A stretch of 64,000 nt of DNA from the IMG/VR virus record IMGVR_UViG_3300042446_001168; one strand, 5' to 3'. Both the position numbers and the translations under genes were made by a program. Shown piece after piece: positions 1 through 64,000 of the stretch. This DNA comes from a virus. The notes below the pieces were generated by a model, which saw only the letters and a program-made list of their open reading frames with translations, was not told the origin of the DNA and made no database searches. Numbering within the stretch: position 1 is the stretch's first letter; the number at the start of each line of letters is the position of its first letter.

Positions 1-2
1 AA

Positions 3-215
3 AAGAAACATCTTTACATTAAGCATCAGGTACTAAAGAACTCTATCATATCTGATGAGATGTATAATCTACAGGACGGGGATGATGATGTATCAATGGC
101 CAGTATGTTTGACAATGAGAAGATGAATGACTTTGTCAAGGCTTTTGAAGAGGGCTTGGAGAAGAAACGAAAACCTAGTCAGAAAGTAGGACTCGAAAAG
201 TTCTTTGAGGAGTAG
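3..215 (+). CDS. gp55: C-terminal part of T4-like late-transcription sigma factor gp55 (5' truncated by window)
   Basis: Frame 3 reads KKHLYIKHQ...GLEKFFEE*, like the gp55 C-terminus; lies in the usual position upstream of gp47/gp46. Confidence 0.75.
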   Translation, partial: KKHLYIKHQVLKNSIISDEMYNLQDGDDDVSMASMFDNEKMNDFVKAFEEGLEKKRKPSQKVGLEKFFEE

Positions 216-238
216 CTTGTACGTGCACCCAAATGTTT

Positions 239-246
239 TATAAATA
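239..246 (+). promoter_or_regulatory. T4-type late promoter TATAAATA in the loop of a hairpin (223-266) upstream of the HNH gene
   Basis: Exact TATAAATA; flanking arms TGCACCCAAATGTTT / AAACATTGGGGGGCA. Confidence 0.75.
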
Positions 247-267
247 CAAGAAACATTGGGGGGCATC

Positions 268-816
268 ATGGGAGTAAAAAATCAATTTCCTGCTATATCA
301 AGGCAGAACAGACTCAAAGCTATTGAAGAAGGGTCTACAACTTACATAAGTGGAACCACGTGTAAACACTGTGATACAACTGTGAAGTATGTTAAAAACT
401 CTTCTTGTGTAGAATGTACTACGGTGAAAACAAAGCAAAGAGATTCCAGTGTATATTCAAAGTATATTAACTCGGAGAAGGGTAAAAATTGGAAGAGCTC
501 GTATAGAAAAACTACAGTGTATAAAGAAGTACAAAAAAGATGGTTGGATGCCACTGGGTATGGTTCCTTCAGACAATCCTTGAGAAGGAAGCAGATAAAA
601 GACTCGATTACTTTATTATCAATTGATGAACTAGAACAAGTTGAGCAGATTTACAAAAAAGCAGCAGAACTAAGACAGTCAACAGGTAAGATGTATCACG
701 TTGACCATATCATACGGCTGGCTGATGGTGGTACACATTGGCCGGATAATTTACAAATTTTAGATGAATCCACACACCGTGAGAAAACATCTGGTGAAAA
801 TAGAAAGGAGGGTTAG
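268..816 (+). CDS. Free-standing HNH homing endonuclease
   Basis: C-terminal HVDHII..GGTH..DNLQIL...H HNH motif; N-terminal CKHC...CVEC; inserted between gp55 and gp47. Confidence 0.8.
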   Translation: MGVKNQFPAISRQNRLKAIEEGSTTYISGTTCKHCDTTVKYVKNSSCVECTTVKTKQRDSSVYSKYINSEKGKNWKSSYRKTTVYKEVQKRWLDATGYGSFRQSLRRKQIKDSITLLSIDELEQVEQIYKKAAELRQSTGKMYHVDHIIRLADGGTHWPDNLQILDESTHREKTSGENRKEG

Positions 817-819
817 TCA

Positions 820-1876
820 ATGAAAGTAGCACTTTTGACTGACACGCATTTTCGGTGCTAGAGGAGACCATGCAGCATTCGACAAACATTTTAAGAAATT
901 CTACGAGCAAACATTTTTCAGAACTCTCACCGAGCGAGATATACGGCACGTTATTCATCTTGGCGATATGTTTGATCGTCGCAAGTATATTAACTATCTT
1001 ACTCTCAGCAATTGCAGGAAGTATTTTTTTGATACTCTTCGTGATCGGGAAATTGAGCTTGATGTTATCGTTGGTAACCACGACGTATTCTACAAAAACA
1101 CAAACGAAGTAAACTCTCCAGAGTTACTACTCACCGAGTATGATAACATTCACCCATACTCTGTAGCCACAAAGCTCAACTACGATGGCCTGGATATATT
1201 AATGCTTCCATGGATATGCTCTGATAACTATCAAGAGTCCATGAATATAATCAAAGACACAAGTGCTGAAGTCTGCTTCGGACATCTTGAGCTTGCCGGC
1301 TTTCAAATGTATAAAGGACAAAAAAATGATCACGGATTTGATTCTAAAATATTCAGCCGATTTGATCTTGTGTGTAGTGGTCATTTCCATCATCGCTCAA
1401 GCTCTGGCAACATCCACTATCTCGGTAATCCTTACGAACTTACATGGGCTGATTATGAAGATCCACGAGGATTCCATATATTCGACACAGAGACCAGGGA
1501 GCTAGAGTTTATTCAGAATCCCAATAGAATGTTCCATAAAATATTCTTCAACAAGGACTATACAATTGATGATCATAACTATGATGTATTGAAAGATTGT
1601 TTTGTTAAAGTTGTGGTTCAGGATAAAGACACTCCAATGAAGTTTGATATCCTAATTGACAAGTTAGAAAAGGTTGGTATAGCCGACTTGCAAGTAGTTG
1701 ATGATCACATGCATATGGATATTGAGGACAACGAGGACATACTAGAGAGCGCTGAAGATACCATGACTCTATTGTCAAAATTCTGCGATCAGCTAGATGC
1801 CACTGTTGATAAAAAAAGGCTTGACGGCCTGCTTAGAAACCTGTACAATGAGGCGGTTAACCTAGAATCCGCATAA
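820..1876 (+). CDS. gp47: Recombination endonuclease subunit gp47 (Mre11/SbcD-like), with an apparent +1 frameshift at 849-852
   Basis: ATG820 gives MKVALLTDTHF; removing one T continues GARGD...HLGDMFDRR into ORF 968-1876, which has GNHD, GHLE and SGHFH metallophosphoesterase motifs. Confidence 0.9.
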
Positions 1877-1879
1877 ACT

Positions 1880-3598
1880 ATGATATTGTTTTCCAAAGTT
1901 AGATGGCGCAATATGCTATCTACGGGTGATGCCTGGACAGAAGTAAACTTCACAAAATCTAAATCGACTCTGGTTGTAGGGGAGAATGGCGCTGGCAAGA
2001 GCACCATTCTTGATGCCGTTTGTTTTGCGTTATTCGGTAAGCCGTTCCGAAAGATAAACAAGCCGCAGCTCGTTAACTCCATCAACAAAAAGAATATGGT
2101 GGTGGAGATAGAGTTTAAGGTAGGTTCTCGAGAATATATTATCAAGCGAGGACAGAAGCCAACTCTTTTTGAGATACTGGTCAATGGAGAACTCATAAGC
2201 CAGAACTCCGAATCCAAAGAGTATCAAGAAATGCTCGAGAAGACCATTCTCAAGCTAAACTTCAAATCATTTTCCCAGATTGTTATTCTTGGTAGTGCCT
2301 CATTCACGCCCTTCATGCAGCTACCAGCTGCTCATAGAAGAGAGATCATTGAGGACTTGCTTGACATTCAGATATTCTCTACTATGAATACTCTACTAAA
2401 AGAAAAAGTAGCTCTAAACAAACAAGAGATTACGTGTGTTTCTTACGAGATGAAGGTTGCTGCAGACAGGATTGAGTTACACAACAAACTTGTAAAGACT
2501 CTTACCGACAATAAGCAGACTACAATTACTACAAAGAGTAATCAGCTCAAGGAAGTTACTGGCAACATGCAGATAGCCCTTGATGTTATTAAGGAGCACA
2601 GGGAGAAAGTTATAACGCTCAAAGGTAATATAGTAGACGAGGATGCAGTGTCTGGTAAGTATTCTACCTACATAAGCTTGAAGCGTGCAGGTGAGAATAA
2701 GTTAAAGAACATAAACGATAGCATTGAATTTCTAGAAGATCACGAGAGTTGTCCGACGTGTAATCAAGACATTGATGCTCATTTTAAATATGGTAGTATT
2801 GGAGAGAAGACTACTCAAAAAGTTGATGTTGAAACCTCACTTGCTTCATTGCAAAGACTCATGGTAGCTTTGGAGGAGAGACTAAAAGATATAGCAGGGG
2901 TGCATTCTCTGATACAAGACCAGGATGATCTTATTCAGGACTACAACACTCAAGTAAAGATATACGAGAACACAATTAAGCTACTACGAGATGAAATAAA
3001 ATCTTTGCAATCTGAGATTGAAGTGCAGTATACAGATGATGCTGAAGAGTTAACTGCTATCAAACGAACATTAAAAGCAGCCATTAATACAAAAGAAGAG
3101 TTACTGAAGGATAAAGCTGCTCTAGATGTTGCTTCTGTGTTGTTGAGAGACTCTGGAGTAAAGACAAAGATCATTAAGCAGTACATCCCTGTCATAAACA
3201 AGCTCGTCAATAAGTACCTGGCAGCAATGGACTTCTTTGTTAACTTTGAGTTGAACGAGAACTTCGAAGAGACTATCAGATCAAGACATCGTGATGATTT
3301 TAGTTATGAGTCCTTTTCCGAGGGCGAGAAGATGCGCATTGACTTGGCTCTACTATTCACATGGAGAGCAATAAGTAAACTACGTAACTCAGCATCAACG
3401 AATCTTTTGATCATGGATGAAGTATTTGATAGTTCATTAGACAATAATGGGACGGAAGAGTTCCTTAAAATTATCAATACGTTGACTGCTGACACAAACT
3501 TGTTTATAATAAGCCACAAAGGCGATCAACTCTTTGATCGGTTTCATTCTGTAATAAAATTCCAAAAAGTAAAGAACTTTAGTCAAATGGTGAAATAA
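1880..3598 (+). CDS. gp46: Recombination ATPase gp46 (Rad50/SbcC-like)
   Basis: Walker A GENGAGKST, CPTC zinc hook, FSEGEK signature, LIMDEVFD Walker B. Confidence 0.97.
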   Translation: MILFSKVRWRNMLSTGDAWTEVNFTKSKSTLVVGENGAGKSTILDAVCFALFGKPFRKINKPQLVNSINKKNMVVEIEFKVGSREYIIKRGQKPTLFEILVNGELISQNSESKEYQEMLEKTILKLNFKSFSQIVILGSASFTPFMQLPAAHRREIIEDLLDIQIFSTMNTLLKEKVALNKQEITCVSYEMKVAADRIELHNKLVKTLTDNKQTTITTKSNQLKEVTGNMQIALDVIKEHREKVITLKGNIVDEDAVSGKYSTYISLKRAGENKLKNINDSIEFLEDHESCPTCNQDIDAHFKYGSIGEKTTQKVDVETSLASLQRLMVALEERLKDIAGVHSLIQDQDDLIQDYNTQVKIYENTIKLLRDEIKSLQSEIEVQYTDDAEELTAIKRTLKAAINTKEELLKDKAALDVASVLLRDSGVKTKIIKQYIPVINKLVNKYLAAMDFFVNFELNENFEETIRSRHRDDFSYESFSEGEKMRIDLALLFTWRAISKLRNSASTNLLIMDEVFDSSLDNNGTEEFLKIINTLTADTNLFIISHKGDQLFDRFHSVIKFQKVKNFSQMVK

Positions 3599-4116
3599 TG
3601 ATATATGAATTAGTGAAGCCGGACCATGTGATGTTGAGAACCAAACTGGATAGATTTGACTTCAACAATCCACCAATGAATCCTCATGAGCTAGCTAACA
3701 ACCTCATCGAAACAATGATCCACAACAACGGTATTGGGTTATCTGCCAATCAATGTGGTCTCCCGTACAAAGTATTTGTGTTGTGGTCAAACCCAACAAA
3801 AGTAATGTTTAATCCTACTGTGGCCGATATCTCTACGGAGGAGATTATGTTGGAGGAAGGATGTTTGACGTATCCAAATCTTTTCATAAAGATTAAGAGA
3901 CCGAAGTTAGTCCGTATTAGATACATGGATTCATTTGGAGAAGCTCAGACCGATAAGTTTACTGGGATGACTGCTAGATGCGTACTTCATGAGATGGATC
4001 ATCTGAATGGAGTTAATTTCACACATAAAGCTAGCAAGTTTCATTTTGAGCAAGCCATGAGACAGAGAAATAAACGAGAAAAATCATATAAGGTGCCTAG
4101 CCATGAGCAAAATTAA
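3598..4116 (+). CDS. def: Peptide deformylase
   Basis: GIGLSANQ, EGCLT and HEMDH motifs. Confidence 0.93.
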   Translation: MIYELVKPDHVMLRTKLDRFDFNNPPMNPHELANNLIETMIHNNGIGLSANQCGLPYKVFVLWSNPTKVMFNPTVADISTEEIMLEEGCLTYPNLFIKIKRPKLVRIRYMDSFGEAQTDKFTGMTARCVLHEMDHLNGVNFTHKASKFHFEQAMRQRNKREKSYKVPSHEQN

Positions 4117-4954
4117 AGTAGCAGAATTATTCTATTCTCTTCAGGGTGAAGGGAAATATGTCGGAGTTCCTAGTGTGTTTTTACGAACATTTGGGTGTAA
4201 CTTCACTTGTAGTGGATTTGGAATGCCTAAAGGAGACGTATCTAATGAACGAGATGGGATTGCAGTTAATATTGGCCAGTTTAAATCTTACAACGATCTA
4301 CCACTTGTTCATACCGGTTGCGATTCTTATGCTAGCTGGGATCCTCGGTTCAAACATCTTTCACCGGTTCTTACTACGGATTCGATTGTGGAATCAATTA
4401 AGGAATTACTCCCGAATAAACACTGGAAAGAAGAACACCTAATTATTACTGGTGGTGAGCCATTACTTGGATGGCAGAGATCATTTGCCGATCTACTATC
4501 ACACGAGGGGATGGCTGGCCTCAAGTCTATTACTTTTGAGACCAACGGTACTCAGAAGCTCACAGACGACTTCAAGAAGTTCTTGTTTCAACATGGATCA
4601 AAGAACAAAGGTAATGTTGAGATTGTGTTCTCCGTGAGTGCTAAATTGAGTGCATCAGGAGAAAAATGGGAAGAGGCAATTCTACCAGCAGTTGTAGCTG
4701 ATTATGAACAGTACGGTGAAGTATATCTGAAGTTTGTGGTTGATAAGGATAGTGACATTGAAGAAGTTGATAGAGCGGTGTATGTGTACAGAGATAATGG
4801 GATTCGTGGTAACATATATCTGATGCCTGTTGGAGGAACTGATCAGATATACTTTAGTAACTTCAAAGCTGTTGCAGAAATGGCCATGAAGCGTGGGTGG
4901 AGATATAGTCCAAGATTGCAGGTAGATATTTGGCGTAACGCATGGGGTACTTGA
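4103..4954 (+). CDS. queE: 7-carboxy-7-deazaguanine synthase (radical SAM)
   Basis: ELFYSLQGEG, FLRTFGCNFTC...GCDS, ITGGEPL, FETNGT, RLQVDIW. Confidence 0.92.
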   Translation: MSKIKVAELFYSLQGEGKYVGVPSVFLRTFGCNFTCSGFGMPKGDVSNERDGIAVNIGQFKSYNDLPLVHTGCDSYASWDPRFKHLSPVLTTDSIVESIKELLPNKHWKEEHLIITGGEPLLGWQRSFADLLSHEGMAGLKSITFETNGTQKLTDDFKKFLFQHGSKNKGNVEIVFSVSAKLSASGEKWEEAILPAVVADYEQYGEVYLKFVVDKDSDIEEVDRAVYVYRDNGIRGNIYLMPVGGTDQIYFSNFKAVAEMAMKRGWRYSPRLQVDIWRNAWGT

Positions 4955-4957
4955 TAA

Positions 4958-5431
4958 ATGGACATTGACCAAAATGATTTCAATAAAGCAGTTGATAGCC
5001 TTTGTGTACAAATCAGAGAGAGTCAGGTTAAATTTGACTTCATTGTTGGAATCAGTCGTGGGGGCCTTATTCCTAGTGTTCTTTTGTCTCACCGTCTTCA
5101 GATTCCTCTTAGGACTGTAGAGTGGTCAACAAGGGATTCAGGTCTCAGGAATTGTTCCCCTGATATTGCCTATCAAGCAAGATATAAATCACCAACATAT
5201 GAACGTAAGAACATATTAGTAGTAGATGACATTGTTGATAGTGGTATTACAATCAAAGAGCTACTTGATAGTTGGCAAATGAAGGATAGTGATAACGTCA
5301 AGTTAGCATGTATAGTATTTAACAAGGAACAGCGATTGATAACACCTGATTACTATTATCAAGTGATAGATCGAAGTGAAAATAAACAATGGGTAAATTT
5401 TTGGTGGGAGCAAAATGAATCAACCAGTTAA
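4958..5431 (+). CDS. Type I phosphoribosyltransferase (purine PRTase-like)
   Basis: GISRGG, LVVDDIVDSGIT PRPP-binding loop, WVNFWWE end. Confidence 0.9.
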   Translation: MDIDQNDFNKAVDSLCVQIRESQVKFDFIVGISRGGLIPSVLLSHRLQIPLRTVEWSTRDSGLRNCSPDIAYQARYKSPTYERKNILVVDDIVDSGITIKELLDSWQMKDSDNVKLACIVFNKEQRLITPDYYYQVIDRSENKQWVNFWWEQNESTS

Positions 5432-5915
5432 TTATAAATTCGTATCAACAAAAGAGTATGTGGATGCCTTCCCATGTGCTTACAGACAATTCCGTGCAGA
5501 TTCTCACTGCAACCTAATTCATGGGTACAGCTTCTCCATGAAGTTCTACTTTGGAACCAACGACCTTGACGTTCGTAATTGGGCTGCTGACTATGGTGGA
5601 TTGAAAGAGCTAAAGGAAGTACTACAGGAACAGTTTGACCATACCCTTCTTGTAGCAGAGGATGATCCTGAGCTAGAGACCTATAAACTTCTACAAGAGA
5701 AGAAGATGGCTAAGCTAACCATCCTACCACGACTGGGATGCGAAGGCCTGGCCGATTCGCTTTACAAGTATGTTAATGGAGTTTACATTCCTGACTATTG
5801 GGGTCCTGGTGAGTCGCGTCGTCTTTGGTGCTATCGTGTAGAGGTTCGCGAGACTCAAAGTAATATGGCTTTCCGAGAAGGACATCGTGAGTGGAACGAG
5901 GATCTATTCGAATGA
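5415..5915 (+). CDS. queD: 6-carboxy-5,6,7,8-tetrahydropterin synthase
   Basis: CNLIHGYS (CxxxHGx), FDHTLL, VEVRET motifs. Confidence 0.9.
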   Translation: MNQPVNYKFVSTKEYVDAFPCAYRQFRADSHCNLIHGYSFSMKFYFGTNDLDVRNWAADYGGLKELKEVLQEQFDHTLLVAEDDPELETYKLLQEKKMAKLTILPRLGCEGLADSLYKYVNGVYIPDYWGPGESRRLWCYRVEVRETQSNMAFREGHREWNEDLFE

Positions 5916-6133
5916 GAGAGGGTAGGTACATACGAAAGAACTTTGATTGGGTGCCTGACGGAGTGTATGACAGTGAATTCTATCTGGTCCGGTATGTTAT
6001 TGAGGATGGAGCCCATCACATAGCCATTTCAAAAATGTGGCTGGATGATGGTGGTCCAGATGATGCTGATATAGCGTTGAGACTTCCGTGGGGAACCTAC
6101 GTAGACCTCCCACAAAAACCGCAGAAACAGTAG
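5912..6133 (+). CDS. Hypothetical protein
   Basis: ORF; ATG overlaps queD stop. Confidence 0.5.
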   Translation: MREGRYIRKNFDWVPDGVYDSEFYLVRYVIEDGAHHIAISKMWLDDGGPDDADIALRLPWGTYVDLPQKPQKQ

Positions 6134-6137
6134 GCTG

Positions 6138-6166
6138 TTGACTTAATTACCATCATTAGTTATAAT
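6138..6166 (+). promoter_or_regulatory. Sigma70-type early promoter
   Basis: TTGACT-N17-TATAAT. Confidence 0.85.
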
Positions 6167-6194
6167 AGAATCTCAATTGATAAGGAGATTCGTT

Positions 6195-6386
6195 ATGACA
6201 CAGCTTACTGCTCTTGCACGTTCTATTTCTAGTCCACTAATGGCTACTCGTGAAAATCTTCAGGATGCATTCGAGTATGCTTTTGAGATTGCTAAAGCAT
6301 CTGATAACCCCGCTGCCGTTATGACGGCTATCTTCGTTGTCACTAACACTATTGCTAAGCAGCTGAAGGAGATTGAGAATGCCTAG
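6195..6386 (+). CDS. Hypothetical protein
   Basis: AGGAG RBS before ATG6195. Confidence 0.65.
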   Translation: MTQLTALARSISSPLMATRENLQDAFEYAFEIAKASDNPAAVMTAIFVVTNTIAKQLKEIENA

Positions 6387-6570
6387 TACGATAGGGTTAG
6401 AAATTGAAAATAAAGTGTTTACGGAGATACGTAAAGGTTTTGACTCTGCAGATGAGAGACGTGAGGTCTTTTTAGATATTGCAGATCATTATAATGTTTC
6501 ACCTGATATAGTTTGGACTGCTTTTTTTAAACTCACCACTCTTTTTGATCAAGGAGTTATGAATGACTAG
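6379..6570 (+). CDS. Hypothetical protein
   Basis: AAGGAG RBS; overlapping gene chain. Confidence 0.6.
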   Translation: MPSTIGLEIENKVFTEIRKGFDSADERREVFLDIADHYNVSPDIVWTAFFKLTTLFDQGVMND

Positions 6571-6748
6571 TGATCCTCAGCTCCGCGACCAGTTTGTTAA
6601 GGCTGTCAATAGTTTCAAGTATAAGCCAGCTTTGCTTCGCCAGACAATAAAAGATGCAGAAATGTACCGAAAAGAAGGGCAATTGACCGAGTTTGACATT
6701 ATTTTCCTGAAAAGATTGGCAATGACCCACAGTACATGCGTGTTTTAA
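6563..6748 (+). CDS. Hypothetical protein
   Basis: AGGAG RBS; overlapping gene chain. Confidence 0.6.
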   Translation: MTSDPQLRDQFVKAVNSFKYKPALLRQTIKDAEMYRKEGQLTEFDIIFLKRLAMTHSTCVF

Positions 6749-6751
6749 CTG

Positions 6752-6780
6752 TTGACTTAATTTGTACTTCATGTGATAAT
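6752..6780 (+). promoter_or_regulatory. Sigma70-type early promoter
   Basis: TTGACT-N17-GATAAT. Confidence 0.75.
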
Positions 6781-6813
6781 AGACATTCTGAACACTTAAT
6801 TATGGAGATTTAA

Positions 6814-7125
6814 ATGACTAAATCTAAAGTTGATAAAGACACTGGATACACACCAGAAGAGCAGCAAGCTAAGTATGAGGAACTTTTTGTAAAAAAGCCA
6901 AAGCGCAAACTGGCTCGGAATCCGGATCCAGTAGTGACCGACAAGCCACAGACAGCCTCGGTAGATCTGAGGACTCAGGCAGTGAATCTGTACGGTCAGG
7001 GACTAAGCGCAAAGGACGTAGCAAAGACTCTTAGTATCACGTATGCCAATGCATACTATTACAAGCGTTTTGTAAAGAATGAAAAAGCTGAAGCTCGACT
7101 TCAAGAGTCGCTGAAGCGTATTTGA
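6814..7125 (+). CDS. Putative HTH DNA-binding protein
   Basis: C-terminal GLSAKDVAKTLSITYANAYYY resembles an HTH; GGAG RBS. Confidence 0.55.
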   Translation: MTKSKVDKDTGYTPEEQQAKYEELFVKKPKRKLARNPDPVVTDKPQTASVDLRTQAVNLYGQGLSAKDVAKTLSITYANAYYYKRFVKNEKAEARLQESLKRI

Positions 7126-7130
7126 TTATT

Positions 7131-7208
7131 GGGCCTCTAGCTCATGTTGGTTAGAGCAGCGAACTCATAATTCGTTGGTGCCGTGTTCGACTCACGGGAG
7201 GCCCACCA
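7131..7208 (+). tRNA. tRNA with CAT anticodon, probably Ile2 (lysidine type); Met not excluded
   Basis: Acceptor GGGCCTC/GAGGCCC, anticodon arm GCGAA-CTCATAA-TTCGT, TTCGA T-loop, encoded CCA. Confidence 0.9.
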
Positions 7209-7222
7209 CTATTGGAGAACTT

Positions 7223-7531
7223 ATGACGTCCTGGACAGTGCCTGTTAAAGAAAATGAAGACGATACGGATATTTACATTGTTGAGACTATTAGTACTTTT
7301 GCCATGAAGTATGCTATACGTGCCAAGTCGGCTGATCGTGCGATGGATGCTGTAGTTATGGAGGAAGCACTTGATATCCACCAGAAGCACGTCGGAGAAA
7401 ATATTGTCCGGTCTAGGAAGGTCACCAAGCAAGGTTACCTGGAAGAGTTTGACCAGGATAGCGAGTATCTCAAGGGCTGGTCAGATGATCAGAAGTTGAG
7501 CATGGTAACTGTGATAAACTACGATAAGTAA
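7223..7531 (+). CDS. Hypothetical protein
   Basis: GGAG RBS, ATG7223 just after the tRNA. Confidence 0.7.
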   Translation: MTSWTVPVKENEDDTDIYIVETISTFAMKYAIRAKSADRAMDAVVMEEALDIHQKHVGENIVRSRKVTKQGYLEEFDQDSEYLKGWSDDQKLSMVTVINYDK

Positions 7532-7535
7532 TAAA

Positions 7536-7691
7536 ATGAAGGTTATTGAGCGTTGGTATGAGAAGCTTTTGGGATATGATTGGTTCTATCGCCTGCAGAG
7601 GTTCACCCTCATGGAGTGGGTAGTTATAGTGCTAGTTGTATCAGCAATGGCATATTCTTTTTTTGGGTGGCTTATTTTTGGTGACGTGTGA
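7536..7691 (+). CDS. Small membrane protein (51 aa)
   Basis: MKVIERWYEK...hydrophobic C-terminus; below ORF-track cutoff. Confidence 0.45.
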   Translation: MKVIERWYEKLLGYDWFYRLQRFTLMEWVVIVLVVSAMAYSFFGWLIFGDV

Positions 7692-7776
7692 AATATTTTG
7701 ATGGGTTTGATATTGCAGTAGTCATATCTATTTGTTCGATATTTGGAAGTATTATTTATAAAATAATAGGAATATC

Positions 7777-8448
7777 ATGAAAATTATTATTGGGCCGTAT
7801 ACTAATTGGATAGGGCCATATCAGATTGCAGAAAAGATCTTGTTCTGGATGGACAGAGATAAAGATGAGCGCGTCCACAAGTTTGGCGAGTGGCTTGCTG
7901 GCAGCGAGAATGACCCGTCAACATTGACAAAAATATGCCGGTTTATTGATAGTAAGAAAACTCGTAAAGAGTATATTCGTATTGATAAGCATGATACCTG
8001 GGGAATGGATCATACACTAGCATTAATTATTACCCCAATGCTGAAGCAGCTTCGCGATACTAAGCACGGTGCTCCCTCGGTGGATGATGAGGATGTACCT
8101 GATCATATTAAGAGTACATCTGCTCCACCAAAGGACAATGAGTGGGATATTGATGGTCATCATTTCCTTCGTTGGGATTGGGTCCTTGATGAGATGATTT
8201 TTTCTTTTGAGTCAAAGCTGAATGATGAGTGGGACAAGGAGTTTTGGACAGGAGAGGCTGGCCCTGTTGAATGGGAGGAGACAGAAAAAACATTTCCTAA
8301 CCCGTTGACTAACGAGGAAGAAAAGACGTATATTATGAAGAAGACTGGCAACCTTGAATGCAATTGGACAGCCAGGCAAGTGAAGTCGGACAGGATTCAG
8401 AATGGGTTTAGGTTGTTTGGGAAGTACTATCAATCACTATGGGATTAA
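7777..8448 (+). CDS. Conserved phage hypothetical protein
   Basis: DTWGMDHTLA...RWDWVLDEMIF...GFRLFGKYYQSLWD, a pattern familiar from T4-like phages. Confidence 0.8.
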   Translation: MKIIIGPYTNWIGPYQIAEKILFWMDRDKDERVHKFGEWLAGSENDPSTLTKICRFIDSKKTRKEYIRIDKHDTWGMDHTLALIITPMLKQLRDTKHGAPSVDDEDVPDHIKSTSAPPKDNEWDIDGHHFLRWDWVLDEMIFSFESKLNDEWDKEFWTGEAGPVEWEETEKTFPNPLTNEEEKTYIMKKTGNLECNWTARQVKSDRIQNGFRLFGKYYQSLWD

Positions 8449-8449
8449 C

Positions 8450-8986
8450 ATGAAGAAATATTTTATTATGACCGCTATTGCTTTGGCTTTAGTCGGGTGT
8501 GCAAGTGACAAGACCAAGCTGGTGGAGCTTCCCACATCTAAGGGAATTCCTGAATGGTTTGCATCTGAGCCACCAAAGAGTGAAAAAGAAATTGTTGTAA
8601 CAGCTACTGATACGTCTCGAGACATGCAATTTGCTATTGATAAGGCAATGATGAACGCTCGTGTAGAGTTAGCTAATCGTATCAATGTCAAGATTGAGTC
8701 TCTTGTTAAAGAACAGTTAACTGAGGATGGTGCTGGTAAGATGAAAGACATTAATCGTGAGGTTGAGCGAGTTAGTAAGCAGGTAACTAACCAGGCACTA
8801 TCAATGTACACTCGCGAGAAGCTCTTTGTTGCTAAAGAGGATGAAGGGTTCCGTGCATATGTAATGTTAAAGATTGATGTTGACCAAGGACGTCGATTGG
8901 TTGAAGGTAATCGTAAGAATTCAAAAGATAGTAAGGACAAGTTCAAAGAGCTGGATGATTCTGTTATTGAAAAAAGTAAATCTTAG
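8450..8986 (+). CDS. Lipoprotein (LPP20-like)
   Basis: Signal peptide with LVGC lipobox; PEWF...A...ARVELA pattern. Confidence 0.7.
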   Translation: MKKYFIMTAIALALVGCASDKTKLVELPTSKGIPEWFASEPPKSEKEIVVTATDTSRDMQFAIDKAMMNARVELANRINVKIESLVKEQLTEDGAGKMKDINREVERVSKQVTNQALSMYTREKLFVAKEDEGFRAYVMLKIDVDQGRRLVEGNRKNSKDSKDKFKELDDSVIEKSKS

Positions 8987-8992
8987 ATTATT

Positions 8993-9084
8993 GCCAGCGA
9001 GACTTGGTAGTCAGAGAGGTCTTATACACCTTTTAGCGCCAGATTAGCGTTCTTGAGAGGGTTCGATCCCCTCCGCTGGTACCA
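8993..9084 (+). tRNA. Atypical tRNA with TAT (Ile AUA) anticodon, 4-nt D-loop and long variable arm
   Basis: Acceptor GCCAGCG/CGCTGGT, D arm GACT-TGGT-AGTC, anticodon arm GAGGT-CTTATAC-ACCTT, variable arm AGCGC-CAGATTA-GCGTT, T arm GAGGG-TTCGATC-CCCTC, A-CCA end. Confidence 0.8.
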
Positions 9085-9249
9085 ACATAGGAGGCAACCA
9101 AAATGGGGCTGTTACAGTGTTCTTAATAGTAATAATGCTGTTGGTATTCATCGACCGTAATTTTTAACAGTATACGTCCAAGGGTGATAAGATCAACCCT
9201 CAGTGAGTTCGCCTACTAAATAATTTATTATGAACTTTCAAAGGGAAAG

Positions 9250-10038
9250 ATGAAAAAAGTCATTCTCGCTTTGTTATTCGTGTGCAGTAATAGTTTAGCT
9301 ACAACACAATATGTTTACAATGTTTCAAAAGAGCAGGTAATTATTGATTCGGCATCAGAGGCTGTGAGACCAATAGCCAGTGTTACTAAGTTAATGACTG
9401 CTATCATTATCCTTGATAGTAGCTTGTCAATGGATGAGAAGGTCCCATACAAAGGATCTAAGCAGCTCTCTAGGAAGCCCCGCACTCGAGAAGAGTTACT
9501 CTCTCTGATGCTGATTAAAAGCGATAACAACGCGGCTGATGCATTGGCCAGCAGTGTATCTGGGGGACGGGACGTTTTCATTAGTCAAATGAATGAAAAA
9601 GCTCGGTCTCTTGGGATGGTCAATACCACATACGAAGACTCTTCCGGGCTAGGATTTCGTAATCAGAGTACTGCCAGGGATCTTGCACTGCTATTACAGC
9701 ATGCCTATAGCTACGATAAGATACGACAGGTAGCGTCGACTCAACAATACATCGTGATAGAGCCTGCAAAGAAGGTGAAGGTTAAAAGAAGTAGTAAGTT
9801 GAAGAAAAGGAAGACGTTCAGGACGTCAGGCATAATTGTAATCAACAATACCAATTACAATCTACTAGTAGACTACAAAGAGATTGAGATTTCTAAGACC
9901 GGGTTTACTAACCCAGCTGGTAAGTGTCTGGCTATGTTCCTTACTAAGCATGGAGACCACTTTGTAGTTGTGATCCTTGGTGAAAGAAATACTAGCAGCG
10001 TGCAAAAGGTTTCAAGAGGTATTATTGACCGGCTATAA
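9250..10038 (+). CDS. Serine D-alanyl-D-alanine carboxy/endopeptidase (peptidase S11, PBP7/PbpG-like)
   Basis: Signal peptide; SVTK, SDN and KTG active-site motifs. Confidence 0.9.
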   Translation: MKKVILALLFVCSNSLATTQYVYNVSKEQVIIDSASEAVRPIASVTKLMTAIIILDSSLSMDEKVPYKGSKQLSRKPRTREELLSLMLIKSDNNAADALASSVSGGRDVFISQMNEKARSLGMVNTTYEDSSGLGFRNQSTARDLALLLQHAYSYDKIRQVASTQQYIVIEPAKKVKVKRSSKLKKRKTFRTSGIIVINNTNYNLLVDYKEIEISKTGFTNPAGKCLAMFLTKHGDHFVVVILGERNTSSVQKVSRGIIDRL

Positions 10039-10041
10039 ATA
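10034..10041 (+). promoter_or_regulatory. T4-type late promoter upstream of tRNA-Thr
   Basis: TATAAATA. Confidence 0.6.
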
Positions 10042-10063
10042 AAAATAGCAGTAGAGATTATAA

Positions 10064-10139
10064 GCCGAAATAGCACAACTGGTGGTGCAGCGCACTTGTA
10101 ATGCGAAGGTTGAGGGTTCGAGTCCTTTTTTCGGCACCA
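10064..10139 (+). tRNA. tRNA-Thr(TGT)
   Basis: Cloverleaf, loop CTTGTAA, CCA end. Confidence 0.92.
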
Positions 10140-10148
10140 AAATAATGG

Positions 10149-10177
10149 TTGACTTTGTTATTATGTTGCTATATAAT
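10149..10177 (+). promoter_or_regulatory. Sigma70-type early promoter
   Basis: TTGACT-N17-TATAAT. Confidence 0.85.
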
Positions 10178-10203
10178 ATCTTTGTGGACTAGGGGAATAT
10201 TAA

Positions 10204-10563
10204 ATGCGTTTTGAGGGAATGGTGGATAAAGGTTGGGGACACGAGCTGATATGGGCCACCAATAATAAGTATTGCGGGAAGTTTCTGAACTTCAATACAG
10301 GATCTAGATTCTCTATGCATTTCCATAAAGAGAAGGATGAGACCTGGTATGTAATGAGTGGTAGGTTTATTGTAAAGAGTATTAACACAGATGATGCTGG
10401 CCAGTTTAAGAAAGAGTTAGTGGCTGGGGATGTGTGGCACAATCCACCAATGGTACCACATCAGTTGATATGTTTGGAGTCTGGTACAGTTGTAGAGGTA
10501 TCTACTCCGGATAGTGTTGAAGATAATTACAGGATAATACCTGGAGACAGTCAGAAGAAATAA
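10204..10563 (+). CDS. Cupin-fold protein (mannose-6-phosphate/lyxose isomerase-like)
   Basis: KGWGHE, SMHFH..KDETW, PH, EVSTPD...D.YR. Confidence 0.8.
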   Translation: MRFEGMVDKGWGHELIWATNNKYCGKFLNFNTGSRFSMHFHKEKDETWYVMSGRFIVKSINTDDAGQFKKELVAGDVWHNPPMVPHQLICLESGTVVEVSTPDSVEDNYRIIPGDSQKK

Positions 10564-10564
10564 A

Positions 10565-10644
10565 GCCCATGTGGTGGAATGGTAGACACGCTAGTCTTAG
10601 GAACTAGTCTTCGGGTGGGGGTTCGAGTCCCTCCATGGGCACCA
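10565..10644 (+). tRNA. tRNA-Leu(TAG)
   Basis: GCCCATG/CATGGGC acceptor, CTAGT-CTTAGGA-ACTAG anticodon arm, CCA. Confidence 0.92.
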
Positions 10645-10718
10645 GCACTCGCGTTTGTTGACCGCGTATAATAGGATAAGTTGTCAACACCGAATTTAAA
10701 TATTATGACAGGATCATT

Positions 10719-10919
10719 ATGACTATCACATTGAGTAGAACACAGATTGAGAAGCTAATTCAAATATATGAACACTTTAGCGACATTCCATCGTTCACCA
10801 TATCATTAGAAAGTGACTCTGACATGATCAACGTTGCATTTGATATGTCTACCATTCCAGAAAAGCAGAAGACTATTGTAAGGGTTGAAAAGCCTTTCAA
10901 AGCCCAATCATTCAAATAA
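10719..10919 (+). CDS. Hypothetical protein
   Basis: ORF with AGGA RBS. Confidence 0.55.
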   Translation: MTITLSRTQIEKLIQIYEHFSDIPSFTISLESDSDMINVAFDMSTIPEKQKTIVRVEKPFKAQSFK

Positions 10920-10937
10920 CTCACCTAATTATATATT

Positions 10938-11357
10938 ATGAAAACAGGATTCACTTGTTCCACCTTTGACCTATTTCATGCCGGTCACGTGTTAATGCTT
11001 AAAGAGGCCAAGCAACACTGCGATTGGCTCATTGTTGGATTACAAACAGACCCAACAATTGATCGTCCAGATACCAAGAACAAACCAATACAATCTGTGT
11101 ATGAGCGTCAAGTGCAACTACAAGGCTGCAGGTATGTTGACGAGATTATTGTATACGAAACTGAAAAAGATTTGAAGGATATGCTGTTGTCTTTACCTAT
11201 TAACATCCGTATAATTGGGGATGAGTACATGGGCAAGCAATTTACCGGCCATGATTTAGAAATTGAGATGTACTACAACTCTCGTAAGCATAGTTTTTCA
11301 ACTACAGAGTTGAGGCATCGAGTAGTTGACTCTGAACAACGAAAACTCAAATATTAA
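10938..11357 (+). CDS. Cytidylyltransferase (glycerol-3-phosphate cytidylyltransferase, TagD-like)
   Basis: TFDLFHAGH (HxGH), R.HSFSTT. Confidence 0.85.
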   Translation: MKTGFTCSTFDLFHAGHVLMLKEAKQHCDWLIVGLQTDPTIDRPDTKNKPIQSVYERQVQLQGCRYVDEIIVYETEKDLKDMLLSLPINIRIIGDEYMGKQFTGHDLEIEMYYNSRKHSFSTTELRHRVVDSEQRKLKY

Positions 11358-11361
11358 TATT

Positions 11362-11436
11362 CCGGCCATAGTACAACGGATAGTACAGGGGATTTCTACT
11401 CCCTCGATGTGGGTTCGATTCCTGCTGGCCGGACCA
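11362..11436 (+). tRNA. tRNA-Arg(TCT)
   Basis: CCGGCCA/TGGCCGG acceptor, GGGGA-TTTCTAC-TCCCT anticodon arm, CCA. Confidence 0.9.
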
Positions 11437-11444
11437 AGTTCTAC

Positions 11445-11518
11445 GCGGGATTAGTTTAATGGTAAAACTAAAGGTTTCCAACCTTTCGTCATCAGTTCGA
11501 TTCTGATATTCCGCTCCA
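11445..11518 (+). tRNA. tRNA-Gly(TCC)
   Basis: GCGGGAT/ATTCCGC acceptor, loop TTTCCAA, T73 discriminator, CCA. Confidence 0.92.
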
Positions 11519-11554
11519 AAACAACCGAATGGTTGACTGATATGGAGATATATT

Positions 11555-11677
11555 ATGTACGGATTTGTATTTGGAGTCATGGTGACTCTGGCAGTGCTTA
11601 ATCCCAGCGATACCAAGATAGTTACTGGTAAAGCTATTGATTTTATTCATGGAGTGGTGATAAATGTTGCAGACTAA
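11555..11677 (+). CDS. Small membrane protein (40 aa)
   Basis: GGAG RBS, MYGFVFGVMVTLAVL... Confidence 0.45.
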   Translation: MYGFVFGVMVTLAVLNPSDTKIVTGKAIDFIHGVVINVAD

Positions 11678-11990
11678 AATTGAGAATAAGACTAGCTGTA
11701 TATCAAAGCAGTATAATTATGTTGACTTTGATCCCTTCAAGAAGCAGCATAGAACAGCCTTTGTAGAGTTTAAACTCTCTGGCAAATGGCCTGCCAATAC
11801 AAGATTCATACTTGATCCAATGTACACCAACGTACCATCAATGATCAACCAGAAGCTTCTTGACTTCTATTTCAATCGGGATCGTGCTATACCCGAAGAC
11901 CTAAAAAAAAAATATCTAACCACAAAAAACATATATCCGATTGGCAGTATGTTGACTGACGAGGAAATGAATGACAAAGCCTATATCTGA
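11664..11990 (+). CDS. Hypothetical protein
   Basis: ORF in operon. Confidence 0.6.
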   Translation: MLQTKIENKTSCISKQYNYVDFDPFKKQHRTAFVEFKLSGKWPANTRFILDPMYTNVPSMINQKLLDFYFNRDRAIPEDLKKKYLTTKNIYPIGSMLTDEEMNDKAYI

Positions 11991-12654
11991 GCAAATTAAG
12001 TACCGGCTATTGAAAGCCAATAAGAGATTCAATGCTAGTGATAATATCTCTGAATACATTGAGGATGGAGAGTTTCCAGAATTGGTTAAAGAAGTGCAGA
12101 CCAAGTTTCAGGGAGTTCTTGAGTCTTTAGTTATTGACACTGATAATGATCCTAACTCAATGGATACGGCAAAGCGTTTAGCTAAAATGTACGTATACGA
12201 GCTCATGGCCGGACGCTATGAGAAGAAGCCTGATTGCACATCGTTCCCTAACGAAGGTGAAGGTCGTTTTGAGGGAATGCTTGTAGTGCGAGCAGAACTT
12301 CGTTCAATGTGTTCACATCACCATCAACCAGTCAAGGGTGTTGCCTATATTGGTATTATTCCAACTGGTCGAGTAATTGGTCTTTCAAAGTATGTTCGTA
12401 TTGCACAGTGGTGTGCACGTCGCGGTCAGTTGCAAGAGGAGTTAGTGAACCAGATTGCTAAAGAGATTATGCAGGCCACTGATACCGAGAATGTTGCAGT
12501 CTATATCGAAGCTACACATGGATGCATGGATAACCGAGGTGTAATGGCTCACTCATCGATGACTCAGACGTCTGCTGTACATGGTCTATTCCATAACAAT
12601 AGCGTCAAGCAAGAGTTCTTTGATAATATTAAACTTCAAGCAATGAAGTGTTGA
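11971..12654 (+). CDS. folE: GTP cyclohydrolase I
   Basis: SMCSHHHQP, GLSK..R, RGQLQE, HGCM..RGV. Confidence 0.95.
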   Translation: MTKPISEQIKYRLLKANKRFNASDNISEYIEDGEFPELVKEVQTKFQGVLESLVIDTDNDPNSMDTAKRLAKMYVYELMAGRYEKKPDCTSFPNEGEGRFEGMLVVRAELRSMCSHHHQPVKGVAYIGIIPTGRVIGLSKYVRIAQWCARRGQLQEELVNQIAKEIMQATDTENVAVYIEATHGCMDNRGVMAHSSMTQTSAVHGLFHNNSVKQEFFDNIKLQAMKC

Positions 12655-12679
12655 CTTTAATCAGTAACTATATTATTAT
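12651..12679 (+). promoter_or_regulatory. Sigma70-type promoter overlapping the folE stop codon
   Basis: TTGACT-N17-TATTAT. Confidence 0.65.
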
Positions 12680-12685
12680 AACGAT

Positions 12686-12898
12686 ATGAAAGATTTGTCT
12701 AGTTTTGCTCAAGCAGTATGGACTGCAAAAAGTGTTGAGGCTAAAAGAAGCGCAATGCTTTCTTTGCTAGGGCAGTTTCAACATAAGCAGAAGATGCAGC
12801 AGTTTGTAACCGAAGTAGAAACCACTACATCGGGTAAACGTCTCGACTTCTTGGCGGCAAATCTTTTTCTTAGAGACGGTGACCCAGTAATAAAATAA
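12686..12898 (+). CDS. Hypothetical protein
   Basis: ORF directly after promoter. Confidence 0.6.
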   Translation: MKDLSSFAQAVWTAKSVEAKRSAMLSLLGQFQHKQKMQQFVTEVETTTSGKRLDFLAANLFLRDGDPVIK

Positions 12899-12923
12899 CC
12901 TAAACTTGAATTGGAGAAATAGT

Positions 12924-13166
12924 ATGACTCAGTATGATAAATTGATGGGCTTTTTTAAATCTGGTAAAGAGATCACTGCTAAGCAAGCAGCTGGTTTGTT
13001 CAAAGTAACCAACCTCTCGGCACGTGTGTCTGAGTTGCGTGCAGAAGGTCATGCAATCTATACCAACAAGACCAAGAACGGCAAGACTGCATATCGCCTT
13101 GGTAAGCCATCGCGTGCAATGGTAGCCATTGCATATGCCTCCAGTGGCAATCAATTGTTTGCTTAA
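12924..13166 (+). CDS. Winged-helix DNA-binding protein
   Basis: ITAKQA...F.V.NLSARVSELR..G..I; GGAG RBS. Confidence 0.7.
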   Translation: MTQYDKLMGFFKSGKEITAKQAAGLFKVTNLSARVSELRAEGHAIYTNKTKNGKTAYRLGKPSRAMVAIAYASSGNQLFA

Positions 13167-13175
13167 TTGATCAAC

Positions 13176-13204
13176 AGCTAGCCCTCAGGGGCTAGCTTTT
13201 TATT
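13176..13204 (+). terminator. Rho-independent terminator
   Basis: AGCTAGCCC-TCAG-GGGCTAGCT followed by T-tract. Confidence 0.8.
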
Positions 13205-13215
13205 ATGGAGGTGTT

Positions 13216-13680
13216 ATGTTGACAACTCGGATTACTAAAAAATGGACTCCTACTCTCGTAGAGGCATTTGGTCCAGGTGTTGCTAAAGCAAGACAAGCTG
13301 AACTTATGGTTGCAGAAGCTTTTGCTAGTTGGGGGTATGAGGTATTGGACTGCGAGTCTGATATCCAGAGCCAGAAGCATGGAATTGATTTAACTATCAA
13401 ACATCCATCATGGCGCAAAGCATACTCTATAGATGTTAAATCAAATATGAATAAATATGGTACTTTTTTTGTGGAGACGTCACCTGAAGGATGGTTGCGC
13501 AACCCAAGCAAAATAAGCGATCGTATATGTCATGTCTGTGTTGACACAGGATGGATCGTGTGGTATGGTAGAGATGATATGGTTCAGTGGCTGCGTAAGA
13601 ATGGTCAATTGAAAACTGGTCTGTTTGAAGTAACCACTCGACATAAAATTAGTTTTCTCAATAAAAGGAAGATTACATAA
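13216..13680 (+). CDS. PD-(D/E)XK nuclease-like protein
   Basis: AE...GIDL...SIDVKSN...FFVE catalytic-like pattern. Confidence 0.55.
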   Translation: MLTTRITKKWTPTLVEAFGPGVAKARQAELMVAEAFASWGYEVLDCESDIQSQKHGIDLTIKHPSWRKAYSIDVKSNMNKYGTFFVETSPEGWLRNPSKISDRICHVCVDTGWIVWYGRDDMVQWLRKNGQLKTGLFEVTTRHKISFLNKRKIT

Positions 13681-14084
13681 TGATTAAGACCTCTGTTTGG
13701 ATAACTTTTCAAAAAGAGGGTGTTCACAGGTATCCAGCAGCTGCTACTGATCCTAGACTAGCGGCTGTTTCTTTTTTAGCCAATGAGCACCGTCATATAT
13801 TCCACTTCAGAGTGGATCTGCAAGTATTTCATGATGATCGAGAGATTGAATTTATTTTACTAAAGCGAGAGCTTGAAGGACTATATACTCAAGGCACTCT
13901 TCAACTCAATAATATGTCATGTGAGATGATTGCCAAGGAATTACTAGTATACATCAAACAATACCATCCACATCGAGACTGCACTATTGAAGTGAGTGAG
14001 GACAATGAGAATGGCTGCCGTCTAGTGTTTGATCACAACGATACAATCCCATTGACCTCCAACGTACTTACTGACTGGAAATAG
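13680..14084 (+). CDS. QueD paralogue, DpdL-like (putative CDG decarboxylase)
   Basis: T-fold protein with LANEHRHIF (LxxxHRHxF) instead of CxxxHGH; SCEMIA; VSEDNENG. Confidence 0.7.
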   Translation: MIKTSVWITFQKEGVHRYPAAATDPRLAAVSFLANEHRHIFHFRVDLQVFHDDREIEFILLKRELEGLYTQGTLQLNNMSCEMIAKELLVYIKQYHPHRDCTIEVSEDNENGCRLVFDHNDTIPLTSNVLTDWK

Positions 14085-14087
14085 ATT

Positions 14088-14945
14088 ATGGCTGAGTTCT
14101 GTCACATTGCCCCTATTCCTCATCTTGACCTAGTTAAGGGAGCCAGCACTCATTTGGTGCTTGCTCATTTAATTGAGCAGAGTGAGGAGTATTGTGAGTT
14201 TTACAAGAGTGAGAAGGTAGCAGGTAGTACTATCATTCTTGATAACTCCGCCTTTGAGATGTATAAGCAGCACAAGCCAATGTATGAGGTTGGTAAGTTG
14301 ATTACAATGGCTGAGAAGGTGGGAGCTGATTATGTTGTTATGTCCGATTACCCTAATACCTACTCTTCAACAACAATCCGAGCTGCAGAGGAATTGGCGC
14401 CTCAATTGAGAAAGAAGGGATTTGGTACTTTCTTTTGTCCACAGTCTCAGATTGGAGACAAGGAAGATTTGATTGATTCATTCAGATGGGCAGCAGAATC
14501 TGAATTAGTAGATTACATTGGGGTATCAATTCTTGCTATCCCTAACGCATATGGTGTTGAGCGGGGTAATAAACTCCAACGTTTTGTAAGTCGTTATATG
14601 TTCATGCAAGAGCTATACGATGACGGTATTCTGGACTTGATTAAAAGTAATGGTAAGAAGATTCACTTCTTGGGTATGTTGGATGGTCCAGGAGAAATTC
14701 GTCTAATGAACCCATACAAAGAATACATTGACACGTGGGATAGTAGTGCTGCTATCTGGTTAGGGCTGCATGCTAATTGTCACTTTGATAGTTCTCCAAC
14801 TGGACTACTTAATGGTAAGTACGAAGTCGAAGTTGATTTTAATTACAGTAACCCACAAAACAAGTTGACAGCTGTTATTAACAAGAGTATAATCAACAAC
14901 TACATTCATATGTACCTAACACCTGAGGAGCAATACATTGATTGA
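14088..14945 (+). CDS. TGT/DpdA-like deazapurine transglycosylase
   Basis: IILDNSAFE, KIHFLG and DTWDSS resemble TGT-fold motifs; deazaguanine gene context. Confidence 0.65.
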   Translation: MAEFCHIAPIPHLDLVKGASTHLVLAHLIEQSEEYCEFYKSEKVAGSTIILDNSAFEMYKQHKPMYEVGKLITMAEKVGADYVVMSDYPNTYSSTTIRAAEELAPQLRKKGFGTFFCPQSQIGDKEDLIDSFRWAAESELVDYIGVSILAIPNAYGVERGNKLQRFVSRYMFMQELYDDGILDLIKSNGKKIHFLGMLDGPGEIRLMNPYKEYIDTWDSSAAIWLGLHANCHFDSSPTGLLNGKYEVEVDFNYSNPQNKLTAVINKSIINNYIHMYLTPEEQYID

Positions 14946-15381
14946 TTACAATTACAGAGAGAATATCTACCTGGAAGATATTAAGAAGTATATTGACGGT
15001 ACCTACGGAGAGCACTATGTTGCAGATGATATTCAGGTAGTAGACATCTGGCAATCATTGGGATCGCTAGAGAGTACTGCAAGAGATACCGCAATCAAGT
15101 ATTTGTGCCGGTATGGTAAGAAAGATGGGAAGAACAAGAAAGATCTGTTGAAGGCAATTCATTACATTATCCTGATGCTGTATGCAAGCTCAGAAGATAA
15201 GAGTGAGATTAGAGATGAGGATATTACTATTAGCTTATCTTCCTCCAGGTTTGCGGGTCCAGGAGAGCCAGGAGAGCTTTATGATCATTACATATCTGAT
15301 TTGAATGGAACAATTGTCTCTGCAGATCTTACCGACTCTTATGAAAGGACAGACAAATATGATTCACGTGTTGGGCAGTAA
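14938..15381 (+). CDS. DUF3310 (SaV-like) protein
   Basis: HY...AIKYLCRYGKKDG...DLLKAIHY. Confidence 0.75.
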   Translation: MIDYNYRENIYLEDIKKYIDGTYGEHYVADDIQVVDIWQSLGSLESTARDTAIKYLCRYGKKDGKNKKDLLKAIHYIILMLYASSEDKSEIRDEDITISLSSSRFAGPGEPGELYDHYISDLNGTIVSADLTDSYERTDKYDSRVGQ

Positions 15382-15865
15382 AAGTAACTCCACTCTTACT
15401 TGCGTACAGGGAGGTGATTCACAACCCAATGCAGTTGACCTTCGCTTGGAAAAAGTGTTCATGATATCACGCGAACCGTTTGTTATTGATAACGAGCAGA
15501 AGAAGCATCGTGGTACTGTGGAGTGGATGCCAGACGAAGATGGGTGGTTCACTCTACCCGAAGGAACGTATGAGGTGGTGATGGAGAATATTATCCACGT
15601 AGGAGCTGATGAGGCTGGTTGGGTAATTACTAGATCAACGCTAAACCGTAACGGGTTGTTTATTACATCTGGCCTATACGACTCCGGTTATCATGGAGTT
15701 ATGGCTGGAGCATTGCATGTAAGTAACGGAGTAGCAAAAATTAAGAAAGGAACACGGGTAGCACAGTTCCTACTTTTCAAGGCAGAGGCACTCTCTGAAT
15801 ACAATGGATCATATGGTATCAATAGTTCACATGATCAGAAATACACAAAAGGAGTTTTACAATGA
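15359..15865 (+). CDS. Trimeric dUTPase / dCTP deaminase-fold enzyme
   Basis: QPNAVDLR, RSTLNR, SGLYDSGYHG, RVAQ. Confidence 0.85.
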   Translation: MIHVLGSKSNSTLTCVQGGDSQPNAVDLRLEKVFMISREPFVIDNEQKKHRGTVEWMPDEDGWFTLPEGTYEVVMENIIHVGADEAGWVITRSTLNRNGLFITSGLYDSGYHGVMAGALHVSNGVAKIKKGTRVAQFLLFKAEALSEYNGSYGINSSHDQKYTKGVLQ

Positions 15866-16728
15866 GTGAAGGTTTTAAATTACAAGTGAGTATTGAGGAG
15901 TTGCAAAAGCGCAAACTATTCCTTGCTGTTCCAATGTACGGTGGCCAGTGTGCTGGTATGTTTACAAGATCGGTTGCTGATCTATCTGCTGTGTGTACCA
16001 AGCATGGTATTCAGCTTCAGATGTTCTTCTTGTTTAACGAGTCCCTGATTACGCGTGCTCGTAACTACTGTGTGGATGAGTTTATGCGTTCTGGTGCTAC
16101 TCATCTAATGTTCATTGATAGTGATATTGGATTCAATCCACAAGACGTTATTGCTCTACTTGCCATGCAAGATGATGCAAGTGAGTACGATGTTATTGGT
16201 GGTCCATATCCTAAGAAGTGTATCTCATGGGAAAAGATCAAGCAAGCAGTTGATAAAGGTATGGCAGATGAGGATCCTAACAAGCTGGAGAAGTATGTTG
16301 GAGACTATGTGTTCAACCCAAAGACTACTCAACGGGAGATCCCTCTCAACCAACCAGTAGAAGTTCTTGAGCTTGGTACTGGCTTTATGATGATTCGTCG
16401 CAAGACAATTGAGGACTATCACAAAGCATTCCCGCATCAGTGGTACAAGCCAGACCATGTGCGTACAGAACACTTTGACGGTACACGAGAGATCATGGCT
16501 GTATTTGATTGCATCATTGATCCAGAATCTAAGCGTTATCTGTCAGAAGACTATATGTTCTGCTACAATGTTCAGAAGATGGGTGGTAAAGTGTTCCTAT
16601 GTCCTTGGATGCAACTGCAACACGTTGGTAGTTATGTGTTTGGTGGGTCATTGGCTGACCTGGCGTCTATTGGAGCATCTGCTACAGCTGACACTGAAAA
16701 ATTGAAGCACAAGATTAAAAAGAAGTAA
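15862..16728 (+). CDS. GT-A fold glycosyltransferase-like protein
   Basis: ESLITRARN, FIDSDI (DxD), GTGFM, YLSEDYMFC. Confidence 0.75.
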   Translation: MSEGFKLQVSIEELQKRKLFLAVPMYGGQCAGMFTRSVADLSAVCTKHGIQLQMFFLFNESLITRARNYCVDEFMRSGATHLMFIDSDIGFNPQDVIALLAMQDDASEYDVIGGPYPKKCISWEKIKQAVDKGMADEDPNKLEKYVGDYVFNPKTTQREIPLNQPVEVLELGTGFMMIRRKTIEDYHKAFPHQWYKPDHVRTEHFDGTREIMAVFDCIIDPESKRYLSEDYMFCYNVQKMGGKVFLCPWMQLQHVGSYVFGGSLADLASIGASATADTEKLKHKIKKK

Positions 16729-16750
16729 TCCTCAACAAGGGAACTACATT

Positions 16751-17428
16751 ATGAAATTCAGTGCAAGGACTGTACAGATCCTTAAAAACTTCAACCAGAT
16801 TAATCCTACGTTGTTGTTTTCTCCCGGCAATGTTTTAACAACAATGTCACCCATGAGAACGGTGATGGCTAAAGCAACAATTGCTGAGACTATTCCTCAG
16901 CAATTTGCCATCTTTGACCTATCACGGTTTCTTGGGGTGATGTCGTTGTTTGAAGATCCGGAATTAGAATTTGATTCTAACTGTATTATAATTAAGAGTG
17001 GTAAGCAGGCATTAAGTTATCTTTACGCAAATCCAGATCATATCAAAGCTCCCCCTGATAAGGAGATTGAGATTCCAGCTGATTCCGTAGAGCAGATCTT
17101 AACAGCTGCTAACATTCAGGCTGTGATGAAAGCTGTTGCTGTTCTTCAGTTACCAGATATTGCATTCACTGGTAAGAACGGGTTGATGTATGTAGAAGCA
17201 CTAGATACCAACCCTAAGACGAAGAGCACTGGGTCACCTAGTGATACGTTTGCTATTGATATCGGTGAGACGTCTAAACAGTTCAAGATGGTTGTTAAGC
17301 CGGATAACATTAAGCTGCTGAATGGGGATTATACATTAAAAATATCTTCAAAACGTGTTCTCTATCTCAAGGGACCTGATGTACAATACTGGATTGCCTG
17401 TGAAGAAAATTCTGTGTACGTTGGATAA
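16751..17428 (+). CDS. gp45: Sliding clamp
   Basis: ILKNF..IN...IFDLSRFL...YWIA.E; precedes clamp loader. Confidence 0.92.
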   Translation: MKFSARTVQILKNFNQINPTLLFSPGNVLTTMSPMRTVMAKATIAETIPQQFAIFDLSRFLGVMSLFEDPELEFDSNCIIIKSGKQALSYLYANPDHIKAPPDKEIEIPADSVEQILTAANIQAVMKAVAVLQLPDIAFTGKNGLMYVEALDTNPKTKSTGSPSDTFAIDIGETSKQFKMVVKPDNIKLLNGDYTLKISSKRVLYLKGPDVQYWIACEENSVYVG

Positions 17429-17449
17429 CATGACCTGGAGTATTATATT

Positions 17450-18388
17450 ATGGCAGTTGATTTCTTATGGGTTGAAAAATACAGACCCAAAACTATAGCG
17501 GACACTATCCTACCGCCATCTCTCAAGCAAACATTTCAGCAGTTTGTAACCCAAGGTAACATTCCTAATCTACTTCTAACTGGCCGGGCTGGTGTTGGTA
17601 AAACAACAGTAGCTCGAGCCATGCTAGAAGAAGTTGGTAGTGATTACCTGATTATTAACGGCTCGATGAATGGTAACATTGATACCTTGAGGAACGATAT
17701 TAGACAGTTTGCATCGTCTATATCATTCACTGGCGGTAGGAAGTACGTTATCCTCGACGAGGCCGATTACCTCAACCCTAATAGTACGCAGCCAGCGTTG
17801 CGTAACTTTATGGAAGAGTTCTCAAAGAATTGTGGATTTATTCTCACTTGCAATTATAAAAACAGAATTATTGAACCATTGCACTCTAGGTGTTCGGTAG
17901 TTGAGTTTAAGATTGAGAGTGAGGATAAGCCCAAGATTGCATCCCAGTTTATCAAACGGGTGTCGACCATACTAGAGACTGAGGGTATAGAGTATGATAA
18001 GGCGGCTGTTATTGAGGTTATTAAGAAGTTCTTTCCTGATTGGAGGAGAGTTCTCAATGAGCTGCAGAGGTACTCGGCTACCGGAAGGATTGATACTGGT
18101 ATCCTTGTTAACTTTACTGATGAAAAGCTGAAGAAGCTCATTGAGCTAATTAAGCAAAAGAACTTTACAGAGATACGTAAGTGGGTTGGTGAAAACACAG
18201 ATCTTGATACTACTACCTTCTTTCGTAAGATATACGATACAGCATCTGAGTTCTTGAAGCCAAGTTCGATACCTCAGCTAGTTCTCATTCTAGCAAACTA
18301 CCAATACAAGTCGGCCTTTGTTGCCGATCAGGAAATAAATATACTGGCTTGTCTAACAGAAATAATGGTCGAAGGAGAATTTAAATGA
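17450..18388 (+). CDS. gp44: Clamp loader large subunit
   Basis: LWVEKYRP, GRAGVGKTT, ILDEAD, SRC. Confidence 0.97.
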   Translation: MAVDFLWVEKYRPKTIADTILPPSLKQTFQQFVTQGNIPNLLLTGRAGVGKTTVARAMLEEVGSDYLIINGSMNGNIDTLRNDIRQFASSISFTGGRKYVILDEADYLNPNSTQPALRNFMEEFSKNCGFILTCNYKNRIIEPLHSRCSVVEFKIESEDKPKIASQFIKRVSTILETEGIEYDKAAVIEVIKKFFPDWRRVLNELQRYSATGRIDTGILVNFTDEKLKKLIELIKQKNFTEIRKWVGENTDLDTTTFFRKIYDTASEFLKPSSIPQLVLILANYQYKSAFVADQEINILACLTEIMVEGEFK

Positions 18389-18567
18389 TATTGCTGAGCG
18401 AATATGAACAAGGACCTATCAACTCGCGAGTCTTTAGGTTACAGGATAACAGATATCAGGTGTTAGTGTTCAATGCATCAACAGGTAAAGAAGTAGCTGA
18501 ATTCTTCAACAATTATGAGGTAGCCTGTAGTCATGCTGAAAACTCTGTTGAACAGCTGAACGGATGA
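18385..18567 (+). CDS. Hypothetical protein
   Basis: Overlapping ORF chain with RBS. Confidence 0.55.
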   Translation: MILLSEYEQGPINSRVFRLQDNRYQVLVFNASTGKEVAEFFNNYEVACSHAENSVEQLNG

Positions 18568-18788
18568 AAACCTTTATACACGTCAACCAGGCCTACATTC
18601 GAAGGAATATCAAAGCAGCAACTGATGACAAGGTACCGGTACTCACTGTTAAGACCTATAACACAAACAGGTATGCTAACTCCGTGACTATACACGGCCC
18701 AAGTAAAGTAGTATATTCTCCTGATAAGCCTCTTAGCTGTGGTGCTAGGGTTTGGATAGAGACCGAGAGTGAGGTAGAGGTTGAATGA
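18564..18788 (+). CDS. Conserved phage hypothetical protein
   Basis: IHVNQ...PLSCGARVWIET pattern. Confidence 0.7.
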   Translation: MKTFIHVNQAYIRRNIKAATDDKVPVLTVKTYNTNRYANSVTIHGPSKVVYSPDKPLSCGARVWIETESEVEVE

Positions 18789-19071
18789 TGTATTATCACC
18801 AACTATTGAATGGATAAAAAGTGATTATCGCTCTAATCGTATTCGTTTTGTTATCGAGTTGCTGGCTTGGGCTCTTAGCGTTGGCTGCTCAATCACCATG
18901 GCAATCACAGTCCCAAATCCTCCTTTGCTGGCTCTTTATCCTGTGTGGATTAGTGGTTGTGCCATGTATGCTTGGGCTAGTTATAGTAGGAAATCATTTG
19001 GCATGCTTGCTAACTACATCTTGCTGACAACAATAGACACAATAGGACTACTGAGGATGACAATATTATGA
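18781..19071 (+). CDS. Membrane protein
   Basis: Three hydrophobic segments. Confidence 0.65.
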   Translation: MNDVLSPTIEWIKSDYRSNRIRFVIELLAWALSVGCSITMAITVPNPPLLALYPVWISGCAMYAWASYSRKSFGMLANYILLTTIDTIGLLRMTIL

Positions 19072-19343
19072 AGCAAATTAAAATATCTGGATTGTTGTAT
19101 GATGTAGTGTACAAGAGTAATGAGGAGATGGAAGGCCGGATTGGACTGGCTGATTTCAACAGACAGTTGATAAGTGTAAATGAGTCGCATACTTCACAGA
19201 CTCAGCAAATAGCTTTGATGCATGAAATTTTGCATCTACTTGATATGTCATACAACCTGAAGCTAACAGAAGAACAAGTTGTATACACTACCCACTCTTT
19301 GATTGCTCTCTTTGCAGACAATCCAGAGCTGACTTTTATTTGA
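19068..19343 (+). CDS. Small HExxH metallopeptidase-like protein
   Basis: LMHEILH. Confidence 0.6.
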   Translation: MKQIKISGLLYDVVYKSNEEMEGRIGLADFNRQLISVNESHTSQTQQIALMHEILHLLDMSYNLKLTEEQVVYTTHSLIALFADNPELTFI

Positions 19344-19360
19344 TATGATGGAGATATATT

Positions 19361-19564
19361 ATGAGTGTTGAACAAGCCGCTATCTTTCTTGCCGGTAGTA
19401 TCCTAGTCATGCTGGGACTGACGACCATTGTTGTGTTTGTAGTAATCATCAATAATATACTTTATAAGCACTGGAATCCTATTAAGATCATGAAGTATTT
19501 GGGTGGCCCTGACTATTCGTCGGATCCTCTCAAAACAGAAGTAAAGACCAAGCCTACCAAGTAA
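19361..19564 (+). CDS. Small membrane protein
   Basis: GGAG RBS, one TM helix. Confidence 0.6.
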   Translation: MSVEQAAIFLAGSILVMLGLTTIVVFVVIINNILYKHWNPIKIMKYLGGPDYSSDPLKTEVKTKPTK

Positions 19565-19578
19565 CCTTAAACTATATT

Positions 19579-19956
19579 ATGAGTCTTTTTGATTTTGTCA
19601 ATGCTATATCAGTAAATAAGAAGGATTTGATGGCTGAGGATAAAGTGGAGACCCTTTACCAGCCTTTCCTAGTTAATAAAGCACTATCATACTTTCCTGA
19701 CACCATTCTCTATGCCAACGAGATGAATGCCAGCCCCCATGTGGATAATAAACTACAATTTCATTTTTTTCTAAATAGTATAAGACCTGCGAAGCGATTT
19801 TCGAAGTGGGTGAAGAAGCAAGAAGATAATGATCTTATAGCAGTAATGGAATATTATGGGTATAATCCAGAAAAGGCATTAAGCGCACTATCTATCCTTT
19901 CTTCTGATCAATTGATCACTATAAAACAAAAATTAGAAAAAGGTGGACAAGTATGA
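19579..19956 (+). CDS. gp62: Clamp loader small subunit
   Basis: YQPFLVNKALSYFPDTILYANEMN...KRFSKW. Confidence 0.93.
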   Translation: MSLFDFVNAISVNKKDLMAEDKVETLYQPFLVNKALSYFPDTILYANEMNASPHVDNKLQFHFFLNSIRPAKRFSKWVKKQEDNDLIAVMEYYGYNPEKALSALSILSSDQLITIKQKLEKGGQV

Positions 19957-20357
19957 ACATTATTGACAGCCTGGTCGAGGTTGCGCTGACAACCGAAGAG
20001 GATTTCTTAAAAATTAAAGAGACGCTCACACGTATTGGTGTTGCATCTCGTAAAGATAGAACCCTATATCAATCCTGCCACATCCTACACAAACAAGGTA
20101 GATATTATATTGTACATTTCAAAGAGCTTTTTTCTTTGGATGGCAAACCATCTAACTTCTCTGAAGACGATAAGGCAAGACGCAATACTATCATCAATCT
20201 ACTTGCTGAGTGGGGCCTGATCATATTGATTAATCCACAGAAATCAAGTACTCCTGTAGCACCATTCTCCCAAGTTAAAGTAATAACTCACAAAGAGAAA
20301 CATGATTGGGAGTTGGTTGCAAAATACAACATAGGAGCAAAACGTAAGCCTGACTAA
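19953..20357 (+). CDS. regA: Translational repressor RegA
   Basis: DFLKIKETLTRIG...LYQSCHILHKQGRYYIVHFKELF. Confidence 0.97.
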   Translation: MNIIDSLVEVALTTEEDFLKIKETLTRIGVASRKDRTLYQSCHILHKQGRYYIVHFKELFSLDGKPSNFSEDDKARRNTIINLLAEWGLIILINPQKSSTPVAPFSQVKVITHKEKHDWELVAKYNIGAKRKPD

Positions 20358-20358
20358 T

Positions 20359-20865
20359 ATGATGACATCTAAATTATGGGACTACCGGTTTCTTCAACTA
20401 GCTGAAACCGTATCTAGTTGGTCAAAAGATCCTTCACGTAAGGTAGGTAGTGTGGTTGTTGATAACAAGCGAAGAGTTGTTAGTCTTGGGTATAACGGTT
20501 TTCCACGTGGTGTAGAAGATTCCGCAGAACGGTACGCTGATCGTGAGCTCAAGCTCAAGCTCGTGTGCCACGCCGAAAGAAACGCACTAGACAATAGTTC
20601 AGCCAGCGTAGAAGGGGCGACCCTTTACACTACGCTGTTCCCATGCAACGAGTGTGTTAAATCGATTATACAGCGTGGAATTAGTAAAGTAGTAACAATA
20701 GTTCCGGAGCCAGGAAAAAATCAGTTGTTTTATTTACCAATCTCGTATATGATGTTAAAAGAGTCTGGTGTGGAGTTGCATCAGTATGATTATGGATTAT
20801 TTGAAAGGTGGAAAAATGGTACCGAAGGATTTGATCCGCTCGACTCTCAAGTCGAACATCTGTAA
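20359..20865 (+). CDS. cd: dCMP deaminase
   Basis: SKDPS, GYNGFP, HAERNA, PCNEC. Confidence 0.93.
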   Translation: MMTSKLWDYRFLQLAETVSSWSKDPSRKVGSVVVDNKRRVVSLGYNGFPRGVEDSAERYADRELKLKLVCHAERNALDNSSASVEGATLYTTLFPCNECVKSIIQRGISKVVTIVPEPGKNQLFYLPISYMMLKESGVELHQYDYGLFERWKNGTEGFDPLDSQVEHL

Positions 20866-21085
20866 GATTAAGTTTACTAAGACTAATGGTGAGGTCCGTG
20901 ACATGATTTGTACGCTCAAGGATGATGTGGTTGTTCCTCACGAAAAAACTACTGACCGAGTTAAGGTTGCTAACGAAGAGGTGTTGGCTGTCTGGGATTG
21001 TGAGAAGAATGCCTGGCGTTCTTTCCGATTTGACAGTATCCTTGAGCATACCTTATATGTGGGAGATATTAATGTTCCAGCGTAA
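20816..21085 (+). CDS. SH3-like (DUF2693/WYL_2-like) protein
   Basis: FTKTNGEVRDM.CT...WD.EK.AWRSFR. Confidence 0.75.
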   Translation: MVPKDLIRSTLKSNICKIKFTKTNGEVRDMICTLKDDVVVPHEKTTDRVKVANEEVLAVWDCEKNAWRSFRFDSILEHTLYVGDINVPA

Positions 21086-21293
21086 GGCTAATATGAAACC
21101 AGCTGCTCTGCAGGACGGCTGTAATGTATCTCTTCGGTCACTTATTGACTTTGTTGGTCAATGTGAGACTGCTCTGAAGGCCAAGGGGCAGGATGATGAG
21201 GCCTTTCGGTTCGAGTGTCTGCAGGAATATCTTCGAAATGACTTTCATCCTCGAGATGGGTTAAAATTCAAAGGTGGAGCAATCGGTCTTTGA
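21072..21293 (+). CDS. Hypothetical protein
   Basis: GGAG RBS before ATG21072. Confidence 0.55.
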   Translation: MFQRKANMKPAALQDGCNVSLRSLIDFVGQCETALKAKGQDDEAFRFECLQEYLRNDFHPRDGLKFKGGAIGL

Positions 21294-21357
21294 TAAATAA
21301 AAGAAACGGATTATAAGGATACTGAATGACTCATTACAAGAGACAGTAGGTAGGGAG

Positions 21358-21397
21358 AAGACACATGGGTCGAGAGGCTATGTGTCTTTTTTGTTTT
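21358..21397 (+). terminator. Hairpin with T-tract upstream of phoH
   Basis: AAGACACATGG...CTATGTGTCTT followed by TTTT. Confidence 0.55.
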
Positions 21398-21421
21398 TAA
21401 CAACAATAATAAAGGCGCCTC

Positions 21422-22165
21422 ATGAAAAAACCAGTAAGACTTTCTCAAGCCTCCGTTCATCCTTTTCCGGATCAATCAAAACGAAAACTCAAACTAAGAA
21501 TAGATGATCTACAAGTTTTTGATGCACTAACACCAAACCAATCCGTATTTTACAATCTATACAAAGAAAAAGCCCAAGCAATAATGCTGCACGGAGCAGC
21601 AGGTACCGGAAAAACATTCATAGCTCTATACAAAGCCCTTGAGGAGGTGATGGATAAGAGTAACTCATATGAAAAGGTAGTTATAGTTAGGTCAGTAGTC
21701 CCCTCAAGGGAAATTGGCCATCTACCCGGAGACGAGAAAGAAAAGACAGATGTGTATCTTGCCCCATATAAAGCAGTATGCAAGGATCTCTTTAACACCG
21801 AACAAGCATATGAGCGGCTTGTTGAACAAAAGAACATTGAGTTCCTAATCACATCCTTTGTCAGAGGAATTACAATTGACAACGCCGTTATTATTGTAGA
21901 TGAATGTCAAAACATGAATTTTCAAGAACTGAGTTCTATTATTACTCGAGTTGGAGAGGGTTCAAGAATTGTATTCTGCGGAGACTTTAAACAGACTGAT
22001 CTTAACAAGAGACATGATCAATCAGGACTCAGAGAGTTTGTGGAAGTAATTAACAGAATGCCATCATTCCGGAATGTTGAGTTTGGAATAGATGACATTG
22101 TAAGAAGTAGTCTGGTGAAAGAATTTATTGTTGCAAATTTACACATTCAAACAGTAAAAAGTTGA
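21422..22165 (+). CDS. phoH: PhoH-like ATPase
   Basis: GAAGTGKT, IGHLPG, RG.T, DECQN, TRVG, GD..Q.D, DIVRS. Confidence 0.95.
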   Translation: MKKPVRLSQASVHPFPDQSKRKLKLRIDDLQVFDALTPNQSVFYNLYKEKAQAIMLHGAAGTGKTFIALYKALEEVMDKSNSYEKVVIVRSVVPSREIGHLPGDEKEKTDVYLAPYKAVCKDLFNTEQAYERLVEQKNIEFLITSFVRGITIDNAVIIVDECQNMNFQELSSIITRVGEGSRIVFCGDFKQTDLNKRHDQSGLREFVEVINRMPSFRNVEFGIDDIVRSSLVKEFIVANLHIQTVKS

Positions 22166-22192
22166 CTTTCATCTGAGTAAGATGTATAAATA
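22162..22192 (+). promoter_or_regulatory. Composite promoter: TTGACT-N17-TATAAA whose -10 is also a late TATAAATA
   Basis: TTGACT at 22162, TATAAATA at 22185. Confidence 0.75.
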
Positions 22193-22255
22193 GAGATGCG
22201 TTGCCTTTGGGGACGCATTTCTATAATAACCTTGCTTAATAGGAGGTCTTAAATG
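22191..22255 (+). promoter_or_regulatory. ROSE-like RNA thermometer candidate in the hsp20 5' UTR
   Basis: 5' hairpin 22191-22223, then CCTTGCT-TAAT-AGGAGG in which the UUGCU motif pairs the SD. Confidence 0.55.
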
Positions 22256-22771
22256 ACTAAAGATACACTTACCGCTCTTGCTAACACTTTTGCTTTTGGT
22301 CCAGGATTCAAATATGGGACAAAAGATCTCGAAAAGTTCTTTGTTGGGTTTGACGACTCATTTGATAAGTTAGCCAAGCTACATGATGAAGTAACAAAAA
22401 ACATCCCGAACTATCCCCCATACAATATCAAAAAAGTAGACGATAACAAGTATACTATTGAGATTGCTGTCGCTGGTTTTGCCAAGCAAGACATCGACCT
22501 CGAGTTTGCCAATAACAAGCTAATCGTTGCTGGTAAAGCATCTGATGATTCTGAAAACGATTCATTCCTATGGAGGGGTATTGCCAATAGAGCATTCACA
22601 CGTACTTTTGTTCTTGACGATCAAGTTGAGATTCAGAATGCTGAGATGCTAAACGGTATGCTGAAGGTTTTCCTTGAGCGTATTATTCCCGAGCACAAGA
22701 AGCCTAAGAAGATCGAGATTAACGAAAAGCCTTCAAAGGAAGAGAAACAGTTCTTAGCGGAGGACAAATGA
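22253..22771 (+). CDS. Small heat shock protein (Hsp20/IbpA-like)
   Basis: NYPPYNI, AVAGF, RGIA.RAF.R.F, A..NGML. Confidence 0.95.
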   Translation: MTKDTLTALANTFAFGPGFKYGTKDLEKFFVGFDDSFDKLAKLHDEVTKNIPNYPPYNIKKVDDNKYTIEIAVAGFAKQDIDLEFANNKLIVAGKASDDSENDSFLWRGIANRAFTRTFVLDDQVEIQNAEMLNGMLKVFLERIIPEHKKPKKIEINEKPSKEEKQFLAEDK

Positions 22772-22938
22772 ACTACCTAGAAAAGATTCTCAAGGTATCA
22801 GAAAATTTCTTTTTTGGTAGTACAGCCGCATTTTCAAAAACAGAAATTAAATACCTCAATCAAGCTGTAGATCAATGTGATCTAGAGTATCGTATGAAAC
22901 AGATTGAGCGTAAGCACGAAACTTTGGGATATATGTGA
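22768..22938 (+). CDS. DUF3563-like small protein (56 aa)
   Basis: YLNQAVDQCDLEYRMKQI motif; ATGA overlap with hsp20. Confidence 0.6.
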   Translation: MNYLEKILKVSENFFFGSTAAFSKTEIKYLNQAVDQCDLEYRMKQIERKHETLGYM

Positions 22939-22941
22939 AAC

Positions 22942-22962
22942 GAGGGGGGCAACCCCCTCTTT
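22942..22962 (+). terminator. Rho-independent terminator
   Basis: GAGGGGG-GCAA-CCCCCTC-TTT. Confidence 0.8.
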
Positions 22963-22978
22963 AATTTAAAGGATAGAA

Positions 22979-23293
22979 ATGATAGTCAGAGTAATTAGAT
23001 TAATGAACGGCGAAGATTTAATTGGTAGCCTTGAAGTATCATCAAAAAAAGATGCTGGACTAGTGTACAAACTCAGGGACGTTGGAACAATCCAATTGGT
23101 TCCAACTAAGGATGGTGGGGTTGGGATCTCTCTATTTCCCTTTGCACCCTACGCAGAAGAGAGCGAGTTTACATTCAGAGAAGAGCATGTTGTAACTACC
23201 TTCAGTCCTTCTGTTGACCTTCTCAACAACTACAATCGTATGTTTGGATCTGGTATCCAAATTGCATCTGCAGGATCCGTCACTGGCCGTTGA
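22979..23293 (+). CDS. Conserved T4-like hypothetical protein (Sm-like fold)
   Basis: IRLMNGEDLIG...YNRMFGSGI; usual position before gp43. Confidence 0.7.
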   Translation: MIVRVIRLMNGEDLIGSLEVSSKKDAGLVYKLRDVGTIQLVPTKDGGVGISLFPFAPYAEESEFTFREEHVVTTFSPSVDLLNNYNRMFGSGIQIASAGSVTGR

Positions 23294-23318
23294 TTTAAAG
23301 CACCGAACGTAGTATAAT
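23290..23318 (+). promoter_or_regulatory. Sigma70-type promoter for gp43
   Basis: TTGATT-N17-TATAAT. Confidence 0.75.
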
Positions 23319-23339
23319 TGTGTTTTACAATGAGGTATT

Positions 23340-25877
23340 ATGCGCTTTTACACTAATGTACACGTTAACTCCAACAGCGCTTTCCTGCGAGGGTATGATA
23401 ATGGTAAGCGATTTGAGGTAAAGTATAACTACCGACCCTATATGTTCGTGGCCTCAAATCAACCATCAGAGTACAAAACGCTTGACGGTAAGAGTGTTCA
23501 TCGGGTTGATTTTGACAATGCAAAGGATGCCAGAGACTTTGTCAAGAACTACGACACCGTAGAAAACTTCAAGATATATGGTACCTCAGCATTCACCTAT
23601 CAAGCTATCTACGAGAACTTCAAGGGTGAAGTGTTATATGATGTAGACAATATCAATGTGGTGTCGGTGGACATCGAGACTTCTACTCAGTATGGTTTTC
23701 CTAACATTGCCTTAGCCGATAAGGAAATTATAACCCTATCCATGAGGAAAAGAGGTAAGTGTATCGTATTGGGTACACGACCATACACTCCCAAGAGTAC
23801 TGACATTAAGTACCATCAATGCAGGGACGAAGCAGATCTACTTTCAACGTTCCTCAATATATGGAATTCTGATCAGTGGAAACCCGATGTTGTTACGGGT
23901 TGGAACATTGAGAACTTTGACATTCCATATCTGTATATTAGAATAACAAACATTCTGGGTGATAAGCAAGCAAGAAGATTATCTCCGTGGGGCATGATTG
24001 CCAAGAGATCTATTAGTGGAGATACTGATGGTCCTTTTGTGTATGACCTAATAGGGATAGCTACACTGGATTATCTTGCCCTGTACAAGAAATTCTCATA
24101 CACCCCTCAAGAATCATACAAGCTAGATCATATCGCAGAGTACGAGCTTGGCGAGCGAAAGCTTGACTATTCCGAGTACGAATCAATGCACGAGTTCTAT
24201 GTACAGAACTTTGAGAAGTTTGTCGACTACAACATTCACGACGTTGTGCTGGTAGATAAACTAGAGGAGAAGTTAAAGTTTATTGAGCAGGTATTTGCTA
24301 TATCGTACGATGCGAAAGTGAATTATATTGATACGTTCACCACTGTTCGGATCTGGGATATCATTATTGCTAACTATCTAATGGATAGAAACATTGTAGT
24401 CCCTCATCACGCTACGTCAGTAGTCAAAGGAAGATTTGGGGTGGATCAAGAGATGGGCCCAATCATTGGAGCCTACGTCAAAGATCCTCAAGTTGGAATG
24501 CATAAGTGGGTATGCTCATTTGACTTGAACAGTCTCTATCCTCACTTGATTATGCAGTACAATATCAGTCCTGATACCTTTATGGGTATGGAGAAGGATA
24601 TTAGTATTGAGCGACTACTTGATGGTAACATTGGACAGGCTCTCACTGACAAGCTCATATCAAACAATCAAACCATGACTCCTAACGGAGCAATATTTGA
24701 TAAGGATAAAGTCGGGTTCTTTGCTGAGTTGATGAGTACCATGTACAACGATCGTTCTGCATGGAAGAAACGAATGATCGAAGCCAAGAAGAAGTATGAG
24801 AGTACTCCCACTCGCGAGCTTGAGAATGAGGTTGCACGCTGTCATAATATGCAGATGGCCAAGAAGATTCAACTCAACAGCGCATATGGAGCTTTGGGGA
24901 ATACCTTCTTCAGGTGGTATCAACGCGATCTAGCCGAAGCAATTACTATGTCTGGTCAACTATCCATACGATGGATGGAGAAACATATCAACGAGTACCT
25001 CAATAAGTTGTTTAAGACAACCAACGAGGACTATGTTATTGCATGCGATACGGATTCGATGTACATTCGGTTAGATAGGCTAGTACAGAGTGTATTCAAT
25101 GGAGATGAGAGTGATTCTGCCAAGGTTGTAAAGTTCCTTGACGATGTGTGTGAGAAAAAGATTCAGCCATTCATTGATCGGACATATGATAAGCTCGGAT
25201 CTTATATGATGGTGATGGAACAGAAGATGGTAATGAAGCGTGAAGCCATTGCCAACAAAGGTATCTGGACCGGAAAGAAGCACTACATCCTTAACGTATT
25301 TGACAACGAAGGTGTGTTGTATAGTGAACCAAAGCTCAAGATACAAGGTATTGAGGCTGTGCGTTCATCAACACCAGCAGCCTGTAGGAAGAATATTAAG
25401 AAGGCTCTGAGTATTATTATGAACCAGACTGAGAGTGATATTATTAAGTTCATATCAGACTTCAGACAAGAGTTTACAACCCTTCCGTATGAGGACATTG
25501 CCTTCCCAAGAGGAGTACGAGACCTCAAGAAGTACACCGACTCAAGTGCAATATATAAAAAGGGTACTCCAATTCACGTCAAGGGATCGTTGGTGTATAA
25601 TGAATTGATCAAAGAGAAGAAAATTCAGAACAAGTATCCAATTATTGCTGATGGGGACAAGATTAAGTTTTCATATCTACTCAGACCCAATCCAGCAAGA
25701 GACACAGTTATATCATGTCCAGGACCTCTTCCAAAAGAACTTGGGCTGGATGCATACATTGACTATGATATGCAATTTGATAAATCGTTCCTCGAACCTC
25801 TCAGATCAATCCTTGATGCGGTAGGATGGAAGACTGATAATAACACCAGAGCAACACTAGAAGATCTTTTTAATTAG
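23340..25877 (+). CDS. gp43: Family B DNA polymerase
   Basis: DIET exonuclease motif, FDLNSLYP, K...NSAYG, DTDS, KKHY. Confidence 0.98.
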   Translation: MRFYTNVHVNSNSAFLRGYDNGKRFEVKYNYRPYMFVASNQPSEYKTLDGKSVHRVDFDNAKDARDFVKNYDTVENFKIYGTSAFTYQAIYENFKGEVLYDVDNINVVSVDIETSTQYGFPNIALADKEIITLSMRKRGKCIVLGTRPYTPKSTDIKYHQCRDEADLLSTFLNIWNSDQWKPDVVTGWNIENFDIPYLYIRITNILGDKQARRLSPWGMIAKRSISGDTDGPFVYDLIGIATLDYLALYKKFSYTPQESYKLDHIAEYELGERKLDYSEYESMHEFYVQNFEKFVDYNIHDVVLVDKLEEKLKFIEQVFAISYDAKVNYIDTFTTVRIWDIIIANYLMDRNIVVPHHATSVVKGRFGVDQEMGPIIGAYVKDPQVGMHKWVCSFDLNSLYPHLIMQYNISPDTFMGMEKDISIERLLDGNIGQALTDKLISNNQTMTPNGAIFDKDKVGFFAELMSTMYNDRSAWKKRMIEAKKKYESTPTRELENEVARCHNMQMAKKIQLNSAYGALGNTFFRWYQRDLAEAITMSGQLSIRWMEKHINEYLNKLFKTTNEDYVIACDTDSMYIRLDRLVQSVFNGDESDSAKVVKFLDDVCEKKIQPFIDRTYDKLGSYMMVMEQKMVMKREAIANKGIWTGKKHYILNVFDNEGVLYSEPKLKIQGIEAVRSSTPAACRKNIKKALSIIMNQTESDIIKFISDFRQEFTTLPYEDIAFPRGVRDLKKYTDSSAIYKKGTPIHVKGSLVYNELIKEKKIQNKYPIIADGDKIKFSYLLRPNPARDTVISCPGPLPKELGLDAYIDYDMQFDKSFLEPLRSILDAVGWKTDNNTRATLEDLFN

Positions 25878-25885
25878 GAAAATAT

Positions 25886-26185
25886 ATGGCCAAAATATCT
25901 ATTGAACTAGATGAGGATAATGATTTTGGATTCTCTGCTGTCAGTGAAGATGACCTCAAATCAATGGAGCGGCAGCTTCAACAACAAGTTCATGAAAAAG
26001 AACAAGAATTATCGTTGACTTCTAAAGAGTATAAAGATAAACTAGAGGCTCTTTATAAGTTGATCATGCCACTACTACTCAACCTAGCCAAGGATTCTGA
26101 AAAAGAGTATATACTCTGGCCTGACCGATCTAAGAAGATGAAAATTTTTATTGATAAAGTAAATAAGTTAGTAGAAAATGATTAA
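25886..26185 (+). CDS. Hypothetical protein
   Basis: DFGFS...PLL.NL....YI.WP.R pattern typical of T4-like phages. Confidence 0.7.
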   Translation: MAKISIELDEDNDFGFSAVSEDDLKSMERQLQQQVHEKEQELSLTSKEYKDKLEALYKLIMPLLLNLAKDSEKEYILWPDRSKKMKIFIDKVNKLVEND

Positions 26186-27074
26186 CTACCTGGCATTGTT
26201 GGTTGCTATTGGATTGTCTGGAGTATCGGCCTACTTCTCAATCCTTGGACTGACAGCTATCTTTGCAGCATCATTCTGGCCTGTAGTTATTATGGGTTCA
26301 ATGCTTGAAGCAGCTAAGGTTGTTGCTGCGTCTTGGGCCTTTCGGAACTGGTCATATGCACCGGCCAGTATTCGCTACTACCTTGTTTCTGCCGTTATTA
26401 CTTTAATGTTTATAACATCAATGGGTACGTTTGGTTACCTGTCCAAAGCACATATTGAGCAGTCAGCATCGGTTGGTGATGCTGCCGCTCAGGTTGCTGT
26501 TTACGATGATAGAATCAAAGTTATAAACGACACCATCAATGCCAATCGTACACTCCTTAAACAGTTTGATGAAGCTGTTGACCAGGTGATGTCTCGTTCA
26601 ACAGACTCTAAGGGAGCTGAGCGAGCTCTTCAGATTAGAAAATCACAGCAGAAAGATCGTAGTCGGATCATGGAGGAAATATCAGCACTGCAGAAAGAAG
26701 TTAGCAAGCTCAATGTTGAGAAGTCTCCACTGGTATCGCAAGTTAGAAAAGTCGAGGCAGAAGTTGGTCCAATCAAATATATTGCCGAGCTTTTTGTTGA
26801 TAAGGCTGATGATTCGTTTCTGGAAAAGACTGTTCGTTGGGTTATTATTATGATTGTAACAGTATTTGATCCGTTAGCTATTCTTTTGCTGATAGCAGCT
26901 AATATGGGATTGATGCGGCAGAGTCAAGATCGTAAGACATCCTCCCTGGCACAGGATATTACTAACAGCGAAGAGGAGTCAGAAAAGAGATTCAAGAAGC
27001 TACAAGAGTTGACTGGAAAGGCGAACCGTAGTAAAGTGACTATTGATAAGAACAAAATAAGGAAGATGACATGA
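26178..27074 (+). CDS. Membrane coiled-coil protein
   Basis: N-terminal TM helices, ITSMG.FGYLSKAH, EVGPIKYIA, VFDPLA. Confidence 0.75.
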   Translation: MINYLALLVAIGLSGVSAYFSILGLTAIFAASFWPVVIMGSMLEAAKVVAASWAFRNWSYAPASIRYYLVSAVITLMFITSMGTFGYLSKAHIEQSASVGDAAAQVAVYDDRIKVINDTINANRTLLKQFDEAVDQVMSRSTDSKGAERALQIRKSQQKDRSRIMEEISALQKEVSKLNVEKSPLVSQVRKVEAEVGPIKYIAELFVDKADDSFLEKTVRWVIIMIVTVFDPLAILLLIAANMGLMRQSQDRKTSSLAQDITNSEEESEKRFKKLQELTGKANRSKVTIDKNKIRKMT

Positions 27075-27973
27075 GTTTTTTAAAGGGTTTATTAAAGGAG
27101 TTAAATGATGAAAACACTTATCTGGCCAGTGACGGCGGTGGTAGTGCTGAGTTTGGTGGGTTTATTGATACTGGCAGCTATATTCTCAACGCTCTTCTCT
27201 CTGGTAGCATCTTTGGTGGCGTATCTGATAACAAGATTACTGCTTTTGCAGGAGAGTCCGCTGTTGGAAAGAGTTTCTTCGTACTTGGTATCGTTAGAGC
27301 CTTCCTTGACAAGAACCCAACAGCAATCGTCGTCTACTACGACACCGAAGCAGCAGTAACTAAGAAGATGATGTCGGAACGTGGTATTGATGTTGAGCGA
27401 GTAATTATTGCTGAGCCAGATACCATTCAAAAGTTCAAGACTCATGCACTTAAACTGATAGAGGCGTATGAAAAGACTTCGGAGAGCGAACGTCCTAAGA
27501 TGATGTTTGTTCTTGACAGCCTTGGTATGTTGTCAACATCCAAAGAAATGGAAGATTCTCTGGATGGCAAAGATACAAGAGACATGACCAAGTCTCAAGT
27601 AATTAAAGCAGCGTTCAGAGTGTTGACTCTCAAGCTAGCAAAGGTTAAAGTACCTATGCTAGTCACCAATCACGTTTACGAGGTTGTTGGATGTCTTGAT
27701 GCTAGTCAATGGATCAGGCTAGAAGATGGTACTCATAAAAACATTGTAGATATTGACATTGGAGATGTGGTTACTACACTAGATGGCCCAAAGCCAGTTA
27801 CAGAGACTTTTGAGTATACAGTTGATGAATATGTTGAGCTAACTTTTGAGGATGGTAGTGTGATTAAAGCTACTCCTAATCACAAGTTCTTAATCGACGG
27901 GGTTTGGGTTGCAGCTGAGGATATCGTCCTCAATGATGAGGTCGTATCCATAGGCACGTGCGAACTCGTCTAG
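27071..27973 (+). CDS. uvsX: UvsX/RecA recombinase N-terminal half (207 aa) fused to split intein N-fragment (93 aa)
   Basis: GESAVGKS Walker A, YYDTE, LDSLG, NHVYEVVG, then intein CLDAS...TPNHKF, then stop. Confidence 0.93.
   Translation: MSFLKGLLKELNDENTYLASDGGGSAEFGGFIDTGSYILNALLSGSIFGGVSDNKITAFAGESAVGKSFFVLGIVRAFLDKNPTAIVVYYDTEAAVTKKMMSERGIDVERVIIAEPDTIQKFKTHALKLIEAYEKTSESERPKMMFVLDSLGMLSTSKEMEDSLDGKDTRDMTKSQVIKAAFRVLTLKLAKVKVPMLVTNHVYEVVGCLDASQWIRLEDGTHKNIVDIDIGDVVTTLDGPKPVTETFEYTVDEYVELTFEDGSVIKATPNHKFLIDGVWVAAEDIVLNDEVVSIGTCELV
27692..27973 (+). mobile_element. Split intein N-fragment
   Basis: Cys1 block A (CLDASQWI), block B TxxH (ATPNHKF), acidic composition. Confidence 0.9.
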
Positions 27974-28123
27974 TACTCGCGCATCAACTTGGAGATGTCT
28001 TGCAGCCTCGGCAATTGAGAAGTAGTGTCTATTATTAATAATCACAATATTTTTCATGGTTATAGTATTGGCGTTCTCAGAGGATTTGATCTTCTTGAGC
28101 TTAGTAGTTTTTGACGTATCCAC
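27890..28123 (-). CDS. Small antisense NUMOD1-like DNA-binding protein (homing-endonuclease remnant)
   Basis: IINNRHYFSIAEAARHL NUMOD1-type motif; late promoter upstream on - strand. Confidence 0.55.
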   Translation of the reverse strand: MDTSKTTKLKKIKSSENANTITMKNIVIINNRHYFSIAEAARHLQVDARVLDEFARAYGYDLIIEDDILSCNPNPVD

Positions 28124-28152
28124 AATGATTCCGTTTTAATTTACACACGCAT

Positions 28153-28160
28153 TATTTATA
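28153..28160 (-). promoter_or_regulatory. T4-type late promoter on the minus strand
   Basis: + strand TATTTATA = TATAAATA on - strand, 30 nt upstream of the antisense ORF. Confidence 0.6.
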
Positions 28161-28175
28161 AGAGCAGGAGTTACA

Positions 28176-28283
28176 ATGAAGGTAATATCGAAGAGGGTGG
28201 TCTCTGACCAACTAAAGGTATATGATTTTACGGTAGAGGATTCACATCACTACGTATTAGAAAATGGAGTTGTTTCGCATAAT
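28176..28283 (+). mobile_element. Split intein C-fragment
   Basis: Block F VYDFTV, block G SHN followed by Ser+1. Confidence 0.9.
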
Positions 28284-28712
28284 TCATATGTACCTACTAA
28301 GGAGATATCAGGTGGTTCGGGACTTAAATTTGCTGCCAGTACTATTGCAATGCTCTCAAAGAAGAAAGAAAAGGATGGCGATGGAGATGTTATCGGCAAC
28401 CAAATTAAAATCAAGATGTACAAGTCACGACTCTCAAAAGAGAACCAAGATGCAACAGTGCTACTTACTTATAGCAAAGGTCTAGATCGATACTTTGGAT
28501 TGTTGGATCTAGCAGAGAAGTACGAAATTATTAAGAAAGTATCTACGCGGTATGAATTACCAAACGGTAAGAAGGTATTTGGTAAGGAGATAAACACCAA
28601 CCCTGAATTATACTTTACAGAAGATATTCTCCAACAGTTAGAGATATGTGCAAAGAAGGAGTTCAGTTATGGAGTTAGTGAAGAAGTATCGAGTGATATT
28701 CCAGAGGAATAA
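28176..28712 (+). CDS. uvsX: Split intein C-fragment (36 aa) fused to UvsX C-terminal half (142 aa)
   Basis: AGGAG RBS; KVYDFTV..SHHY..NGVVSHN then [19 protein letters not shown]...KSRLSKE. Confidence 0.93.
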
Positions 28713-28806
28713 TTCTATTGGATTCAAGTATATGTTCAATGACACTGAGCTAGCACAGTTTGTAGAGAAGTATAAAGATTGTATTGTTGAGGTAATTGAA
28801 TTATGA
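28669..28806 (+). CDS. Possible small protein (45 aa)
   Basis: AAGGAG RBS; ends with ATGA overlap into gp41. Confidence 0.35.
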
Positions 28807-30191
28807 TAGAAAAATTAATACTCTCAAATCTGATTACTAATGAAGAGTTTGGCCGAAAGGCCATTCCTTTTCTGAAGACTGAGTACTTCCAAGAGAGATC
28901 AATGAAGGCACTGTTTGATGGAATTGATACCTTCGTCAAGCAGTACAACAAATTTCCTTCTGTGGAAGCTCTGTGTATTGATCTTGATAACAACAAAGAT
29001 ATTGCTAGTATATATAATGATGTTGTTAGTCTAGTTGGTAGTCTTGATACAGAGCCAAGTACTAACCTTGACTGGCTTGTCAATCAGGCTGAGAAGTTCT
29101 GTCAGGATAAGGCTATCTACAACGCCATCATGAAGTCTATTGAGATTTTAGATGGTGATAAGGATGCACATAGCAAAGGAGCTATTCCTCAGATACTATC
29201 CGATGCTCTTGGAGTGTCGTTTGATTCTCATATCGGACATGACTTTCTTGAAGATTATGATTCTCGATATGAATTTTACCATAAGAAAGAAAAGCGTGTA
29301 CCATTTGATCTTGAGTATCTTAACAAAATTACCAAGGGTGGATTACCAAATAAAACTCTTAATGTGGTTCTTGCTGGCACTGGTGTCGGTAAGTCTCTCT
29401 TTATGTGTCATTGTGCTGCAGCTAACCTTTCCAAGGGCGCTAATGTCCTTTACATAACAATGGAGATGGCTGAAGAACGTATTGCAGAGCGTATTGACGC
29501 AAACATGCTCAATGTTACTATTGATGAGCTCTCAATCCTTCCACGAGATTCGTATGATAAGAAGATCAACCGTGTACGGGAAAAGACTAGTGGTAAGTTA
29601 ATCATTAAAGAATATCCTACTGCATCAGCAGGCGCTGGTCACATGCGTCACCTATTGAATGAGTTAAAGTTAAAACGAAACTTCAAACCAGACATCATCT
29701 ATATTGACTACCTAAATATTTGTACATCCTCAAGATTAAAGTATGGGGCGAATGTTAATTCGTATACGTATATCAAGGCCATTGCAGAAGAACTTCGTGG
29801 GCTGGCAGTTGAGTTTGATGTGCCTATTGTTACCGCCACTCAGACTACTAGAAGCGGGTTTACAAGTAGTGATCTTGGATTAGAAGATACTAGCGAGTCG
29901 TTTGGATTACCAGCTACGGCAGACTTCATGATTGCACTAATAAGTTCTGAGGAGCTTCAGGACTTGAATCAGTTGATGGTCAAGCAACTCAAGAACCGTT
30001 TTGGTGATCCAGGAATGCATCGAAGATTTGTTATTGGAGTTGACAAGACTAAGATGAAGCTGTACGATGTAGAGCAAGCCGCACAGGATGATGTTGTAGA
30101 TGATGGTCCTGTTTTTGATAAGTCTAGTACAGGTGCAAGAATAAACTCGGAGAAGGATAAATTCAAAAATGCTTTTAGTTCGTTTGTATAA
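28803..30191 (+). CDS. gp41: Replicative DNA helicase
   Basis: AGTGVGKS, EMAEE, IDYLN, ELRGLA, SESFG, KNR; no intein. Confidence 0.97.
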   Translation: MIEKLILSNLITNEEFGRKAIPFLKTEYFQERSMKALFDGIDTFVKQYNKFPSVEALCIDLDNNKDIASIYNDVVSLVGSLDTEPSTNLDWLVNQAEKFCQDKAIYNAIMKSIEILDGDKDAHSKGAIPQILSDALGVSFDSHIGHDFLEDYDSRYEFYHKKEKRVPFDLEYLNKITKGGLPNKTLNVVLAGTGVGKSLFMCHCAAANLSKGANVLYITMEMAEERIAERIDANMLNVTIDELSILPRDSYDKKINRVREKTSGKLIIKEYPTASAGAGHMRHLLNELKLKRNFKPDIIYIDYLNICTSSRLKYGANVNSYTYIKAIAEELRGLAVEFDVPIVTATQTTRSGFTSSDLGLEDTSESFGLPATADFMIALISSEELQDLNQLMVKQLKNRFGDPGMHRRFVIGVDKTKMKLYDVEQAAQDDVVDDGPVFDKSSTGARINSEKDKFKNAFSSFV

Positions 30192-30369
30192 CGCTGGCAA
30201 GTATATTGTATACTTTTCGTGGGTGCTATTACTCTCAGCATCTATCATTACTATACAGACTGTTCTCCATTACGTTAAAAGAATATTTGATCTACCTATG
30301 GAAGTGATCCTAGCAATCAACACACTAGAAGAGTCACATGAAGATAAAGACGAGACGGTTCAGAAATAA
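30169..30369 (+). CDS. Hypothetical membrane protein
   Basis: ORF filling the gap, one TM segment. Confidence 0.4.
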   Translation: MLLVRLYNAGKYIVYFSWVLLLSASIITIQTVLHYVKRIFDLPMEVILAINTLEESHEDKDETVQK

Positions 30370-30823
30370 GGGACTAATGTCTTTCATTAAGAAGGCTACC
30401 CAGTTTTATATTCAGCAGATTATACCTAACAATGTTTCAGATGAGATTTCTATTAGTGTTAGAGCTGTAGACAATTGCGGAGCTAACGGATACTGCACCA
30501 AGATGTCAAAGAAGCACTATGAAATTGAGATTGATAGTTCGCTTGAGTTTGAGCACATGATGATTACCTTGGCCCATGAAGTTGTTCATGTTAAACAATA
30601 TGCCACTAAAGAGTTGAACACTATGTTTGTTGGAAAGAACATAGTCGATGTGTGGAAGGGCAAGAGATATAAGAACACTGATTATGAAGACCAGCCGTGG
30701 GAATGGGAAGCTCTTTTGATGGAGGAGAATATGTACATTGATTTCCTCTCTGAATGCTATGCTACGGGACTGGTGGATTTGAAGTCTATAAATACCACGA
30801 AAACTGCGCTGTTTGTCTGTTGA
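30338..30823 (+). CDS. HExxH metallopeptidase-like protein
   Basis: LAHEVVHVKQY...PWEWEA. Confidence 0.75.
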   Translation: MKIKTRRFRNKGLMSFIKKATQFYIQQIIPNNVSDEISISVRAVDNCGANGYCTKMSKKHYEIEIDSSLEFEHMMITLAHEVVHVKQYATKELNTMFVGKNIVDVWKGKRYKNTDYEDQPWEWEALLMEENMYIDFLSECYATGLVDLKSINTTKTALFVC

Positions 30824-30848
30824 CTTATTTGTTATGTTGCTGTATAAT
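30820..30848 (+). promoter_or_regulatory. Sigma70-type promoter
   Basis: TTGACT-N17-TATAAT. Confidence 0.8.
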
Positions 30849-30879
30849 TAACTTTAAATCATAACTTTATGGAGTTTTT

Positions 30880-31362
30880 GTGCTCAGATTTTTTCTGGTG
30901 GGTGTCGCACTTGTTCTAGCAGCAACAGCATTTAGTCAGAGTGCCAAGCAACAATCAACAGCTCGTATTAATCCAACTACTGTGTCTTTACTTGAGCAGG
31001 CAAAGAAGTTTATGAAGTTTACTGGTGAAGTTGAAATGCCGACTATTATATCGTCAAGCCAGGACGACCTCAAGCAAATGTACTGTCCGGGTAGGAATTG
31101 TTCGGTATCTGCTATATACGAAAGTGGTACCATCTACCTCGATAATGATATTGATTTTAATAACTCACTAGATAAATCAATTATACTACACGAGCTAGTA
31201 CATCATGTGCAGTGGATAAAATACGGAAGCACTTTAGACTGTCAGCGGTGGTTTGCTAATGAGCGGGAAGCCTATAAGATTCAAGCTAAATATTTGAAGA
31301 GCAAGAAGATAGATCCCTTTTTTATAACTGATACAGTGACCAATTTGAAATGTCCAGAATGA
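30880..31362 (+). CDS. Secreted HExxH metallopeptidase-like protein
   Basis: Signal peptide; LHELVHHVQ...EREAY..Q. Confidence 0.7.
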   Translation: MLRFFLVGVALVLAATAFSQSAKQQSTARINPTTVSLLEQAKKFMKFTGEVEMPTIISSSQDDLKQMYCPGRNCSVSAIYESGTIYLDNDIDFNNSLDKSIILHELVHHVQWIKYGSTLDCQRWFANEREAYKIQAKYLKSKKIDPFFITDTVTNLKCPE

Positions 31363-31931
31363 TTAAAAATAATACTGAAAATGATAACTACGCTACAGTT
31401 CAAGATGAAATTGACTGGAATCTACACAATAGTGGGTCCTTCTTTCTAACTGGAGAGATTGATGAAATAAGTACTGGTGAGGTTGTTAAATGGATAATAA
31501 GTGAGAACATCTCAAAAAAGCATACTGAGCTTCGGTTGTTTATTAATAGTTGTGGTGGAGATCTGTATAGTGCTTTTGGGTTGATTGACATTATGAAGAC
31601 CAGTAAGATTCCTATTCACACTATTGGAGTTGGTAGCTTGATGAGTGCAGCGTTCCTCATCTTCATGACTGGTTTCAAGGGTGGTAGATTACTTACTAGA
31701 AATACAACGGTAATGTCCCATCAATTCTCTACCTATTATGAAGGTAAGGAGCATGATGTCAAGGCCTCGGAAAAAGAAACGAGGACAGTCAAGCAGAGAA
31801 TGTTGGATATAATTAAAGAGAGCTGTAACATGGATGAGCGAGCGGTGAAGCGAAAGCTCCTTCCTCCGTCAGATGTTTGGCTATCTGCGCAGGAATGTAT
31901 AGACCTTGGAGTTGCAGACGCAATCTTCTAG
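31350..31931 (+). CDS. ClpP-like protease
   Basis: INS.GG, MSAA (Ser), MSHQ (His), D.WLSA.E....G.AD. Confidence 0.85.
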   Translation: MSRMIKNNTENDNYATVQDEIDWNLHNSGSFFLTGEIDEISTGEVVKWIISENISKKHTELRLFINSCGGDLYSAFGLIDIMKTSKIPIHTIGVGSLMSAAFLIFMTGFKGGRLLTRNTTVMSHQFSTYYEGKEHDVKASEKETRTVKQRMLDIIKESCNMDERAVKRKLLPPSDVWLSAQECIDLGVADAIF

Positions 31932-31933
31932 AA

Positions 31934-31941
31934 TATAAATA
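31934..31941 (+). promoter_or_regulatory. T4-type late promoter
   Basis: TATAAATA. Confidence 0.55.
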
Positions 31942-31948
31942 ATGTTAC

Positions 31949-31973
31949 AAAACCCACTTCGGTGGGTTTTTTT
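31949..31973 (+). terminator. Rho-independent terminator
   Basis: AAAACCCAC-TTCG-GTGGGTTTT-TTT. Confidence 0.85.
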
Positions 31974-31977
31974 GTGA

Positions 31978-31985
31978 TATAAATA
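31978..31985 (+). promoter_or_regulatory. T4-type late promoter for the internal-protein operon
   Basis: TATAAATA ending 23 nt before ATG32009; GGAG RBS. Confidence 0.8.
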
Positions 31986-32008
31986 CCTGATAATATCACG
32001 GAGTCAAA

Positions 32009-32980
32009 ATGAAAACATTTACCCAATTTATAACTGAGGCTGTTATCTCTGCATCTGGTATGGATGCAGATAGGCATGTCAAAAAATATGTAACTCCTTT
32101 CTTACCTGGTGGTGAAAAGTATTCCAAACAAGGAACTCATACACTAGTGGGTTCTGGTGAATCCGTTGTTCTCCACTCTCACCACGTAGAAAATGGAAAA
32201 CACTCAGTAGTTATCTCAAAGGTTGGATCTAAACAAAAAACAACAATTCCTGTTAATAAGCTGACTAAACCAGGTACCTCTTCTGAGAATAAGGGTCACA
32301 AATACGAGACTCAAACATTTGAACGATTTAAGCAACATGGATTAGTTCCAGCAGGTCACAGGCCAGCAGGATCTACAGCTGGCACTGACGTTCCAATACT
32401 CAATAAAAAGAAAAAGGAAGTTCACCAAGGGTCTATTGTTGGTACGGTTCACTCTGGTGAGGTAAAACTTGGAACATCAGCAGCTTTTGGTCAGCTAACT
32501 ATCCACCACGACCCAGAAAAGGGTGGATGGCATATCCCAGAAAAATCAAGACAGAACAGACCTCAGTATGCAAGCGAAATTGAGAAGGCTGGTATAATTG
32601 ATCACCTCAATAGATCCCACGATCCAAGTAAACCAGGTCAGGTTAAAAGTACCCAGAGTGGTAAAGCTCAGAATGTTGTGATGGGTCATCCTAATCTTCA
32701 TCCTGCTGAGGCCTACTTGAAAGATCATGGAGTGCATGTGTTGCAAGTTGGTGAGGGTCACGGAACATACCGTGTTGGACATAAGGACGTTACCGGTCAT
32801 GGCTTACCAAGAATGTCTGGTTCTGGTAAATGGACTGTGAGACAGAAAACTTCTAACCCTTCACATAGAACAATCATGTTCCAACCAGAAGGTAAAAAAG
32901 GTCTCACACCAAGTCATGTTAATTTAGATAGTGATGATCATATGCATCAGTTCAAGAAAACATTGGGACATGACAAGTAA
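32009..32980 (+). CDS. Putative internal head protein with PD-(D/E)XK nuclease-like core
   Basis: N-terminus MKTFTQFITE (capsid-targeting-like); E...TD...GEVK...FGQ. Confidence 0.55.
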   Translation: MKTFTQFITEAVISASGMDADRHVKKYVTPFLPGGEKYSKQGTHTLVGSGESVVLHSHHVENGKHSVVISKVGSKQKTTIPVNKLTKPGTSSENKGHKYETQTFERFKQHGLVPAGHRPAGSTAGTDVPILNKKKKEVHQGSIVGTVHSGEVKLGTSAAFGQLTIHHDPEKGGWHIPEKSRQNRPQYASEIEKAGIIDHLNRSHDPSKPGQVKSTQSGKAQNVVMGHPNLHPAEAYLKDHGVHVLQVGEGHGTYRVGHKDVTGHGLPRMSGSGKWTVRQKTSNPSHRTIMFQPEGKKGLTPSHVNLDSDDHMHQFKKTLGHDK

Positions 32981-34146
32981 TGCGTCACATATTCTTCCTA
33001 CTAAAAGAATCAGCAGCTAACGAAGAGAAACTAACTCACCTTGAGCATGCTGAAGACCATCCCATCAATGCCGGTGCTGATGGGTTGAAGCATGCAACGA
33101 ATACTTTGAACGCTGTGCATAAAACACTTACTGGCCAAAAAGGTGGAGCTGCTTTAATGACCAAGTATGATGGAAGTCCCAGTATCGTATTTGGCCATCA
33201 TCCAAAGACTGGTAAGTTCTTTGTTGCCTCAAAGTCTGCATTCAACAAAGAGCCAAAAATCAATTACACTGACGAAGACATTGAAACTCATCATGGTCAT
33301 GCTCCAGGCCTCGTATCAAAGCTGAAGACTGCTCTACTCCATCTTCCCAAGGTTGCTCCTAAAGAAGGAGTATTTCAAGGGGACGTCATGCACACTCCAG
33401 ATGATGTTGAGGAGAAAGGTGGCAGCGTCCACTTCAAGCCAAACCTGATCAAATACTCTACTCCTGCAGACTCTGCTGAAGGTAAGAAGATTGCCAATTC
33501 AAAAATTGGAGTGTATGTTCATACCGGATATAAAGGCAATGACATAGGTTCAATGAAAGCAGACTACACTCCTGATCTATCAGGATTCAGTGAGCATACG
33601 GCTGTGCATACAATGAAGTATGGATACGATACCAAGAACTCTCAATACGATGCTGATGCACAGAAACAGTTTACTAGGCATATGGAAGATGCGGCCGATG
33701 TAGGGAAGAAGTTGAAGCCCAAAGACTACAGCGCAATTGAACCTCATGTAGAGCATGTTAAGACTTATATTAACAAGACAGTGCGTGAAGGCACTGCCCC
33801 TTCTGCGGAAGGATTGTATCAGCATATACAGAATACTCATGAAAAGGGTATTGATAAGGTCAAGACAGAAAAAGCAAAGAACCAAAAGACTGCAGAAATG
33901 AACTCCGTGTTGGGTCAGGTGAGATCAAGTGGTGAGTCAATTAGTAACGTCCTTGCTCTTCACCACCATCTGCAGAAAGCCATGGATGTATTAGTTAATG
34001 CAATGTCCCATAAGCAGGATTTTGAGCATCACATTGGAGACACTAAAACAAAGCCAGAAGGGTTTGTTGCTGTGGTAAACAACAGACCAACAAAATTGGT
34101 TGACCGTGCAGAGTTTAGTAGACAGAACTTTTTAGCGAGACAATAA
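32980..34146 (+). CDS. DUF6267-like protein with ligase-type nucleotidyltransferase motifs
   Basis: HLEHAED; TKYDGSP (KxDG), QGD, PEGFV, KLVDR.EFS. Confidence 0.65.
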   Translation: MRHIFFLLKESAANEEKLTHLEHAEDHPINAGADGLKHATNTLNAVHKTLTGQKGGAALMTKYDGSPSIVFGHHPKTGKFFVASKSAFNKEPKINYTDEDIETHHGHAPGLVSKLKTALLHLPKVAPKEGVFQGDVMHTPDDVEEKGGSVHFKPNLIKYSTPADSAEGKKIANSKIGVYVHTGYKGNDIGSMKADYTPDLSGFSEHTAVHTMKYGYDTKNSQYDADAQKQFTRHMEDAADVGKKLKPKDYSAIEPHVEHVKTYINKTVREGTAPSAEGLYQHIQNTHEKGIDKVKTEKAKNQKTAEMNSVLGQVRSSGESISNVLALHHHLQKAMDVLVNAMSHKQDFEHHIGDTKTKPEGFVAVVNNRPTKLVDRAEFSRQNFLARQ

Positions 34147-34751
34147 TGAAAAGATTTTCTCAGTTTATTGTTGAGTCAGACGCCAAGAGAACATTGCATG
34201 TTTTTGATATTGACGATACGTTATTACACACCACTGCAAAGATTCATGTAAAGGATCCACAAGGTAAGGTAACACGTACCTTGAGTAACCAAGAGTTCAA
34301 TGACCACAAGCTCCCTAAGGGTCATAGCTATGACTTTGGAGAGTTTAGGAATGCAGAGAAGTTCAACAAAGAATCAAAGCCAATGCCCCACATGATTAGT
34401 CATGTTAAAAAGCTATCGTCTCAGCCAGGCAATCATATTATCTTTAACACTGCTCGAGCCAACTTCGACGATAAGAATAAGTTTTTGCAGACGTTCAAGA
34501 AGCATGGAATCAATATGAACAAGATCCATGTGATTAGAGCTGGCAACATTAACAAAGAAGGTCCTCCAGCAGAGAAAAAGACAACAGTTATTCATGGATA
34601 CATTAGTAAGCATAAATATAACAACGTCCATATGTACGATGACAGTGCCACTAATTTAAAATCGTTTGTGGGACTCAAGGATGCACATCCCAATACAACA
34701 TTCCACGCTCACCACGTTGAAGGCGAGAATGTGACAACAAAGGTAGTATAA
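34146..34751 (+). CDS. HAD-family phosphatase
   Basis: FDIDDTL, TAR, K, YDDS..N; N-terminus MKRFSQFIVE. Confidence 0.8.
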   Translation: MKRFSQFIVESDAKRTLHVFDIDDTLLHTTAKIHVKDPQGKVTRTLSNQEFNDHKLPKGHSYDFGEFRNAEKFNKESKPMPHMISHVKKLSSQPGNHIIFNTARANFDDKNKFLQTFKKHGINMNKIHVIRAGNINKEGPPAEKKTTVIHGYISKHKYNNVHMYDDSATNLKSFVGLKDAHPNTTFHAHHVEGENVTTKVV

Positions 34752-35356
34752 TGAAAAGCTTTTCTAGTTTCCTCGTAGAGGGAAAAGGCAAAACAGAGGT
34801 TCTTCTTTTTGGAAGAATGAACCCAATTACTAGTGGCCACGAAGAGAATGTTAATGCAGCTCACGATCTTGCTACAAAGCACAATGGTAGCTTGCGAGTT
34901 GTTGGAAGCCACTCTCACGACCCAGAAAAGAATCCATTATCACCAGAAGATAAGCTGAAGCACATGAAGCGTGCATTTGGTCATCTTGATAACACTACCA
35001 TCACAACCAGCTCCAAACAAAAGCCAACCATTATGCATCACGCTGCTGAGGCATACAAGAGTGGTGTTAAGAATTTAATCATTGCCGGTGGAAGTGATAG
35101 AGCTGATGAATATAAAGAAAAACTGACCAAGTATAATGGTGTCACAGGAAAGCCTCACGGTGAGTTTCATTTTGACTCTATTAGTGTTGCTAATACTGGG
35201 GAACGAAAAGCTGGTGTGAGTGGTACTGATATGAGAAAGCACGCTGCTGCTGGTAATTATAATCAGTTTAAGTCTGGCCTACCGTCTAAACTAAAGTCTA
35301 ATGCTATTCACGCAAAAGAGATGTATAATGATGTTCGTAAAGGGATGAATGTATGA
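34751..35356 (+). CDS. HxGH-type nucleotidyltransferase (NadM/NMNAT-like)
   Basis: GRMNPITSGH, GS...NPLS, GSDR, SGTDMR; N-terminus MKSFSSFLVE. Confidence 0.75.
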   Translation: MKSFSSFLVEGKGKTEVLLFGRMNPITSGHEENVNAAHDLATKHNGSLRVVGSHSHDPEKNPLSPEDKLKHMKRAFGHLDNTTITTSSKQKPTIMHHAAEAYKSGVKNLIIAGGSDRADEYKEKLTKYNGVTGKPHGEFHFDSISVANTGERKAGVSGTDMRKHAAAGNYNQFKSGLPSKLKSNAIHAKEMYNDVRKGMNV

Positions 35357-36009
35357 AATTATTTGATGCTAAGGTGAGAGTCCGGGAACAGGAAGTCGAT
35401 GGTATTACCAACTGGATGTGGCCAACAAGTGATAGTGGTGCATGGGATGGTCCCAGTGCTGAGTGGGAGAGAACTCACAGGGATGCGTACTTGAAGTACT
35501 GCAAAAAATTTGATGTTGTAGTTCAAGCTGGTGGCAACTGTGGATTGTATCCCATGTTGTTTTCAAAATTCTTCGGTAGAGTGTATACTTTTGAACCCGA
35601 TGCCCTGAACTTCCATTGCCTTGTCAATAATTGCCAGTCCCCCAACATCTTTAAGTTCAATGCTGCCCTTGGAGATATAAATAAACTGCTCTTCCTGTTT
35701 AATGGCAATGTGCAGAATGTTGGATGTCATACGGTGGGAGATAATGGGGATAGGTACTCTGTCAAGCAAAACCACGTACCAACATTTACAGTTGACCAAT
35801 TGAATCTTGATCAATGCGACTTGATTCAGCTTGATTGTGAAGGGTATGAACCAAAGGTTATTCGCGGTGCAATCAACACGATAGAGAAATTTCGGCCCGT
35901 AATATCCATGGAAACTACTGATGCTAGCACGGAAGAGTTGCTCCATAAGATTGGATATATACACATGACCACTGTTGGTTCAGATAAAATATTCGCAGTT
36001 AAAGATTAA
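35353..36009 (+). CDS. FkbM-family SAM methyltransferase
   Basis: VQAGGNCG, TFEP, IQLDCEGYE. Confidence 0.85.
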   Translation: MKLFDAKVRVREQEVDGITNWMWPTSDSGAWDGPSAEWERTHRDAYLKYCKKFDVVVQAGGNCGLYPMLFSKFFGRVYTFEPDALNFHCLVNNCQSPNIFKFNAALGDINKLLFLFNGNVQNVGCHTVGDNGDRYSVKQNHVPTFTVDQLNLDQCDLIQLDCEGYEPKVIRGAINTIEKFRPVISMETTDASTEELLHKIGYIHMTTVGSDKIFAVKD

Positions 36010-36024
36010 CGGATAATAAGAAAA

Positions 36025-38961
36025 ATGGCCCTCTCAAGAATAAAATCAACTGGTATCGCTACAAGTAACCTCAACCTTACCGTAGCAGCAATAACAGCAA
36101 ATGGTACGTTGGGAACAAGTGGTCAAGTTTTAAAGTCGAATGGTTCTATAGTGTATTGGGATACAGATAGTGCTACCGCTATTGGATCAGATACCCAAGT
36201 AGAATTTAATGATAATGGAACACGTGCTGGTGCTAGTGGATTATTGTTCAATAAAACAACAAACAACGTAACTGTTAGTAACAACGTGATAGTTGGTACC
36301 TCAGTTAATGCAGCTAGTTACACTGTTGGATCTGCATTTATTGCTAATACCACAGCTATTGTTGGTACTGGGTTTGCTAATGTTGCTGGTAGTGTTAATA
36401 GTGCTCTACTAACAGTAGGATCTGCATTTATTGCAAATACCACAGCTATTGTTGGTACTGGGTATGCTAATATTACTGGTAGTGTCAATGCATCTAGCCA
36501 CACAGTAGGTGTTGCGTTCGTAGCTAATAGCACAGCAATAGAGAGCATAGGATATGCTAATATTGCAACTAGTGTTAATAGTGCGTTACTAACAGTCGGT
36601 ACTGCATTTATAGCCAACAGTAGTGCTATTGTTGGTACTGGGTATGCTAATGTTACTGGCAGTGTTAATGCAGCTAGTCATACAGTAGGATCTGCATTTA
36701 TAGCTAACAGTACTGGAGTATTTCATACTGGTATAGTTAATACTGCTACAGTTAACGCCAGTACCTTCAGTGTAGGTAGTGATCTTATAGCAAACTCAAC
36801 AGTGCTTTTGCACACCGGTACAATTAATGCAGCGTCCTTTACTACATCTGGAATCACCGCCAATACAACCGGAGTATATCCATCATCCAACACAACTGGT
36901 GTAACCTTAGGGACGAGTACCAAGCGCTGGAATCTCACAGCTAACTCTGGTAACTACAGTGCAAATATTGCAATGAATAGTAACTATATCACTGGCCTCA
37001 GTGATCCGGTTGCTGATCAGGATGCAGCCACAAAATATTATGTGGACACTGTGACTCAAGGTCTGCATGTGCACGCTGCGTGCCACGCAGCTACAACGAC
37101 TACTTTAGCTCTGGAAACGGGAGCTACTGTAACATATACCAATGGTACTTCAGGTGTAGGTGCTAAACTGACATTCACAGGTGGTACACTATCTACGCTA
37201 GATGGTTACACACTTCAAAACGGTGATAGGATATTAGTTAAGAATCAAGCTAATGCTGCTCACAATGGTATATACACGTGGGCTACGGGTGGAGCTGAGC
37301 TTACCCGAGCAACAGATTTTGATACTGGTATAGAAGTTGCTGGCGGTGACTTTACATTTGTTACGAATGGTACTCTGTATAATAGCTCCGGATGGGTGCA
37401 GACCGATGAAGTCACTACAATCGGAACTGATCCAATAGAATTTACTCAGTTCTCTGGCCAAGGTCTGTACACCGCTGGTAACTACTTGTATCTGGTTGGA
37501 TCGCAATTCAACGTCAATGCTGCCAGTGCAGCAACTGCATCAGTAGTAGTCGCCAGGGACTCGGATGGTAGTTTTAGTGCAAATACTATCACTGCTAATT
37601 TAACTGGTAGTTTTGTTAATGTTGCTACTAGTGTTAATTCTGCTCTGCTAACTGTTGGAACGGCATTCGTTGCTAACACTACCGCAATAGTAGGCACTGG
37701 GTATGCTAACATATCAACAAGTGTCAACTCTGCTCTACTAACTGTTGGAACAGCGTTCATTGCAAATAGTACTGCAATAGTAAGTACTGGCTACGCTAAT
37801 ATTGCAACCAGTGTCAATAGTGCGTTGTTAACTGTTGGATCTAATTTCATTGCAAACACATCAGCTATTGTAGGTACTGGTTACGCTAATATTACTGGTA
37901 GCATTAATGCTTCTAGCCATACAGTTGGATCTGATTTCATAGCTAACAGTTCAGCTGTAGTTGGTACTGGCTATCTGCAGGTAACAGGAAAAATTGAAGG
38001 GGGGTATATACAGGCCACTCAACCCAGTGGAAATGTATACTCGGGATCATCTGGTAAGTTTACTATTGGTACTAGCTCATCCCCATTTGTTGCTAACACA
38101 ACAGCACTTATGCATACTGGGTATGCTAATGTTACTGGTAGTGTTAATGCATCTAGTCATACAGTTGGTACTGCATTTATTGCTAACAGCACCGCAATAG
38201 AAACTACGGGATATGCTAACATTGCATATGGAGTCAATAGCTCAATACTGTCAGTTGGTACTGCATTCATTGCAAATAGTACTGCAATAGTAGGCACTGG
38301 CTACGCTAATGTTACTGGCAGCGTCAATAGCGCTATGCTAACAGTCGGTACTGCATTCAAAGCTAATAGTACTGCTCTGGTAGTGGCTACTCCACTTACT
38401 GCTAATGGACTCACTGGAACTTCGGGATATGTTCTTACATCTAACGGATCAATAGGATCTCCATACTGGGCAGCAGCTGCTGCTGGTAGTGTAGCTGGTG
38501 GCTCTGACACCCAGATTCAATTTAATGATGGTGGAACAACATTAGGTGGCGCTACTGGATTCACATTCACTAAGACTACAAACAATGTAACAATTGCCAA
38601 TACTCTTACGGTAGGCACATCGTTTATTGCCAATAGTTCAGCTATTATTGGTACTGGGTATGCTAATGTTACTGGTAGTGTCAACAGCGCCTTGATAACG
38701 GTAGGCACGGCATTTATTGCTAATACTACTGGAGCATATCACACCGGATTTGTGAATGCTGCATCACTATCTCTGGGATCCATTTTTGTAGCTAACGCTA
38801 CAAGCGTACTCATAAGTAAACCATTGACAGCTAATGCTGGTACTGGTACAAGCGGGCAGGTACTTACTTCAAACGGGACAGTTGGATCACCTTATTGGTC
38901 AACAGTTTCAGGTGGTGCAGCTTCTCCAACTCTAGATCCTTTCATGCTAATGGGAGCATAA
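36025..38961 (+). CDS. Repetitive structural protein (tail fibre/baseplate-associated)
   Basis: 30-aa repeats; DAATKYYVD and GDRILVKNQ...NGIY...RATD domain typical of phage fibres. Confidence 0.75.
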   Translation: MALSRIKSTGIATSNLNLTVAAITANGTLGTSGQVLKSNGSIVYWDTDSATAIGSDTQVEFNDNGTRAGASGLLFNKTTNNVTVSNNVIVGTSVNAASYTVGSAFIANTTAIVGTGFANVAGSVNSALLTVGSAFIANTTAIVGTGYANITGSVNASSHTVGVAFVANSTAIESIGYANIATSVNSALLTVGTAFIANSSAIVGTGYANVTGSVNAASHTVGSAFIANSTGVFHTGIVNTATVNASTFSVGSDLIANSTVLLHTGTINAASFTTSGITANTTGVYPSSNTTGVTLGTSTKRWNLTANSGNYSANIAMNSNYITGLSDPVADQDAATKYYVDTVTQGLHVHAACHAATTTTLALETGATVTYTNGTSGVGAKLTFTGGTLSTLDGYTLQNGDRILVKNQANAAHNGIYTWATGGAELTRATDFDTGIEVAGGDFTFVTNGTLYNSSGWVQTDEVTTIGTDPIEFTQFSGQGLYTAGNYLYLVGSQFNVNAASAATASVVVARDSDGSFSANTITANLTGSFVNVATSVNSALLTVGTAFVANTTAIVGTGYANISTSVNSALLTVGTAFIANSTAIVSTGYANIATSVNSALLTVGSNFIANTSAIVGTGYANITGSINASSHTVGSDFIANSSAVVGTGYLQVTGKIEGGYIQATQPSGNVYSGSSGKFTIGTSSSPFVANTTALMHTGYANVTGSVNASSHTVGTAFIANSTAIETTGYANIAYGVNSSILSVGTAFIANSTAIVGTGYANVTGSVNSAMLTVGTAFKANSTALVVATPLTANGLTGTSGYVLTSNGSIGSPYWAAAAAGSVAGGSDTQIQFNDGGTTLGGATGFTFTKTTNNVTIANTLTVGTSFIANSSAIIGTGYANVTGSVNSALITVGTAFIANTTGAYHTGFVNAASLSLGSIFVANATSVLISKPLTANAGTGTSGQVLTSNGTVGSPYWSTVSGGAASPTLDPFMLMGA
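36301..38760 (+). repeat. Intragenic 90-nt (30-aa) degenerate tandem repeats, about 13 copies in several blocks
   Basis: Consensus SVNSALLTVGTAFIANSTAIVGTGYANVTG; units start near 36301, 36391, 36481, 36571, 36661, 37630, 37720, 37810, 37900, 38140, 38230, 38320, 38677. Confidence 0.85.
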
Positions 38962-38965
38962 TACA

Positions 38966-39295
38966 ATGGCAATAACATATAAAGTACTCGCGCAGCTTAG
39001 TCCATCATCTGGTGGATTGGTTACTCTGTATACGGTACCATCTTCAACCAGCACAGTAGTATCTACTATCTCCATATGTAATCGAGCAGGCACTTCTGGA
39101 TCTTTTAGAGTAGCAGTTAGGCCTGCAGCCGAGGCAATTGATAACAAGCACTATATATCGTATGATGCTGCTATACCAGCTAACGATACATTGTTTCTAA
39201 CTATCGGTGTGACCTTAGCAACTACTGATGTAGTATCCGTTTACGCTAGTAGTTCGTCAATGAGTTTTAATTTATTTGGGTCGGAGATTACTTAA
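38966..39295 (+). CDS. Small virion structural protein
   Basis: YKVLAQ...LYTVP...VVSTISICN...FGSEIT, a common fibre-associated family. Confidence 0.7.
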   Translation: MAITYKVLAQLSPSSGGLVTLYTVPSSTSTVVSTISICNRAGTSGSFRVAVRPAAEAIDNKHYISYDAAIPANDTLFLTIGVTLATTDVVSVYASSSSMSFNLFGSEIT

Positions 39296-42200
39296 TGGCT
39301 ATAAGAAAAGCATCAACAACAACATCCATAAACAAAGGAATATCTGCAGCTATTGCTAGTACTGTAAATGATACTGTTCGTGCTGTTGGTGGATCTGGTC
39401 CAGTTATAACCAATGTGATTGTTACTGATAGCAGCTACAACAATACAGACGATACGGCACTCACAACTGCTGGGGGTTACCTTAAACTTATTGGTACTGG
39501 ATTTGCATCAGGATGTACAGTTTATGTTGGTGCTGCTGCAGCATCTTCTACTACTTTTGTTAGCTCAACAGAGGTACGTGTTGTGGTTGGAGCTAACTCC
39601 CTATCCACTCTGAATCTATATCTGGTAAACACGGATGGATCAGCATCATTTTACCTGAGTGGCCTGTTAATTAGTGGTGTTCCTTCATGGAGCACAGGAG
39701 CCACTCTTACGGGTGCTTATGAACAGGTGGCTTACTCTCAAACACTGACTGCAACCGGTGATGCTACTATATCATACTCCCTGAAAGCAGGATCGACTCT
39801 TCCGGATGGGGTGACACTGGACCCAGTTACGGGAATATTATCGGGAACTACTCCCGTTGTGGCTTCTGGAAGTACAACATACACATTTACAATTATTGCT
39901 AGTGACGGTCAAAACCAAGACACTGAGCGATTGTTTAGTTTAACAATTAACCACGATGTGGTGACGTGGTCTACGCCTGCTGCCGATACTAATTATGCAA
40001 TAACTACGGGCGACGCCATTGCTGCTGTGACGCTCAGTGCATCAAGTGCATCAGGCAAGTCAATTACATACACTGCTGATACATTGCCAACTGGATTAAC
40101 TCTTGCTTCCGGCTCAATCACAGGTGCCGCAACCGTAGCTGGTTCTACAGCAACAACATTAACAGCGACTGCAGCCGATACTAGTGCAACTGCTACTCGA
40201 TCAATAAGCTGGACTGTTAGTGTGGCACTCACCGGTGATCCGTATGCTGGCCTTGTTAGTTTATATTTAAATGGTGAAACTACAACCCCAACGTGGTTAG
40301 ATGACGCCAGTGATAATAATCTTATAGTAACTAACAGAAGTGATTTTAGAACAAACGCTGCAATAGTCCCAACCGGACGTACTCCTTATAACAAGACAAC
40401 ATACCCCACAGTTGGTAGTGCGTGGTTTGCTGGTGGCGCTCCCGACGGCCCTGGCGCATATGATACTTTAAGTGTTGAACTGCCAGCATTTAGTACTGTG
40501 TTTACTATTGAATTCTGGTTTTATGCCGACGAGACATCACCTGGTCTAACAGACACCAAGTATTTTATCTACAGTAACAACGGGTTTAATATAAGAATTG
40601 AAGGCGATAGACGTTTAGCTGCAGGTACATCTGGAGCTGCGTTCTACACTGCAACTGGTGTATTTTCTGCTCGTGCTTGGAATCACATTGCGGTTGTACG
40701 TACTGGTACCGGTGCCGGCGAATTCAAGATGTATTTGAATGGTACGCTAGTAACACTTTCATCTGGTGCGTTTACCGGTACTCATACATTGGGTAGTGCT
40801 GAAGCCAAGATTGGGGCGACAACAAACGGGTATCAGAACTTGTTCAGAGGTAATATCGCCGATTTTCGTTTAGTTAATGGCACTGCAGTCTACACTGGCA
40901 ATTTTGCAGCACCCACTGTCCCACTAACTGCAATTTCAGGTACAGCATTCCTAGCACTGCAATACAAACAAGGAACTACCAATTCAGGTTTTATAGATGA
41001 TAGCACCAATGGTTTTCCTATTATCCGGACCGGTAACGTTAGCCAGGGATCGTTTAGTCCGTATGGTCCTACTGGCTATAGCGCTTACTATGATGGCAGT
41101 GGTGATTATGCAACAACATCTGGATTTGGATTGCCAACTAATTTTACAGTAGAGTTTTGGACCTATTACACTATACAGCCAACTAGTGGATATCTTACGT
41201 CTGCGAGTAGCAGTGGTCCCATTATAGGAGTGGAGGCCTCTAAAACAATTTTGGGACAGAATGGAGGATGGTTACTGAATCCACCCAATGATTCTGCTGT
41301 GTATCCAAATGGTGTGGCTCCAATTAATCAGTGGAATCACTGGGCAGTGGTTAGAAGCTCTGGTACAACAGTCTTCTATCTAAATGGTATAGCGCTTGGT
41401 ACGGTTGGCAGTGCCACTGATTATTCTGCCTCGCAAACGTTTGGGATAGGATCAGCAAATGATGGTAGTCCAGTAAACGTCCCGTTCTATATGAGCAACT
41501 TTAGAATGTCAAGTGTCGCCAGATATAGTGGAACAAATACAACACTGGCCAACTTTTCATTACCTACTGCAGATTTTGCCAGTGATGCAGATACTCTCTT
41601 TTTGACACACCAGAGTAACAGATTCAAAGACTCTGGTCCAAACAATCGAACAGTTGTTGCGTATGGGGATACCAAGATAGTTGCATTCAGTCCGTTTACA
41701 CCATATACTGAATATAGTGCTGCTACTCATGGTGGCAGCATGTATTTTCCTGGTACTGGGGATTATTTAATAACTCCCCCTGGATCTGGTGGCAGTACTG
41801 CTCTAGATACCGGAGCTGGAACCTCTGACGTGACATTTGAATGCTGGGTCTATAACAAGGGACATGCTGGCAGCCAATATGGACGAGGTATTTTTACATT
41901 TTATCCTAATGGTCAGTATTCGAATAGTAGATTTATGTTTCGGATGAATAATGGCGGAGATCAGATAAATGTTTTTTTATATGTATCTGGAGCATTACCT
42001 ATTAATACTACATCAACCGCATTGGCTACACCAAACGCATGGACTCACCTTGCCTTTGTACGACAATCTGGTACTTTTAAACTTTACATAAACGGAGTTT
42101 TGGATTTTTCTTCAACTGGTATATCAGCCAGTCTTAATACTTTTGATAAATTTGAGATTGGTAGAAATCAAGATGGGAGTACACCAGAATTTAACGGATA

Positions 42201-43764
42201 TATTTCAGACTTCCGTTACGTTAAAGGCACAGCCGTTTACACAGCAAACTTCACTCCACCTACTGCACCACTAACTGCAATTTCAGGAACTCAACTATTG
42301 CTCAAAGGAACAGACGGGGGTATAATTGATAGATCTGGTAGGAATGTTATTGAAACGCTAGGATATACCACCGCAGAGCCAGGCCGCAGACAACCAGAAA
42401 TTCGTACTCAAGTAAAAAAGTATGGTAGCAGCAGTATATTTTTTGGTGGTGGCAGTGCCCTTGATGCCTTGGTCATGCCAACAAACCCTGCACTTGCGTT
42501 TGAGTCTGGAAATTTTACCGTTGAATTTTGGGTAAACTTTACTTCTATAGCAAACAGGCAGGATCTGGTATGGTGGGTTCCTGACAATGACAGTTTACGG
42601 GGTGGTATAAGTTGGCGCCTGTCTGGCGACGCACTAATATACTATGATGCTGCTGTGGGTGGAGCTATAAACACAGCTTGGTTACCAACAATCAATACCT
42701 GGTATCACATTGCATTATCAAGAAGTGGATCATCAACAAGACTGTTTATTGATGGAGTGGCTGGAACCACATACTCAACAATACTGCCGTATGCTGCCTC
42801 GTACAGACTCTATATTGGTAAAGATTCTGCCAGCGATAGTTATCCATTTACCGGATACATGGATGACTTTAGAATAACTAAAGGCGCGGCAAGATACACT
42901 ACCAACTTCACTCCACCAACAGCTTCCTTTAACGTAGTGGGATCAACTGTAAGAAGTATGCAATACCTTGTGGTTGGTGCTGGTGGTGGCGGTGGTCATT
43001 ATGGTGGTGGTGGCGGTGGTGGTGGTGTACAAGCTGACACCGTGTCAGCTGTGACTGGGGTAACATATACTGTGACAGTTGGCACAGGTGGAGCAGGTGG
43101 CCCTAGCGCCGGTGCAGCTGGATCTAATGGAAATGCATCCTCAATAACAGGTGGCGGATTTGGCATTCAAGGAGTTGGTGGTCAAGGGGGTGGCGGTATC
43201 AATGTAGCTCCTCCGGGCGGCAGTATTGCCATGACAGGTGGTAAAAGCGGTGCACCTCAAAGCTACGCAGGTGGAGCATCGGTTATTAATAGCCCGTCCG
43301 GAACGTATCGTAGTGGTGGTGGTGGCGGTGCAGGTGGTGTAGGTATAGCAGCATCAGCATCTGTAAAGCCCGATGGCGGAGCAGGATACGCATCTAGCAT
43401 TACTGGAACAAGTACACAATATGGTGGTGGTGGCGGTGGTGGTGCAACTGAGGCCAATAGTGGTACACAGTGGGGTCAAGGATCTCCATCGACTCTAAAC
43501 ATTGGTGGTGGCGGTGCTGGTGGTGGTAATGGTCATCCATCACCTGATCCATACGGTGCGTCCGGAGCTCCTGGTATTGAAAACCTTGGCGGTGGAGGCG
43601 GAGGAGGATTTGATGCTGCAGGTGGTGCTGGTGGTAAAGGTGTTGCAATTATTAAAATTGCTGATAGTATAACAGCTACTGTAACAGGATCTCCAGCATT
43701 AGTAACGTCTGGTGGATATAAGGTGTATACATTCAACAGCACCGGAACAATTATTCTAAGTTAA
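39295..43764 (+). CDS. Large tail fibre/adhesin with Ig-like, multiple LamG (ConA-like) and Gly-rich domains
   Basis: LPDGVTLD..TG Ig repeats; four FT.E.W...W.H.A.VR LamG-type motifs; Gly-rich C-terminus ending YTFNSTG. Confidence 0.8.
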   Translation: MAIRKASTTTSINKGISAAIASTVNDTVRAVGGSGPVITNVIVTDSSYNNTDDTALTTAGGYLKLIGTGFASGCTVYVGAAAASSTTFVSSTEVRVVVGANSLSTLNLYLVNTDGSASFYLSGLLISGVPSWSTGATLTGAYEQVAYSQTLTATGDATISYSLKAGSTLPDGVTLDPVTGILSGTTPVVASGSTTYTFTIIASDGQNQDTERLFSLTINHDVVTWSTPAADTNYAITTGDAIAAVTLSASSASGKSITYTADTLPTGLTLASGSITGAATVAGSTATTLTATAADTSATATRSISWTVSVALTGDPYAGLVSLYLNGETTTPTWLDDASDNNLIVTNRSDFRTNAAIVPTGRTPYNKTTYPTVGSAWFAGGAPDGPGAYDTLSVELPAFSTVFTIEFWFYADETSPGLTDTKYFIYSNNGFNIRIEGDRRLAAGTSGAAFYTATGVFSARAWNHIAVVRTGTGAGEFKMYLNGTLVTLSSGAFTGTHTLGSAEAKIGATTNGYQNLFRGNIADFRLVNGTAVYTGNFAAPTVPLTAISGTAFLALQYKQGTTNSGFIDDSTNGFPIIRTGNVSQGSFSPYGPTGYSAYYDGSGDYATTSGFGLPTNFTVEFWTYYTIQPTSGYLTSASSSGPIIGVEASKTILGQNGGWLLNPPNDSAVYPNGVAPINQWNHWAVVRSSGTTVFYLNGIALGTVGSATDYSASQTFGIGSANDGSPVNVPFYMSNFRMSSVARYSGTNTTLANFSLPTADFASDADTLFLTHQSNRFKDSGPNNRTVVAYGDTKIVAFSPFTPYTEYSAATHGGSMYFPGTGDYLITPPGSGGSTALDTGAGTSDVTFECWVYNKGHAGSQYGRGIFTFYPNGQYSNSRFMFRMNNGGDQINVFLYVSGALPINTTSTALATPNAWTHLAFVRQSGTFKLYINGVLDFSSTGISASLNTFDKFEIGRNQDGSTPEFNGYISDFRYVKGTAVYTANFTPPTAPLTAISGTQLLLKGTDGGIIDRSGRNVIETLGYTTAEPGRRQPEIRTQVKKYGSSSIFFGGGSALDALVMPTNPALAFESGNFTVEFWVNFTSIANRQDLVWWVPDNDSLRGGISWRLSGDALIYYDAAVGGAINTAWLPTINTWYHIALSRSGSSTRLFIDGVAGTTYSTILPYAASYRLYIGKDSASDSYPFTGYMDDFRITKGAARYTTNFTPPTASFNVVGSTVRSMQYLVVGAGGGGGHYGGGGGGGGVQADTVSAVTGVTYTVTVGTGGAGGPSAGAAGSNGNASSITGGGFGIQGVGGQGGGGINVAPPGGSIAMTGGKSGAPQSYAGGASVINSPSGTYRSGGGGGAGGVGIAASASVKPDGGAGYASSITGTSTQYGGGGGGGATEANSGTQWGQGSPSTLNIGGGGAGGGNGHPSPDPYGASGAPGIENLGGGGGGGFDAAGGAGGKGVAIIKIADSITATVTGSPALVTSGGYKVYTFNSTGTIILS

Positions 43765-43778
43765 TATAGGAAAATATA

Positions 43779-44603
43779 ATGAGTAATTTTGCCAAGGTAG
43801 AGAATGGAGTAGTGGTTCAGGTTATTGTGGTGGAGCAAGATGTTATTGATTCAGGGGTTCTCGGTGATACTGTTAGTAAAGTTATTGCTACTGATATTTT
43901 TACCAGTGATGGACCTAACAAACTTATTGCTACTGATACTTTTACTAGTAATGGTTCCATTACTGATTTCACGTTGAGTAATTCTATCCACAGTGATCTG
44001 ACAGTATCTGTCACTATCAATGGGGTAACTCAATCTGATTCAACGTATACCATAACAGGTAGTAATCTAACATTTAACGATGCACCAGCAGTGGATGCAG
44101 CAATTGAAGCAAATACCTACGCTTCCGGAAAACAGTTTGCATTGAGTGTGTTCATACGTGGTGATATGGATGTATCTGTGGTAGTTGGTGGGAGGAAACG
44201 AGCCAAATCAACATACACCCTAGCAGGTAGCTATTTAATATTTAACAATGCACCAGCAGCAGACGCAGTAGTTCAAGTAACTGTTTCCACAATTCCAGTA
44301 AATTGGGTGCAAACCAGCTTCAACACTCTTGGTGGTCAGCATAGGTCAGGTGGTACTCCGCTACGCAAGAACTTTGCTGGCATTGGGTACATTTACGATA
44401 CTGAGAGAGATGCATTTTATACACCAAAACCATATGCAAGTTGGGTGTTGGATGAAGAGACCTGCATATGGAATGCTCCAGTAGAAATGCCAGCAGATGC
44501 TGGAACTGGTGATCCTATTAAAATGTACAGGTGGCATGAGCAAGATACTTCTGATGAAACTGATCAAACTGTAACAGGATGGGTTCTAATACAATCAAAT
44601 TAA
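43779..44603 (+). CDS. Tail-associated protein with nested domain insertion
   Basis: FAKVENG...WVQTSFN...LRKNFAGIG...RDAF...W family, interrupted by about 140 aa. Confidence 0.7.
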   Translation: MSNFAKVENGVVVQVIVVEQDVIDSGVLGDTVSKVIATDIFTSDGPNKLIATDTFTSNGSITDFTLSNSIHSDLTVSVTINGVTQSDSTYTITGSNLTFNDAPAVDAAIEANTYASGKQFALSVFIRGDMDVSVVVGGRKRAKSTYTLAGSYLIFNNAPAADAVVQVTVSTIPVNWVQTSFNTLGGQHRSGGTPLRKNFAGIGYIYDTERDAFYTPKPYASWVLDEETCIWNAPVEMPADAGTGDPIKMYRWHEQDTSDETDQTVTGWVLIQSN

Positions 44604-44609
44604 TGTAAT

Positions 44610-44617
44610 TATAAATA
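44610..44617 (+). promoter_or_regulatory. T4-type late promoter
   Basis: TATAAATA in intergenic region. Confidence 0.75.
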
Positions 44618-44662
44618 CAATGTACCCAGCAGTATAGGCCTAGGTAAACCTGCGGAAAGAAT

Positions 44663-46084
44663 ATGAAAAAGATTACTAAAAAAACTAAATCTCAAGACGT
44701 TGCTCTAATTACGGGCAATCCTAATGACAAGGTAGTCATTAGTCCAGAAGAAGTTTCTAGAAAATATCAAACAGAGGCAATCAAACTCCTCAAAGCAAAG
44801 CTCAAGAAGCCAGAGTACACATACGCTGGTCCTACTGAAAAGCTATCCGTAGATACTGCTCCCGATAAAAAAGTAGATGGTTTGAAGAAGCTAGTCAGTA
44901 AGATGACTACTCAGCCTGTCACAGAGGAAGACCTCAATGCTGTCTTTAACTCTCTCAGTGAGGCTGGGGCTCTTCGTAAACTTGGATCAATTGCTACCTC
45001 TCCTGTTCGGGCAGCAGGTCTACTAGGTAAGGCTGCTATAATAGGTGGGGTAGTGGGATCAGTAATGTCTACTCCACATACAGCAGTTGCCGGCACCAGT
45101 ATTGCAGCTAACTACGTATCTAACAAGTTGGCTAATGTTGGATCGCTCGAAAAAGATCCGGAAAAAAAATCTGCTGACATATCTCAACAGATAATGAAGC
45201 AAAGACTCAATCAGAGTATCAAGCAGAGGCAGATACTCAAACAGGGTCTCAAGCAGTCTCTGGAAGCCACAAAACAACAACAGATAGCTACTAAACAAAA
45301 GAAGCTATCTCTACAAAAACAAATAAGCTCTCCAATTGTATCCCATAGAGAATGGGATCGTGAAACATACATTCAAGAAAAACTAGAAACCTCTTTCCAA
45401 AAGAAGTCTGATAAATATGGAGTGGATGTTGATACTATCAAGCAAGTATTTGCTGAGGGTATTGAAAGTTATGTGTTCAAAGAGGGCGTCACACCCAATC
45501 AGTTTGCAATGCAGGTGGTCAATTCCTACCTGGCAGAAAGTGGTCTTTGGGATAACATTCATGCTAAGCGTAAGCGTATCAAATCTGGATCTGGTGAGAA
45601 GATGAGAAGGCCAGGGTCAGAAGGTGCACCATCCAAGCAAGACTTTGTGGATGCTGCAGAGCAAGTTGATCAAAAGAAGACACCGCAAGAAAAGTTCAAA
45701 GCTGGATTAAAGAAGGCTGGATATGATCCTGATGCTGGTGCAAAAAGATTAACTGATCTTCTTGCAAAGCAAAAGAAAGAGCGAGAAGAGCACGAGAAGA
45801 AGTATGCTCACTTGTATGAGGATGATGCGGACCAGATTACTGAAGCTGAGTATCAAGGACGCAAGGTTCCTTTAAATAAACCTATGGCCGGTGATGTTAA
45901 AAAGTCAAAAGTATTTGTTGATCCAGATGGTGATGGTACTGCCCAGAAGGTTAATTTTGGGGACAAGAACATGACAATTAAAAAGAACATACCAGCACGT
46001 CGTAAGAGCTTTAGAGCCCGTCACAACTGTGATACAGCTTCAGATAAAACAACACCAAGATATTGGTCATGTAAGGCCTGGTAA
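44663..46084 (+). CDS. Mosaic putative internal head protein
   Basis: GLWDNIHAKRKR and ARRKSFRARHNC...YWSCKAW modules; several (I/L)xE sites. Confidence 0.65.
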   Translation: MKKITKKTKSQDVALITGNPNDKVVISPEEVSRKYQTEAIKLLKAKLKKPEYTYAGPTEKLSVDTAPDKKVDGLKKLVSKMTTQPVTEEDLNAVFNSLSEAGALRKLGSIATSPVRAAGLLGKAAIIGGVVGSVMSTPHTAVAGTSIAANYVSNKLANVGSLEKDPEKKSADISQQIMKQRLNQSIKQRQILKQGLKQSLEATKQQQIATKQKKLSLQKQISSPIVSHREWDRETYIQEKLETSFQKKSDKYGVDVDTIKQVFAEGIESYVFKEGVTPNQFAMQVVNSYLAESGLWDNIHAKRKRIKSGSGEKMRRPGSEGAPSKQDFVDAAEQVDQKKTPQEKFKAGLKKAGYDPDAGAKRLTDLLAKQKKEREEHEKKYAHLYEDDADQITEAEYQGRKVPLNKPMAGDVKKSKVFVDPDGDGTAQKVNFGDKNMTIKKNIPARRKSFRARHNCDTASDKTTPRYWSCKAW

Positions 46085-46509
46085 TGAAATTCAAATCTTT
46101 TTTAAATGAAGCAACTAACGTATGTCCTAAATCTACATACGACCTTGCCCATAATATTGAGTATAGACAAATTGCAATTGATAGTTTTGGGTATGGCCCC
46201 ATGAACCCAATGGAGTCTTCCACAGACTTCTGGCAGGATAAAGCTGTGATGTGGAATGTAACACCAGAAGAAGCTAAGACATCTAGATGTGGCAATTGTG
46301 CTGCATTTGTAAAAACAAAAAAAATGCTTGACTGTATCTACAAGGGTCGAGCAGAGCATGATGATCCCAACGAACTGGATGCATTTAATTCTACTATAAA
46401 AAAAGCCAATCTAGGGTATTGTAACATTCTTCATTTCAAATGTGCTGGTGATAGAACTTGTGATGCATGGATTACTGGTGGTGCGATAGAAGATAAGGAT
46501 TTAAAATGA
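46084..46509 (+). CDS. Cys-rich putative internal protein
   Basis: MKFKSFLNE N-terminus; CGNC...GYC...C...CDAW. Confidence 0.6.
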   Translation: MKFKSFLNEATNVCPKSTYDLAHNIEYRQIAIDSFGYGPMNPMESSTDFWQDKAVMWNVTPEEAKTSRCGNCAAFVKTKKMLDCIYKGRAEHDDPNELDAFNSTIKKANLGYCNILHFKCAGDRTCDAWITGGAIEDKDLK

Positions 46510-46952
46510 AAGAGCAGTTAATTGAAAGTATGAAGGTGGTATTGGCTGATAGCTTTGCCTTTTATTTAAAGGCACATCAGTTTCATTGGAATGTTGAGGG
46601 ACCAGACTTTCCTCAGTATCATGACTTCTTGAGTGACTTATACGAAGAAGTATATGGATCAGTTGATAGAATTGCAGAACAAATTAGAGCTCTAGGAGAA
46701 TATGCTCCTGGATCTTTTAGTAGATTTAAAGAATTGTCTAGTATTGCTGATAGCACAGGAGCTCCCACAGCAGGTGAAATGTTCAACACATTGGCTGGAG
46801 ACAATCAAATAGTACTCAGTACTCTTATGCGGACGTATAAGTTAGCAGAAGAGTATAGTGAAATTGGACTGTCTAATTTCCTGCAAGATAGATATGATGC
46901 TCATAAGAAGCATGCATGGATGATTAGCTCGATACTAAAGAGAAAACAATGA
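46506..46952 (+). CDS. dps: Dps/ferritin-like protein
   Basis: HQFHWNVEGPDFPQYHDF...DRIAEQIR...H.K.AWM. Confidence 0.9.
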   Translation: MKEQLIESMKVVLADSFAFYLKAHQFHWNVEGPDFPQYHDFLSDLYEEVYGSVDRIAEQIRALGEYAPGSFSRFKELSSIADSTGAPTAGEMFNTLAGDNQIVLSTLMRTYKLAEEYSEIGLSNFLQDRYDAHKKHAWMISSILKRKQ

Positions 46953-47521
46953 CAAAGTTCAGAACCCTAGAGAATACTATCCGCGACGTAGTTCGTGGTA
47001 AGATGGTATTGGAGCAACGGGATGACTTAGAAAAAGATCAGAACGATCAAATTGTTGCTGGCACATACCGTACCAAGAATTTTGAGGTGTGTGTGAAGGC
47101 TCAGAAGTTGTTCACAAATCTACCCAAAGGAACCGATCCTGAGGCTACTGAGAAGTCTGCTATTCTTCATGACCAGTTATTTGCTCTTGAGAAGCAAGTT
47201 GTCTCAAAGGAAAGAAGTACTCAAGCTGATGTTGATGAGGCTAATAAGATTGTTGAAAAGATTATGTTACATGCAAATACAATGAATGTATCTAATCGTA
47301 TGGGTTATTTGAAAGATCATATCAGTATAATTGAATCATATAAGCAAGAAGAGGGAAATACCTTTGACAATCCTTCGGATAGTCTTATAAAGAAAAGATT
47401 CACATCACCACCAAGCTATAGTACAAAAGAACGAAATGATAGGGATCTTGATAATTCCAAGTTTCTTATTGCTCGAAATCTTAAAGCTCAACGTAAACTC
47501 AAAATCATAGACGACGATTAA
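46949..47521 (+). CDS. Hypothetical protein (probably internal head)
   Basis: ORF in late operon. Confidence 0.6.
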   Translation: MTKFRTLENTIRDVVRGKMVLEQRDDLEKDQNDQIVAGTYRTKNFEVCVKAQKLFTNLPKGTDPEATEKSAILHDQLFALEKQVVSKERSTQADVDEANKIVEKIMLHANTMNVSNRMGYLKDHISIIESYKQEEGNTFDNPSDSLIKKRFTSPPSYSTKERNDRDLDNSKFLIARNLKAQRKLKIIDDD

Positions 47522-47533
47522 TAAGGAAAACAA

Positions 47534-49159
47534 ATGAAATCTATTTACGAATCAATCAAGAACATTATGGTAACTAAGCAGCAGGATGTAGTAGAAGCTG
47601 GAATGCTTGACGATCTTAAAGACAGAGCTGCCAAAGCATGGAAGCCAGTCACTGATGTTGCTAGTAAGGCAACAAAGTCGGTGACTGATTTTGTTAATAA
47701 AAATATCTCTAGCCCAGAGTCGCGTAAGGCGCTTGGAGCCAGAGCCGAGAAAAATGCTGTTCGCGGACCTGATAATAAGTCTTTCTCTGATACACAAAAA
47801 GATCTGCGTGCCAAAGCTGTTACCAATGCATCCCCTGTCAATGTGCCAGCTGCAAAGCCGCAGGCAGCTACCATCACCAAGGATAGAGTTACTAAGGCAT
47901 TGGCAGCTAGTGGCAAGCCAGATGCAGCATCTAGGGCAAGAGAAGATCAGGCAGCAAAATCAAATGCTGCCCAAGCACCGGCTGGGTCAAATCCAAGCCC
48001 TGATAAGCCTGCTGTAAAGCCTGCTGCAAAGGTAGATGCACCTGCTCAAGGAAAAGTTGATCAGCAAGGCGCCGTCAATCTACCAAAAACAGATACAGAA
48101 GCAAGAGCTGGTAGAGTTGCTGAGCCAGCTGCAAAACCAAATGCTCCTGATACCAGTACGAAGGGTCTCGGTCCACTTGGTGTGCCTGCTCAGGCTAAGC
48201 CATCCACTCCATCAGCATCTACTCCTCCCGAAGTAAAAACTCTAGATGTTACAAAGCCAGAGAAAGCAGAAAAGCCAACCGGGCCAATGAGTAATGTAGA
48301 TGCGTTTAGTGCTAACGCTTCTAAGAAGCCTGAAGGTGGTGGTCCAACAGTAAAAACTGGTACTGATTATGATAAGGTTCCTGTGAAGAGTGGTACTGGT
48401 GATACTACCAATATGACCACTGATTCCCCAGATGAGATATCAAGAAGAGGTCCAATGGGAACCAGATTACCAGAAAAGAAAAAAACAACTTCAGAAAGTA
48501 ATCAAATGAACGTGAATAAAAAATTCAACGTGTCTGATGCTCTGTATCAATCTGTGATGGAAGTCATGAAGAGTAAGGAAGGCACTGCCCCTAAAACAGA
48601 AAAAGAGAAGCAGCTTGCTGCCATGTCTGGTGACAAGAAGATGATTACCCATGGTGACGTCCTTAAAGCTCGCGGAGTGACAAAGGAAGAAGTTAGTGTT
48701 GAAGAGAATACGGACACTCCTGGTAATGGCTATGAGCATCAATGTGCTATCCATGTTAAGAATGAGTCGTTTGGTGAAGGCCGTACGATTACTACTCAGC
48801 ATGCTGATCCAGATGAGAATGGTAACATTGCATGGTATGATGTTATGTTTGAGCACGGTATTGAAAAGTATGTTCCTACAAGCGATCTAGAGATTCTTGT
48901 TTCTGAGTCCCACATGCATATGATGAAGAAGAAAAAGAAAGTGACCGAAGCTGTTCGTGGATATGTAGATAGCGTTAGTGGTGCTAGACCACCTGCAAAT
49001 CAAACAGAGCGCGACACGCTTGCCCAACAAATTAATACGAATCGCAAAATTAATAGATCAGATACTCGAGTAACAGGATATGGTAACCGTGTAACACCCC
49101 AGAAAGGTGTAGATTCTGCTGGAACATTCAGTGCACGTGGTCCTGTAACAAAAACATAG
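47534..49159 (+). CDS. Low-complexity putative internal head protein
   Basis: Ala/Pro/Lys-rich; HQCAIHV...WYDVMFEHGIE module. Confidence 0.65.
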   Translation: MKSIYESIKNIMVTKQQDVVEAGMLDDLKDRAAKAWKPVTDVASKATKSVTDFVNKNISSPESRKALGARAEKNAVRGPDNKSFSDTQKDLRAKAVTNASPVNVPAAKPQAATITKDRVTKALAASGKPDAASRAREDQAAKSNAAQAPAGSNPSPDKPAVKPAAKVDAPAQGKVDQQGAVNLPKTDTEARAGRVAEPAAKPNAPDTSTKGLGPLGVPAQAKPSTPSASTPPEVKTLDVTKPEKAEKPTGPMSNVDAFSANASKKPEGGGPTVKTGTDYDKVPVKSGTGDTTNMTTDSPDEISRRGPMGTRLPEKKKTTSESNQMNVNKKFNVSDALYQSVMEVMKSKEGTAPKTEKEKQLAAMSGDKKMITHGDVLKARGVTKEEVSVEENTDTPGNGYEHQCAIHVKNESFGEGRTITTQHADPDENGNIAWYDVMFEHGIEKYVPTSDLEILVSESHMHMMKKKKKVTEAVRGYVDSVSGARPPANQTERDTLAQQINTNRKINRSDTRVTGYGNRVTPQKGVDSAGTFSARGPVTKT

Positions 49160-49167
49160 GAAATGTA

Positions 49168-50175
49168 ATGAAAAAACTAAAAGAATTGATGGAGGGGACC
49201 GTAGTCTCCTCCGATTACAAGCTCAGCAAGAATGGTCGTAAGTATAAGGCTCATCGCAAGATGATTGAAGATACCAACCCATACAGCGTTGATGTTGACG
49301 AGGCAACCGATAAGGTTGTCAAGGATAAGTCTGGAAAGGTTACTAGCTGGATGCATACTGGTGACTGGAAGAAAGCCACCAAGAAAGATCCTGCTGGAAA
49401 AGTTACTAACCTAAGTGACAAGGCTCGTCGTAAGACAGCTAGTATGGCTAACGAAGCCAAGGATCCTAGAGAATATGACTATGAAGGTGACATGGCAAAA
49501 AGTCAGTTGCGCAGTATTATTGCCAACGCTAAGCAGGTTCATGATATGTTAAAAGATGATACTAACATGGCTGAATGGGTGCAGAGCAAGATTACTCTGG
49601 CAGCTGACTATGTTAGTACCGTTGCTGACTATATGCAGAGCGAGGTTAATGAAGATCTAGATGAAGAGGGTGCTTTCTCCTATGGTGCAAAAACTCCTCG
49701 AAAAGGCAGTGTAGCTTATAATGCGACGATGAAACGTAAAGAGCAAGAAAAAGGTAAACAGCCAGTTGAGCCTAAAGACCAGATGGTTGGTACTGCCAAA
49801 GCAGTTAAAGAAGACACTGATCTTGACGAGGCACGTGGTCGTCCTGCAGGTGCTGCTACTCTTGCTAAGCGTGCTGCTGCTGCGTCAAAGCCTAAAGAAG
49901 ATGATGACGAGAGCGAGCAATACGATAAAGATAGTGGAGTGGAAGCAGATCAGCACATTCATGTTCAGCTGAAGAAAGCCATTGATTCCACTGAAAAGCC
50001 GTTTGAGATATCATTCAGAAACAACAAGAAGCATAAGGTGTCAAGTGCGGTAGCCAAAGATATCCTGACAGCGACTGAAAAGTTAAAGCCAGAGCACAGA
50101 AAACAAGTACATGATCAAATACATCAGTCCTATGATAATTTGATGGGTGTGCATAAAATGATTAAGAGTGTATAA
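49168..50175 (+). CDS. Putative internal head protein
   Basis: EYDYEGDMAKSQL...EWVQSKIT.A.DY module; LDE/VDE sites. Confidence 0.65.
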   Translation: MKKLKELMEGTVVSSDYKLSKNGRKYKAHRKMIEDTNPYSVDVDEATDKVVKDKSGKVTSWMHTGDWKKATKKDPAGKVTNLSDKARRKTASMANEAKDPREYDYEGDMAKSQLRSIIANAKQVHDMLKDDTNMAEWVQSKITLAADYVSTVADYMQSEVNEDLDEEGAFSYGAKTPRKGSVAYNATMKRKEQEKGKQPVEPKDQMVGTAKAVKEDTDLDEARGRPAGAATLAKRAAAASKPKEDDDESEQYDKDSGVEADQHIHVQLKKAIDSTEKPFEISFRNNKKHKVSSAVAKDILTATEKLKPEHRKQVHDQIHQSYDNLMGVHKMIKSV

Positions 50176-50513
50176 TGCCTATCATATCTGGTAATATTAC
50201 TATTGGAAAGGAGCATGTAGTTGTTCCTGAGCCAGAGATTCCTCAGAGAAATGCTGCGACTAGCCTGCAGGAATTGAGAGCCAAACTTATTCGCGAGGAA
50301 ATGTCTGCAAATCCTCCTATTGAGCCAGATACTGATATAGAGATGGATGAAGTTGTGGTACCTACTATAGCAGAACCAAGGGTTGAAGCTTCGCATGTTC
50401 CACCTCAGGTACCAAGACGTTCACCTAAGAAGGCAAGAGGATTAGATGATCCTTTGATATCATATAAACAATCATCCTTTATGTCAGATATGATACAAAC
50501 TGACAAAGACTAA
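50175..50513 (+). CDS. Hypothetical protein
   Basis: ORF in operon. Confidence 0.55.
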   Translation: MPIISGNITIGKEHVVVPEPEIPQRNAATSLQELRAKLIREEMSANPPIEPDTDIEMDEVVVPTIAEPRVEASHVPPQVPRRSPKKARGLDDPLISYKQSSFMSDMIQTDKD

Positions 50514-50549
50514 ATAAGAACATAAACCTAGATTTCAAGGAGTACTAAA

Positions 50550-51410
50550 ATGCCATTATGGGGAAACACAGACGATGCAGCGAATTCAGTAATTTCTGCG
50601 CCTGCGGGATTCAATCAAGCACCAACAAGAGCTAATGCTAATCTATTGTACGGTAACACAACACTCAGCGGATCAGTCAGCGGTGAGATCATCGGTATGT
50701 ACGGTGTAGACGTAACAGAGATGAGTGTTGGTACAGGTCCAGTTGTTGATGGTATCATCACCTTTGCTGGTTCTGGTTACAGAGCCAATACAACAGTTGC
50801 ATTTACATCTAACAACACTGGATCATCTGCTGCTGCAAACGGACAAACCAATGCATCGGGTAAAGTTGCTGCCATTAATATCTCAACCAATGGTTCGGGA
50901 TACACAACATCTCCAATTATTACCCTTGCTGCACCAAGCGCACAGACGTTCCCAGGTAACACGACTGTTGTATCTATTGGTAACACCACTAACACTGGTT
51001 GGATTACACTTGGTGCAAACGCACCGTTCTTCACAAACAACGATGTTGTAACGTATTTGGTGGCTGCGGCTAATACAGCCCTGGGTGGGTTAGTTAACGC
51101 TACTGCTTATTATGTGTTGACTGTTAACTCAACAGCAATTCAGCTGAAGTCAGATCCTCTTGCAGCAGCCGCTATCAATATTTCTTCTGTTCCAACATCT
51201 GCTCAAGCTGGTCATTCAATTACTGGCGAGACAGCAACAGGAGTTGTAACAGTTGGTGGTGCACAAAATCGTGGAGTTACTCATGCTGGATGGGTAATCA
51301 GAACAGAAGGTACGGGCGGCCGTGCTGGTAGAGTTCAGTATGAGACATTGGTTGCTATGGGTTCCATGTCTACTGACGGTTCTGATGATAACGTATTACC
51401 TGATGCATAA
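50550..51410 (+). CDS. Virion structural protein
   Basis: MPLWG...HAGWV...GRV..ETLVAM family; AAGGAG RBS; CTAAATA promoter variant upstream. Confidence 0.7.
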   Translation: MPLWGNTDDAANSVISAPAGFNQAPTRANANLLYGNTTLSGSVSGEIIGMYGVDVTEMSVGTGPVVDGIITFAGSGYRANTTVAFTSNNTGSSAAANGQTNASGKVAAINISTNGSGYTTSPIITLAAPSAQTFPGNTTVVSIGNTTNTGWITLGANAPFFTNNDVVTYLVAAANTALGGLVNATAYYVLTVNSTAIQLKSDPLAAAAINISSVPTSAQAGHSITGETATGVVTVGGAQNRGVTHAGWVIRTEGTGGRAGRVQYETLVAMGSMSTDGSDDNVLPDA

Positions 51411-51694
51411 TGAGTGATCGCGCTAAGAAGATAACGGAGCTGTCTGCATTGACAGCTCCTGCAGCGGAGGACCTGGTGGTGATTGTAGATGATCCATCGG
51501 GTACCCCAACTACTAAGTACGTTACAGTTGGTAACCTGCTCGGAAATGTTGCAGCTAACGTTGTTATTTACAATGCCACCCCCGCTAACAGCACTATTAC
51601 TGTTAAGAAGGGTACTCTGATGTTTGATACTTCCTACTTGTACATTGCAACTGCAAACAACGTATTGAAGAGGGTAGCTCTGAGTACTTTCTAA
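51410..51694 (+). CDS. Small structural protein
   Basis: KKITEL...D..YLYIATA.N..KRVAL. Confidence 0.65.
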   Translation: MSDRAKKITELSALTAPAAEDLVVIVDDPSGTPTTKYVTVGNLLGNVAANVVIYNATPANSTITVKKGTLMFDTSYLYIATANNVLKRVALSTF

Positions 51695-51695
51695 T

Positions 51696-52091
51696 ATGCC
51701 AATTGATGACCTGACTGAAGCAAATGCTTTAATATATGCTGCCAAACATTATGACAACCCTCATTTCTTTGATACAATAGAGTTCTATGAAGATCTTAGT
51801 AGATTTAAATATCTTAAAAAGCTATTCAGTCGATATGAAGACACTGGTGAAATAAATGAAAGATTAGTGCTCAACCACCTCACCGTCATATACAATGTAT
51901 TTGGAGTAGAGGCTGCAACCAAACTATTATTTTTAAAGATGGATAACTACGGCTCATACTTGAAGCCGTTTTTATTGCTCCTCAATTTTCTACCCGAGGT
52001 TATTTTGGGTGTGGGGGGAATCAACATAACCACATCTGATATAGTAATGGATCAGAATATTGTAGATAAGCTGAGAAAGATAAATGAGTAA
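51696..52091 (+). CDS. Conserved T4-like hypothetical protein
   Basis: YAAKHYDNP...EFYEDL.RFKY...ERLVLNH. Confidence 0.75.
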   Translation: MPIDDLTEANALIYAAKHYDNPHFFDTIEFYEDLSRFKYLKKLFSRYEDTGEINERLVLNHLTVIYNVFGVEAATKLLFLKMDNYGSYLKPFLLLLNFLPEVILGVGGINITTSDIVMDQNIVDKLRKINE

Positions 52092-52575
52092 CCAAATCCC
52101 TCCAAATATCAAAGATGTACCATCAATGACCAGTAACCCTCTGGCCGATGCATTCCTAACATACCAGCTATTGAAAAGAATCAACACTCCTTTTGAGAAG
52201 TGGGACGCTTATCGTCTAGGAATAATTGATAAGCATGGTAAGGTGCTGAAGAAGAAGTCAAGACTCAAGACAAGAAATGAAAAAGCTGCGTGGGGATACT
52301 TTGATATCATCACTGCCAATCTTAAAAAAATACTGGCCAAAGTACCGGGTGGCCAATCGCAAACAGGCTCTATAGTAGCTTCTTATTTGTTAATCAAGGA
52401 ACAAGTTGATCGTCAAGCTAATATTACAGAAGAAGACATCGAGCGCTTATGCGAGGATGAGGCTGCTGTTGTACCCGCTAATAATATAGGTCAAGGTGAT
52501 GTCAAGTTGTTTGATCCTCTTCTACCAAGACTCAAAAAAGTACTGAGAAGAAAGAAACCAGATGTGGTTAGTTGA
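52084..52575 (+). CDS. Conserved T4-like hypothetical protein
   Basis: PFEKWDAYRLGIID..G. Confidence 0.7.
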   Translation: MSNQIPPNIKDVPSMTSNPLADAFLTYQLLKRINTPFEKWDAYRLGIIDKHGKVLKKKSRLKTRNEKAAWGYFDIITANLKKILAKVPGGQSQTGSIVASYLLIKEQVDRQANITEEDIERLCEDEAAVVPANNIGQGDVKLFDPLLPRLKKVLRRKKPDVVS

Positions 52576-52990
52576 TTTTCTACCTGACTGGATATTCAGT
52601 GCACTTTTTGCAGTATCAATTATAATACTATTAGTATCGTTTCTAGTAAGTAAGCTCCCCGTAATATCCTCATACATACTACCAATAAGAATAGTATTTG
52701 TTATTGTAGCAATGGCCTGCGTGTGGTTCATGGGTGGCATTGCTAAGGATGAGGAGTGGAAGCAACGCGTGGCTGAAATGGAGCAGAAGGTTGCTCAATC
52801 GGAAGTTAAGTCAGCTGAACAGAATATAAAAATAGTTACTAAATTGGTTACTAAGACTAAAATAGTTAAGCAGAGAAGTGAGACTATTGTGAAGTACATT
52901 GACAAAGAGATAGTCAAGTACGACTCAAAATGCGAGATTCCAAAAGAGTTTATTGATGTTCTCAACGAAGCAGCAGGAGATCCTAAATGA
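52562..52990 (+). CDS. Inner-membrane spanin (Rz-like)
   Basis: N-terminal TM helices, coiled coil, C-terminal Cys; followed by a lipoprotein. Confidence 0.65.
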   Translation: MWLVDFLPDWIFSALFAVSIIILLVSFLVSKLPVISSYILPIRIVFVIVAMACVWFMGGIAKDEEWKQRVAEMEQKVAQSEVKSAEQNIKIVTKLVTKTKIVKQRSETIVKYIDKEIVKYDSKCEIPKEFIDVLNEAAGDPK

Positions 52991-53247
52991 GAATTGGAGT
53001 TATTTTACTAATTCTATTAACTGGATGCTCTACTACTGTGCCAGTGTCACGCAAGTTTCCAGTTGCTCCGGATGTGTTAATGGAGAGGTGTGCTCAGCTT
53101 GAGCTACTTCAACCAGATGCCAAACTAAGTGATGTGGCAAAGAATGTTACTCGTAATTACTCTTTGTACCATGAGTGTGCTATAAAGAACGACTTTTGGC
53201 AGGAGTGGTATACTGAGCAAAAGAAAATATTTGACGAAGTTAAATGA
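52987..53247 (+). CDS. Outer-membrane spanin lipoprotein (Rz1-like)
   Basis: LTGC lipobox, P..LM..C..L...NY..Y..C. Confidence 0.7.
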   Translation: MRIGVILLILLTGCSTTVPVSRKFPVAPDVLMERCAQLELLQPDAKLSDVAKNVTRNYSLYHECAIKNDFWQEWYTEQKKIFDEVK

Positions 53248-53258
53248 TAGCGTATTGA

Positions 53259-53352
53259 ATACACACCTTAGGACCGTTAATCTTTAAGAGTGTATAAGGA
53301 GGCCCCTGCCTACTACATCAACATATGTTGAGGACATAAGTGGGGCAACACC
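53259..53352 (+). ncRNA. Putative structured RNA upstream of the endolysin
   Basis: Stems ATACAC/GTGTAT, CTTA/TAAG, TCAAC/GTTGA and GCCCC/GGGGC in a 133-nt gap. Confidence 0.4.
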
Positions 53353-53380
53353 GAATAATTATAATAACAAAAGGTGAAAC

Positions 53381-53995
53381 ATGGAACTATCTCTACAACA
53401 ACTGAAGCAACTGCTTCCCAAGAATCCGTACGTAGATCATTGGCACGAAGCATTAGAACAGCTGCTTCCTGATTATGATATCAACACTCCTCAACGCATT
53501 GCAGCATTTATTGCTCAATGTGCACATGAGTCGGGTGGCTTTGTGGCTCTCAAAGAGAATCTCAACTACAAGGCTGCTACTCTTAGAAAAATATTTCCCA
53601 AGTACTTTCCCGATGATGCTACTGCTGCCAAGTTTGCTGGCAAGCAAGAAGCAATTGCCAATAAAGTGTATGCTAGTCGTATGGGCAATGGACCAGAGGC
53701 ATCTGGAGATGGATTCCGATATTGTGGCCGTGGTCTAATTCAATTGACCGGCAAGAATAACTACCAAGCGTTTGCTGATAGTCTTGAGATGGACGTAGAA
53801 GATGTGCCTGAGTATCTTGCAACGTTTGAAGGTGCTGCACAGAGTGCATGCTGGTTCTGGGAATCGAACAATCTCAACCGTTTTGCTGATAAAGGTGACA
53901 TCAAGGGACTAACCAAGGCAATTAATGGTGGTTATATTGGATTAGAGGACCGTGAACACCATTACAATCATGCCTTGCATGTACTAGGTGTATAA
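53381..53995 (+). CDS. Glycoside hydrolase family 19 endolysin
   Basis: AFIAQCAHES, ENLNY, GRGLIQLTGKNNY, INGG..GL.DR. Confidence 0.92.
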   Translation: MELSLQQLKQLLPKNPYVDHWHEALEQLLPDYDINTPQRIAAFIAQCAHESGGFVALKENLNYKAATLRKIFPKYFPDDATAAKFAGKQEAIANKVYASRMGNGPEASGDGFRYCGRGLIQLTGKNNYQAFADSLEMDVEDVPEYLATFEGAAQSACWFWESNNLNRFADKGDIKGLTKAINGGYIGLEDREHHYNHALHVLGV

Positions 53996-54238
53996 ATGAA
54001 AGATCTGCTTAAATACTTGCCTCAGTTGTTATCAATTCTGCCAAGTATCATTAAGTACGTTCCTATATTATTAATTATTGGTGGAGTAGGATATGGAGGT
54101 TGGTATTTTGCTAATCAGCTCCCACCTACTCATCTATGCATCGACAACGAATTATATGAGCTTCAGTTAGGAAGCACGGTATACAGTTTTAAAGGCACTT
54201 ACTGTATAGATAAACAACCACCGGTTGGGGGAAAATAA
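53996..54238 (+). CDS. Small membrane protein
   Basis: One TM helix, in lysis region. Confidence 0.55.
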   Translation: MKDLLKYLPQLLSILPSIIKYVPILLIIGGVGYGGWYFANQLPPTHLCIDNELYELQLGSTVYSFKGTYCIDKQPPVGGK

Positions 54239-54239
54239 G

Positions 54240-54722
54240 ATGGCAAGAAAACAAAAAGAACTTCCAGAGAAGTCAGAAGACCAAAAAGCTAAAGATGATT
54301 GGATGCAGAATAAATGGCGTCCAGCAATGGGTTGGATGTATATGATGGTATGTGTATTTGACTTTATCATATTCCCAGTGTTGTGGGCAGTCGTACAATT
54401 CTGGGAAACAGATGCAGCAAATGATGCATTTCGTCAATGGCAACCACTAACCCTCCAAGGTGCTGGATTATTCCACATGGCAATGGGTGCTGTTCTTGGT
54501 ATCTCTGCATATGGTCGTACACAAGAGAAGTTAGGTGGGTCTGCTTCTAACGGAATGCAGATGCCAGATGCTCAACCAGCTAGCCCATCAGCATTTGGAT
54601 CATCCCCAATGTCAACAAGACGTGAACCTACTCTTGATAGCGTAAGCAGTGGCTTTGGGTCAGTTGGTACAGGATTTGGTGGTAAGAAAGCTCCACCAGT
54701 AGCATTCCAGCCGGAGTTATAA
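54240..54722 (+). CDS. Putative holin (3TM-holin-like)
   Basis: KWRPAMGW...FH.AMGAVLG..AYGRT.EK. Confidence 0.65.
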   Translation: MARKQKELPEKSEDQKAKDDWMQNKWRPAMGWMYMMVCVFDFIIFPVLWAVVQFWETDAANDAFRQWQPLTLQGAGLFHMAMGAVLGISAYGRTQEKLGGSASNGMQMPDAQPASPSAFGSSPMSTRREPTLDSVSSGFGSVGTGFGGKKAPPVAFQPEL

Positions 54723-54723
54723 T

Positions 54724-55545
54724 ATGAAGAAGTTTGTTGCTCTATCACTAATACTGGTTACCACCCTTTGCTTTGGGTGGAACCAGCGGCAGCCAAATCC
54801 AATTGAGCAGTGTCAAGTTCATGCACCATATGGATTTCCAAGTAGTGTACGCCCAGTTCAACCAATATGTCGAGAGGCATATTTGGTTGGATATGATGCC
54901 CCTGTTAAGCTGCCTGAGTTTGTTATGTACGAACTTATACCTAGCAAAGCACTGGGATGTGTGGCCCGTACCAATGCGTTTGTATCTGACCAATCAATAA
55001 AGAACGGTCCAAGACCAGATGATTATTCTGGTACCGGATACGATAAGGGTCACATGGCTCCTGATGGAGATCTATCATGGGATCAGCAGGTAGAATATGA
55101 ATCATTCTTGATGACCAATATGAGTCCCCAAGCTGGATCTCTTAATCGTGGAATATGGAAGCTGTTAGAGACTTCAATACGTGGTTGGGTTGTTCAGCGT
55201 AACCAGTCTTACACTATCATGGTTGGTGGGATATATGGTCCTCAAGACAAGACGATTGGAACAGGAGTAGTGGTTCCACATGCCTTTTATAAGATAGTTA
55301 TAAATAATCAGACTAAGGAAGTTGCTGGGTGGTTATTTCCACACACTCCACCATATCCAAATCTAGGTAACGATCTAACAAAGTTTAGAGTGCCAATATC
55401 GCAGATACAACAAACGGCCAATGTTACATATGCTTTTCCTGCTGGAGCCATAGAGGTTCAGCCAGGACAAGAATGGTTAGTTGATTTTGGTGCACTCACA
55501 AAGCTCAAAAGAGCCAAGTGTGGTGCTAACGCAGGCTCAGAATAA
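54724..55545 (+). CDS. Secreted DNA/RNA non-specific endonuclease
   Basis: Signal peptide; YDKGHM (DRGH-type), NMSPQ..LNRG.W..LE, VP..FYK. Confidence 0.9.
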   Translation: MKKFVALSLILVTTLCFGWNQRQPNPIEQCQVHAPYGFPSSVRPVQPICREAYLVGYDAPVKLPEFVMYELIPSKALGCVARTNAFVSDQSIKNGPRPDDYSGTGYDKGHMAPDGDLSWDQQVEYESFLMTNMSPQAGSLNRGIWKLLETSIRGWVVQRNQSYTIMVGGIYGPQDKTIGTGVVVPHAFYKIVINNQTKEVAGWLFPHTPPYPNLGNDLTKFRVPISQIQQTANVTYAFPAGAIEVQPGQEWLVDFGALTKLKRAKCGANAGSE

Positions 55546-55554
55546 GGATCTAAA

Positions 55555-55734
55555 ATGAAACATATTATTTTCACAGTGCTAACTCTTTTTGCTGTCAACG
55601 CCTTTGCTGGTGGTGAAGTGAAACAAGTGTGTCACAAAGAGACAAAGAACGGCAAAGAGGTAGAAGTGTGCAAGAAGATCAAGGTTCATAAAAAACTTGA
55701 AGGCACTGCTATTCCAGAAAAGACTAAAAAATAA
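55555..55734 (+). CDS. Small secreted protein (59 aa)
   Basis: Signal peptide ...AFA; two Cys; below ORF cutoff. Confidence 0.55.
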   Translation: MKHIIFTVLTLFAVNAFAGGEVKQVCHKETKNGKEVEVCKKIKVHKKLEGTAIPEKTKK

Positions 55735-55735
55735 A

Positions 55736-55987
55736 ATGGAAATGGAATTGTTCGATACTCAATCAAGGATAGCCGTTTTGGAGCATGAAGTTAAGAACGT
55801 TGCTGAGGAGATTAAAGATCTTCGAAGAGAGCAGCGAGAACAACATCAGCAGATGATGGAAAAACTTAGCAATATGACCGATCGAGTGTCTGCACTTGAG
55901 CAATGGCGGTGGATGGTCATTGGTGGTGCACTGGCCTGTGGATACCTATTAGCTCACTTTGGACCGCTATCTAAATTCATGGGTTGA
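55736..55987 (+). CDS. Coiled-coil protein with C-terminal TM helix (XhlA-like)
   Basis: RIAVLE...LEQWRWMVIGGA. Confidence 0.6.
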   Translation: MEMELFDTQSRIAVLEHEVKNVAEEIKDLRREQREQHQQMMEKLSNMTDRVSALEQWRWMVIGGALACGYLLAHFGPLSKFMG

Positions 55988-56012
55988 CTTATATTAGGGG
56001 TGCGTATATAAT
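55984..56012 (+). promoter_or_regulatory. Sigma70-type promoter for gp61
   Basis: TTGACT-N17-TATAAT. Confidence 0.8.
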
Positions 56013-56035
56013 CTCTTTGCTTATCAGGAGAATAT

Positions 56036-57067
56036 ATGCAGCCACTAGATTATAAGTACATTGGATTGATATCAACGCACCTCCCGCTCTTCACCAGGAA
56101 GCGGGACGGTACGTATAACTTCCGTTGCGTTCTGTGCGGAGACTCTCAAACAAACAAAAGAAAGAAGCGCGGGTTCATTATTGCTGAACACGAGCGGGTG
56201 ACCTATTACTGCCATAATTGCCATGCATCTATGAGTCTTGGTAATATCATAAAGCACCTAGATGGCGCACTTTTTGACGAGTACCAAAAAGAAAGGTTAG
56301 CGGAGAAATATATTTCCAAGCAAGTTGGAATAACCGCACAACCTCGTGACATAACCAAGATAAGTTTTCCTAAATACCTCCGCTCTCATCTAAAATACCT
56401 CAAGAAGATATCATCGCTCCACTATGATCATCCTGCAAAAAAGTACGTAGATCAGCGCAAGATTCCAACTAAGCATCACCACAAGTTGTTCTTTTCTGAG
56501 AGTTATAAGCAATGGGTCAACACTATTGTTCCTGATAAATTTGGGACCATAGATAAAGATGAGGCTCGATTGGTTATTCCTTTTATTGATATGGATGGGT
56601 CTTTGATTGGGTTTACTGGGCGGTCCCTTGATCCTAAGAATCCTCTCAGATACATGACTATAGCAGTTGACACAAACAAGCCCCTACTTTATGGATTGGA
56701 TAGCATTGATAAATCCCGTAAGATATATGTAACTGAAGGACCTATTGACTCGCTCTTCCTTCCAAACGCACTAGCAATGGGTTCTTCAAACAACCTGGAT
56801 GGTCTCAAGAAGTTCATGGATGATCCTGTAAAGTTTGTATTGGTAATGGATAACGAGCCAAAAAACAAAGATATTTGTAATATCGTTGAGAAAGCAATTA
56901 CTTTAGGGTATAATGTATGCATATGGCCCTCTCACATAGTACAAAAAGACCTTAATGAAATTGTTCTTGCTGGTATGAAGCCTGAAGATTTGCAGCTGCT
57001 AATTGACTGCAATACCTCTAGGGGATTAGAAGCAAAGGCAAAACTAATGCAGTGGAGAAGATGCTAG
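56036..57067 (+). CDS. gp61: DNA primase
   Basis: RCVLCGDS...CHNC zinc finger, EGPIDS, DNEP, KDLNE. Confidence 0.96.
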   Translation: MQPLDYKYIGLISTHLPLFTRKRDGTYNFRCVLCGDSQTNKRKKRGFIIAEHERVTYYCHNCHASMSLGNIIKHLDGALFDEYQKERLAEKYISKQVGITAQPRDITKISFPKYLRSHLKYLKKISSLHYDHPAKKYVDQRKIPTKHHHKLFFSESYKQWVNTIVPDKFGTIDKDEARLVIPFIDMDGSLIGFTGRSLDPKNPLRYMTIAVDTNKPLLYGLDSIDKSRKIYVTEGPIDSLFLPNALAMGSSNNLDGLKKFMDDPVKFVLVMDNEPKNKDICNIVEKAITLGYNVCIWPSHIVQKDLNEIVLAGMKPEDLQLLIDCNTSRGLEAKAKLMQWRRC

Positions 57068-57282
57068 ATATAGAAAAAAAAGCAAGAAACTATATGCGAT
57101 CCATGGACAGATTAATTATGTCATGTGACACAGAGGAGGAGGTGAGGATGCTTGCATGTGCAATGATGACATCCTCTATTACAATCCTTGAGCAGCAGGT
57201 AGGTCCAAGGGGAACACGTAAACTGTTAGATAGTACATTGGAGGCTAGATATGGAGCAGATGGAAGAAGTACAGGTAAATGA
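57061..57282 (+). CDS. Hypothetical protein
   Basis: GGAG RBS; IMSCD..EE..MLACAM. Confidence 0.6.
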   Translation: MLDIEKKARNYMRSMDRLIMSCDTEEEVRMLACAMMTSSITILEQQVGPRGTRKLLDSTLEARYGADGRSTGK

Positions 57283-57532
57283 CCTTGATCCAATAAAACA
57301 AAAACATCAACGAAGAATTCAACAAAAAGACAACCACATCCAAAGGCAGTGCAAGATACTGAAAGAATACTCTATCCCAGTAGATGAACCACACAAGCTA
57401 CATAAGACCCATGCAATGAATTGTGGGAATCCTAATTGTTATATGTGTGCTAATCCTCGCAAAGTATTCAAAGAGAAAACTGTACAGGAAAAGAAGTTTG
57501 AACAAACTGAGAAATGGAAAGATGATGTATGA
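57251..57532 (+). CDS. Hypothetical Cys-motif protein
   Basis: CGNPNCYMCANPR. Confidence 0.65.
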   Translation: MEQMEEVQVNDLDPIKQKHQRRIQQKDNHIQRQCKILKEYSIPVDEPHKLHKTHAMNCGNPNCYMCANPRKVFKEKTVQEKKFEQTEKWKDDV

Positions 57533-58197
57533 AAGCAAAGCTGATTAGTTTTTCGCAACCAACCAAAGAAGTATACGAACAAGGCCTCGAGAATGTCCAA
57601 GATCTCATTGCATTCTGTGCAAGAGTATCAAATCCGGGAAATCAATCAAACAAGGAAACCGCAGATCGACTCATCAAGTACCTTGCCAAACACAAACACT
57701 GGTCCCCTTTTGAGCTCGTCTCAGCGTGTGTTGAAATTGAGACAACAAGAGATATTGCGCGACAAATTCTCCGACATAGAAGTTTTAGCTTCCAGGAGTT
57801 CAGTCAGCGGTATGCAGACCCCACAAAGGAACTTGAATTTGTATACCGAGACGCACGAATGCAGGACACCAGTAATAGACAAAATAGTATAGAGAATAAA
57901 GATAAAGAGCTTGATCGTTTGTGGCAAGACCAACAACAATTTATTATTAGATGTGCACGTAATGCTTACGATTGGGCTATTGTAAATGGAATAGCCAAAG
58001 AACAAGCAAGAGCAGTATTACCAGAAGGACTTACAGTTTCTCGATTGTATATGAATGGTACTATTAGATCGTGGCTGCACTATATTGATCTAAGATCTGC
58101 AAACGGCACTCAAAAAGAACACATGGAAATAGCGTTTGCATGCGCAGCCGCAATTGCAGCTATATTCCCACCAATAACAGAATATGTACAACAATAA
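57529..58197 (+). CDS. thyX: Flavin-dependent thymidylate synthase
   Basis: RHRSFSFQEFSQRY, HWSPFE, EQAR.VLP. Confidence 0.96.
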   Translation: MKAKLISFSQPTKEVYEQGLENVQDLIAFCARVSNPGNQSNKETADRLIKYLAKHKHWSPFELVSACVEIETTRDIARQILRHRSFSFQEFSQRYADPTKELEFVYRDARMQDTSNRQNSIENKDKELDRLWQDQQQFIIRCARNAYDWAIVNGIAKEQARAVLPEGLTVSRLYMNGTIRSWLHYIDLRSANGTQKEHMEIAFACAAAIAAIFPPITEYVQQ

Positions 58198-58210
58198 TAA
58201 CGAGGTATCA

Positions 58211-60040
58211 ATGACTCAACCCTTGGCTGCTTTAAGACTAGGTGATACAAACAAGTATAGTATAGTGATAGATAAGAGTAGAGATAGTCTATTTGATGAA
58301 CATGGTCTGAAGCGATTGCGAGAGTCTTATATGCTAGACTCCGAGGAATCCCCTCAGGAAAGGTTCGCTTATGTATCAAGAGCTTTTGCATCAAACCAGG
58401 AACATGCTCAACGATTGTATGAGTATGCTAGTAAACATTGGTTATCATACTCCACTCCTATCCTATCGTTTGGACGCACTCAGAAGGGGTTGCCAATATC
58501 TTGTTTCCTCAACTACATCCACGACAGTAGTGCAGGACTGGTTGAGAATCTATCTGAAACCAATTGGCTCTCCATGCTTGGAGGGGGAGTAGGGATTGGA
58601 TTTGGTATTCGTTCTGCTGATGACAAGTCTACTGGTGTTATGCCTCATCTCCGCATATACGATGCTAGCTCTCTTGCATACAGACAGGGGAGAACCCGTA
58701 GGGGTTCTTACGCTGCTTACCTTGATATTGATCACCCTGATATTTCTCTCTTCTTGGACATGAGAAAACCAACTGGAGACCCTAATATGAGGGCTCCAAA
58801 CCTGCATCACGGTGTTAATATTACTGATAAGTTTATGCGGTTGATTGAAAAGGCAATGCTGGATCCAGAAGTGGATGACAGCTGGGAGCTAGTTGATCCC
58901 CATGATGGTCAAGTAAGAGAGGTAGTATCTGCCAAGACACTGTGGCAATACATTCTTGAACTTAGAATGCATACTGGGGAGCCGTACTTGCATTTTATTG
59001 ATACAAGTAATAGACACTTGCCCCAGCACCTCAAAGATCTTGGTTTAAAGGTTCACCAGTCAAATCTTTGCTCCGAAATTATCCTGCCTACAGATAAGGA
59101 TAGAACGGCAGTATGTTGTTTATCATCTGTTAATTTAGAATACTATGACGATTGGAAGTCGGATGAATTATTCCTCAAAGATCTCGCTGAAATGCTTGAC
59201 AATGTACTCCAGTATTTTATTGATAACGCTCCCACTGCTGTTGCTCGTGCTAGGTACAGTGCTGAACGTGAAAGGTCTATTGGTATTGGCGCTCTTGGTT
59301 GGCACGCTTACTTGCAGCGCAACAATCTGCCTTGGGAGTCTCCTATGGCTGTCGGGAGGAACAAGCAAATCTTCAAACACATACGAGAGAGATTAAATGA
59401 AGCAAATCTTGAACTTGGATCTGAAAGGGGCGAAGCTCCTGATGCACAAGGTACTGGATTACGGTTCTCTCACCTTATGGCTATTGCTCCTAATGCTAGC
59501 AGTTCGATCATTATGGGTAACACCTCTCCATCTATTGAACCGTTCAGAGCCAATGCCTATAGACAAGACACTCTCAGTGGTTCGAGCCTGAATAAGAACA
59601 AGTGGCTTGATAAACTTATCAGAGCTGAGTCAGAAAAGAATAAAGACGGGTGGTACGAAGATGTATGGTCGAGTATTATTGCTAATGATGGTAGTGTCCA
59701 GCATCTTAATTGGATGTCAGACTGGGACAGAGATGTATTCAAGACCTCTATGGAAATTGACCAACGATGGTTGATTCAGCATGCAGCTGATAGGCAAGAG
59801 TATATTGATCAGGCTCAGTCACTCAACCTATTCTTTAGACCAGATGTAAACATTAAGTACCTACATGCAGTACATTTTCAAGCTTGGAAGCAGGGGTTGA
59901 AGAGTTTATACTACTGCCGTAGCGAGAAGATTGGTAAGGCAGATAAAGTATCTAAAAAGATTGAGCGTCAGGTAATTGATGAGATTGATCTAAAAGCACT
60001 AGCTGCTGATGATGATGTTTGTTTGGCATGTGAGGGATAA
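58211..60040 (+). CDS. nrdA: Class I ribonucleotide reductase alpha subunit (no N-terminal ATP cone)
   Basis: ISCF, SNLCSEI, APNASSS, SLYY, C-terminal CLACEG. Confidence 0.96.
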   Translation: MTQPLAALRLGDTNKYSIVIDKSRDSLFDEHGLKRLRESYMLDSEESPQERFAYVSRAFASNQEHAQRLYEYASKHWLSYSTPILSFGRTQKGLPISCFLNYIHDSSAGLVENLSETNWLSMLGGGVGIGFGIRSADDKSTGVMPHLRIYDASSLAYRQGRTRRGSYAAYLDIDHPDISLFLDMRKPTGDPNMRAPNLHHGVNITDKFMRLIEKAMLDPEVDDSWELVDPHDGQVREVVSAKTLWQYILELRMHTGEPYLHFIDTSNRHLPQHLKDLGLKVHQSNLCSEIILPTDKDRTAVCCLSSVNLEYYDDWKSDELFLKDLAEMLDNVLQYFIDNAPTAVARARYSAERERSIGIGALGWHAYLQRNNLPWESPMAVGRNKQIFKHIRERLNEANLELGSERGEAPDAQGTGLRFSHLMAIAPNASSSIIMGNTSPSIEPFRANAYRQDTLSGSSLNKNKWLDKLIRAESEKNKDGWYEDVWSSIIANDGSVQHLNWMSDWDRDVFKTSMEIDQRWLIQHAADRQEYIDQAQSLNLFFRPDVNIKYLHAVHFQAWKQGLKSLYYCRSEKIGKADKVSKKIERQVIDEIDLKALAADDDVCLACEG

Positions 60041-60652
60041 ATGAACTTTATAAACGACTCCGATGTATGGGGTTTGTGTCCGTCAGATTGGATATGGGTA
60101 TACGATAAGTTAATTGTTGCTCGTAAACAAAATATTATATCCGGTCCTGCTGGTGTATCCGTCCCCACCGCAGGATTCTATATTGTAAGACCAATTACAA
60201 ATATAAGAATGATGGGTCGCGGGGTAAAGAAATGCTGGCTCGAGCCTGGGGATGATAATAATGTGCCTGACGGGTATTTCTGGAGTGAGATACTAACTGG
60301 TGATCACGTTAGTGTTGACTACCATTGGGGTCAACCTGTATTGACGGTACAGGGATTTAGAGATGACCCGGCTGCATTAGATCGGTTTAATTTGTGGGTA
60401 AAGACTGATCACACACATATTATCCCGGACTGGTTAACAGGTCTTGGACAAGTACAAGAGTGGGTTAATGTGGAATATATTGGTGGTAAAGCAATTGAAG
60501 TACATACCAGGTACAATGATGATTTTGCCAATCATACTGCAAGTGAAATCATTCCTCGATGGATTGGGCAAGAAATTAACCCACCACCAGGTTGGTCATG
60601 GTATGAGAGCCCTGCACAGGATAGGCTGGGCTTTTGGACAAAAAATAATTAA
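60041..60652 (+). CDS. Hypothetical protein (possibly degenerate ATP-grasp)
   Basis: YIVRP..N..MMG...G.H.SVDY...NVE.IGG..IEVH.R. Confidence 0.55.
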   Translation: MNFINDSDVWGLCPSDWIWVYDKLIVARKQNIISGPAGVSVPTAGFYIVRPITNIRMMGRGVKKCWLEPGDDNNVPDGYFWSEILTGDHVSVDYHWGQPVLTVQGFRDDPAALDRFNLWVKTDHTHIIPDWLTGLGQVQEWVNVEYIGGKAIEVHTRYNDDFANHTASEIIPRWIGQEINPPPGWSWYESPAQDRLGFWTKNN

Positions 60653-60672
60653 TAAACCAAATAAGGATGACC

Positions 60673-61311
60673 ATGAGAAAGAGAGTTGCCATCTTTATTG
60701 ACCACCCAAGATGTTCAATACAATCAGGTAACGGAATAATAAAGGCACTCTCTCCTCACTATAACATTAAGATATTTACCAAGCACAAGCTGGAAGATGG
60801 GTTCTTTGACGATGTAGACATGGTTTGCTTTCCTGGTGGTTTTGGAGATAGCGATTCCTACGACTATCTATTTCGAGCCAATGGAGAAAGTGTTCGCAAG
60901 TACGTGAAAGATGGTGGTAGATATCTTGGAATTTGTATGGGGGCTTACTGGGCAGACCAGATATACTTTGATATACTAGATACTACTAGAGTTGAACAGT
61001 ATATTACACAACCTGATACTGATACACGTCGTCCTCACGCTAAAGCAATGCCAGTTGACTGGCATGGAGAGCAAACAAAGATGTTCTTTTATGATGGGTG
61101 TACGTTTAAAGGTGGCAATCATGAAGTATACGCCACCTATATTACTGGGTATCCTATGGCAGTCATACAAGGTAAAATAGGGTTGATTGGTTGCCATCCT
61201 GAGAGCGAACTACATTGGTATAATTCATACAGCTGGATGAAAGGCTTATATCATGATGGATTACACCACAGAATGTTGTTACAATTTGTTGACAATTTAA
61301 TGGAGAAGTAG
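60673..61311 (+). CDS. Class I GATase-like protein (BPL_N family)
   Basis: FPGG, YLGICMGAY, GCHPE. Confidence 0.8.
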   Translation: MRKRVAIFIDHPRCSIQSGNGIIKALSPHYNIKIFTKHKLEDGFFDDVDMVCFPGGFGDSDSYDYLFRANGESVRKYVKDGGRYLGICMGAYWADQIYFDILDTTRVEQYITQPDTDTRRPHAKAMPVDWHGEQTKMFFYDGCTFKGGNHEVYATYITGYPMAVIQGKIGLIGCHPESELHWYNSYSWMKGLYHDGLHHRMLLQFVDNLMEK

Positions 61312-61312
61312 T

Positions 61313-61438
61313 ATGCTAGTAGAAATGCTATTGTATGGATTCATTTCTGCGTTTGGATGGTGGGGAGCTAACCATTACATTATTGAGCCTTATTTTCCAC
61401 CTCCAACGGAAGAATCTAAAAAAATAAAAAAAGAATAA
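61313..61438 (+). CDS. Small membrane protein (41 aa)
   Basis: GGAG RBS; YGFISAFGWW. Confidence 0.45.
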   Translation: MLVEMLLYGFISAFGWWGANHYIIEPYFPPPTEESKKIKKE

Positions 61439-61446
61439 AGGGCAAG

Positions 61447-61650
61447 ATGACTTCAGAAAAAAAGCAAGAAGATCAAAATGAAGACATGGCTAAACAACTT
61501 GAAAAATTAAAACCTAAAAAGAAAATATCAATTTCTAAAGACCTCCTAGAAAATGCAAATAGCTATGATGATAAGTTGGTAGTCATAAAAATGACTGCAG
61601 AGAAAGAAATGAAGAGAGTAGTACTTTTGATTAAAAACATGCTGAACTAA
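61447..61650 (+). CDS. Hypothetical protein
   Basis: ORF. Confidence 0.5.
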   Translation: MTSEKKQEDQNEDMAKQLEKLKPKKKISISKDLLENANSYDDKLVVIKMTAEKEMKRVVLLIKNMLN

Positions 61651-61682
61651 CAAACATTGGCCAATCTGCTAAAGAAAGAATT

Positions 61683-62672
61683 ATGACAAAAAATAAAACA
61701 AGAATAACTGATAACAGAGACGCATTCAAACCTTTCAACTATCCATGGGCATATGATGATTGGCTGAAGCATGAGCAAAGTCATTGGATGCACACCGAAG
61801 TACCTATGTTAGAAGACGTCAAAGACTGGAAGAACCGACTGAGTGATAGTGAGAAGCAGTTCCTTACTCACATATTCAGGTTCTTTACTCAGGGAGATAT
61901 TGACGTTGCTGGAGGGTATGTTAATAATTATCTGCCATACTTTCCACAGCCAGAGATTAGAATGATGTTGATGGGATTTGCTGCCAGAGAAGCATTGCAT
62001 GTGGCAGCATATAGTCACTTAATTGAGACTTTAGGTTTACCGGATACAACATACAATCAATTTCTAGAGTATCAAGAGATGAAAGACAAGCACGACTATG
62101 TTCTTGATATCAGCTCACAGAACGGTGATAAATCTTCTACAGCTACTCATATTGCTGTGTTTAGTGCTTTCACCGAAGGAATGCAGCTGTTTAGTTCTTT
62201 TATTATGCTACTCAACTTTCCAAGAACTGGGAAGATGAAGGGAATGGGTCAGATTGTTACGTGGTCTATTGTAGACGAGACACAGCATGCAGAGTCAATG
62301 ATTAAGTTGTTCAGAACATACATTGAAGAGAACAAAGAAATATGGAACGACGATCTCAAAGGTAGGATTTATTCTATCGCTGAAAAAATGGTGGAGCTAG
62401 AAGACAAATTTATTGAGCTGGCTTTTTCCATGGGAGACATGGAGGGATTAAATGCAGAAGATGTTAAGCGTTATATTCGCTATATTTGTGACCGTAGGCT
62501 TATTTCTCTTGGTCTTAAAGGGATTTTTAAAGTGAAGAGAAATCCATTACCGTGGGTGGAAGAGATGATTAACGCTCCAACACACACTAACTTCTTCGAG
62601 AACCGAGCAACCGATTATGCCAAGGGTGCTTTGTCAGGAGACTGGTCCGACGTATGGGCAAAGGCGGCATAA
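61683..62672 (+). CDS. nrdB: Ribonucleotide reductase beta subunit
   Basis: FFTQGD, EALH..AY, EG..LFSSF, DETQH, NFFE.R..DY. Confidence 0.96.
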   Translation: MTKNKTRITDNRDAFKPFNYPWAYDDWLKHEQSHWMHTEVPMLEDVKDWKNRLSDSEKQFLTHIFRFFTQGDIDVAGGYVNNYLPYFPQPEIRMMLMGFAAREALHVAAYSHLIETLGLPDTTYNQFLEYQEMKDKHDYVLDISSQNGDKSSTATHIAVFSAFTEGMQLFSSFIMLLNFPRTGKMKGMGQIVTWSIVDETQHAESMIKLFRTYIEENKEIWNDDLKGRIYSIAEKMVELEDKFIELAFSMGDMEGLNAEDVKRYIRYICDRRLISLGLKGIFKVKRNPLPWVEEMINAPTHTNFFENRATDYAKGALSGDWSDVWAKAA

Positions 62673-62673
62673 G

Positions 62674-62681
62674 TATAAATA
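62674..62681 (+). promoter_or_regulatory. T4-type late promoter
   Basis: TATAAATA right after the nrdB stop. Confidence 0.55.
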
Positions 62682-62695
62682 CCAAGAACACACTT

Positions 62696-62720
62696 AGAGC
62701 CCGCACACGCGGGCTCTTTT
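62696..62720 (+). terminator. Rho-independent terminator-like hairpin
   Basis: AGAGCCCGC-ACAC-GCGGGCTCT-TTT (approximate). Confidence 0.75.
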
Positions 62721-62776
62721 GTTATGCACTTCAATTATTACCAATCTATGAAATTCTTAACTGTTAGGGAGATAGC

Positions 62777-63802
62777 ATGAAAAAGTGGTTAGCAATATTA
62801 CTGATGGCAGTAGCAATCCAAACACCAGCAGCAGATTTGACAGGGGCAGGAGCAACCTTCCCATATCCAATCTACTCAAAATGGGCCGAAGCATATAAAG
62901 CAGCAACAGGCATCGGACTCAACTATCAATCAATTGGTTCAGGCGGTGGTATCAAACAGATCAAAGCAAAGACAGTGGACTTTGGCGCAAGTGATATGCC
63001 ATTGAAACCAGAGGACCTAGAAAAAGAAGGTCTAATGCAATTCCCAGCTATTATTGGAGGTGTAGTTCCTGTAGTAAACCTAGACGGTATTGCTCCAGGA
63101 CAATTGAAACTTACAAGTGATGTGATTGCCAATATCCATTTGGGTAAAATTACTAAATGGAACGATCAGGCCATTACCAGCTTGAATCCTGGCGTTACTT
63201 TACCCGCACTACCAATCACAGTTGTACATCGTGCTGATGGATCAGGTACAACATTCATCTGGTGTGATTATCTAAGCAAAACTAATGCAGAATTTGGTAA
63301 AGTGGTTGGTGCTGCTACAGCAGTCAAATGGCCCGTGGGTATTGGCGGCAAAGGTAACGAAGGCGTTGCAGCACAAGTACAAAGAATCAAAGGTGCATTT
63401 GGTTATGTGGAATATGCATATGCTAAAAAGAACAAGATTGCTCACGCTCAATTGAAGAATCGTGATGGAAACTTTGTTCAACCAAGCGATGAAGCATTTA
63501 AAGCGGCAGCTGCCTATGCAGATTGGGACAATGCTCCGGGCATGTATTTGTTGTTGACAAATCAAATTGGTAAAGATTCATGGCCAGCAACAGGTGCCAG
63601 CTTTATCATAATGCACAAGCAACAGGCCGATCTACTAACCGGTCGTGCAATACTAAAATTCTTTGACTGGAGCTACAAAAACGGTTCCAAGATGAGTGAA
63701 GAATTAGAGTATGTCCATATGCCAGCTTCAGTGATTAAACTGGTGCAGGACAATTGGAAAAAAGAACTTAAAGACCCTAGTGGTCAGGCAATCTGGAAAT
63801 AA
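62777..63802 (+). CDS. pstS: Phosphate ABC transporter periplasmic binding protein
   Basis: GAGATFP, YQSIGSGGG, DFGASD, RADGSGTT, GKGNEG. Confidence 0.96.
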   Translation: MKKWLAILLMAVAIQTPAADLTGAGATFPYPIYSKWAEAYKAATGIGLNYQSIGSGGGIKQIKAKTVDFGASDMPLKPEDLEKEGLMQFPAIIGGVVPVVNLDGIAPGQLKLTSDVIANIHLGKITKWNDQAITSLNPGVTLPALPITVVHRADGSGTTFIWCDYLSKTNAEFGKVVGAATAVKWPVGIGGKGNEGVAAQVQRIKGAFGYVEYAYAKKNKIAHAQLKNRDGNFVQPSDEAFKAAAAYADWDNAPGMYLLLTNQIGKDSWPATGASFIIMHKQQADLLTGRAILKFFDWSYKNGSKMSEELEYVHMPASVIKLVQDNWKKELKDPSGQAIWK

Positions 63803-63810
63803 GGAATATT

Positions 63811-64000
63811 ATGAAAAAAATTACTATTATATCACTCTTAGCACTATGCTTTGCGTCACCTGCAATGGCAGATGATTACACAGACACCTTGGATATTCTT
63901 TTGCAAAAAGGAATATTAACCAAGGAAGAGCATGCTACCAAAGTGGAAGCACACAAAGACAAAGTAGAAAATGCACAGTTTAATTCTTCTCGTGTGGACA
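63811..64000 (+). CDS. Putative outer-membrane porin (3' truncated by window)
   Basis: Signal peptide then LDILLQKGILTKEE, an N-terminal motif of phosphate-related porins; follows pstS. Confidence 0.55.
   Translation, partial: MKKITIISLLALCFASPAMADDYTDTLDILLQKGILTKEEHATKVEAHKDKVENAQFNSSRVD

Follow-up and report, generated by a model that had tools for sequence, protein, structure and literature searches.

In canonical tRNAs, the connector between the acceptor and D stems comprises two bases (U8 and N9), the D loop has at least 7 nt and the anticodon stem has 5 bp. Allo-tRNAs (Mukai et al. 2017) have an 8/4 or 9/3 acceptor/T domain, mostly G73 or U73 and many anticodons, and are known from Acidobacteria, Clostridia and Proteobacteria, where toxin-antitoxin genes are frequent neighbours; they are of the Ser or Ala type or inactive, and their UAU forms are mostly inactive or of the Ser type, often with broken stems (PMC5389517). 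Nematodes carry nev-tRNA-Ile(UAU) (Hamashima et al. 2012), a eukaryotic, tRNA-Leu-derived RNA with a Leu-type D arm that is charged with Leu only (PMC3333845). One study reports that, in relative terms, UAU tRNAs are charged about 100-fold less well by E. coli-type IleRS than by that of Mycoplasma mobile, that the relevant IleRS tryptophan is conserved in TilS-bearing bacteria, where U34 is a poor determinant, and that an unmodified UAU anticodon reads AUG on E. coli ribosomes (PMC3575796). Poor charging by IleRS and misreading of AUG together give a rationale for extra recognition elements in a tRNA with this anticodon. Here we describe a long-armed UAU tRNA from a phage. We found no published description of its family in the part of the literature that was searched, and the available portion of a review of non-canonical tRNAs makes no mention of it (PMC7609411).

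Anatomy and conservation of the phage tRNA

The window (the whole stretch of viral DNA analysed, 64,000 nt, from IMG/VR record IMGVR_UViG_3300042446_001168) contains a gene at 8993–9084 (+) that ARAGORN called as tRNA-Ile(tat), with the following parts.

8993–9084, plus strand: whole tRNA gene, long-armed, UAU anticodon; 92 nt with encoded CCA; called by ARAGORN, 110 bits with family model R1
8993–8999, plus strand: 5' strand of the acceptor stem; 7 bp with 9074–9080, G1.U72 on top; 7 of 7 pairs compensatory in the family
9000, plus strand: single connector base, A8, read from the sequence
9001–9012, plus strand: compact D arm; 4-bp stem (9001–9004 with 9009–9012) and 4-nt loop UGGU
9014–9034, plus strand: anticodon arm; 7-bp stem (9014–9020 with 9028–9034) and 7-nt loop (9021–9027)
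9023–9025, plus strand: anticodon UAU, in the loop C32 U33 U34 A35 U36 A37 C38
9035–9051, plus strand: extra (variable-region) hairpin; stem of 5 bp in the window and 4 bp family-wide, 7-nt loop CAGAUUA (9040–9046)
9052–9056, plus strand: 3' linker CUUGA, U-rich, ahead of the T arm, read from the sequence
9057–9073, plus strand: T arm; 5-bp stem and canonical T loop UUCGAUC
9074–9084, plus strand: 3' strand of the acceptor stem (9074–9080), discriminator A73 (9081) and encoded CCA (9082–9084), read from the sequence

One unpaired A separates the D stem from the anticodon stem, and the variable region comprises 22 nt. The RNA has the general features of a tRNA, namely a 12-bp (7 + 5) acceptor/T domain, the T-loop consensus, G18 and G19, U33, a purine at position 37 and a discriminator followed by CCA; its sequence and the family alignment depart from the canonical plan in the single connector, the 3–5-nt D loop and the 7-bp anticodon stem. 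The single-sequence MFE fold of the window RNA was the same cloverleaf, except that the T arm was mis-drawn (z = −3.0). An 8/4 or 8/5 fold was considered and rejected: the residue 5' of G1 is variable (T 67, A 35, C 5 and G 4 among the matches listed), an eighth acceptor pair cannot form, as A8 would face C or G after the T stem, and all five T-stem pairs form.

The anatomy given in the initial annotation of this gene agrees, with one exception, with our reading of the sequence and with ARAGORN, including the 92-nt cloverleaf, encoded CCA, A8, UGGU D loop and A73. The anticodon stem that it gave as extendable to 6–7 bp has 7 bp, the lowest three of which (G.U, A-U and G.U) vary on one strand only in the family alignment, and its 5-bp variable arm is 5 bp in the window and 4 bp family-wide. 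The exception lies in the anticodon loop, where the supposed anomaly of a C at position 37 came from misnumbering: that C is residue 38, residue 37 is an ordinary purine (A) and the loop is fully canonical.

ARAGORN called six tRNAs in the window, and Rfam at curated thresholds recovered five of these, the exception being the UAU tRNA, which failed to reach the gathering threshold of 29 bits for the tRNA model (RF00005). The best permissive Rfam match of this RNA was tRNA-Sec (RF01852, 31.1 bits cf. a threshold of 47), which outcompeted RF00005; with this match at 31 bits, albeit below threshold, the Sec-, Pyl- and allo-like geometry initially proposed was an apt description.

Near-identical RNAs were found in at least 150 phage contigs and in three cultured phages. 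Two exact-pattern scans of IMG/VR, one with the D arm alone and the other with the extra-hairpin loop plus the T loop, each returned at least about 120 contigs (up to 480 kb among the matches listed) and, when pooled, gave at least 146 full copies, of which 85 were distinct. BLAST against cultured phages identified homologues in Sinorhizobium phage Phosso and Synechococcus phages S-SRM01 and S-SKS1. The Phosso record annotates its homologue as tRNA-Ile(tat), and the records of the other two isolates (2 of 3) leave theirs unannotated at these positions.

L002, 1501–1588: unannotated family member of S-SRM01
L293, 1197–1284: unannotated family member of S-SKS1, 96.6 bits with R1

Ordinary tRNAs beside the unannotated member carry annotation, at least in S-SKS1. 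R1, a covariance model built from the family alignment, was run on the window, 69 loci and S-SKS1. Full-length members scored 94–112 bits, with one per member-holding locus, and everything else scored at most 41 bits, the runners-up being tRNA-Leu(UAA); in the 69 loci, nothing lay between 41 and 94 bits and no paralogue with another anticodon was found. With a 14-base pattern, a scan of bacterial and archaeal genomes yielded mostly chance matches, and the only true match among those listed (L292) was a phage-like cluster of 20 tRNAs within a MAG. Since Rfam at curated thresholds misses the family and the S-SRM01 and S-SKS1 records in GenBank do not annotate it, AUA decoders are probably underestimated in surveys of the tRNAs of phages.

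RNAalifold returned the full cloverleaf from the 85 distinct homologues. Among these copies, 99.6% of cells were paired and compensatory double changes occurred in 20 of 27 pairs; none of 500 shuffles matched this covariation, and slid registers did not come near it either. Co-varying pairs comprised 7/7 in the acceptor stem, 2/4 in the D stem, the upper 4 of the anticodon stem, 3/4 in the extra hairpin and 4/5 in the T stem. Covariation in the D stem (A-U to U-A and C-G to G-C) was found in one clade, which also has G8, by a scan with a pattern that left the D arm free. Of the 85 distinct copies, at least 90% had A as base 8, with G in one clade, and the D loop was 3–5 nt long and always contained GG. 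UAU, U33 and A37 were invariant in every copy, including copies retrieved by patterns that did not contain the anticodon. Among the matches listed, A73 was present in 146/146 copies and an encoded CCA in 74/146. Members are 87–90 nt long without CCA, cf. about 74 nt for a canonical tRNA. Overall, the RNA is a discrete, strongly conserved phage tRNA family. The judgement in the initial annotation that the gene was intact and not a decayed pseudogene held, given 99.6% pairing and 20/27 compensatory pairs, and the checks that it named gave the ARAGORN call of tRNA-Ile(tat) and at least 146 copies with co-varying helices, so conserved homologues exist.

The G1-U72 wobble that had also been singled out is real, being present in 138/146 copies among the matches listed, but it is not special to this RNA. 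In carrier loci, G1.U72 with A73 was present in 68% of Leu-CAA, 67% of Lys-UUU, 62% of Glu-UUC, 39% of Leu-UAA and 38% of Val-UAC tRNAs. We therefore rejected it as an identity mark: a wobble that carrier phages so often have in Leu, Lys, Glu and Val isotypes conveys nothing specific. Examples of G1.U72 with A73 are found at L148 2915–2995 and L159 2281–2354.

Genomic setting and the meaning of AUA

The window is a segment of a T4-like phage, with nearly all ORFs on one strand, a GC content of 41% and PHROGs matches to a family B DNA polymerase, a DnaB-like helicase, an SbcC-like nuclease subunit and ribonucleotide reductase. The surroundings of the UAU tRNA are as follows.

4103–4954, 5415–5915 and 11971–12654 (and 13680–14945): QueE-like, QueD-like and GTP cyclohydrolase genes (PHROGs), which flank or interrupt the tRNA cluster
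7131–7208, plus strand: CAU-anticodon tRNA of the cluster, either Met or lysidine-type Ile2 (ARAGORN, Rfam)
9250–10038: gene for a secreted-looking peptidase, directly downstream of the UAU tRNA (PHROG 5304; N-terminal signal-like segment, SxxK-type motif)
10064–11518, plus strand: rest of the cluster, Thr(UGU), Leu(UAG), Arg(UCU) and Gly(UCC), all reading A-ending codons (ARAGORN, Rfam)
10204–10563 and 10938–11357: genes between tRNAs, matching a cupin annotated 'cysteine dioxygenase' and a cytidylyltransferase-like family

The QueE-like, QueD-like and GTP cyclohydrolase genes suggest a putative 7-deazaguanine pathway; the gene at 14088–14945 had no PHROG match. The CAU tRNA of the window had no match in E. 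coli genomes that would classify it, and its phage look-alikes are labelled tRNA-Met by anticodon alone. The six tRNAs of the window read AUA or AUG (CAU), AUA (UAU), ACA, CUA, AGA and GGA. These A-ending codons are those needed by an AT-rich phage in a GC-richer host, and the window is rich in ACA, CUA, AGA and GGA, matching the tRNAs of the cluster. AUA occurs at 17.6 per 1000 codons in the window and makes up 28% of its Ile codons.

ARAGORN called a family member in 130 of the fetched loci, every one as Ile(tat) and all within tRNA clusters. The 46 loci with 14–36 tRNAs usually had two CAU tRNAs, in many cases with one that was initiator-like (1:72 mismatch), and often Ile(GAU) as well. With one of two CAU tRNAs initiator-like in such tRNA-rich loci, the long-armed RNA is usually the sole evident AUA reader. 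Seven loci (L041, L062, L082, L090, L093, L096 and L111) had a canonical 73–75-nt tRNA-Ile(UAU) alongside the long-armed one, the two sometimes lying just a few bases apart. We found no constant partner gene: the commonest neighbour family was present in 29/146 loci among the matches listed and tracked phage clades, and no tRNA-related Pfam domains were found in the neighbour proteins that were checked.

Two further observations concern the CAU tRNAs of these phages. Many cyanophage-type loci (such as L005, L023 and L037) had CCA-less copies of the UAU tRNA followed, 2–4 nt downstream, by the apparent start of a CAU tRNA, as matched by eye; together these would be a conserved UAU + CAU tandem. 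The initiator-like CAU tRNAs (1:72 mismatch; for example at L043, L049, L118, L163 and L292) had an unusual, compact D region and a longer variable region, and may be a second non-canonical tRNA type of these phages.

The meaning of AUA was examined by codon exchange; in phages adapted to a tRNA that places Leu or Ser at AUA, these sites would be expected to swap with codons for Leu or Ser, and this was not observed. When window ORFs were aligned to their orthologues in other carriers, AUA paired mostly with AUU, AUC and AUA. When ORFs lying no more than 5 kb from the tRNA in carrier loci were all compared with one another, 5,463 AUA sites aligned to I in 53%, V in 17% and L in 11% of cases. 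The corresponding figures for AUU were 57, 18 and 11%, and AUC behaved alike; CUA, UUA and CUU gave L in 64–69%, and Ser codons also differed. AUA thus exchanges like AUU and AUC, both of which are read by the ordinary GAU tRNA, and carries the meaning Ile in carrier phages, a result that is separate from the question of which amino acid the long-armed tRNA carries.

Proposed decoding role, charging and alternative explanations

From sequence comparison, we infer that the RNA is probably expressed as a functional elongator tRNA that translates AUA, is charged with Ile and uses its extra hairpin as a recognition handle. Under this proposal, large AT-rich phages, which use much AUA, would meet hosts that read this codon only via a scarce, lysidine-dependent tRNA, and the phage would bring along a decoder of AUA as one of several tRNAs that serve A-ending codons. 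The presence of a canonical Ile(UAU) tRNA in seven loci and of a possible Ile2-type CAU tRNA in the window suggests that the function may be something other than simple supply. The one-base connector and the tiny, GG-only D loop would shorten the core, giving a compact variant of the L-shape, and the 7-bp anticodon stem may regain the elbow-to-anticodon distance in the fashion of tRNA-Sec. A35, U36, A37 (the t6A site) and A73 would direct IleRS. The nearly invariant hairpin would act as a sequence-specific handle, which may aid a host IleRS that is poor at U34; alternatively, the handle might guide a modification enzyme that stops UAU from reading AUG.

Nureki et al. (1994) are said to have defined the IleRS identity set as G34 or lysidine-34, A35, U36, A37, A38, A73, C4-G69, U12-A23 and C29-G41. 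A35, U36, A37 and A73 were invariant in 85/85 distinct copies. Other elements of the set were absent: every copy had U34, and the window RNA has C38, A-U at 4-69, C-G at 12-23 and G-C at 29-41. Most other copies in the family alignment had A38, and 15/85 had C4-G69. Also counted against an Ile decoder is that both known long-armed UAU tRNAs, nev-tRNA and allo-tRNA, are non-Ile acceptors.

The extra hairpin was strikingly uniform. Its loop, CAGAUUA, was the same in all but one of at least about 113 copies from the D-arm-only scan, the pattern of which did not contain the hairpin loop; the loop of S-SKS1 departs at one base, and the C-G pair that closes the loop was invariant or nearly so. The motif showed no enrichment or recurrence elsewhere in the window. 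The YUU of the linker could replace 9032–9034 as the partner of 9014–9016 (GAG), with a compatibility across the family of 99.6% that equals that of the stem extension; this double pairing option may point to a triple interaction or to alternative conformers, or may be coincidental. In shape, the hairpin resembles an anticodon arm, and its loop positions 3–5 read GAU, as does the major Ile anticodon; a coincidence is possible, since some Ile anticodon would be expected there about 1 time in 20, and the loop has neither U33 nor a purine at 37. Closure of a GAU triloop by an A33-U37 pair was considered and is disfavoured, as S-SKS1 has C at that loop position. A much more speculative idea, to which we give little credence, is that the hairpin is a second head, read by IleRS or another Ile-specific factor for identity or modification, with the UAU head reading the codon. 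The GAG strand, by pairing with one U-tract or the other, would then allow stacking of either hairpin beneath the D arm, and, if true, phages would bypass the rejection of U34 by IleRS by splitting the synthetase site from the ribosome site.

The proposal of an Ile-charged AUA decoder has to be weighed against charging that does not depend on the anticodon, by LeuRS (on A73) or SerRS (on the long arm), which would place Leu or Ser at AUA as phage-driven ambiguity or recoding. The combination of a long extra arm, A73 and UAU is the same as in Leu-charged nev-tRNA-Ile(UAU) (PMC3333845), UAU is the commonest allo-tRNA anticodon (PMC5389517) and ordinary IleRS disfavours U34 (PMC3575796). In addition, the next-best R1 matches after the family are tRNA-Leu(UAA), and a canonical tRNA-Ile(UAU) is also present in some carrier phages. 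Nevertheless, we consider such charging unlikely, and the mis-decoding of AUA by a Leu-charged tRNA that was initially envisaged is disfavoured, as AUA at 5,463 sites evolves like AUU and AUC and not in the manner of Leu or Ser codons, the window uses AUA frequently, and the RNA fills the AUA slot in near-complete phage tRNA sets. Given this frequency, a missense adaptor for AUA would be costly to the phage's own proteins, which would be those harmed most. The structure of the RNA also speaks against these synthetases. In E. coli identity studies, bacterial LeuRS uses A14/A15 and D-loop size, and SerRS prefers G73. The phage D loop lacks A14/A15 and the loop-size features, the discriminator is A73, and the fixed sequence of the extra-arm loop contrasts with the arms that SerRS reads irrespective of sequence. 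In the acceptor and T arms, identity to the co-resident tRNA-Leu was barely above that to other isotypes, with no clear kinship.

A role outside translation, as a decoy for nucleases or sensors, as a partner of a protein via the hairpin or as a regulatory RNA, would fit a loop that stays fixed as the stems drift, a pattern suggestive of a partner that binds a specific sequence, and a single connector, very short D loop and 7-bp anticodon stem that could hamper use by the ribosome; most allo-tRNA(UAU) that were tested were likewise inactive in translation (PMC5389517). However, selection keeps the anticodon loop, U33, A37, T loop, GG, 12-bp acceptor/T domain, A73 and CCA, the RNA is always found among ordinary tRNAs, where it fills the AUA slot, no conserved partner gene was found nearby and the hairpin motif is not repeated in the window. 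The decoy or other non-translational role raised in the initial annotation thus found no positive support here, and we regard it as very improbable; we know of no Ile-specific anticodon nuclease. The score below the gathering threshold of the Rfam tRNA model might point to a chance cloverleaf or a decayed pseudogene, an explanation refuted by at least 150 homologues, compensatory changes in every helix and invariant loops, such that its probability is negligible.

Comparison with known tRNA types

With canonical Ile readers of AUA, namely the lysidine-CAU tRNA-Ile2 and the UAU tRNA-Ile of Mycoplasma mobile and some phages, the family shares the loop Y-U-UAU-A-N, A73, the 7/5 acceptor/T domain, a normal T loop, a location in phage tRNA clusters and, presumably, the function as a reader of AUA. 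It differs from canonical tRNA-Ile in having one connector base, a D loop of 3–5 nt, a 7-bp anticodon stem and an extra hairpin of 4–5 bp. It resembles allo-tRNAs in its Sec-like compact D arm with a tetraloop, longer anticodon stem and long extra arm, and in that UAU is favoured; unlike them, it is 7/5 with A73, has UAU only and intact stems, and lies in phage tRNA clusters. In contrast to nev-tRNA, it has neither a Leu-type D arm nor clear kinship to tRNA-Leu and is found in genomes where AUA behaves as Ile. The 4-nt D loop, extended anticodon stem and long arm recall tRNA-Sec, but the 13-bp (8/5) acceptor/T domain, 6-bp D stem, UCA and G73 of that tRNA are lacking. A single base between the acceptor and D stems is shared with tRNA-Pyl, but not the 3-nt variable loop or CUA, and the GG and T-loop consensus of the phage family are absent in tRNA-Pyl.

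The most fitting description of the family is a structurally new variant of elongator tRNA from large phages, 7/5, A73, UAU-only and long-armed with a Sec-like core. With it, the independent cases of a long-armed UAU tRNA number three, and the old question of how AUA is read by UAU where host IleRS and ribosomes are tuned to lysidine becomes testable. The reader of the invariant hairpin, be it a synthetase, a modifier or another factor, could serve as an orthogonal handle in tRNA engineering. With conservation that spans phages of cyanobacteria and rhizobia and many uncultured large phages, the family adds a widespread natural architecture to the known non-canonical cloverleaves (Sec, Pyl, allo, nev and mitochondrial).

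Follow-up and report, generated by a model that had tools for sequence, protein, structure and literature searches.

A phage uvsX gene apparently fractured by a naturally split intein, with the remnant of an antisense homing-endonuclease cassette between its halves

Introduction

How can a phage obtain a complete UvsX protein from a gene that is carried as two separate reading frames? UvsX is the central recombinase of the phage, and in T4 both recombination-dependent replication and repair rely on it. In the stretch of DNA from a T4-like phage analysed here (IMG/VR record IMGVR_UViG_3300042446_001168; 64 kb of a genome of ~154 kb, referred to below as the window), uvsX is encoded by two ORFs on the plus strand, at 27071..27973 (300 aa) and 28176..28712 (178 aa). 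A first-pass annotation, made from the letters of the window and a list of its reading frames, had suggested that a naturally split intein breaks the gene and that the two protein parts are rejoined by trans-splicing. The analyses described below make it very probable that this is a fractured uvsX with a split intein, trans-spliced to a UvsX of 349 aa, and that the remnant of an endonuclease gene lies between its halves.

Results

Organisation of the uvsX locus

The first ORF begins with UvsX residues 1–207 (27071..27691, plus strand; matches to phrog_97, Pfam RecA and PDB 9gbg), which comprise the Walker A motif GESAVGKS and the ATPase core and end in NHVYEVVG, the start of the L2 DNA-binding loop. 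The adjoining segment is a predicted N-intein of 93 aa (27692..27973, plus strand) that opens with Cys1 (27692-27694) directly after Gly207, contains the block B sequence TPNH and is closed by a TAG stop codon (27971-27973, plus strand); Pfam Hint/Intein_splicing profiles match residues 204-292 of this half. A spacer of 202 nt follows (27974..28175), as given by the reading frames and by DNA alignment with two related contigs, L001 and L002. The second ORF starts with a predicted C-intein of 36 aa (28176..28283, plus strand), which has a basic N-terminal stretch and the block G sequence VVSHN, and continues with Ser+1 and the rest of UvsX (28284..28712, plus strand, 142 aa and the stop codon; phrog_97 and PDB 9gbg), that is, the remainder of the L2 loop through to the C-terminal domain. 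A ribosome-binding site, AGGAG, is read from the sequence at 28166..28170 (plus strand), 5 nt ahead of the ATG of the C half.

Each intein half is fused in frame to its own part of the extein and has separate translation signals (AGGAG and ATG in the case of the C half), and no terminator-like site was found in the window sequence between the halves on the plus strand. Re-reading of the coordinates and ORFs returned the same borders for both halves as the first-pass annotation had given, together with the gap between them. The contrast it had drawn between an acidic N-intein and a basic start of the C-intein agrees with the computed net charges, which are -15 for the N-intein and +3 for the first 15 residues of the C-intein.

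The joined exteins correspond to a complete UvsX

The further claim that the exteins (207 and 142 residues) join seamlessly to a UvsX of 349 aa held up against both the PHROG profile and a solved UvsX structure, on which the two parts abut with neither gap nor overlap. Of the UvsX-like profile phrog_97, the N half covers positions 21-227 (E 1.6e-59) and the C half positions 228-329 (E 2e-18), so that the stretch from 21 to 329 is represented without interruption. Pfam RecA matches the N half at 1.1e-9. In PDB 9gbg, a phage UvsX, residues 1-208 align with the N half (E 2.7e-70) and residues 207-333 with the C half (E 2.1e-44), Ser208 of the structure lying under Ser+1. When joined, the exteins cover 9gbg residues 1-333 and contain the whole ATPase core, the L1/L2 region and the C-terminal domain. 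The predicted ligated junction reads ...VVG-SYVP... (peptide ...VYEVVGSYVPTK), and the intein-less relatives on contigs L027, L028 and L019 read exactly as this product across the junction.

Intein motifs and the chemistry they predict

The segments fused to the exteins carry the canonical motifs of class-1 inteins, namely Cys1, TxxH in block B, D...HH in block F, the terminal HN, and Ser+1. The Pfam Intein_splicing profile is matched at positions 21-93 by the N half and at positions 122-155 by the C half; taken singly, neither match reaches the gathering score, which is normal for half a domain. A sequence search of the PDB returned DnaE and RecA mini-intein structures for the N-intein. The 36-aa Npu DnaE C-intein chain (4lx3_B) can be aligned with the C-intein over its whole length, which makes the split site canonical. 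Sequence homology to these solved inteins, together with the Pfam Hint/Intein_splicing half-matches, relates the two halves to the HINT domain. HMMs of the two halves found no further intein half, N or C, in the window.

In the alignment of the N-half family C208, T268, P269 and H271 are invariant, the first of these being Cys1, which is present in 12 out of 12 aligned N halves. In the C-half family the same is true of D17, H24, H35, N36 and S37 (Ser+1), conserved in 22 out of 22 sequences. These residues stay invariant even between clusters that share only about 46-58% identity in their exteins, and this bears directly on a different reading of the locus, namely that the intein halves dock without making a peptide bond and that UvsX is a non-covalent two-piece enzyme, or else that its halves have separate roles. 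The charge complementarity described above favours docking as much as it favours splicing, but Cys1, the block B His, the block F Asp and His, the penultimate His, the terminal Asn and Ser+1 are needed only for the chemistry. Moreover, to judge from what is known of RecA structures, an intein of ~129 aa held in the L2 loop would probably obstruct the contact between filament and DNA. Docking alone thus appears improbable.

Distribution of the intein and selection acting on it

A search for the same insertion site added a qualification. The intein assignment stood, but the locus is not an isolated case, as dozens of metagenomic relatives were recovered, and cultured T4-like phages carry a second uvsX site (see below). 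The relatives group into 18 clusters of N-half proteins (295-307 aa, intein identity 54-100%) and 36 clusters of C-half proteins (164-192 aa), drawn from independent assemblies, all broken at the same point and with catalytic residues that are invariant throughout. N halves that are 96-99% identical, and likewise 300 aa long, occur in NCBI, JGI, ENA and Logan assemblies. A contiguous intein-containing UvsX (~478 aa) was not found among the matches of 165-525 aa, nor was anything relevant seen at 526-2000 aa, which is a weak negative. In cultured phages, tblastn with the C half as query found no copy of the window intein at the window site in 1263 phage records, and all of its matches start at query residue 36/37, i.e. 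after the intein.

The dN/dS of the N-intein against L001 was about 0.14-0.25. For the intein of the window and L001 the values were 0.353/1.42, or 0.28/2.0 outside the antisense overlap, and the ratios for this pair are rough because dS is near saturation; L001 and L002 gave 0.104/0.414. Judged by these substitution rates, the intein is under purifying selection.

The same analysis speaks to the possibility that uvsX is dead or decaying in this lineage, with intein and endonuclease as relics and with another gene or the host taking over recombination. Such decay is clearly seen in the endonuclease between the halves, but both halves of uvsX itself have full-length open frames with a start codon and ribosome-binding site, all RecA/UvsX motifs are present, dN/dS is about 0.13 for the exteins and about 0.15-0.25 for the intein, and the two-ORF state is maintained in dozens of diverged lineages, so that a dead gene is very improbable. 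An assembly or sequencing artefact, be it a chimeric contig or a truly continuous intein-containing ORF, is hardly conceivable given that the reading frame of the C half is shifted by +1 against that of the N half, that there are stops in all three plus-strand frames of the spacer, that the same break point between separate ORFs, with an endonuclease gene on the opposite strand, recurs in at least 14 independent contigs, and that identical copies of the 300-aa protein are on record from 3 contigs and of the 178-aa protein from 14. Canonical motifs, split site, seamless exteins, conservation and purifying selection bear out, as far as sequence can tell, the proposal of a naturally split class-1 intein breaking uvsX.

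An antisense HNH endonuclease gene and its decay

On the minus strand an ORF of 77 aa (27890..28123) reaches from the spacer into the 3' end of the N-intein; the same ORF is called on at least 10 other contigs. Taken alone it returned nothing significant in Pfam or PHROG. By BLASTP it is 41% identical over 59 aa (E 3e-10) to the HNH protein of L001, which is 228 aa long and has a Pfam HNH match at 7e-5. The ORF (YFSIAEAARHL...) is the stump of an HNH homing endonuclease, consisting of the C-terminal DNA-binding part without the nuclease domain. When the DNA is aligned with L001 and L002, ~450 nt, the nuclease domain included, are missing from within the cassette of the window. Upstream of the stump, at 28153..28160 on the minus strand, lies a TATAAATA box corresponding to the T4 late-promoter consensus, a putative promoter that is kept at the same position in L001 and L002.

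Both junctions were recovered in 11 IMG/VR contigs, and 10 of them carry an antisense HNH gene of 207-230 aa between the halves, as does the metagenome contig L002. In the remaining one (L173) the endonuclease has shrunk independently to a stump of 46 aa, with a spacer of 78 nt. The HNH gene overlaps the 3' end of the N-intein by 48-84 nt across the family, and by 84 nt in the window, L001 and L002 alike. By these alignments the 202-nt spacer, of which the first-pass annotation of this locus had not mentioned the origin, is the remnant of a homing-endonuclease cassette, and the element in the window lineage is probably no longer mobile because of the loss of ~450 nt with the HNH domain.

Stages of the homing cycle are seen side by side in the family: the empty site, the full cassette and two independently decayed cassettes.

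A second split-intein site in uvsX

Split inteins also occupy another site in uvsX, 12 residues downstream of that in the window. They are found there in cultured T4-like phages, among them Escherichia phage HY03, Shewanella phage Thanatos-1, Yersinia TG1, Proteus Pm5461 and Salmonella SEA1, and also in IMG/VR contigs L004-L007. The junctions read ...TGG/C...THN/TGV or ...ISGG/C...THN/SGLKY, and the endonuclease is GIY-YIG/Seg-like and encoded on the same strand. Host gene, L2-loop region, a split intein and Cys1 with Ser or Thr at +1 are common to both sites, whereas the N-intein of the second site is only 33-38% identical to that of the window. In GenBank, the genes of these cultured phages are annotated merely as two 'recombination protein' genes.

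Discussion

Fractured genes with split inteins have been described from ocean metagenomes for gp41-1 to -9, NrdA, NrdJ, IMPDH, DnaE, ligase and terminase (Dassa, London, Stoddard, Schueler-Furman & Pietrokovski, 2009; PMC2677866). UvsX is absent from the eight host enzymes of that study and is named there only as the neighbour of gp41. [quoted passage not shown] In the published loci, all three ORFs lie on the same strand and the endonucleases are GIY-YIG or Vsr-like, whereas in the window family the endonuclease is of the HNH type, antisense, and overlaps the end of the N-intein, in departure from the same-strand layout. This antisense position is an architectural variant of the fractured gene and no difference in principle. 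The similarity of the window intein to gp41-1 is marginal at the sequence level (E 0.15).

The split DnaE inteins of Npu and Ssp share with the window intein the split position, the fragment sizes (about 100 and 36 aa) and the combination of an acidic N with a basic C fragment. DnaE is the best PDB sequence match of the window N fragment and provides full-length matches for the C fragment. In contrast to the window, the DnaE halves are encoded at distant loci of the cyanobacterial chromosome and use Cys+1, and the sequence relation is weak (E 1e-4 to 1e-2).

A contiguous RecA intein is found in more than 120 genomes of Actinomycetota, M. intermedium included, at KIGVMFG/C...VHN/SPETTTGG, which we take to be the 'RecA-b' site of Mycobacterium leprae. 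Like the window intein it belongs to class 1, has Cys1 and Ser+1, follows a Gly and sits in the L2 loop of a recombinase of the RecA family; unlike it, this bacterial intein is contiguous and measures 168-365 aa. In HMM numbering, G207 of UvsX (approximately G200 of E. coli RecA) falls ~4 residues upstream of G204/N205; as the alignment of the loop is ambiguous, the two sites may be the same or merely close neighbours.

The atypically split inteins AceL/GOS TerL and VidaL have N fragments of 16-30 aa, whereas the window intein is canonically split into 93 and 36 aa. Thiel et al. in 2014 and Bachmann & Mootz in 2015 are said to list 'VidaL UvsX-1/-2'; if so, UvsX has already been listed as a host of split inteins from phage-like metagenomic DNA. 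No description of a UvsX split intein was found in the searchable literature. UvsX, RecA and VidaL also go unmentioned in the supplements of PMC7090010, a paper on a split-intein library. The window locus appears to be a real further member of the known class of fractured genes, with a host gene, uvsX, that is undescribed in the searchable literature. As mechanism and gene layout were already known, no principle is changed.

The following sequence of events would account for the locus. A mini-intein came to lie between Gly207 and Ser208, within the DNA-binding loop L2, and a free-standing gene for an HNH homing endonuclease, running on the other strand, split it at the point where endonucleases are canonically inserted. 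The products would then be two polypeptides: UvsX(1-207)-N-intein of 300 aa, and C-intein-UvsX(208-349) of 178 aa, translated from its own AGGAG and ATG. The N-intein, being acidic, and the C-intein, with its basic start, are expected to associate into a single HINT domain, in which splicing would proceed in the class-1 order of N-S acyl shift at Cys1, attack by Ser+1, cyclisation of Asn36 and O-N shift, releasing a 349-aa UvsX of native sequence and the excised intein pair. The element would persist after the loss of the endonuclease because only precise deletion would restore uvsX. Most likely, then, the UvsX enzyme has to be stitched together as protein, and recombinase activity would depend on splicing.

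As an addition to this scheme, the TATAAATA box and the helix-turn-helix stump of 77 aa may have been kept for a purpose, either for late shut-off of UvsX-N by antisense transcription or DNA binding, or for 'immunity', with the stump protein sitting on the homing site and so keeping related endonucleases away. We consider this unlikely; if true, assembly of the recombinase would be under temporal control, and not merely parasitised. In practical terms, the 93 + 36 Cys1/Ser+1 pair may splice fast and be orthogonal to both gp41-1 and Npu DnaE, and could then serve as a tool, and diverged, canonically split Cys1/Ser+1 pairs such as those of this family could be screened as orthogonal tools for protein ligation.

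With two nearby sites and two families of endonucleases, uvsX joins the few phage replication genes in which split inteins have settled, and the homing-cycle stages preserved in the family bear on the origin and the trapping of split inteins. If splicing takes place as predicted, a central phage recombinase would depend on post-translational ligation within its DNA-binding loop.

Two genes for one recombinase

The N half of uvsX (27071..27973, + strand, 300 aa) has the sequence of a UvsX-type recombinase as far as ...TNHVYEVVG (Gly207), directly followed by the Cys1 codon (27692-27694) of a 93-aa N-intein that contains TPNH and ends at a TAG read from the sequence at 27971-27973. After a spacer of 202 nt, AGGAG (28166-28170, + strand) precedes the C half (28176..28712, + strand, 178 aa), in which 36 residues ending VVSHN are followed by a further 142. 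Every coordinate of the first-pass annotation agrees with the ORF list and with the raw sequence. According to sequence analysis, both ORFs have their own translation signals and encode complementary intein halves with a complete set of class-1 catalytic residues. The N-intein is acidic (20 acidic versus 5 basic residues, net charge −15), and over residues 1-15 of the C-intein the net charge is +3.

A sequencing artefact is very unlikely, because the second ORF lies in frame +1 with respect to the first, the spacer has stops in all three frames, and the same proteins recur in separate assemblies. N halves of 300 aa were found at 96-99% identity in NCBI, JGI, ENA and Logan assemblies, and proteins identical to the two halves are recorded on 3 (300 aa) and 14 (178 aa) contigs.

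No terminator-like site was found on the + strand between the halves, so that their co-transcription is plausible. A sigma-70-like candidate promoter inside the spacer (TTGAGA-16-AATAAT, 10 of 12; 28015-28042, + strand) could give the C half a separate transcript. Upstream, the gene for a predicted membrane/coiled-coil protein of 298 aa (26178-27074, + strand) reaches 4 nt into uvsX (ATGA overlap); L001, an IMG/VR record with a related split uvsX, has a 260-aa counterpart in the same place.

The UvsX parts of the two ORFs adjoin with neither gap nor overlap, as the first-pass annotation had proposed. Of the PHROG UvsX profile phrog_97, positions 21-227 were covered by the first ORF (E 1.6e-59) and positions 228-329 by the second (E 2e-18). 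In the solved phage UvsX structure 9gbg, residues 1-208 align with the first ORF, Ser208 lying under the intein Cys, and the chain from residue 207 on aligns with the second, starting at N36/S37. When the second ORF was compared by tblastn with 50,697 phage records, 1263 were matched, and in all of the best 40 of these the alignment started at query residue 36 or 37. The intein-less uvsX genes of three IMG/VR relatives (L019, L027 and L028) have a junction sequence identical to the predicted ligation product. In the first ORF, Pfam Intein_splicing was matched from model position 21 to 93, and in the second from 122 to 155; combined, the matches cover both model ends except for the first 20 positions and the middle part.

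The intein family

The same insertion site, for which a database search had been suggested, recurs widely. With the search limited to the junction and N-intein, 18 N-half clusters were returned (295-307 aa, intein identity 54-100%), and the matching search with the C-intein returned 36 C-half clusters (164-192 aa). A contiguous mini-intein uvsX would be expected at about 478 aa; none of the 18 N-half clusters was near that size, and a search of proteins of 526-2000 aa for a contiguous intein-bearing form gave no relevant match. In the N-half alignment Cys1 and T, P and H of block B are invariant, as are D17, H24, H35, N36 and Ser+1 in the C-half alignment, despite exteins diverged to 46% identity.

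Nei-Gojobori estimates of dN/dS for the N-intein were 0.353/1.42 between the window and L001, 0.28/2.0 outside the antisense overlap described below, and 0.104/0.414 between L001 and L002, a metagenome contig with a related split uvsX; for the exteins the value was 0.155/1.18. The intein is therefore under purifying selection, although for the distant pair dS approaches saturation. Over its whole length the C-intein aligned with the Npu DnaE C-intein chain of 36 aa, and the closest alignments of the N-intein were with mini-intein structures of DnaE and Mtu RecA. The break therefore falls at the canonical split position. With gp41-1 the similarity was marginal (E 0.15). Together with the catalytic residues and the conserved family, this split position supports the original reading of a naturally split intein.

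A decayed endonuclease cassette

An ORF of 77 aa on the − strand (27890-28123) shares 84 nt with the end of the N-intein ORF. At this place L001 and L002 have antisense ORFs of 228 and 230 aa, again with 84 nt of overlap. These match Pfam HNH (7e-5); the C-terminal 59 residues of the full-length protein are 41% identical to the 77-aa stump (E 3e-10). In a three-way DNA alignment ~450 nt encoding the HNH domain are missing from the window, which retains ~230 nt at the 3' end and, with its minus-strand TATAAATA box, the 5' flank. The spacer is thus a decayed homing-endonuclease cassette. Six near-identical variants of the stump occur on at least 10 contigs, at a divergence too low to judge selection.

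A degenerate C-intein junction pattern retrieved 12 further IMG/VR contigs. Among the 11 IMG/VR contigs with both junctions recovered, L001 included, 10 have an HNH gene in antisense orientation that encodes 207-228 aa and overlaps the N-intein end by ~48-84 nt. In L173 (4349-4489) the spacer measures 78 nt and holds a stump of 46 aa, identical in sequence to the C-terminal end of the endonuclease (212 aa) in L175, a close relative with the full gene. The family layout is therefore N half, antisense HNH gene and C half; the shrinkage in L173 is independent of that in the window, so that the nuclease has been lost at least twice.

The TATAAATA box (28153-28160, − strand), back to back with the C-half RBS, is conserved with L001 and L002. 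Similar A/T-rich boxes occur in other lineages; since the exact box is confined to these three, we treat it as a putative promoter and a lead only.

A second site in uvsX and a fractured gp41

A second fracture site lies 12 residues downstream (...GG/C...THN/(S or T)-G, slashes marking the junctions) and has a same-strand GIY-YIG/Seg-like endonuclease gene with NUMOD3. It is present in four IMG/VR records (L004-L007); many cultured T4-like phages have it too, among them Escherichia phage HY03 (L044) and Shewanella phage Thanatos-1 (L045). Its N-intein is 33-38% identical to that of the window. The GenBank records of these two phages list the halves as two recombination proteins and mention no intein; for HY03, one of the halves bears the label 'hypothetical protein'.

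In L006 (IMG/VR UViG_3300001842_000316; 5539-8040) the gp41 helicase gene beside the uvsX broken at this second site is itself fractured in the P-loop. Its N half ends ...VVLAG/CVHPDTKIRVRIRK and a stop, an N-intein of only ~14 aa; a C-intein of ~135 aa in the C half ends SSHN/TGVGKS, and the ORF between the halves (263 aa) contains the HNH-like motif HKHRIIP...N...H and has no Pfam match. This phage would therefore have two adjacent replication genes, gp41 and uvsX, each split by an intein. The gp41 split resembles the atypically split 'T4-like helicase' type, to which VidaL may belong.

Discussion

The two-gene uvsX is confirmed and its reading as a naturally split intein supported, with splicing in trans as the predicted outcome. 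By established intein chemistry, the acidic N and basic C fragments would come together as one folded HINT domain, Cys1 would form a thioester to be attacked by Ser+1, Asn36 would cyclise, and an O-N shift would give the 349-aa UvsX. By HMM numbering the break falls in the L2 DNA-binding loop, UvsX G207 corresponding to about G200 of E. coli RecA and the GG of SGG to G211-G212; we therefore infer that the unspliced halves have no or poor filament function. Only a precise deletion could remove the element, which, having no nuclease, is probably no longer able to home.

The bacterial RecA intein is contiguous (KIGVMFG/C...VHN/SPETTTGG) and also lies in L2, by HMM numbering a few residues from the UvsX site, although structural identity of the two sites is not established. 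It was matched in at least 120 species or genomes (L046-L125 among them). Among the matches listed, hosts are mostly Actinomycetota, with Armatimonadota, Chloroflexota, Gemmatimonadota and Clostridia MAGs, and the inteins are 168 to 365 aa long, which takes in both mini and endonuclease-bearing forms.

No description of a UvsX intein was found in the literature searched. The Mootz and Pietrokovski groups reportedly listed atypically split 'VidaL UvsX' inteins; N fragments of the VidaL type are 16-30 aa long, versus 93 aa here. The 'fractured genes' of Dassa et al. 2009 (PMC2677866) comprise eight host enzymes without UvsX, which appears there only as a gp41 neighbour. The layout of uvsX in the window is that of these genes, and their gp41-7 locus likewise has no endonuclease. 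Their three ORFs lie on one strand, with GIY-YIG or Vsr-like endonucleases, whereas the uvsX family has an antisense HNH gene.

The fractured uvsX is thus an added member of a known mechanism class, with three modest twists: an HNH cassette that is antisense and overlapping, the decay of this cassette in the lineage of the window, and the presence of two neighbouring insertion sites within one loop.
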